A stretch of 64,000 nt of DNA from Lama guanicoe (Eukaryota): the NCBI GenBank assembly GCA_013239625.1, contig MU053652.1, forward strand, positions 4,641,902-4,705,901. Reading direction: 5' to 3'. The position numbers were made by a program, and so were the translations under genes. Within the stretch, counting starts at the first letter, position 1. Each line of letters opens with the position of its first letter. The notes below the pieces were generated by a model. That model was not told the DNA's origin and made no database searches. It saw only the letters and a program-made list of their open reading frames with translations. Below are positions 1 through 64,000 of the stretch, one piece after another.

Positions 1-330
<330 letters not shown>

Positions 331-623
331 GAAGGACAGGTCCCACCATCCAAGTCCTCTTACCCCCGCAACCTCTAACTTCCTGAAACCGGGCTCAGAT
401 GCCACGTACCCTGCTTTGGTTGGGGGATGCAAATGGGCACTGTGCAAAGGGTTCAGTGCTTCGCTGCATTTGGGAGCAGGTCGGAAAAAACGATCCCTAA
501 AATCTTAGCCCTGGATCTGACGTCAGCTACACACCAGATAACACCTGGTCCAAGTGGCTCCAACTCCTGGGATTCAAAATGTGCCTGTTGGAGTCCATGT
601 CCAACTTTGCTTACTCCTCCTAG

Positions 624-704
624 CCGTTTCCTCCTAGAACTATCCATCTTCAGAGTCTCAGTGGCAGGTGTAGGTGTCCAGATGGACTGCCTCCTCAGAG
701 CCGG
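624..704 (+). CDS. IMPDH1: IMPDH1 alternative cassette exon, 81 nt, frame-preserving
   Basis: tag|C...GG|gtgagg; encodes (S)RFLLELSIFRVSVAGVGVQMDCLLRA(G), resembling the AGVGVQMD segment of long human IMPDH1 isoforms. Confidence 0.55.
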
Positions 705-3700
705 GTGAGGACACCATCCCCTCCTCACCAGTCACTGAAGTCTGATGAGGCTGCCAGTGCAGTTCACCCTAGGGTCTCTCCTAAGATTCAGAACCCACTT
801 CTGCCCTTACTCTGCTGGAGTCTGTAAGGGTCACAGGAGGAAGAGTGGGGGTGTTGAGCTGGGCCCCAGGGGACTGGCTGAAAAGAAGACAGTGGCTAAT
901 CTCTGGATTGTATCGCAGCTTGAAATGCAATCCCACTGTCCTTCCGGTCCAGAGGATTTGGGCTTCTTTTTCTGCCCCATCTGTTGGTGTTCAGCAGCCT
1001 GGAGAGGTGACCTGGAAGCTGGGTTTGGGGTTCGGTGGAGGTGGGGGGGTCTGCCGGAATTAGCTCTGCAGCTCTGCCCAGGGGCTGGCTGCTTATGTAA
1101 GAACTTTTAACGGCTTAAGAGGCTGCTAGGTGAAGCCTGGCCTCTCCTGCCCCCGCAGGCTGTCTCTCTAGAATTGACTTAATTTCAGGCAACTCTATCT
1201 TTCTTCCCACCCAGAAATCCAACTACTGGGGCTCAGGGTAGATAGACGATAGAGAGGCCACAGGAGGTGAGGGAGTGTGCTGGGGCACATAGGGGCTTGA
1301 AGGAGGCAGTGCCTTGGTTGGAGCAGGTATTGCACAAGTACCATTTCAGAGTTCAGATCAGGGCCGGCAGAGGCATCCCTTCTCCAGATTGTACTTCTGC
1401 ACTGAGGGGCTATCTCCACCCTACCAGCCTGTGTAAAACCTGACACCCAGCCAGGTGGTGTAGTGAGATTCAAAACCTGCTGCCTAGACCTCCATCTGCC
1501 CTCACTAGCTTAGAGCTGTGGGAAGAGGACAAGGTATCATGAGAAGTCTGAGTTTGAGGCCAGAGTTATTGCTCTCTGGCCTGAACCTGGGAAAACTATG
1601 TCCCCTATCCCAGCTCAACAATGTCAGGGTTATTACCCACTCCCCGCCAACTCCCCCCTCAAAGGTGTTTTGAAATCTTGTCCCTTCAAATAGCCCAGAC
1701 TAGAAACAGACCTCTGGGCTCCCTGTCGGGACCTTGGTCCCCAGCTAGTCACTGTTTCCCCTCTATCCTGAGGAAGGGGCCTAAAGGGGCTTGGACCTAC
1801 TCTCTCGCCCTGCTGCCCTCACAGCTGCTAGGTGGGGAGCCTCAGGGGACCCACAGCCCTTCCTTGAGCTGAGGAGTCCCTCTGGTTGCCTGGTGTCTCC
1901 TCCCCATGGAGGAAGCAGCTGGGGAAGATCAGGAAAAGGGAGGAGGAAAGCGGGGGTGGGGGGTGGAGGGTGGGGGGTGGATTAACAGTCTCCGGAAAAG
2001 GACAGCCTAACCCAGGGCTGAGCCCAGCAGCTTAGAGTAATGAGGAGCCCTGACATAGGTCAGAGCAGGAGAGGGTGTGGGGCAGCAGGAGAAGGGGAGT
2101 GGTGCTGTGACACCTGTCACCACTGGGAAGAGGACCCTCCACACAACTCAGCCTGGCAGCCTCCTCCCCTGGTTCTGAGTTCTAGGCTGGGGCAGATGTC
2201 ATACTAAGGCCATCTGAGATGGCAGAACTCAGCTGCTGTCCTGGGCCCCAGTCCTGGTGGAACCCTGAAGAGTACTCTAGCCATTCCTGTGACCCAGAGC
2301 ATGTCCATCTGAGCCCCAGAGAAATCCAGGGGCAGCCTGTGCACTGTGCCTGCAACTGCCATTCCATCACCATCCTTCTACGGCCAGAGAGTTGCCCAGG
2401 ACAGCTTTGAATGGCCAGTGCTTTCTCCAGCTGGTTTCACTGCTCTGCATGCAGGTGGCCAGTAAGAGGTCCTAGTGCTGGTCCCCTTAGGGTAACCCCC
2501 TCCCCATATGGCCTAGGCCCTCTGGATGAGTCTGTGAGTGCCCAGGGGACAAGTGCGCCCCAGGCATCCCTGGCAAAGCTAGCCCCAGCCCGCCCTCAGC
2601 AGAGAACCTTGGCAGGCCCGCTCCCTCCTTCCCAACACCAGAGAGCCTCCAGAGGCCCCTATCAGGAGCCTCCTTGGGCTCCCTGGGTGGAGAGGGAAGT
2701 TTGGGGTTCCATGATTTTCTGGTCCCCCACAGTAAGAGGACAGACAATGCTGTGGACTTCTGTGAGTCTCCTGCAGCACTCTCAGCCTCATGGGCCTCAT
2801 TGCCCTGGCTCTGTGGAAAGCGTCCCCTCCCCTCTGCACACAGATGGAACAGTCTGTGTTTTCCTGGCAGGGTCCCGGGGCGTCACTGGGAGAGGCTGGG
2901 CATCCCAGGGAGCCTCCCTTGGGCCTGGCTGCTACCACACTGCTGAGAGGTAAACAAATCCAGCCTCAAGGGCTGGGGAGGGAGGGAGAGCCACAGGCAG
3001 CCACCTTGCCAGGAAGAGGACCTTGTCCCTGGCCCACCTTTCCTTCACCTCACCAAGAAATTAGCTGTAGAGACTATAGGACAGAGGAAGGATACGTGGC
3101 ATCTGGGCAGGGGGGATCTGTTTTCTAGCTTTTGGTCAGGGAATAGCATTTATAGTTCTGGTCACATAAGGGGGAAGAGTCTGCCTGCCCGCTGCCACCC
3201 CATCTACCCCCATGTGAATCAGTTTGCTACCTAAACTTACTACCTTCATGCAGAAATCTGGGTCTTGCTGGGCACTCAGGGCCACCAAATTTCTGCTTTG
3301 AGAAATTCTCAAAACTTCTCTAGTCTCTGTCCTAATTTGTATGTATCCTTACTTGCCTGAGCCAAGCCTGTGACTCTCCCTCACCTTCCCATCACAATAC
3401 CCTCCCTAATAAAACCAAACTTTCCTCTCTGAGGTTAAAACCCCTGGTATCCACACCACTTTCTGAGCTGTGGATAGGGCAGGATGTCAGTCTGAAGCAC
3501 TGGACCAGGACTCAGAGGCAGTACCTGTCCCCACTCCCTCCTGAACTGTAGGTTTTGCATCTGCAAAGTGATGATACCTAATAATTGGCAATTAATGAAT
3601 TGTACAGTAAATGTGATCACTTATGAAAAGTGCCTTGTAAATTGCAGAGGGCTCCAAGGCCACGCAAAGGTCAGGAAGTGTCATTGTTAAGAATGCCTAC

Positions 3701-3899
3701 CCCCTAGGAATGATACCTGGTTGTGGGGAGCAGGGAGGTGGGTGCACTGCCCTGAGGATGCAACTTCAGACTCGTGTATGTTAGGAAGCTGTGAGCCCAA
3801 GCCAGTTCCTCAGGGCTCTGGGCTCTGATTAGAGTCTGGGCCTTAGTCTTGTGTAAGGCAAAGGATGTTAGAGGACCCCTGGGGCCAGGGAGTAGAGCC

Positions 3900-14896
<10,997 letters not shown>

Positions 14897-14918
<22 letters not shown>

Positions 14919-14997
14919 GGATGGTGGTGGAGGCCAAGGCGGTGGAGGGGGCGTGTCCCAGGGTCCCCCCTTGGGCACAGACTCCCTCCATAACTGA
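14897..14997 (+). CDS. IMPDH1: IMPDH1 last exon read in two frames: canonical YEKRLY* (stop ends 14918) or, with 13b, TRSGCTEDGGGGQGGGGGVSQGPPLGTDSLHN* (stop ends 14997)
   Basis: Acceptor ccacag|T at 14896/14897; both frames open to their stops; 13b isoform = 546 aa, with exon A = 603 aa. Confidence 0.93.
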
Positions 14998-15593
14998 ATG
15001 GTCCACAGATTTGCACTACTGGATCCCCAGCTCCTTTCCAGGGAGAGAGGAGGGGGCGCCCTGAGGGTCTGCGACCCCTCCCTGGGCCTCCCCCGCAGTC
15101 AGGACTGCTCCCAGGCTGGGCTGCCCTGGGAGCCCACCAGGTTCCCCTTTCTTCAGTCCCCCTGAGCCCAGCCAGCCTGGGCTCTCAGGCCCTGCGCCTG
15201 CCTCAGGTCTTTCTCGCTGCAGCCTGCTCCGGCCCGGCTCCCACTCCTGGGGCAGGTGGCCCCTCCCGGCTTCTCCTGTAGGGCACCTCCTTCCCTACCC
15301 CCCACCCTGGAAATGGTGCTCTCCTGGCCCCTTCCTGGGCTGCTATCCTCTCAGCCATGTGGCACTTCTGGGCTCCTGACTTAGGCCAGAGGGAGGTCTC
15401 TGCCCCCTTCCCCTGGCCCTGCTCCTCAGGCCACTCCCCCATCCCCAGCCCTGGGGAAGAGGCGGCCCATCATTCCTGACTCACCCCCCACCCTATGTGT
15501 ACCTTTCCTGCCCTCTCCTCTCAGCTGCGGTCGAAGGCTTTAACTTTGCACACTTTGGGGTCACAGTTGCGTCATTGTATGTTAAATAATCTG

Positions 15594-15599
15594 AGTAAA
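15594..15599 (+). terminator. IMPDH1: Probable IMPDH1 polyadenylation signal (variant AGTAAA)
   Basis: Best poly(A)-signal-like hexamer in an AU-rich patch at the end of the GC-rich 3'UTR. Confidence 0.5.
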
Positions 15600-15695
15600 T
15601 CAAGAGGTTTCAATGCCTCTGCCATCCTGTCTCTGTCCCTTGTCCACTGGGCAGCTGGCCCCTATCCTGGAGGTGAGCTGGAGCCCAGAGCCCCA

Positions 15696-16060
15696 TCAGA
15701 GCCGGGCCAGAGGGACCGCGAGACCCAGCCTCCGCAGGAAGGTGGTGAGGGTGTGGCGGTACTCCAGGGGGTGCTGGCGCAGGTGGGCTGCGTGGCGTGA
15801 GGTCTCCCAGGCCTGTGCCCACACCGGCATGCCCAGCCGCTGCCAGCTGGCCAGCAGCTCGTGCAGGCGGGCACTATCGCAGAGGGGGTCATCGTGGCTG
15901 TAGAAGACTAGCGTCGGGGGCCTCACAGGCGGCTGCCAGAAAGCGCCCACTGCAGCCTCATAATGCCGAACAGTGCAGCCCGGGCACATGTGGAAGTAGA
16001 GCATGGCTGTGGCCTTGACCACCGGGCCCAGGGCCTGCGGTCTTATCAGTTGAGACACAC
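15696..16060 (-). CDS. TMEM53-like gene, last coding exon
   Basis: VSQLIRPQALG...PTLVFYSHDDPLCD...AWETSRHAAHLRQHPLEYRHTLTTFLRRLGLAVPLARL*. Confidence 0.85.
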
Positions 16061-18304
16061 CTGTGGGTACCAGGCAGAGGGGGTTAGTTCCCATTGTCAG
16101 GTGCAGCTCAGGACCCACCACCCAGTCTCAACACCCTCCTGGTGGGGATAGCAGTGACACGTGGGCCGCTGAGTATCCCTAGAGTTGGGGGTCCTGGGAC
16201 ATTCATATTGCCTTCTCTGTCTCTGTTGTAGTTGGGCAGTGGGCACCCAGCTGTCCTACCAGGTACAGACACCACTTGGGGCAGAAGCACGGGAGATGGC
16301 CTGGGAGTGCTCTGGTGGCAGGAAGGCACAGAGGATGCAGAAGGCCCTCGTTGCGGGTAGTGAAGAGCTGGAAACATCCCCACAACTGCCTGAGAGGGGC
16401 TGCCTCAGCCCACTCTTGGCATCCCCTTCCGGTCCCTGCCCTCTCCCACACCCTTCCTAAAAGAGCCACCTGGCCTGGAGTTAGCCTCCCACTGAGACAT
16501 TTGCCAACTTTGTGGCATCTTCAAAGACGAGAAGGAAAGAGCTGGATGGCAGGACTTTGGGTTGGGGTCAAAGCTGGTTCGACAACTGCTCCAGGAATTG
16601 TTGCAAAATGACTGGGTCGTTGAGAGTCACTGGAGGCCTTGAGTCCTGGAATCTGCGGCCTTGGTGAGACCCTCGGAGTCCCAGGTGACCCATCTGGGTG
16701 GGAGAAGGATGCCAAGGGATAGTAAAAGATGAGAGGAGATGGACCAAAATGAGGCCATGTTTCATGGTTTGTCTTACACCTTGGTTTACAAAAACCATAC
16801 AGGGTGCAGCCTGTCGAGCAGTTGAGATGGAAAAGATCTAAGGGTTTTTGGAGAAATGTCAAGTTGGTCTGCATCAAGGGGAAATTTTCCTTCTGAACTA
16901 GACCTAATTGGTCAATTAGAATGGGTTACTTTATAACAGTGACCTTCCTGTTACTTGAGGTATGTTAGCATTAGTTTGGTCCTTATAGAGGAAGTTACAT
17001 CACAGTGGTCCTCAAATTCCAGTGTCTATCAGAATCACGTAGAGAGCTAAAAAATGAACACAGGGGCCCAGGTTCACTGGAGTAGGATGAGGTCTGGGCC
17101 TCTGAATCAGCACGCAGCACCAAGTGATTCTGACGCACACCCAAGTTTGAGAATCAGTGCTTTAGAGGAAAATCGTGTAGCCAATCACAGTTGACCCTTG
17201 AACAATGTGGGGGTTAGGGGCACTGACCCTCTGTGCAATCAGAGATCACATATAACTTTACAGTCAGCCCTCCATATCTGCAGTTCTGCATCTGTGGGTT
17301 CAACCAACCGTGGATTGTGCAATGCTGTAGTACATATTTATTGGGGAAAAAACCCTGCTTAAGTGGACCGACGCAGTTCAAACCTGTGTTCAAAGGTGAA
17401 CAGTACATTATTTCTGAGACTCTTTCCCAAGCATGTGTCCTAAGAATTTCAGAAGACGCAGCACCTACCCCATGGCCTCACTGTGGGGACTATGTGAGAG
17501 TCTGTATGGAAGGTTCTAAGCGCTCAGTAAATTAGCCTTATTTTGCCTATTTGTCCTCCCCGTCCCTAGAAGAATAGAGGCTGGAGATGAACGCATGCCA
17601 GGCTGGTCCCAGACAACACGCTCACTCTGGGTTATAAATTCAGCTGCAGTGGGGGAGGCCCGGGGGGGACAACACGACAGGAAGGCAGGAAGGCCACGCC
17701 AGGTGGACATTCAGAGGCAGCCCAGAGCCACTTTTGGAACAGATGCAGATCACAGACCCCTTGGTCAGCAGTACTGCGTGGCCACCTGGAGTCTAGCCTG
17801 GTTTGTGTGGCTCCGGTGCCCCCTCACCCTTGCCCCGGCACACTCACCCAGTGCCATGTGGTCCAGGCTGCCCACCACCAGGCTGTCGAAAATATGACCC
17901 CTCAGGCGCTGGGCCACACTGCTGTGGCGCCCCCGGTCCTGGCCCATGAGCAGGAGCATCTGTGCAAAGGTGTAGCCACCCAGAGAGAGCGCGTGCACCA
18001 CCAGCGGGCGGCTGGCCAGGGCCCCGGGCCCCCGCAGCAACGCCAGCACGCGGGCAGCCCGCCCCAGGCCCCGGCGCGGGCACAGGAAGTGGCTCAGCGC
18101 GCTCTCCACGGCCAGCACGTCAAAACCGCAGGCCAGGTAGAGCTGCAGATACTTGGCCTGGGCGGCTGGCTGTGCCCCCAGCCACGGCAGGAGCAGGAGC
18201 AGCGGGCGGGGCCCGGGGGACCCTGGGGGGCCCGGCTTGCAGTACAGGTGAATGGAGCGGGAGAGCCGGGTCACCGTCACGTCGGCAGGTAGCAGCGGGG
18301 CCAT
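15696..18304 (-). CDS. TMEM53-like (DUF829) alpha/beta-hydrolase, spliced CDS 18304-17848 + 16060-15696 (822 nt, 273 aa), C-terminal -ARL
   Basis: gtcATGG Kozak; donor G|gtgagt and acceptor cccacag|GT in matching phase 1; motifs PLLLLLPWLG, HALSLGG, GHIFDS, FYSHDDPL, SRHAAH. Confidence 0.85.
17003..17159. mobile_element. MER5-like hAT-Charlie MITE
   Basis: Terminal inverted repeats cagtggtcctcaaa ... tttgagaatcagtg; internal atcagaatcac. Confidence 0.6.
17188..17403. mobile_element. Tigger2/MER8-like MITE (TcMar-Tigger)
   Basis: TIRs cagttgacccttgaaca ... tgttcaaaggtgaacag followed by TA. Confidence 0.7.
17848..18304 (-). CDS. TMEM53-like gene, first coding exon (acceptor at 18316)
   Basis: MAPLLPADVTVTRLSRSIHLY...PLLLLLPWLGAQPAAQAKYLQLY...LVVHALSLGGYTF...GHIFDSLVVGSLDHMAL(G); tctgtcctccag acceptor 12 nt upstream of the ATG. 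Confidence 0.85.
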
Positions 18305-18949
18305 GACTGGTGCACCCTGGAGGACAGACCGAGCAGAGGTGGTGGGTGGCCCCCCCGGCTCTGGCTCCACATTCCCCCACACGTCCGCTTTCAGACGGCA
18401 CAACTGGGTAGCTCAGGAGGGGCCGGATTAGCCCTTTAAGCTTCTGTGAATCTAAGGCCAATCAGGAGCTGGACAGCCAGCCTGGAGAGGAGGGGTCAGA
18501 CCCCAGCTGCGGGCTACTCAGCTGCCCTCCATCTCTCCCTCCACCCCTTCTTCTCACATCCGGAAATGGGGTCTGGAGAGGAAGAGGGACCAGCCATGGA
18601 GGGTGGGGAGAGGCATCTCCTCCCTCCACACTTGTGAAGAGCCTTTTTGCTCCTTCAGGATCCCTCCTGGCTTGTAGGGCCAGACCCCAACCCCAGCCTC
18701 TCTGGGACCCCCTCTGCTTGCTTTACCCACAGGCCCCCTTAATAGGGGTAGGGGACCAATTCTATCCACTTCAGTGCACCCCCAGCAGCCCTTCTACCTC
18801 CAGCTGAGGAGTGTTTGGAGTCAGGGCATCTGGTCAGAGCACTAGCCAGGGTCAAAGCACGCAGCCCCCGGAAACCTCTCCCAGCCCCACCACCCGCTCC
18901 TGACACCTACTGTCCTCAGGGGACAGAGCCTGTAAACTGCCGGACTCAC

Positions 18950-19070
18950 CTCCACCAGCCTTCTCTGTTACCTCTCTTGCAGCTGAGCTCAGGAAGATGG
19001 GCGGGTCAGGGACCTGGGAGACCTTCGTCCCTAGCCTCCTGCTCCACCCTCTCTTAAACCCATTGGCCAT
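18950..19070 (-). promoter_or_regulatory. Candidate non-coding first exon and core promoter of the TMEM53-like gene
   Basis: Consensus donor GAG|gtgagt at 18950; CCAAT (19062-19066) and TTTAAG (19053-19058) upstream on the - strand; the in-phase frame has a stop, so the exon would be 5'UTR. Confidence 0.4.
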
Positions 19071-21039
19071 ATTAGCTTCTGGGCTGGGAGCCAGGGTGTC
19101 TGGTTCCCAAGTCAGCTACATCCCCAGCCCAGCTAAAGTCGGGAAGGAGGCATGTGGGTTGCGAGGTGCAGTATTACCCTGGGACGCGTAGAGACTAGCC
19201 TTCCCCCATCTCCGTGTGCCTCAGTTTCTCTACTTGTGATCCACCAGGGAAAGAGGAGCACCCCCAGGCACCACAACAGCTTCCTGTCTTTTGACCCCAC
19301 ACATCAGCTGCTCCACCTCACCCTTCACCTTCAGGGCAGGCTGACCTCAGGATGGCCACACACAGGGGCTGCCTCAGGCAGGAATCCAACTCAGGAGACC
19401 AGGTCTCATAGCTGAGGGCTTTCTGCTTCTCCTTCTTCCGCCCCTGAGAGGTTCCCTTTGAGGCAGGATGATCTGAGGGCTCCAAGAGGTTTGTCTGACA
19501 TGCTGTCAAGGTAGGGAGAGGGGTTCTCCCCAGAGAAGAAAAGAGAAGTCGGGACTAGGGCATTAGGGGCTGAGCGGCTGAGAAGGAGGAGGGAGCCAGG
19601 AGGGGATGTTGCGTAAGGACCTGGCTGTGACCCCATACGTCACTCTTCCACCCCCCAGTTTTAACCTTTCCCTCCCCACTGCTTCCTCTCGGTGGAAAGC
19701 GGACTACTGGGAAACAAAACGTGTGTCCTCAGGAAATCAATTAAGGGGAGGGACTTCCTTCAGACCACACGCTACCAGGAGTCTTGCTCCTTGGTCCTCT
19801 CTGTCCTTCTGTGTGGGAAGAATGTTGCTCCCACCCCTCCCTGGGGTTCACAGTGCTTCTAACTACTTTCTATGTCCCTGTCTCTGCGAAAAATCTAGGG
19901 ACACAGATGAGGGAGGGGCCTTTTATGGTGGAGATGTGGGGGTCTGGAGAGGGGGTGGAGGGTGGATAAGAGGGGCGGGGTAGAGGGTGTTCTCTGACAC
20001 AGGATGCTGCACTCCCAGGTCTGGATGCTTTAGGAGCAGTGTGACACTGTATCCAGAAGGTGGCGCCAGAACCCATCGACCTGTGGGACCCCAGGGAACA
20101 AGACTGGGGCAGTTTCCTAGGCAACAGGCAGCCTTTCTGAAAGCCCTGCCCTTGGCAACCATTCCGTGGTTGCCCAAGCCTGTAGTAAAATTTGGTTTCT
20201 GAAGGACAGTAGGGGCATGGGGGTAAAATAATCTAATCTCTCAGAAAGGAGCGAGGCTGCTGAGGGTGGGGAGGGGAGTCTGAAAGACCCGCTCACTGTT
20301 GTCATGTATTACTAAGCACTCATTACACCACTGTGGTAGGTGTCTTACCCTCAGCAACACTATGACTCAGTCACACATATTCCTTTGTTGTGGATGGGGA
20401 GAATGAGGCTCAGAGAGACGAAGTGACTTGCCAGAGTCACCAGCTGATACCAGGTGGACCCATTTAGGAAGCTGGGCCTGCCTGGATGTTCCTCTCCATT
20501 CCACTACACCTCCTGGTGGGTCTGAGGTGTCCAAGCCCCCAAAGGAAGCTGGTGTGAGGCGGGTTCTGGAGGCCAGGCCTGTTGGGAGACCAGGAGAGCA
20601 GTGGTGTTGATGAATTCTTCCCTTTCAGCCCAGCTGTCCTTGCCTGACCTGGGTGAGGCGCCTCTCTACTCAGGGCTCCCCTCACCTTGCAGGGGGCTCC
20701 CCTCTGTCAGAGGACCACAGGGTTGGAGGGAGGGGATTTAGGGATTCTGGAGATTATGTGAACCCCCGAGAGAAACCAAGGACAGGAGAGCTCTCCAAGC
20801 AGGGCACAAAGCTGGAGCCCAGGACTATTCTGGGGAGAAGAGGCAGGAAAGGATTCTATTTCAGCAGTTGTGCAGAGGAGAAAACTGGCTTCAACTGGGT
20901 CAAGACAGAGATTTGGAGGATTCAGATTCAGTTCAGTGAGGTAATCTACTCACTCCCCTGTGATCTTATCTCTGCCTACTCCGCATCTCCACCAGGATAT
21001 TAAATAGGATCTTATACTGAACGTAACCAATACCAAACT

Positions 21040-21318
21040 TTTTTTTTAAATTTATCTTTTTAAAAATTTCTTTTCTTTCTTTTTCCTAAATGGAAGTAAC
21101 AGGACCTCATGCATGCTAGGCATGCCCTGTACCACTGAGATATACCTACCCCCTGCCCTGATTTTTTAAAATTCTTTTTTGTTTTTTTGAGGGAGGGGAG
21201 GTAATTAGGTAGGTAGGTTTATTTGTTTGTTTGTTTGTTTATGATGGGGGTACTGGGGACTGAGCCCAGGACCTCGTGCGTGCTAGCACACACTCTGCTA
21301 CTGAGCTATACCCTCCCC
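21040..21318 (-). mobile_element. Two tandem tRNA-derived camelid (vic-1-like) SINEs
   Basis: Reverse complements of the gggaggg-tatagctcag-...-gtcctggg head, each with a T-rich tail. Confidence 0.75.
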
Positions 21319-21342
21319 ACCAACAACCAACTTCTGACTCCT

Positions 21343-21713
21343 TGTATTAGTCTGGGTTCTCCAGAGAAACAAAACCAGTAGGATTTCTTTCTTTATTTCT
21401 TACTTACTTATGCCTGAGAACCAGGAGAGCCAACCAATCTGAGTCCAAGTCCTAAAGCAGAAGACCTAAGTTCTAGCTCAATGACTTAGGCAGAGAGAGC
21501 AAATTCTCTTGCACAGCTTTTTTTGTTCTATTCAGGCCTTCACCAATTGGATGAGGCCCACCCACGTTGGGGAGGGCAAAACACTTTACCCAGTCTTGCA
21601 GATTCAAATGTTAATCTCATCCAGAAACACCCTTACAAACAACCAGAATGTTTGACCAAGTATCTGGGTGTCCCATGGCCCACTCAGGCTGACATGTAAA
21701 ATGAACCTTTACA
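21343..21713. mobile_element. MLT2-like ERVL solo LTR
   Basis: TG...CA ends; tgtattagtctgggttctccagagaaac start; gatgaggcccaccca and ttaatctcatccagaaacacc motifs. Confidence 0.7.
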
Positions 21714-22475
21714 CTCTCTCACCATCCTCCCGGACCCGGTCCTCCTTAAATCTACCCTATCTAGAAAAATAGCAATTCCATTCTTTAGTTACTCAGATAA
21801 ACTAACAACCAACAACAACAGCAAAACCCTTGGAGCCCCCCCCCCTTGACTCTTCATTCTCTCACACTCCATGTGTAATCCATGGAGGTTCTCACTGCCT
21901 TCATAATATATCATCAATCTGACCGCTTCCTCCAGTCTCTTTCATAGCAGCGCTGGCCCAGGCCACCGTCACTTCTTGCCTGGGCTCCTGCAGTGAGCTT
22001 CCGTTCTCCCAGTCCCCAACGTTGTCTCCCTACAGAGTCTCCTCTACACAGCAGCCAGGGTGATTCTACTAAAATGTCAGCCAGAGCATATCATGCTTCT
22101 GTTCAAAGCCCTCCAGTGGCTTCCCTGGGGTCAAAGTAAAATCCAGTCTTCACTGTGGCCTGCAAGGCTCTGTGTGATCCAGCCCATTGTGTCAGACCTT
22201 GTTTTCTACCCTTTGCCCCTCATCCACCTTGTTCCCATCGTACTGGTCATGCTGTCCTCGAATGTTCCCTCCAGGCCAGAACCCTCACTTCCCCAAAAAT
22301 CCACGTGTCTCACTCCCTCGCTTCCCCCAGGTCTCGGCTACAGCAGCAGCTTGAGACAGAGCTTCCCAGACCCCCTGCACAAAGTAGCAAACCACTCCCC
22401 TCCCCCCTTCCTGGCATGCCTGTCTTCCTGCTTTGTTGTTTTTTGTAACGCATCACAAACATCCTGTTTGTTTAT

Positions 22476-23532
22476 TTACTTATTTGTTTATTTAAATTTA
22501 GGTATAGTTGATTTACAATGTTGTGTTAGTTTCTGGTGCATAGCATAGTGATTCTATTATACATATATATATTCTTTTTCATGTTCTTTTTCATTATAGG
22601 TTCATTATTGCAAGCTGTTGAATATAGTTCCCTGTGCTATACAGTAGGATCTAGTGGTTTGTCTATTTTATATATAATAGTTTGTATCTGCTAATCCCAA
22701 ACTCCTAATTTATCCCTCCCCCCTTCTTTCCCCTTTGGTAGCCATAAGTTTGTTTATGTCTGTGAGTCTCTTTCTGTTTTGTAAACAAGTTCTTTGTATC
22801 AGTTTTTTAGATTCCACATATAAATGATATCATATGATATTTATCTTTCTCTGTCTGACTTACTTCACTTAGTATCATAATCTCTAGGTCCATCCACGTT
22901 GCTGCAAATGGCATTATTTCATTCCTTTTTATGGCTGAATCATATTCCATTGTATATTTGTATCACATCTTCTTTATCCAATCAACTGTTAATGGACATT
23001 TAGGTTGCTTCCATGTCTTGGCTATTGTAAATAGTGCTGCTGTGAACACTGGGATGCATGTATCTTTTTAAATTAGAGTTTCCTCTGGATATATGCCCAG
23101 GAGTGGGATTGTGGGATCATAGGGTAGCTCTATTTTGAGTTTTTAAAGGAATCTCCATACTGTTTTCCCTAGTGACTGCACCAAATTACATTCCCACTAA
23201 CAGTGTAGGAGGGTTCCCTTTTCCCCACACCCTCTCTAGCATTTTTTATTTGTGGACTTCTTAATGATGGCCATTTCAACTGGTGTAAAATACCAGTCAG
23301 AATACTGGTATACCTCATTGTATACCATTGTATGCCAAATACCTCATTATAGTTTCTTTTTGGAAGAGGGTTAATTAGATTTACTTATTTATTTTTAGAG
23401 GAGGTACTGGGGATTGAACCCAGGACTTCATGCATGCTAAGCATGTGCTCTACCACTTGAGCTGTACCCTCCACCTCCCTCACTGTAGTTTTGATGGTAT
23501 TGAGCATCTTTGCGTGTGCCTTTTGGCCATCT
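22476..23532 (-). mobile_element. 5'-truncated L1 (3' end) inserted in an L2, with a SINE inserted inside it (about 23356-23477)
   Basis: L1 3'UTR and ORF2-end sequence; imperfect TSDs catcctgtttgtttat / catcctctctgtttat; SINE flanked by cctcattatagttt / cctcactgtagttt. Confidence 0.8.
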
Positions 23533-24541
23533 CATCCTCTCTGTTTATATGTATACAGTCTGTTTTCCCTCATGTATCTTCATGATCAAAAAGTGTCACA
23601 CACACACACACACACACACAAAACCAAAGGAAAAAAGTGTCACACATAAGTACTTGTTGAAGGAGTGAATAGGTAAAACATATATTCATCACTTAATACA
23701 CACCAGTAAATGTAGCAGTGCCGAGATGCAAAGGTAGACAGCACACCGTATTCCCTAGAGGAACTCGGTATCCACCAGGGGAGACAAACTTAATGTTATA
23801 TCTGTGCGCAGTGGCGTGTATACACTTGGTAACACAAAGGCCAGCTGCCCTTGGGGGGTTTATGCTGGGCCCTGTATATTCATACATTATGTCATTTAAT
23901 ACAGCCCTGTGAAGGGGAAACTATTATCCTCAGTTCCAGAGGAGAAAACAGGCTCAGAGAGGTAGAGTGATTTGCCCAAGGTTGCCCAGCTACTCAACCA
24001 CTGAGCTGAGGTTGTGACCCCTTCTCTTGCTCTCTAGCCCCAAAGCCCCTCCTCCTCCCACTTTCCTAGGGGAGCCCAGGGCAGGAGATGGAAAAAGAAG
24101 AGAGAACAGGAGTGCTTCATACCCGGCAGGAGAGAGATCGAGCAGGACTGAGCTGGCAGGGGGCCCTGGGTGACAGGGCACCTCGCCAGCCCCTGCTGGC
24201 CTCCCCCTTCCCCTTGTGTGGCCTCTGCGGCCCCAGGGCTGATTGGGCTCCCTCCCCTGGCACCAGCCTTCTCTGCCACACCCCCACCCTTGCCTGGGGC
24301 CTGGCTACGCAGGGATCCCTTTCTGGCCCAGTGAGGCATATAACCCCGGACTGACAGGCGTCCGGATGCCAGGGCAGCTTGGCTGGCCAAGGGTGAGGTC
24401 ACGGGCTGAGCACTCTGTGGCCGGCCCCTCCTCCCTCCCGTCACAGTCTCACTCCTTGCCCTGCTGTCTGCAAAAATCTCCCTCCAGCCTCCCTCTTGCA
24501 TCATAGCCTCAACCCAGCAAGCTCCAAATTCTCCTGGCAAG

Positions 24542-25024
24542 TGTATTAGTTTACTGTAGCTGCTGTAACAAATTATCACAAATTTAGCAGCTTAAAACAA
24601 CACCAATTTATTTTATTATCCTACAGCTCTGGAAGTCAGAAGTTGAAAATGGATCCTCCAGGCTGTGTTCCTTCTGGAAGCCCCAGAGGAGAATCCTTTC
24701 TTTTGCTTTTTCCAGCTTCTAGAGACCACCTGAATTCTTTGCCTCTTGTCCCCTTCCTACGTCTTCAAAGCCAGCAAGGCCTCATCTTCAAACCTCCCTG
24801 CCTTTCTGACCTCTGCTTCCATTGTCACATCTGCCTTGACTCTGACACTCCTGCCTCCCTCTGTTAAGGACTCCTGTAATCATTGGGTCCACCCAGATAA
24901 TCCGTCAAAAACCCTTAATGTAGTCTCTTCTGCAAAGTCCCTTTTGCCACGTAAGGTAACAAGGTCACAGGCTCCAGAGATGAAGTTGTGGGCATTTTTG
25001 GAGGGCCATTATTCCACTTTCCAT
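24542..25024. mobile_element. MLT1-like MaLR solo LTR
   Basis: tgtattagttt...gctgctgtaacaaattatcacaaatttag...ttaaaacaaca; ctgcaaagtcccttttgcca and ggccattatt motifs. Confidence 0.75.
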
Positions 25025-26194
25025 GCCCCCTAGGGTGCTCCCCTCTTCCAATGCTAGAGGGAGTATTCACGGCACATTTACCATGAGCTTTGCTCTGCAC
25101 TAAACGTGTTGACGCTATCTCACACCATCCCTTGTGGTGGTCGTAGATCCCCCTGTATAGGTGAAGAGCTTGGCCGACTCTAGGGCCTGTGGGCTTGGTT
25201 TGACCCCAAGCCTGCCTCCCCAGACTGGAAGTGAGCCCCTCCCTCCTGGAACTCCCTCTGCTTTGGCTTCGAGTCCTTGGGTTCGCTCTGGGTCCAGCCT
25301 GCAACTCCCCGAGGTAGAGGTTGCATCTTAGCCCCTGGAGCCCTGGCACGGGGCATGGAGGAGTAGGTACTTGGGCAATGGCAGGATGGAAGAAGAGAGA
25401 GGATTTTGTGGGCTGCGGTTCATGCGTGGGCTCTGGAGGACCCCCTGCCATGTGGGTACGTTTGTGTGTCTATTTTTCTGGGCAGAGGAATTAGAATTTC
25501 CAGCAGATTCTCAGAAAAGGCACTACCTCCAAGGATCAAGAAACCTTGCTCTGGGGCCAGCCCTCACTCCTCTTTCCTGGGCTCCCTTCTCTGAACTAGT
25601 CTGTTGCCAGGATTCACTCAGCACCAGGGGCCAAAGCCAAGGGAGGCTGTGAGCTGGGGGGGCAGGGGCTGGTCCGTGTGGACAGTGGGAATGGTGAGGG
25701 TCTCGAGGATCCACCTGCAGGCCCCTCTTCCCTGCATCCGGTCAGTGACTCAGTCTTTCTTGAGCTCTCACTCTATGTCACTCTCTGCCCTCCTCCCACG
25801 TCACCTCCCCCGACTCCCGCACTGGCAGAGAGGGCCTGGGCAGGGGCGGCCTTCCCCTCCGGGCCGAGCAGGGCCTTGCCCCAGGTGCCAGGATGAGGTG
25901 GGCTCTCCTCATCGCAGCTTCTCAATGGCCACCTCTGGGTTCCCTCATCACCTCCCAAGCCCGCCTGCCCCAATCTCCGGGGGGTCTCCACCCTCCAAGC
26001 TTTTCCTGTCCTTGCCCTCGCAGACATGACTTCACCCTCCTATCAGCAGCAGCCCAGCCCTGAGAGGAGAACAGTGGACATTCTTCACAGCTGTGCCAGG
26101 ACAGGGCTGGAACCCGGGTCTCCCGGGGCCCAAGTGAGGCTGATTCAGATGCATTATTAGTTATTAGTATTGTTCTAATAATAATTATTCTTCT

Positions 26195-26268
26195 CATGGA
26201 GGTACTTGGGATTGAACCCAGGGCCTTATGCATGCAAGGCATGTCACTGAGCTATATCCTCCGCCCCC
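26195..26268 (-). mobile_element. vic-1-like SINE
   Basis: ggaggtacttgggattgaacccaggg...actgagctatatcctcc. Confidence 0.7.
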
Positions 26269-28659
26269 ATTATTGTAATTATTGGTGGAGTTGGATGAAT
26301 GGCTTATTTCACCTTGTAAAACAAGAAGTGTGTTATGAGCAATCTGCTCCCATAGCCTGAGGGCAATAGTATTTCTGGTTTGCCCTCTCACCTGTCCATC
26401 CATCCCCTTCTTTCCAGAAAAGTTTTACAGGGGGGTTCCGCCAGTTCCCCTCCTACAGGCAACCTGATCGGGGGCTGCACCTGTGGTGGGAGTAGGGCAC
26501 AGAGCGCAGAAACATGTCCAGCACAAGCTGCTTGTGCCCTCAGCCTGCACTCCAGATATCAAACTTCCCACCCACTGCGCAGAGAGCAGGCAGGAGAGGG
26601 GGATAAAGGACCTGAGGGCAGCCCCAAGGGCAGCCCCAGGCACACAGCCGGCCCCCTCCCTCCATCCCTGCCCAGCCCAGACCCTGTGGTAGGTGAGGAA
26701 GATGGGTGTCCCAGTGTCCCAGCATCAACTTTGCCATTTACGAAACGAAGGCATCAGGTCTCAGGAAACAGGGAGGAGGGTGGAGATGAGGACCAGAGAT
26801 TGCTGTGAGGTTCCTCCCTGGCCCTTGGCCACGGGGAGGAGGGAGGCCAGCGCAGGTAGTGGGGGAGCCGGCCCTGTGTTGGGACTAGCGCTGGTTCCTC
26901 CTCTGGTGGGAGAGGGATGGGGGGCTGCCTTCCCCCACCGACACCCTGACCAGGTGTCCCGCGGGGGCTGTCACTGTGGCTCTGTTGTCACCCTCCCTCG
27001 GCCCTATAGGCCCCTCAGCTGCTCCTCTCTGTCCTTCCAGCACTGGAAGGATGGGGACATTGCCGGGGGTAGGGAGGGTCACAGGCAGAAGCACTCAGGG
27101 TTTCGGGTCTCCACTCCCTTGCTGCGGGAAACAGCTGAGTTCTCCGGCCATTTGTGGGAAGACTTCAGGCTGTCAAAAGCCAAACCCCAGCTAAGATTCA
27201 CTCCAACCCACATTTGTGTGGGAGGAGGGGCTTGGAGCAGAGCCCCCAGCATGGCCATCGACCTTTCTTGCCCCGTCCCCCTCTAATCTTGTGCCTGGGT
27301 GGTCCCTGGGCCTGCGGCAGGATGGGAGGGGCAGGATAGATAGAGACCTCCGCTTTAAGCGGGGCGTGTGCGTTTTCACAGGGATGTGAGAACCAGGACA
27401 CTTTTCCCTGGGGCTGACTCTGCCCTATAAAACTTAAACAGATCAACCTTGCAGATGGTATCACAGTTCCTACCAGCCACAACCTCTTTACCTTAGCTCT
27501 ACCTGCCGGCTAGAGTGCACCTCATAGCCCATCCCCTGGTGGGAACCCTCCTCTCCTAGCCACCTTCATCCCTTACCTGTCCCCACCCCTCCTGGTACCC
27601 CTGTCCACTGTCCTCCCCAACTTCACCTCCTCCACTCCCCTCAGAGACTTTATTTGTCACTCCTGGAACCACAGCACCGCAGTAATCCATTAGCGAACAC
27701 TTGCACAGTATGTGGCCGTGCTGCTTCTGCGGGTTCAAAGCGCTCCGTATGCACGGGCTCATTTAGCGGTCCCAGGAACTCTTTGAAGGAAGGATTGTTA
27801 TTATCCTCACTTTGCAAATGAGGAGTCAGATACACTGGACAACAGAAACGAGGAGGCAGAGAGACCCACAAAGCAGACACTTGGGAACAGCTGTCCTTGT
27901 CAAAAGGTTAAAGCACTGTTCTTTTTATTTTTTTTAATTACAGAGTAATGTGTGCAGCAGACCTCCCTGACCTTTGCCCTCTTCACCCCTAATCCCCAAG
28001 AGCTAAAGCCACAAAGACCCAGCCTACCCCAGCTCCCCAACCCCGGGAGTCAGCAGCAGGAGGGAAGACATGAAACAGACCAGGTGAGGCTCCTTGGTCC
28101 CCATCTCTGTTCCTCTAGCCTCCTTTTCCTCACTGCTCTGCCTCTCATTCACCCCCATTTTTCTTCATCTTTCTTGGAGAGAGCATGCAGTCACTCGCAG
28201 GCACTGGCTTTCCGGGTGCTGGGGAGGTGTTCTGACCTCCTGAGAAGGGACAGCTTTGCACAACTGGGCTGAGAGCCCCCATCCCAGAACTGACACCTGA
28301 GTCTTCTCGCTGACCCCCTCCATCCTGCTACCATCCCGCTCCCTCTGCCTCCCAGGACCAAACCAAACTCCACTCAGGTGGCTAGTGCATGAGTCCCATG
28401 CTGTTCTAGGTTCTTGGCTGCTAGGATTATCCCTGGAATGTGACCTCATCCTCTGCCCTGGGAGAAGGTACAGAAAGCCTCAGACATGGCTGAAGAGGGA
28501 ATGAGAGAGAACAGCTGAGCTGAGGAAGCCTAGACAGGGAAGTGGTTGTAGGGAAGATGTTCGCCAGACCACTGGGAGGAGGTGAGGGGAGCCAAGTGTG
28601 GGATAAATAAGCATATGAAAAGGTGCTCCACATCATACGTTTTCAGGGACTTCCAAGTT

Positions 28660-29740
28660 AAAACAACAATGAGTTACTACTATGCATTTGCTAGAATGGC
28701 TAAAATCTGAAACACTGATAATACCAAATGCTGGTGAGGATGTGGAGCAACAGAAACAGCAATTCACGGTTGGTGCAAAAGCGAAATGGTATAGCCACTT
28801 TGGAAGACAGTTTGGTGGTTTCTCATAAAAGTAAATGTACTCTTAACATACAATCTAGCAACTGTGCTTCTTGGTACTTACCCAAATGAGTTGAAACTTA
28901 TGTCCATACAAAAACCTGCACATGAATGTTTATAGCAGCTTTATTCATAATTGCCAAAACATGGGAAACAACCAAGATGTTCTTTGGTAAGTAAATGGAC
29001 TGAGGTTCATCCAGACAATGGAATACTATTCAGCACTAAAAAGAAATGATTAGGCTGTGAAAAGACATAGAGCAAGCTTAGGTACATATTACTAAATGAA
29101 AAAAACCAATCGGAAAAGGCTACATACTGTATGGTTTCAACCAAACAATATTCTTTTTTGTTTCTCTTTACCCCTTCAAAACCTTTAAAAAAAAAAACCT
29201 TTATTGCAGTATGGTCTGGTTCCTGTACAGTAAACTACACATATTTCAGATGTACACTTTGATGAATTTTGATAGATGTATACACCAATGAAACCATTAC
29301 CACAATCAAGATAGCTAACATTTCCATCACTCCCCAAGAGAAGCAATTTTCGAATTTCCAGTTTATCCTTTCCCACACCCTTTAACCCATGGTAACCATA
29401 AGTTTGTTCTCTATGTCTGTGAGTCTGTTTTTCTTTTGTAGATAAGTTTGTGTCATTTTTTTTAGATTCCATATATAAGCAATATCATATGACATTTTTT
29501 TTCCTCTTTCTGGCTTACTTCACTTAGAATGATGATCTCCAGGTCCATCCATGTTGCTACAAATGGCATTATTTCATTCTTTTTCATGGCTGAATAGTAT
29601 TCCATTGTATATATACAGCACATCTTTATCCAGTCATCTGTCGATGGAAGCAAACAACATTCTTGAAAAGGCAAAAGTATGGAGACAATAAAAGGATCAG
29701 TTGTTGCTGGGGGTTGGGGACAGAAAGCAGTAATCTAGGT
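28660..29740 (+). mobile_element. Old L1M 3' fragment interrupted by a younger antisense L1 (29156-29650)
   Basis: ORF2-end motifs (agaatggctaaaat, ggtgaggatgtggagcaac, ggaatactattcagca); inner element flanked by caaacaatattctt / caaacaacattctt. Confidence 0.8.
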
Positions 29741-29970
29741 GAGATAGTGATGGTGACAGAGAGGGGTGAAAGGCATTGATGTGACAAGTCTTTTGGAGAT
29801 AAAGCTGTCTGGATTTGCTGATGAATTAGATGTAAGGGTAAGAGCAAGAGAGGAATTATGAACAACAGCTAGATTTTTGGCTCGTCAAGTAAATAGAGAA
29901 AAGTAGTAGTATTACATAAAATAGGAAAGAATGAGGGAGGCTGAAGGAAAAGCTCTTTTGGTGGAGAGGT

Positions 29971-29974
<4 letters not shown>

Positions 29975-30003
<29 letters not shown>
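29975..30003. repeat. (GT)n microsatellite
   Basis: About 14 GT units. Confidence 0.95.
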
Positions 30004-30006
<3 letters not shown>

Positions 30007-31310
30007 TGATTGTGAAAAGAGTTCTGTTTTGGATACGATAAGTTTGAAGCATCTCTTCCTAAGCGGAGATGTCAGGTAGGTAGTTAGACAATGTGAGTCT
30101 GGAGCTTAGAGGTCAGAGTTGATATTTAAAGCCACGTTACCAGATTGTAAACCATTGATGAGGGTATTTAACTTTAACCTAGTCACATTTTTTCCTAATG
30201 GCTTTCCAAACGTTTCACAATATAATGATATTTTGGCTTCTCCTTTACTGTTCTCCAATATTTTTTACGTATTATTTTTCCTCTTCTTCCTTCTATTCTT
30301 CTCTATCTTCCTCCTCTTTTTTCTTCTCATCTTTTTGCATTAGCTACAACTTGCAAAACAAAGTTAAATTTCAAACAAAGCATTGACAGCAGAATCTCCA
30401 TTTCTAATTTTAATAGGAATTCTTCTTTGTATTTGGCTGTTAGGTATGGTGTTAGCTGTTCTTTTGAAATAATAATTTTCATCAATTAAGGAGATATCCT
30501 TCCATTATTAATTTTTGAATCTACCTTTTGAATGTCTATTAAAAATGGTCATATATCTTTCTTAGTGGGCCTATTGATCTATAATTTAATGAATTTAAAT
30601 TTTTACTGAAAAAACATATTATACATTCAAAGAGTACATTAAAGTATAAGTGAAAAAAGAAAAAAGTGTATATATTATTTTAAAAAAATAATGAAATGAA
30701 CACTCATGTATCCACCACATAGGGTTAAGAAATAGAACATGACCAGCATCTTAGAAGCTCCCTGACTTCCCCTCCTCTGGTCATAACCACTCCCTCCTGG
30801 CCTCCCCTCTCCCAGGGAACAAATCTCTTGACTTTTAGGTTAATCCTTCCCTTGCTTTTGTTTATGGTTTCACTGCATCTGTGTATATTCCTAAACAGGG
30901 CTGAGAAGCAAGCATAATCCTAACTATGAAAGGAAAGGACAATCTTGCACTAGGTGAAGACTCATCTGGGAGAAGAGATGCTGCACAGAACTTCTGGGTC
31001 TTGGTGTGGCTTTGGCTTCCAAGAGAGAGTTTACAAGAACCTTTTCTGGGACCAACAGTGAGCAAGGTCATGAGGGAGTCCTGGGAAGCACAGAGCTCAT
31101 GTAGTGGGAGCTGTAGTGTCACCCAGACCTTGGACATGTGGATGGAATATGGTCAGTGGCAGTGGGCTGCTTCTGAGCTCACTCCCATCCCCTCTCAGGA
31201 GCAGGTCATAGTGGGACACTTCCATGGCAGGCAGCAGGCATGGAAGGGTGAACAGTAGCCTCACTGCACTTGGCCAAGACAAGGCAAGTACAAATAAGAA
31301 GTGGGGCAGG

Positions 31311-31653
31311 GGTGGAGTCACGATGGGGGCATAAAGAGACTCACAGCTCATCCTCTCCCACAAATACACCAAGAATTACATCTACAAACCCACTGAATCA
31401 CACAGAACACCTACTAAACTCTGGCAGAATGTCTCTCATTTCAAAATACTGGAGGATTCTCACAAAATCCGATAAACAACAAGTTTATACTGTATAGCAC
31501 AGGGACCCATATTCAATATCTAGTAACCTATGGTGAAGAATATGAGAACGAATGTATGTATGTTCTTATGTGACTGAAGTATTGTGCTGTACACCAGAAA
31601 TTGACACCACATTGTAAACTGACTGTACTTCAATAAAAATACATTTAAAAAAA
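31311..31653 (+). mobile_element. Short L1-derived retrocopy (5'UTR-like part fused to L1 3' end) with poly(A) and long TSD
   Basis: Direct repeats acaaataagaagtggggcagg at 31290-31310 and 31654-31674; aataaa plus A-tail. Confidence 0.75.
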
Positions 31654-32216
31654 ACAAATAAGAAGTGGGGCAGGCTCACTCAAACATTCTGACTTGAGGT
31701 TCCGAAGATGGTACACTGGCATCAAGGATCTTGGTGATGACAGCTGTCAACGTGTCATCGCCTGAGTCAGTCACACTTCTCCAATCAGAACCTGTGTCCC
31801 TCTACATGTGGTGCACAGCTGACACCCTGGGATCCCCCTTCGTCATCTTCCAAGGAGCCCCCTTTGTCTCTCACCCATGGTGGATCTCCTGTGTCCAGTA
31901 TCCCACATTTTCTGCTTTCTTGCTTTTACTTTCTGGTTTTGGGGGAGCACTTTTTCTAGTAGCTTTTCCAGAAAATGGACATGAAAGATAAACTTTTTGG
32001 AATCTTCTATGTCTGAAAGTCTATATATTCTCTTTTTACCTGATTGATAGCTTGAATGGATACAAATTCAAGATTGAAAGAAAAGTTTCTTCAGAATTTT
32101 GGAAGCCTTGCTTTTAACTTCTAGTGATCCTATTTAGAAATCCAAAGATTTTCTGATATCTAATCATTTGTACATTACCTTTTTTTCTTTCTGGAAGTTT
32201 CTAGGCCCTTCTCTTT

Positions 32217-32454
32217 TTATTTTATTTATTTTTTAAACACATTTATTGTGGTATGGTTCCTGTACAATAAACTACACATATTTCAGATGTACAATTTGAT
32301 GCATTTTGATAGATGTATATACACCAATGAAACCACTACCACAATCAAGATAGCTAACATTTCCTTCACTTCCCAAGAGATGTAATTTTTGAATTCCCAA
32401 TTTATCCCTTCCTACTCCCTTTGCCCCCTGGTAACCGTATGTTTGTTTTCTATG
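32217..32454 (-). mobile_element. 5'-truncated L1 3' end with TSD
   Basis: TSDs ctaggcccttctcttt (32201) / ctagacccttctcttt (32455); closely similar to 29200-29415. Confidence 0.7.
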
Positions 32455-35299
32455 CTAGACCCTTCTCTTTAATTTGCCTGAATGTGGGTTTCTTCTAATC
32501 CACCCCACCCTTACGAACTGGCAACTCATAACTCATATCCTTTTGTTCTAGAAAATTTCTTCAGATTAGTTCACTGATGATTTCCTCCTTTTCATTTTTC
32601 TGTTTTTCTTCTTTTCAGAACTCTTATTATTTCAACATTAACTCCTGAAATTGTTCTTAAATGTTCTAATTTTTTTCCTGTATTTTCTCTCTCTTTATAT
32701 ATTTGCTTTACTTTCTAGGAAGATTTAATCAACCTTATCTGCTTATCTTTCTATTGATGTTTTTGTTTTTGCTGTCATGATTTTATTTTTCAAGACATAA
32801 TTGTTGCTGTTGGTATTCTCTGGATGTTACTTTGTATAGCATCTTGTTCTTGTTTCATGGATACAGTATCTTCTCTTATCTCTCTAAAGATATTAACCAT
32901 GGTCTTTTTGACACTTTCTTCTAACCTGTTTCCTCCAAGTTACTTTTTCTGGTTGTTTGTTTTGTTGCTCTCTTCTTCACTGGAAAATTTCCTGGATTTC
33001 TGGTAATCCTTGGCCATGATTAAGGCTGTAGGAGTGGGAGAGGCTAGTCAGAAACCTAGAGCTTGGAGGCTGGGTTTGCCACTGAGTCTAGCTGGGCTGT
33101 TTCGTACATCAATATCTTTAGGTCCTTCTTCTTGGGCTGGTGAAATACCCCAGAGCAGTATCTTCCAGTGTCCTGCATAAGTCCTGCTCCCAGCACCTGG
33201 GGAGTCTGATGGTGGCAGAAAGCTCAGCATCTCTGCATTTAGTATTCCATATGACATGGTCATGTAATCCCCTTGTTTTCAGTATTTTCAGCATGGTATC
33301 TCCATTCACAACTGTGCCTGAAGCTTCTCCAATCCAGATACACTCTGCTTTACCTTCTTCAGAGGAAAGTTCCCCCAGACTCTGGATAGGATAGGGGAGG
33401 GACTGTTGCCTAGTGGCTTGGGGGGGGGGGAGAGAGAGAGAAAGAGAGAGAGAGAGAGGGAGAGAGATATGGAGGGGTCTAACCCCTTGTCACTATGGTC
33501 CTTATCTTAGCAACCTCTTCCACCTTTCACCTCCGGGAATCCAGAGGTACCTTAGATTCCCAACTTCTATGCCTTTTGAGTTCCTTGTAATGTAGACCAG
33601 TTTGGCTCTCAATTTTCCCTACTGCCAGTTGAGATGTCTTTTTCCTTGGGGCTGATAAGTCAGTAACCACGTGACTGTCTGCCATTCTGCTTCAAAAATT
33701 TTCCCTTTTCTCTTCATTTATCGGTTTACTGCCTAATCTAAAAATCTCGTCATTGAAATTTTAGTCGCGTTTTGGGAGGAAGTGAAATTAGATGCACACA
33801 TTCAATTACCATCTTAATCCGGAACCCTAACTTCCCTTTTTAATATATTTTAAAAAAATATAATTCCTGGGAATAACCCCACTTGGTCATGGAAGATTGT
33901 TGTTTTAATGTTCTGGGGTATGTTTATTTCTGTCTTTCCATTTAGAAGTCTTTAAGTGAGCATGATTAGCAGGAAATGAGTCTTTCTATGAGGAGGATTC
34001 AAGGAAAATGTCTCTCATGGGATAATTTTTGTTAAGTATATGAGAGAATTCAGAGGCTGGATCCTTGTATGCAGCCTCTAGGCAGCCCCTAAAGGACTGG
34101 GTGGTTTCCCTATTAGAGAATGGACCCTACAGTGATCCCTGGGGGTGCATCCAGGGAACGCCCTTGGCAGTGTTTTGTTTAGGGACCCAGAATAAATCCG
34201 AGACTTCATCATTGATGTTCCCTGGGGAAGGGCTCATTTGGTGGCCTAATTTTATCTTACATCAATTGGGAGAATTCTGTGATGAGGAAGTGAGTCCTGG
34301 ATGCCTTTCTGAAATGCAACCTATTGCCCATATGGGTCCCAGAATCATTCATTTGTTTGTCTCTCACTTGTCTTAAAATTCACCGAGCATGTGCCATGGG
34401 CCAAGTGCTATGCTAGATCTCCATACTTGAGACAGACCTGCCCTAGGTAACTTTTTAAGCACCCCCTTCCCAGTCTTGCACAGCAGTAAGGGAGAGAGGT
34501 CAGGGTAATATCCAAAGCTGTAACCCAGTGACAATCATTCTTCTCTCTCTGTGGCTTGTGATGAGGAATAAGTGAGGAGATGCCTAAAGTAACCAGCATG
34601 GTGCTTGGTGCACAGGATGATGTCTGGGTTTTGAGGGACAGCCTTATGTGATGTGGGTGAGCCTCTTGTGTTTTATGTTCCCCTGTTACTTCCAAATACT
34701 AACATTTGGGGAGGAACACTTGAAGGGATTTAGAGACACAAGAGCATAAATGAGCCAGTACTGCTGAAATCAGTCACTGAGATAGCATAACAGGGTCCAC
34801 GAAGTATCCACAGTGACTGCTGTGTTCTCTTGTCATCTTCAACACAGGTCTGGGTGCTCTTTTATTCCTGGGCTGCACACTCTTTCTTTGACTTCTCTGT
34901 TCTCCTCTTGCCCCGTATTGGAAACAAATTGTAAGCCACCTTTCACAAGTTGCTTAGCTCAGCATTCTTTCTGAAAGACATTTCTGAAATGCTAAGTATT
35001 TTTGAGAGATCGAATTCAAGAAAAACACACAAACAAACGTTACACACGGATTGCCATTTGACAGTTCACCTCTGAAGTATTGGAGGCACTTCCAATTGTT
35101 GAAAGCCATCAGGTGATGGAGAGGGCAGCGGAGAGATTGGGTTCAGTTTGCCAAGCTGAGTAATAAATTCGGTTTTTTTCCTGGGCCTTAATTTACCTGT
35201 CTGTGAAATGGGAACACCCAGAAGGTTGTGGCACGGAGTAATGAAATAAAGGGCGTAGAAGTGCCTATTACACTTTCCACTCACGGTTTAATAAATGTA

Positions 35300-36060
35300 G
35301 CGGTTCTGCCCGGGGTGCCGTCCTGGGCAGGCTGCCGGGTGTGTGCGCGCGCGCGTGTGAACACGCGTGTGCGCGTGCGGTGCTCTGGCCCGCGGTGTGT
35401 TTCCCGGGGAGGGCGTGGAGTGAGTATGTGTGTGATGGGCCGCCCTGGGAGCGTGCGGCTGTCGGCGCCAGGCTGAGCCCCCCGCGGCTGGTCGGCAGCG
35501 CCGGGTGAATAAGCGCGCGTGCGGACGCGGGCACAGAGGCCGCGGCGGCTCGGGGCTGCGGTGCGCGCCCGCCTGCCGGCTGGGTAGGGGGCGGACCGCG
35601 GGCCGCCGGCCGGGGGAGGAGGAGGGGAGAGGGCGGGCGGCCGGGGCGGGCGCGCGGGAGGCGGGGAGGACCGGCGGGCGGGAGGTCAGAGCGGGGCTGC
35701 CGCGGAGCGCGGCGCGGGTGGCTCTGCCGGGGATAGAGGCTCGCAGCCGGGAGGCGGCGCCGCGGGAGGGGGCGCGGAGCACGAGCCGGGCCGGGCCGGG
35801 CAACCCGCCGGGGGCCAGCGCTGCGGGCCGGGGCCGGGCCGCGCCAGATCCGGGACCGCGCGACGGCGAAGCCACGGTGGCCGGGACGAGCCGAGGGGGC
35901 GTCGGGCGCGGAGAGCACCGGCCAGACACGGCGGAGCGTTGCCCAGCGGGGCGCCTGGGCCTCCGCGATCGCCCCTTCTCGGGGGACTTGGCTGAGGAGA
36001 CCCGCCTGCGGGAGGAAGCCAGAGGAGCAGGTCGGCCGTCAGGGCACGGGTAGCGGGAGG
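35300..36060 (+). promoter_or_regulatory. PRRT4: CpG island: PRRT4 promoter and probable non-coding exon 1
   Basis: CpG-dense with GC boxes, 1.3 kb upstream of the PRRT4 ATG exon; candidate donor CAG|gtcggc at 36030. Confidence 0.75.
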
Positions 36061-36061
36061 G

Positions 36062-36480
36062 GTGTGTGTGTGTGTGTGTGTGTGTGCGTGCGCGCGCGGT
36101 GAGCGCGCCTGCCTGCAGGGGTGGATGGGTGTGTAGGAATGTGCATGTGTGTTGGGGGTGTGTGTGTGTGACGGTGTGTGATATGTGTCTGTAAGGAGCG
36201 TGTGAATGTGGTGTAGGGGGGTGTGTGCCTGTGTGTGTCTATATGTTGTGTGTGTCTGTGGGTTAAGTGTGTGCATGTGTGTGTGTCTTGTGTACACACA
36301 CATGTGTATGTGACAGGGGAGGCTGGGAGCTCACAGAGCTTGGGTCTGAACCCATGTAAGAGGGAGGGGAGCTCAGCAGGATGAATTGAGTATGTGTCTG
36401 CACTTACATGCAGGGGTGTGTGAAGGGTGAGTAGATGAGTGTGTGTCATGGGTGCTAAATGTGGCTGTGTGTGTGATGTA
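36062..36480. repeat. (GT)n microsatellite and GT-rich low-complexity tract
   Basis: Perfect (GT)n followed by degenerate TG repeats. Confidence 0.85.
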
Positions 36481-37361
36481 AGGGTGCTAGGTGCACGTGT
36501 GTCCCTGGCTTCCCCTACCAGATGTGTGTTTGCGGGTTTTGTGGGGGGGAGGTTAGGAGTCTACTGCAGCAGCCTCTTGTCCAGTTCGCCTGCCTGGCCA
36601 TCTTCCCCGGAAGCTAGAGGTGGCCAGGCTGCCCCTCCCCCCAATACTTCTAGGGTTAGGGGATGGGGAGCAGGCCAAGCCCCAGGAAGGAGGGGAAAGG
36701 CTGAAGGAACAGAGCTGCCAGACCAAGGCACCCTGCTTTCCAGGGCTGCCTTCTCCATCTCTGCCAGATCACTCAGCCCTGTGCTTTATCCCAGTGCTCC
36801 GGGGGTCTGAGTGAGTGGGCCGGCCTCTCAGAGTGGGGCTGGAGCTGGTGTGGGACTCATCCAACTTGTTCACAGTTGTATTACTGGAGGGTGGTTGGCA
36901 CACAGTAGGCCTCAACAAATATTTGAGGGTGGAAGGGAGGATAGAGAGGAGAGAGGGAGGGAAGGAATCTGAGTCTGTGAGTCAAGTCCACCCCCTTGGT
37001 TATCAGTCAAGGATGGGGGCAGCTGGATGCAGTCAGACCCCTGTCTCCAGATTAAGCAGGTGGGGGTGGCAGGGGCTTAAGGAGGCGCCTTGGCTGGGAA
37101 GAGAAGGGAAACTGCAGGGGAGAGATTTGTGCTACAGCCTGAAAGTACAGGAAGGAGCTGGCAACTCTCCTTGAGCAGGACCGTTTGTGTCCTGCCTCCA
37201 CCACTCTCTTCTCTGGGATCAGAAGCCTCTCTCTGGGGCATCAGATCCCAGGCAGCCAGCACTCATAGCTGGCCCTCTCCTCTCTCCAGGACCTTCGTGA
37301 TCAAAAGTGCTGAAGAACTGAGCCCCTGGCCCACCCAGGCCACCGGGGGCCAGGAGGGGCC

Positions 37362-38013
37362 ATGGCAGGGTATGGCTGTCTGGGGCTGGGGCTGTTCTGC
37401 TGGGTCCTGCTTGCAGTTCCCGTGGGCCCCCAGCCTGCCTCCTCTGTCCCAGGTGCCCATCTCACCACTCTGACCCCACCACCTCAGAGTGAGGCCTCTA
37501 TGCTGTCTCTAAACCTGGGACTTAACTTCAAATTCCACCTTCGGGGACCTGCTGCTGCTTGGGGGAGCCCTGTCACAGAGACCCAGGCACTTTCTCCCGG
37601 ACCGAGCCGGGAGCCAGAGGAAGAGGTGGACAGTGGGCTGAGGACTGACCCCTTTTGGGAACTGCTGGTGGGCTCTCTTAGCAACTCCCCCCCAGAGTGG
37701 GGCTCTGCTGAAGGCAGCTCTACCCCCTGGTCCTCCTCCCTGCCTCTGGAGTCCACATCCCTCCTCTCTGGGCCCACTGACCGGCCCACTGCTCCCTATC
37801 AGCCCAGGATGGGCACTGTGACCTGGGATACTGCTCTGACAGCTATAGCACCTCCATCCAGTGCTCCCAGGCTCCACCAGAGCGAGCTGGAGCTGAAGTT
37901 TGACATGGCGCTGAGAGCAGGTGCAGCCCCCACGCTCGGGCATCGAACGCTGCCCCTGCTGCCCAGCCTGCGGGCCAGCCTGGCAGAGATTGCTGGGCGC
38001 CTGGGACCCTTTG
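37362..38013 (+). CDS. PRRT4: PRRT4 first coding exon (acceptor at 37289/37290)
   Basis: gccATGG; ...SLNLGLNFKFHLRG...LAEIAGRLGPF(G); donor gtgagt. Confidence 0.94.
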
Positions 38014-41000
38014 GTGAGTACCCACCCCATCCCAAGGAGAACCCATGCTGGGCAGTCTGGCAGGTAGGACGGAGCTTCAGCCTGGCTCCTTTTGCAGGGT
38101 TCTTTGGCACTACCCTGTCCCCTCTCCGGAACTTATCAGGCCCAAGCACCCCAAGCCCAATTACATCCCCAAGCTCTGCCTCCAGAGTTTCGGATTCTCC
38201 AGGTGAGTGTTTATTTCACTGCAACAAACATTTATGGAACACCTCTATATGCCTGGTGCTGTGCTAGGGGCCTAACCAGCATCTCCCTTTCCCCCGTGAT
38301 CCAAGGGTGGCTTGCACTGCTTCTCCCAGGCTCTGGGACACTAGTGACTGCTCCCATGGAGAAATGCCCTCTTTGCCATACTGAGTCTGGTTTGGTCCTT
38401 GTAGCTTTGCTTCTGGAGTGTATGTGGCTACAATTCCGGGGACAGTGGTTCCCTTAGGTCAAGCTCTGGGAAAGGATAGGGTTTTCTCCAAAGCCCCAGA
38501 GGCCAAGGCTGGCTGATAGCTTGGTACTCGAGTCCTATGTGCTCCATTTGCAGGGTTCTTTGGCACCACTCTGTCCCCGCCCCCATCCCCCCTGGAGAGA
38601 AAGCCCCCAAGTCCAAGGCCACTGGACGCAGCTGCTTCCCTAAGCCCTGCCTCAACTGCAACAGCCTCTCTAGGTAAGTGTCCAATTTATTTGAACTTAA
38701 CAGTTATTTATTGAGCACTTTCTACATGCTAGCCACTCATGGGCATTCTGGGATCCTCCTATTTCATTGCCGTCATAATCATGATCACCATTCTCTTCAT
38801 CATTACCATGGAGATATGTACTAATGGTCTGAGAACAAGTGTTGCTGGGCACGGTCCCACACAGAGTTAAGTAATGGTCCTCTGGAGTTTTGCAATCATA
38901 GGCAGAGCAGGATGTAGACAGATGTATCAGGGGCAAACAGACACAGGAACTCCTTCATGATTTCCACAGCCTCAGCACTAACCCCACCCTGCGCTCCAGT
39001 CTGCCTGGCCTGCCTCCCCACCCTCCCACTCCAACCTTGGGGCTCTCTGCTTTGCCATCTGATCTGACGTGACATGCTGTCAGATATGGACAGAGCTGGG
39101 CTCCTCATTGGGAAGACGTTGAAGAGGAGACCTTGAGCAGACAGACGCCATCTTTGTTCAAGGGAGCCTTTCAGAACATGCACAGAGACAAGCGGGTGGT
39201 GCGGAGGAAAGATCAAGGGCTCTAGAATCTTGAGACTTGACTTTGAATCCCAATCCACTGGTGACCTTGGACAGGTTATTTAACTTCTCTGAGCCTAAAT
39301 TTTCTCATATATCTAGGGTTTAAGAATAGTGCCTGTTTTGTTATTGTAAAGCTTCCAGATAATGTAAGCTCCTGGCATGAGGCTGGGCACAAGGCATTGT
39401 CTCATTAAATAGTAGCTGTTAACCTTGCTTCTTCCCCCACTGAGTCCCAAATACATGTCCAGACCCCACCTCTCAGACACTGCAACCCTAGCTCCACAAA
39501 TGTGATGGGACAACATGTAATCCACAAGGCAGGGGGCACACTGCTCTGGCAGAGGTTCTGGCAGGTGAGGCCAAGGGAGCCATGCAAAGGGTTAACTGGG
39601 CCTGGAAATCCTCTCAGCCTCCTCACATTAGGAACTGGCTTAGCAGTGGAAACCACTGGTCCCTGAGTTTCTCCCAGCTCCAGCCTTAACACCTGACTGT
39701 CCCTCACTCCTGAGCGGTCACAGTATTCCCAGGCATGTGGAAGACCAGCCCGCCATCCCCTCCCCATCCAGGCAGTGGCAGGCTCTGTGGCCGCAGGGGA
39801 AAGATGCTGCCTGGCGGTCTGTCAGCCTTGGTGACAGCGCTGGCCAGGCAGGTTTAATGAGTCTGGACAGTATCAGAGGCAGCCAAGCCAGTTGGTGGCC
39901 CCACCCTCCTTCCCCCTCCTCACCATGGCTACAGGAACCCAGCCTCTTCCTGGCTGTTCCTCTTGGATAAACCCAGGAGAGCCTCAGACCTCCTGGAGAG
40001 AAGGCCAAAAGCCTTGTTTGCACCAGCACCCCGTGTGGGGAGTAGTGTGGCAAGTAGAGGATAAAGGGGGTCTCTCTGTGTATTCTCTAGGAACTTCCTA
40101 AGCTGGATGCGGTTAACCTTTTACCATAGGGCTTCTCTTTTTTACATTAGGTTCCTTTCACCTTGGACAGAGCTTGCGTTCACCCAGTGCACACTGGGAC
40201 AGTTGTGCAGGTCGTTAACATATTGAAAGACTTTCATATCAGTTGATGAGTATCCACTGCCCTTATCCCCCTGAGCACCCCTCCACTCCCTGACCACCTG
40301 ACTGGCAGCTGTTCTGAATGGCTAAAAATGGTGGTTAAATATTTTGAATGTCACCCTTAAAGAGTATCAGTCCTCTGTGATCCTGTAGGTGGGGGTGGGG
40401 AGACAGTTGGGGCCAGGCCACTGAGCAGGCTGCAGCTTCCGGCATCCAGAGGAGAGAGTGATTCTCCACCCCTTTGATCTGGGCAGCTAGTGGATAATCA
40501 GGTCTGACTTTTCCATATATCCACCCAGGGCCTCTTCCCAACTCCTCCCCAATCAGCTCCAGCCTCACCAGTTACTCACATGGACATCTCATCTCCTCCC
40601 TCGCACCTGAGGTCAACAGGGACCACAGGGCCAGAGTGGGACCACTTTGTAAGGGAGGCCTGCTCAGGAGAGGGATCCTAGGAACTCACTATCTTCTACG
40701 GGAAACTGAGGGCCCCCACTGAGGAAGCCTTGAATAGAGAGACAGAGGATGAGCTCAAGGGGACTCTTCAAAGGCAGAAGCTGGGACTTCTTTTTGACTG
40801 ACCTGACCCACACCAACCTAGTGCAGGGCACACCGGGCCAGCCCTGCCCCCAGGGAGCAGTGCTCCTAGGCCAGAAATCTTTCTGCTGACACTTGAGCTG
40901 GGGTTGTACTTTGCCTATTTTTTGGTTTTTATTCTTCTGTCTTCTTAGGAATGTTGACATTTACTCTTGTTGCCATAATGCTTTGGGGCAGAGGTGAAAG

Positions 41001-42652
41001 ATGGGGTTTCCTATGGCCATTGAGTGAGGAGTGGAGCTGGAAGAGGGTTGGTTGGAGCAGACCTCTGAGAGCTGTACTTGTCTGTACAGTGAGTAGTGGG
41101 GAGGTATGAGGGGCCACAGGCTGACACAGGCTGTGGGCTCCTGGCCAAGGTCTTCCTGCCTCTCTGCAGAGCCCACTAAAACCAAAGAAAGACCAAGGAG
41201 AATCATTCATCTTGCAGAAGTGGGTTGAGCAAGGGCATCTGAGGGGACCAAACTATGAGGGGTGAGGGAGGGTGTGTGTGTGTATCTGATTCCATTCATG
41301 TCAGACTGACCCCAGCCCCCACCCACAACAGCAAGCCATTCCCACCTGAATGATTCCTCATTTAATTCACCGCTTTGTCTTCAGTAAGTGTTCAGGGATG
41401 GTCAGTCCATCCAAATGGTGTTCTTTAAACAAGGTTCACAGAGGGAGACAATGCATTGATGTTCACTCATTTGACTAATTGTTGACTTTCTAAGCAAGTT
41501 TAGGTTGCGCTAAGGGACAACGGCCTTGTGTTAGTTAAGTCAAGAATTAGTTTGAGGCCAGAAATGGTCACACACACAAATACACACTGATGATTGATGA
41601 GTGATAAACATTAGCCCATAACGATGATAATAACAACAGTCATATATTGGAAGTTTATTACGCACCAGGCACTCCAAAGAGCTTTCCACACATCAGCTAT
41701 GTATCCTCGTAACAGCCCTATGCAGTCAGTGCTCTTCCCTATTTCATACTGGAGGAATGTGATGGGACAGGAACCAGAGAACATGCTGCCATTTGCAGTA
41801 GTCAGCGAGCTATATATATGTAATTTTTTGGCAGCACCCTCTCTGCCCTCCCCAGTTGCCCAGTTCTACCTTCCCCACCCCTCTCTCCAGAGCTGCTTTC
41901 TGGCCCTCTCACTCCTTTCCGTTGTTCTCAGGACTGCTCTGTTTTGCATGTGCCCAACACTAGCTGGCACTGACTGGGGTAGGGTTGTGCTCCTGGGGTC
42001 TTCCCCTTTTGTCCAGCTGAGACATGGCTGGACTTGGCCAGGCAGTTGGGGCAAGAATCTGGTTGTCAGGAGACTCTCCCTGTCTCATTCTACATCTGGG
42101 ATCCCCTTATCTTTCACTGCCGTCTTTTCCCCACCATCCTTGCCTGCGCTGCAGTTCTGTTGAGCCTGCTAGATGGGGTAGGGAGGTTCAGTCTGGCCAT
42201 GAGGAAAATCCTTCAGTCTAATTCTTTCTCACTCCTCTCTTGCTCCAGGAGAGAAGAATTAGAGATCTTAGTCCCACACTCTTTTACTTGACTTTCCTTC
42301 CCAAGGGATGTGGGGAATATGTTAGAACACAGGATGGGGCTGGGAGCCTAAGTTAGCAAACCCCAGAGCACCTGAGGGGCTCACTTGCTAAGATGGCATT
42401 TTATCCTACTATGATCTCCCCAACTATTCCTTCCTGGGAGTTCAAGGGACTCCCAGGGGAGTCCATTTTAATGTCACCTTCTGTAAAAGGGGGCTGAGAA
42501 CCAAAAGGGTATATATATTAAGAGCCTCAGACCAATGGTTTTGTGGTTGCATCAGAATGGGGACCACGGCCATGGGTAGGGCGAGGGCTGAGGGTGTAGC
42601 AAGCAGGAAGACCAGTGAATAGGAAAGGCTGTGCTTTTTCAGGGTGCTAGGG

Positions 42653-42689
<37 letters not shown>

Positions 42690-45242
42690 ACGTGTGCATA
42701 CTGGCTTTTCCTGAAGAGACAGGGAGAAGGGGGAAGCAGTTGAAAAAAGGCAGGAGAAACTTCTTCTAGCACCAAGGTAGGAGTTGGGATTCAGGGGTGC
42801 AGAACAAGAGATAAGAAAACTAGTATTAGGAAGAGGCTGATGGAAAAGAGCTCAGACTGGTGCTCAGATTTGAATTCGAGTTGCAGCTCTGCGAATTTGT
42901 AACCGTGGACAAATCACTTTGCCTCTCAGCAGTACCACAATTTCTTCATCTGGCAAATAGGAGGATTCATTTATTCAATGAATATCTGCTCAGTGCCAAC
43001 TCTGTGTCAGGCACCACTTTAGGCATGGATATTCAGATGTAAGCAAAGCAAACAAAAATCCTCATTCTTCCAAAGCCTCCTTCCTGGTGGGAGGATTGAA
43101 CTAGAGGGGGCTTCTACACTTCCTTCCAGGTGTAAAATTCTGTGACCTCCTGAGAAAAACTCTTTTCAGTGGAATCACAGGGTAATGAACAAAGCAGAGA
43201 GCTGGGGGTGTGGTGGGGTGAGGGAATGAAGAGGGGTGCAGCTGGAAGAGTTTGATGGGAAAGGGAAAGATGAGGGGCTGGGAGGTCGTGAGTCTCCTGT
43301 TTAAGACAAGTCCGTCCTGGATGCTATGAGGACTCTCTGGCATACAGGCTGTGGGCTGTGGGGTGGGCATAGGGAAGGCTGCACGACCGCCTCAGACAAA
43401 CGTTCTTTGCCCACAGACTCCACCACCTCCACCTCTGGCCTGGATGACCCCTCTCCCGCCAGCCTTGGGAACCTTTCGGTGCAGCCAGAGTGTGGGCCAG
43501 GGTCCTGCAGCATCAGAGAACTGCCTGAACGCGAGGGGCAGCCTCCTGCGGCCCCGCTGCCCCTCTTCTTCCTGACCCTGGAGGCCGACTGGGCAGAGGC
43601 CAAGGCTCGCTGGGGGCTGGCCTGGGAGGCCCACGTGTACGGGGTAGGCGCGCTCTTCGGCCTGGTGGCCCTGCTGGCGCTGCTGGCACTGGCCCTCTTG
43701 CCTTGGCGCTGCCCGCCCGGCGCCCCCTGCCTGGCGCTGCTGGACCTGCTCCTGCTCTCGGCCGGGGCCACGCGGGCCTTCCCGCTCTTCTACGACGCCT
43801 ACGGGCACCGCGATCGGCTGCCGATTCTTGCCTGGCTGCTGCTGCAGGACCTCCCTCTGCCCTGCCTGGCCGCCGGCCTGGGCCTGGCCTGCCTACTGCT
43901 GGCTCGGCCGCGCCCGCCGCGGTGTCCTGCTGGCCTGGCCGCGTTGCTGCTCCTGGGGCTGGGGCTGGCGGCGGCCGCCGCCCTCGGAAGCGCGGCCCAC
44001 CGCCCGCTGAGGGCCCTGCGGCTCGCCTCCCGCGGGCTGCACGCCTTCCTCGCCGCCCTCCTTTCCGGGCTCCTGCTGGCGCTCTCCTGCCTGGGGGGCC
44101 AGCGGCGGCGGGCCGGAGCGCCCCTAGGAGGGTCGGGCTTCAAGGGCGGCACTCCTCTCCCGCAGGCGCGCAGCCCCTTCGGCCCGCGCGAATCCTGGCG
44201 GCGCGCAGCGCGCACGGCCCCTGTGGCGGGCACCTTCGGGCTGCTCAGCGGAGCCCTGCAGGGCTACGAGGTGCTGCACGCCCTGGGCTACGGCGGGCAA
44301 CCCGGCCTGGAGGGGCCCTGGCCCTGGTGGGCCTTCCAGCTCGGCCTACGCCTGGGCGAGGTGGGCGTCGCGCTCCCGTTAGCGCTGCTGGGCCTCTACC
44401 CGGCGCTCTGCAGCCCCCGCGTGCCGCCGCGCTGCTGGGCCAAGCTCTTCCGCTTGTCCCCCGGCCACGCCGCCCCGCTGCTGCCCGGAGGCTGGGTCAC
44501 CGGGCCCCCGGACAAGAAGCCCCTGGGGAGCGCCATCGAGCGTGGCGACGCGGAGCTGCTGCAGCTGTGCGCCCTGGCAGGGCCAGGCCCCGACCTCTTA
44601 CTCCAGGGAGGCGGCTGCCGGGGCTTCGAAGGCGCAGCCGCCAACCCGGCCCCTTCCCCGGCCTCCTCCCCCTGCAGCGATTACACCGTGGACTTCCGCC
44701 CGCCCTCCCCCATCAACCTGCGGCGCAGCATCGAGGAGGCCCTCTGCAGCGAGGCCCTGCTGGCGCCCGACCTCTTCCAGGGCCCTGCCTTCGGGGAAGC
44801 CCTGCCTGGGCTCGGCCTCTTTCGCACCATCTCGCTGGGAGCGCAGACCCGGGCCGGGCCCAATGGGAGGTCTGAGGAGGCCCCTGGCTCCCCCGTGCCC
44901 CCCGAGCTCCCCTCTCCCGGAGCCTGGCCCGCGGGCAGCAGCGCCTCATCAGGCTCGCTGTGCGGACTGTCGCGGGACAGCTCGTCCATGCTGCTTTGCT
45001 CCAGCCCGGACAGGCCGCCACGCTGTCCGCTGGTCTGCGTCCTCAGTCCCCCTCGGCCCTCAGGAAGCAGCCCTAGCCTCCCGGCCTCAGGATCCTACCA
45101 GGCCTTGTCCCCACCCTCCCGCGACTCCCCGGAGCCTGCTCCTGAGCTGCAGGCCGAAGAGGCCTTGCTACAGGAGCAATTCCTGGACGCCTGCCGACAG
45201 ATTGACGAGCTGAGCGTGGGCAGCGACACCATAGACCTGTGA
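37362..45242 (+). CDS. PRRT4: Proline-rich transmembrane protein 4, spliced CDS (4 exons, 2703 nt, 900 aa)
   Basis: 652+105+120+1826=2703; signal peptide MAGYGCLGLGLFCWVLLAVPVG; multi-pass TM region; C-terminus RQIDELSVGSDTIDL*. Confidence 0.95.
38098..38202 (+). CDS. PRRT4: PRRT4 coding exon 2
   Basis: GFFGTTLSPLRNLSGPSTPSPITSPSSASRVSDSP; cag/gtgagt. Confidence 0.92.
38554..38673 (+). CDS. PRRT4: PRRT4 coding exon 3
   Basis: GFFGTTLSPPPSPLERKPPSPRPLDAAASLSPASTATASL; cag/gtaagt. Confidence 0.9.
42657..42687. repeat. (GT)n microsatellite
   Basis: About 15 GT units. Confidence 0.9.
43417..45242 (+). CDS. PRRT4: PRRT4 last coding exon (TM domain and cytoplasmic tail)
   Basis: Acceptor cccacag|AC; ...LFFLTLEADWAEAKARWGLAWEAHVYG...SDTIDL*. 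Confidence 0.96.
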
Positions 45243-45513
45243 AGACGTGGCCCCCTGGCCGCCCCGACCATACGCCCCCTTCTGGCGCCTGTTCTGTCCG
45301 AGACCTGCACACTGTAACCCTACCCCAATCCTGCCTGGCTCAGATACCTCTCCCGGCTTCCTTTCCCATCCAGGGGCCCCTGGATGGGTGGGTCAGCAGC
45401 CAGGCTCTGGTGATTGGGAACTAGTGCCACCTTCTCTGGAGCCCTGGGCGCTGATGCCCTCAGCTGCAATTCTAGGCTGGTAGGGGGTCCCACTTTCCTT
45501 GGCATTCACCAGC

Positions 45514-45519
45514 AATAAA
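45514..45519 (+). terminator. PRRT4: PRRT4 proximal AATAAA
   Basis: Canonical hexamer about 270 nt after the stop. Confidence 0.55.
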
Positions 45520-45767
45520 GCTCCAAGGTGCTCCATTCCTGACCACCTCTTCCCACTCTGGTGCTGAGTGAGAGGGGCTGTCCTCAGAAGACCTCGGGAC
45601 CAGCCTCAGTCCCCATCCCCACCTCTGCTATGCCCAGGAATCCCATCCCTGCGCGAGTGAGACTCCGTGCCCTCCACATGATCCTTCCCCATAGAAGGGT
45701 CCATGGCCCATCTAGGAGACTCTACAGCAGTTGGGTGGGAGGTGAGCGCTTTCAGAGTTAATTTATC

Positions 45768-45773
45768 AATAAA
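45768..45773 (+). terminator. PRRT4: PRRT4 distal AATAAA
   Basis: Canonical hexamer in an AU-rich context. Confidence 0.6.
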
Positions 45774-47399
45774 ATATTTTCAGAGGAGAAAGGTCTGCTC
45801 TTCTTGGAAAAACTTAGATGAGGCCGCAGCAGCAGATGTTTTGTCAAAACGAAAAGAAGCAGCGTTTGGGTGGGGTGGGTTCAACTCAGACCCCTGTGAC
45901 CTTCACTCCTGACTGCAAGAGGTCTTGTCCTCTACATGACCCTTCCCTGTAGGAGGATCCATGGCCCATTTGGGCTGAATGAGGGTCCTGGGAGTAGCCC
46001 CTTGAAGACCCTGCTGACTCCCCAGGAAGTGGCTTTTCAGAGAAGGACCATGGCTCTGAGAGGTGAAACTCTATAGTTATTGGTGGAAATGTCTGCATTC
46101 CTAGGAACTGGGCTTCAGGTCCTGATGGACAACTGGCTAGGGACTAAATTAGTGATAAAGTCCTTCATGTAAATGTTGCTCTACATCTCAAAGGCTTGAT
46201 CACCTTGAGCTGGAATCCCCAGCAATCTTCCTGCCATGTACCCAGAGGAATTCACAGAGGACTTTGGATTCACAGAGAAAACTACCCACTCCTTCTACCA
46301 ACAGGGCCTCTTCAAGATTGGACTCACAGCCCTCTTCTCCTGCAGAACGTTCATCTCGCATAGGCACAAACCCTCCCTAGAGGAAGCCTGTATTCCCCAA
46401 ACCCCAGCCCCATCCTACCCACTAAAGCAGAACTCACAGTGCAGAGACCCATGAATACATCCGGCCCCTAGACACTCTGTAATCCCTCCCTTGTCCAGAG
46501 AATTTGGCTCTGAGCTCTATAGTGTGTGTTTGTCATTTGCCTAAAGTGCAGTAAGTTCAGAGTGGCACTAAACAGCGTCCTAGATTAGGTTTAAAAATGC
46601 AGTTCTGGCAGTGTTTTGGCAGATGTCCTGCACATCACAGGGAGGCCTACAGGGGCACACATACTAGGCTTGAAGTGGAAAAACAGCAATAGGAATGGGT
46701 TTTCTTCCAACTCCACCCATCAGCTTGTGGGGATTTGAGAAGGGAGGCAAGGGAGCCCAGAGGGAAGCAGGCAGGAAAGCCAGGAGTGGGTGGGGCCTTC
46801 ACTAGACTAGGTCTAATCACTAGTGGAAGAATTAAGGCACTGCTCTCCTGGTCCATGAAATCTGTCTTGGCCAAGAGGAGTGTCCAGGGCCTGGAACCTG
46901 AGAAGGAGGTGGGAGCCAGTGATGTTTGGGGTGAGTGAGGGTCATAGTAGGGAAGAACATGAGAGGAGGGTGGGGCAGGCATAGCAGAAGGATGGAACTG
47001 GACTGGTTCTAACTGTGTCTCCTCCATCACCTGGCTCAGCTTGGCTCAGAAATTCTTGCTGCATTGTCGCTCTGGGCTGAGGCCCAAAGAACTGCCAGCC
47101 TCCTCCTTATAGGCATTGCTCACAGTCATAGTGGCTGTAGTGGCCCTAGCATTGGAGCTGCTTTGTGTCATGGAAGGAAGGCTCACTGCTTTGAGAAATT
47201 GCTTCCTTTCTTCCCCGCTCACCCTTCTCTCTGCCTCTGCTCACACTCAAGTCCTCTCTGCCTTCTGTTCCTCATCCTAATCCTTGCCAGCTGCTCTCAT
47301 TCATTCACTCTCCCCAGAGGTTCAGGCACACAGCTCCCAGCAAAGCAGTCCAAGCCCCACATACCCCCAGTCAGTCTCTCTGAATGTCTGTGTGCCTCT

Positions 47400-47428
47400 A
47401 TCTCTCTCTTCCTCTCTTCCTCTCTGTC

Positions 47429-47501
<73 letters not shown>
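47400..47501. repeat. Compound (CT)n(CA)n microsatellite
   Basis: Directly visible. Confidence 0.95.
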
Positions 47502-47502
<1 letters not shown>

Positions 47503-49949
47503 CCCTTTTCTGTTTGGAAGCTCTGAATGGGGCTTGGTGAGATGGGGAGGAAGGTGCAGGAATACAGCTTGCTGTTCAATAGCTCCAATACTTCTTTGAT
47601 TTTCCTCAGCAAGAACTACCTCAGCCCTTTGACTTTATCAAGAGGTCAGGACTTTGGTTAGACAACCCTTTCCTTTTGTCTCATGCCCCAGCCCTTCCTT
47701 AACCAAAGCAATTTCCCAGAGGAACCCAGGTAGATCCTAATACACACACCGTCAGTGTAGGAGTCTGAAAGACAAACTCACCCTCATTCATTCAGGCTCT
47801 TTGAAACATTTTATTGGATGCTCACATTGTGCTAGGTGCTGGGGTGGAGAGGTGAACAAGGTGGACAACAGCCCTGAACTTATGATGTTGAAGGTTTTTG
47901 AGGGAAGGCAGACATTAAAGAGCAAATCATATAGATGATTATAATAGCACAAATCATTAACTGCAGTTGTGAGAAGTGCTAAGAACAAGGAGCTTGTGGT
48001 ATTATAAGAAGGTTGGCTTGTAAGCGGGAGTGGAGCCAGGGGGGTGGGGCTTGGAAGACGCTGGCTGAGCACAGCCCAGGCCTCTCTCTACTTCCTTTCC
48101 AGGCTCCTGCACAGTGATGGATGAGGGAGAAGCCAGCAGTTTATTTCCCCTGGAAGCCACTTTGCTGGTGTGGTGCAGGGTACCACAACTCCCGCTATTT
48201 AATAAAGAACACTGCATGTGTCCTGAGTAGATGGATGAGCAAATATTCGCGATCGAAGAACCATGTGGCCTCTCTAATATGAAAGGATAGGAGGGGATGG
48301 GGCTGAGGCTGAGGCTGGGAGACTGAGATGGGGAGCCAGGTCTGAAAGTTGGGGAGAGTAGAAATGGTCAGCTGCATTTTTATCCTCCCCTGGGGCACAG
48401 AATTCATCAGGACCGTGGGTGGCTGCTGCCCTCTAATGGGCACAGGGACAGTTTCTTTTATCCTTTAAGGAAGGTTTGGGTTCAGAGTATTTCCAACTTA
48501 GCATTTAGGGGGTGTCCCAAAGGGATGTTGGAACAGCCTTCTCAGGATTCTCTCCCCAACCCGTGCACACCACAGCCAGGACTGGGAAGCCCTTCCCATA
48601 GCTAGGGCCCTGAAGCTAGCAATTTAGACTTTGGGTATGGAATTTTGATTTCTAAGGTAGTGAGGGGGCAGGAAAGGAGGAGAAAAAAGAGAGAGGAATG
48701 TGGAATCACAAACCAACTTTATTCGAATGACCCATCCCGTTTCTTTTGTCTCTTTGTCTCTCTGTGTCCTGGATAGAATTAACCCATGGCCTTAAAAATC
48801 TGTTTTGTATTTCAATACTTCCTCTGCTGAGTTATGTGTTCAAAAATAACTTTAGTGTTTTCTTTTAAGCATATATTACTTGGAGCTAGGGCTTCATAAA
48901 TCTGATGTTAAGCATTCTCCATTTTCTGCCATCACTATCAACCAATCATCCATCCATCCAAAGTTACTGAAAGTAGATGGGGTTTGAGGAGAAAGGGAAA
49001 CACTTTTCACTGTACCTTTTGTACTTTTTGATTTTTCTATCTACCATGTGTTCAGGTTATATCCTTTAAAAGTAATTATTAAAAACAGTGCACTGAGTAC
49101 TTTGGTTCTGTACAAATGTTCTGTAGGGTGCTGCAGTCCTGCACACAGGTCAGTTCCTGGGCCCAATGAGATGGCAGACTCTTCTGTGTTCCAGAGTTCA
49201 GGATCCAGGAGCACCCCAGATCTCCTGGCCAGTGAGATTCCTCAGCCTTAAGTCTGCCTATAAAGCTGACCTGAGGAAAGATCTTCTGTCTCTGGAAGGA
49301 CCTAGGTTCTAGATCTGTATGCAAAAGCTGGATGTCATCTTTGTTCTGAGTGAGTTCTCATGTGATTTTGCAGAGTGCAGGCTATGATTTATTTGTAAGT
49401 TTTTTGGATTACTGTCTGTCTACCCACCCTCTCCACCAATAGACTGTATTCTCCATGAGGACAGGGAACCTGTCTTTTTTTAGCTTACTAATTTTATCCC
49501 TAGTACCTGGCACATAGTAGGAGCTCAGTAAATATTATTTTGAAAGAATGATTGTGTATGATCTGTATTTATATACTTTTGTAGCTACAATTTGTCTGCG
49601 AAGTATTAAAGGCACAGTTATAGATATCTGTTATCATGTGACAGATTTCTCATATTCTCTAAGAATATGAGAATTGTCCGCATGATGTATGTGATGTACT
49701 TGTCTTTACGTGCGTTCTGGGTGTGTTTTGTGCATATAATCTGGGAGTCTGTGGTGGCACTGCAGAAAATATTTATTAAACATCTATTGTATGTTAGATC
49801 CTGGGTTAGGTCCAGAACAAGAACAACTTCTCCTGCCTTCCCTAGTGAATTTGGGATCTACCTCCGGGAGGTGAGATTTTAAGCAGGATAGGAACTCGCT
49901 ATGTCAAATTTCCCTGAAGAGGCAAGGGGGTGGTACTTGGATGAGGGGT

Positions 49950-63999
<14,050 letters not shown>

Positions 64000-64000
64000 A

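Follow-up and report, generated by a model that had tools for sequence, protein, structure and literature searches.

A predicted peroxisomal serine hydrolase of the DUF829 family encoded between IMPDH1 and PRRT4 in the guanaco

A two-exon gene on the minus strand of a 64,000-nucleotide stretch of the Lama guanicoe genome (hereafter the window) lies between IMPDH1 and PRRT4, tail to tail with the former and upstream of the latter, and encodes a spliced protein of 273 amino acids (Table 1). From sequence comparison and a structure model we infer import, catalysis and substrate class, and we consider it probable that the product is a soluble, lipid-directed serine esterase or thioesterase of the peroxisome. 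The gene structure is read directly from the DNA, the fold comes from the model, and conservation of the catalytic triad and of the C-terminal tripeptide is established by alignment. Specifically, we hypothesize that this protein, a member of an ancient DUF829 subfamily of animals (the si:dkey-5i3.5 group), acts as a soluble serine hydrolase with an alpha/beta fold, and that PEX5 would recognize its C-terminal PTS1 and import it into the matrix of the peroxisome. Once inside, Ser107 would be activated by His242 and Asp210 and would attack an ester or thioester carbonyl to yield an acyl-enzyme that is released by water. The loop formed by residues 40-43, together with residue 108, would supply the oxyanion hole, and an amphipathic helical lid (residues 147-194) would enclose the hydrophobic chain of the acyl group. 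Such an enzyme would most likely trim or recycle a lipid ester or an acyl-CoA alongside the peroxisomal oxidation of fatty acids.

The spliced open reading frame is intact (GC3 0.84), begins in the context CCAGTC-ATG-G and ends in P-L-A-R-L-stop. Its translation is identical, letter for letter, to the Vicugna pacos RefSeq protein XP_072820645.1 ('uncharacterized protein', P0037). Because RefSeq already models the gene automatically, it is unstudied rather than hidden, the word used for the protein in an earlier note on this DNA. The motifs listed in that note (Ser107, Asp210, His242 and A-R-L-stop) are all found at the places it gave when the spliced frame is read, but its interval of 15696..17986 falls short as the extent of the gene, since the coding sequence starts at 18304. 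The donor at 17848 was chosen because it carries the consensus GTGAGT and agrees with the RefSeq model; alternative donors at 17842, which yields an in-frame 275-amino-acid variant, and at 17844, which breaks the frame, were set aside. The alpaca-form protein starts directly before strand beta1 and carries no N-terminal extension. An upstream segment matches an exon of a longer dromedary model, but the dromedary ATG is GTG here, and thus this segment is probably 5' UTR in the guanaco. Repeat and Rfam annotation revealed nothing relevant at the gene. Among sequencing runs, 24 are listed with words of 15500-18400, and the five recorded as RNA hold 0.48-0.52 of these words, which we do not count as evidence of expression. 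For shrew-like animals, full-length proteins that span the exon junction are encoded on Logan contigs of 1,796 and 1,252 nucleotides (P0016 and P0017), by which spliced RNA is indirectly implied in these species.

Table 1. Coordinates of the hydrolase gene, its predicted functional residues and other features (window positions unless another contig is named)
Feature	Position	Strand	Remarks
First coding exon	17848..18304	-	ATG to codon 153 base 1; strands beta1-beta6 and lid start; Pfam DUF829 E=3e-12
Intron, 1,787 nt	16061..17847	-	GT-AG pair 17847/16061; donor GTGAGT, acceptor ...CCCACAG
Second coding exon	15696..16060	-	lid remainder, beta7, beta8, last helix, tail, stop; Pfam DUF829 E=1e-10
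Segment matching upstream exon of longer dromedary model	19220..19258	-	tblastn 13/13 residues; candidate acceptor AG 18318-18317
P40-W41-L42-G43 loop after beta3, putative oxyanion-hole loop	18176..18187	-	W41 kept 218/233
Ser107, predicted nucleophile, codon TCT	17984..17986	-	A-x-S-x-G elbow between strand 101-106 and helix 108-122; kept 232/233; aligns with TMEM53 elbow serine
Asp140, end of beta6 (D-S motif)	17885..17887	-	structural residue or alternative catalytic acid; kept 232/233
Helical lid, residues 147-194, after beta6	15936..17866	-	split by intron; amphipathic, not membrane-spanning
Asp210, predicted catalytic acid, codon GAC	15888..15890	-	after strand 202-207; kept 233/233; aligns with FphH acid
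His242, predicted catalytic base, codon CAC	15792..15794	-	after strand 232-237; kept 233/233; aligns with FphH His
A271-R272-L273-stop, PTS1-type tripeptide	15696..15707	-	end of 10-residue non-helical tail
IMPDH1	249-14918	+	upstream exon ending near 249; canonical start 4382
PRRT4	37362-45242	+	last exon very GC-rich; CpG-rich stretch near 35300-36000
tRNA-derived repeat copies	21100-21316, 23399-23471, 26198-26268, 59881-59965		Rfam and ARAGORN
TMEM53 of this genome, last coding exon	L001:1474-2157	+	intact Ser-Asp-His set; S-N-A-G elbow

Pfam assigns only DUF829 (PF05705) to each exon and to the whole protein, which scores 86.3 bits across profile positions 1-242 of 242, where the curated cut-off is 25 bits over the whole profile. 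A genome-wide DUF829 search, in which all four candidates were scored (4/4), yields two loci, namely the hydrolase gene and a stronger locus on another contig. We take the latter to be the probable TMEM53 gene, an assignment that fits the published triad. TMEM53 (NET4) belongs to the same Pfam family, and all three of its triad residues align with those of the hydrolase at a spacing similar to the published Ser113/Asp220/His252 (PMC8317215). It differs in having its own locus, a strongly hydrophobic lid segment (top 19-residue hydropathy of 3.02, versus 1.54 in the hydrolase) and the C-terminus CVHC, which is not a PTS1. This separate locus, an identity of only 25% and the lack of a long hydrophobic segment rule out that our gene is the TMEM53 orthologue. 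The protein groups with records named si:dkey-5i3.5, both in searches and in a FastTree phylogeny, and its gene adjoins PRRT4; by sequence comparison it is the orthologue of zebrafish si:dkey-5i3.5. That gene has been described as adjoining PRRT4, RBM28 and leptin, in a tree rooted on TMEM53, with two copies in most teleosts, one in zebrafish and none existing in human (PMC4422726). The zebrafish protein (A5WVN0) and its fish and shark orthologues belong to the same subfamily (41-52% identity) and have in common with the guanaco gene the PRRT4 neighbourhood, a PTS1-type end (AKM in zebrafish) and the intron position. Mammalian and fish-like records have the intron at one and the same codon; among 15 hand-picked rows, 10 vertebrate-type ones read into it there.

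TMEM53, the sole characterized animal member of the family, is reported at the outer nuclear membrane and acts in SMAD and cell-cycle control (PMC8024261, PMC3077400). By this precedent the hydrolase could be a non-catalytic regulator at the nuclear envelope or ER, with its triad and tail being incidental. We consider this extremely improbable, given the long separate branch on which the 25%-identical protein sits, the missing hydrophobic segment, and the near-invariance of both the triad and the PTS1. TMEM53 was also tried as a root for the subfamily tree and rejected. Because its branch (2.73) is too long for the root position to be trusted, we claim no order of events among invertebrates.

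Conservation was assessed by collecting 269 proteins, of which 239 cover the profile and 233 are retained as full-length rows for the alignment and the FastTree tree; six that were gapped at the triad or much over-long were dropped (P0205, P0243, P0246, P0256, P0309 and P0333). The Ser-Asp-His order pointed out in the earlier note is near-invariant in these rows (232, 233 and 233 of 233). An AlphaFold2 model built from a 150-row alignment (pLDDT 94.9, pTM 0.92) has eight strands in canonical order, with the flanking helices that the alpha/beta-hydrolase superfamily requires. In this model S107, D210 and H242 are placed after beta5, beta7 and beta8, which is the canonical layout (PMC11878206). 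Other conserved residues include S141 (233/233) and H245 (220/233). The catalytic acid can migrate to beta6 in alpha/beta hydrolases (PMC11878206), and D140 is a minor alternative for this role.

Comparison with solved structures agrees with a hydrolase fold. The best match is the esterase Pf2001 (Z 19.6, rmsd 3.3, 237 residues aligned), and the Foldseek matches listed are mostly esterases and lipases. The substrate cannot be read from these matches because many of them are near-ties, with the top ones lying within about 2 Z units of each other. The bacterial and archaeal carboxylesterases FphH, Est30 and Pf2001, and the fungal peroxisomal acyl-CoA hydrolase MpaH (Z 17.2), have the same fold but are only 10-21% identical, do not define the substrate, and carry a G-x-S-x-G elbow whose first glycine is alanine here. 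A PDB sequence search with a 14-row profile found nothing significant, and a profile alignment pairs D210 and H242 with FphH chain positions 193 and 223 (E=7e-4). The FphH triad is Ser93/Asp190/His220 (PMC10644348), and we infer that the offset of 3 arises from a longer construct. Among the conserved columns a single switch stands out, in that Trp75, which is present in 99% of other vertebrate rows and in most invertebrate-type rows (70%), is Cys75 in placental mammals (12/12; window 18080-18082). Because it is the sole such switch, it perhaps reflects a change in the substrate pocket.

A Ser-Asp-His triad also supports transfer chemistry, for example of the BAAT/ACNAT type. The enzyme might accordingly be a peroxisomal acyltransferase that passes its acyl group to an amine or alcohol, as in conjugation, rather than to water. 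An additional subsite for this purpose could come from extra invariant residues (H104, D140-S141, H245 and several Tyr and Trp), and the yeast acyltransferase ICT1 is counted among DUF829 proteins (PMC11878206). No transferase signal emerges among the top structural matches, however, which are mostly esterases, lipases and unassigned hydrolases tied within about 2 Z, and we judge this activity improbable.

The case for a peroxisomal location of the predicted esterase or thioesterase is made by its last three residues. The ARL end falls within the PTS1 consensus [SAC][KRH][LM], which is the strict definition used throughout, and in the AlphaFold2 model it terminates a coil (residues 264-273) whose last residues have low pLDDT. 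Retention of a PTS1 by orthologues had been set beforehand as a test of the earlier proposal, and it is what we observe. Among the 18 rows from tetrapods and sharks (mammals, turtle, lizard, petrel, frogs and elephant shark), 17 terminate in a strict PTS1, the exception being the dromedary (AQL). The same holds for 62 of the 64 rows from holosteans and teleost copy A, where AKI and FQR are the exceptions, and for the lamprey row. These rows are kin and 90% clusters, and so are not independent trials. Outside the vertebrate clade, the signal is present in 44 of 105 rows, including amphioxus (ARL), Lingula (SKL), Owenia (AKL) and Thrips (SKL), and is lacking in 61, some of which may be truncated; most other rows in this group are assumed to be invertebrate. 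The untrimmed match list has a strict PTS1 in 79 of 120 entries. By comparison, the consensus occurs at 193 of 71,152 internal family positions (0.27%), and 0.6% is expected from the composition of the protein. A single ARL would be weak evidence, but its retention across the clade indicates that it is not due to chance.

The manner in which the tripeptide varies is similarly informative. It changes inside the consensus (ARL, AKL, SRL, SKL, CKL, AKM and SKM) while positions -4 to -9 vary, and it decays after gene duplication. Specifically, only 7 of 45 teleost copy-B rows retain a strict PTS1, and ends such as EKM, AEM, ADM, KTI and SNI are found in rows that keep the triad. Change within the consensus combined with decay in a duplicate is what a functional PTS1 should show, and from such a signal we would predict peroxisomal import. 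AKM, the zebrafish end, is also the PTS1 given for zebrafish Gstk1 (PMC8919083). Conserved PTS1-like ends need not import a full-length protein, as is the case for CDC5L, KCTD5 and LACTB2 (PMC8919083).

In another possible reading, an active hydrolase resides mainly in the cytosol, on lipid droplets or in mitochondria, peroxisomal import is weak or conditional through dual targeting, and the mammalian PTS1 may be a weakened remnant. For zebrafish si:dkey-5i3.5, the predictor score of -0.479 is in the 'twilight zone' and WoLF PSORT calls its isoforms mitochondrial or extracellular (PMC8919083 Table S4), and a shift to lipid droplets has been reported for TMEM53 (PMC8317215 supplement). Many fish, frog and invertebrate forms have basic N-terminal extensions. 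A basic residue occupies position -4 in 67 of 82 vertebrate rows, whereas mammalian tails lack it, the residues upstream of their tripeptide being hydrophobic, and the genus Camelus has AQL. Nevertheless, we find this explanation unlikely. The alpaca form begins just ahead of beta1 with no extension, AQL remains inside the broad PTS1 consensus used in PMC8919083, and without binding by PEX5 it is difficult to account for a tripeptide that stays within the consensus in vertebrates as distant as lamprey and mammals and disappears mainly in a duplicate. We also considered whether a basic N-terminus substitutes for PTS1 in non-vertebrates. The trend is weak (27 of 58 rows without PTS1 versus 14 of 43 with it), and it was not used.

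The teleost copy-B clade (for example P0027, P0118 and P0135) has a longer N-terminus in addition to its intact triad and mostly lost PTS1. We regard it as a candidate for organelle re-targeting after genome duplication. One tilapia-type protein (P0131) bears a ferret species label in one source, which is probably an error because the sequence groups with cichlids.

Among mammals, the distribution of the gene is patchy. Proteins of full length are on record for camelids, cattle, sheep, goat, deer, moles, desman, hedgehog, shrews, tenrec and colugo, and those from outside the camelids align with few gaps to the alpaca-type protein at 79-87% identity. The tree shrew record holds exon 1 only. The pig record changes frame near residue 44, the beluga record is disrupted after about residue 71, the gray whale record is partial, the fin whale record has deletions and loses its frame before Asp210, and in two fruit bats, Rousettus and Pteropus, the records likewise seem damaged. 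Two mammal-like exon-2 clusters (P0326 and P0342) read through the stop and lack a PTS1, and one Sorex record (P0011), which is outside the tree set, stops short of His242. The gene therefore appears to be broken in pig, three whales and two fruit-bat genera, judging from protein records in which assembly or annotation errors are possible. Because camelids, ruminants and colugo are intact while the records of pig, whale and fruit bat look broken and human is reported to lack the gene, the familiar species tree suggests at least four independent losses in placental mammals, counting human. No primate, rodent, carnivore, horse or marsupial orthologue is named among the matches listed (29 of 29, best 120 of 160, and 9 of 9), which falls short of proof of loss. 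No pattern of diet separates keepers from losers.

Differences also occur among close relatives of the guanaco. All three Camelus species carry R272Q, which converts ARL to AQL (window 15702-15704; P0003, P0034, P0035 and P0038), and have R254C and P200S in common, with R247C or R247H in some records. Camelus differs from alpaca at 7-11 positions, R272Q included. The shared substitutions possibly reflect relaxed selection or a weaker PTS1 in Camelus. Such changes, along with the broken-looking records, the human absence (PMC4422726) and the want of a common polyadenylation signal downstream of the stop (see below), might mean that mammals are gradually losing the gene, with the alpaca copy still intact because it was inherited recently, selection relaxed and expression very low. 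We give this account very little credence. Identity remains at 79-87% with few gaps across ruminants, moles, hedgehog, shrews, tenrec and colugo, the Logan contigs of 1.3-1.8 kb imply spliced RNA in shrew-like species, and the alpaca branch in the FastTree tree is very short (0.0045).

Parts of this picture have precedents in print. The triad and lipase hypothesis has been published for TMEM53 and DUF829 (PMC8317215, PMC11878206), and the PTS1 of the zebrafish orthologue is one row of supplementary Table S4 of PMC8919083. Thus, the earlier proposal of an 'undescribed peroxisomal serine hydrolase' gains support from the conserved PTS1 and triad as regards the hydrolase, but 'undescribed' is too strong. 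In the portions of the literature consulted, si:dkey-5i3.5 figures as a synteny marker and as one weak PTS1 candidate, and its function, triad and mammalian form are absent from those portions. Our literature search found no report of the subfamily as a peroxisomal hydrolase, of its survival in mammals or of its losses, and closed-access papers and supplements may hold more. ACOT4, BAAT, SERHL and EPHX2 belong to the alpha/beta-hydrolase fold class. These vertebrate peroxisomal proteins have a PTS1 in common with the hydrolase (PMC8919083) but are members of other families, whereas the hydrolase matches DUF829 only. The yeast peroxisomal matrix lipase LPX1, an alpha/beta hydrolase, is named in the DUF829 family (PMC11878206); we do not claim orthology. 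Yeast Lpx1 is absent among the 50 structural matches listed, which excludes nothing.

A broader reading, on which we are evenly divided, is that the gene encodes a second DUF829 enzyme ancestral to animals, namely an esterase, thioesterase or acyltransferase that acts on lipids in the peroxisomal matrix and serves an as yet unassigned step of lipid metabolism there. Such an enzyme would survive in ruminants, camelids, insectivores, birds, reptiles, amphibians and fish. Placental mammals would have lost it at least four times, leaving humans (and perhaps rodents) without it, and one of the teleost duplicates would have acquired a new address. Peroxisome inventories rest on human, mouse and rat, and an enzyme lacking in humans, and perhaps in rodents, would therefore stay invisible to them. 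If the reading is true, the animal peroxisomal matrix gains a new enzyme family. Human TMEM53 causes a sclerosing bone disorder, and its triad is only predicted; a soluble relative would make the chemistry of DUF829 proteins easier to reach. Likewise, the repeated losses provide a natural comparison for seeking the substrate, which may be a lipid handled differently in cattle and alpaca than in pig, whale and human.

The surroundings of the gene yield several further observations. IMPDH1 was identified by an exon match (E=3e-34), with its stop near 14918. It has a short alternative exon near 14284-14300, which we take to resemble the retinal 17-nucleotide exon 13b. A candidate poly(A) signal for IMPDH1, the variant AGTAAA, lies at 15594, approximately 100 nucleotides from the hydrolase stop codon, and the minus strand has no AATAAA or ATTAAA within 1.7 kb after that stop. 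Because of this arrangement, the IMPDH1 and hydrolase 3' UTRs probably overlap in antisense (15594-15696). Elsewhere in the window, the ARAGORN calls, like two Rfam tRNA matches, most probably represent SINE heads rather than tRNA genes.
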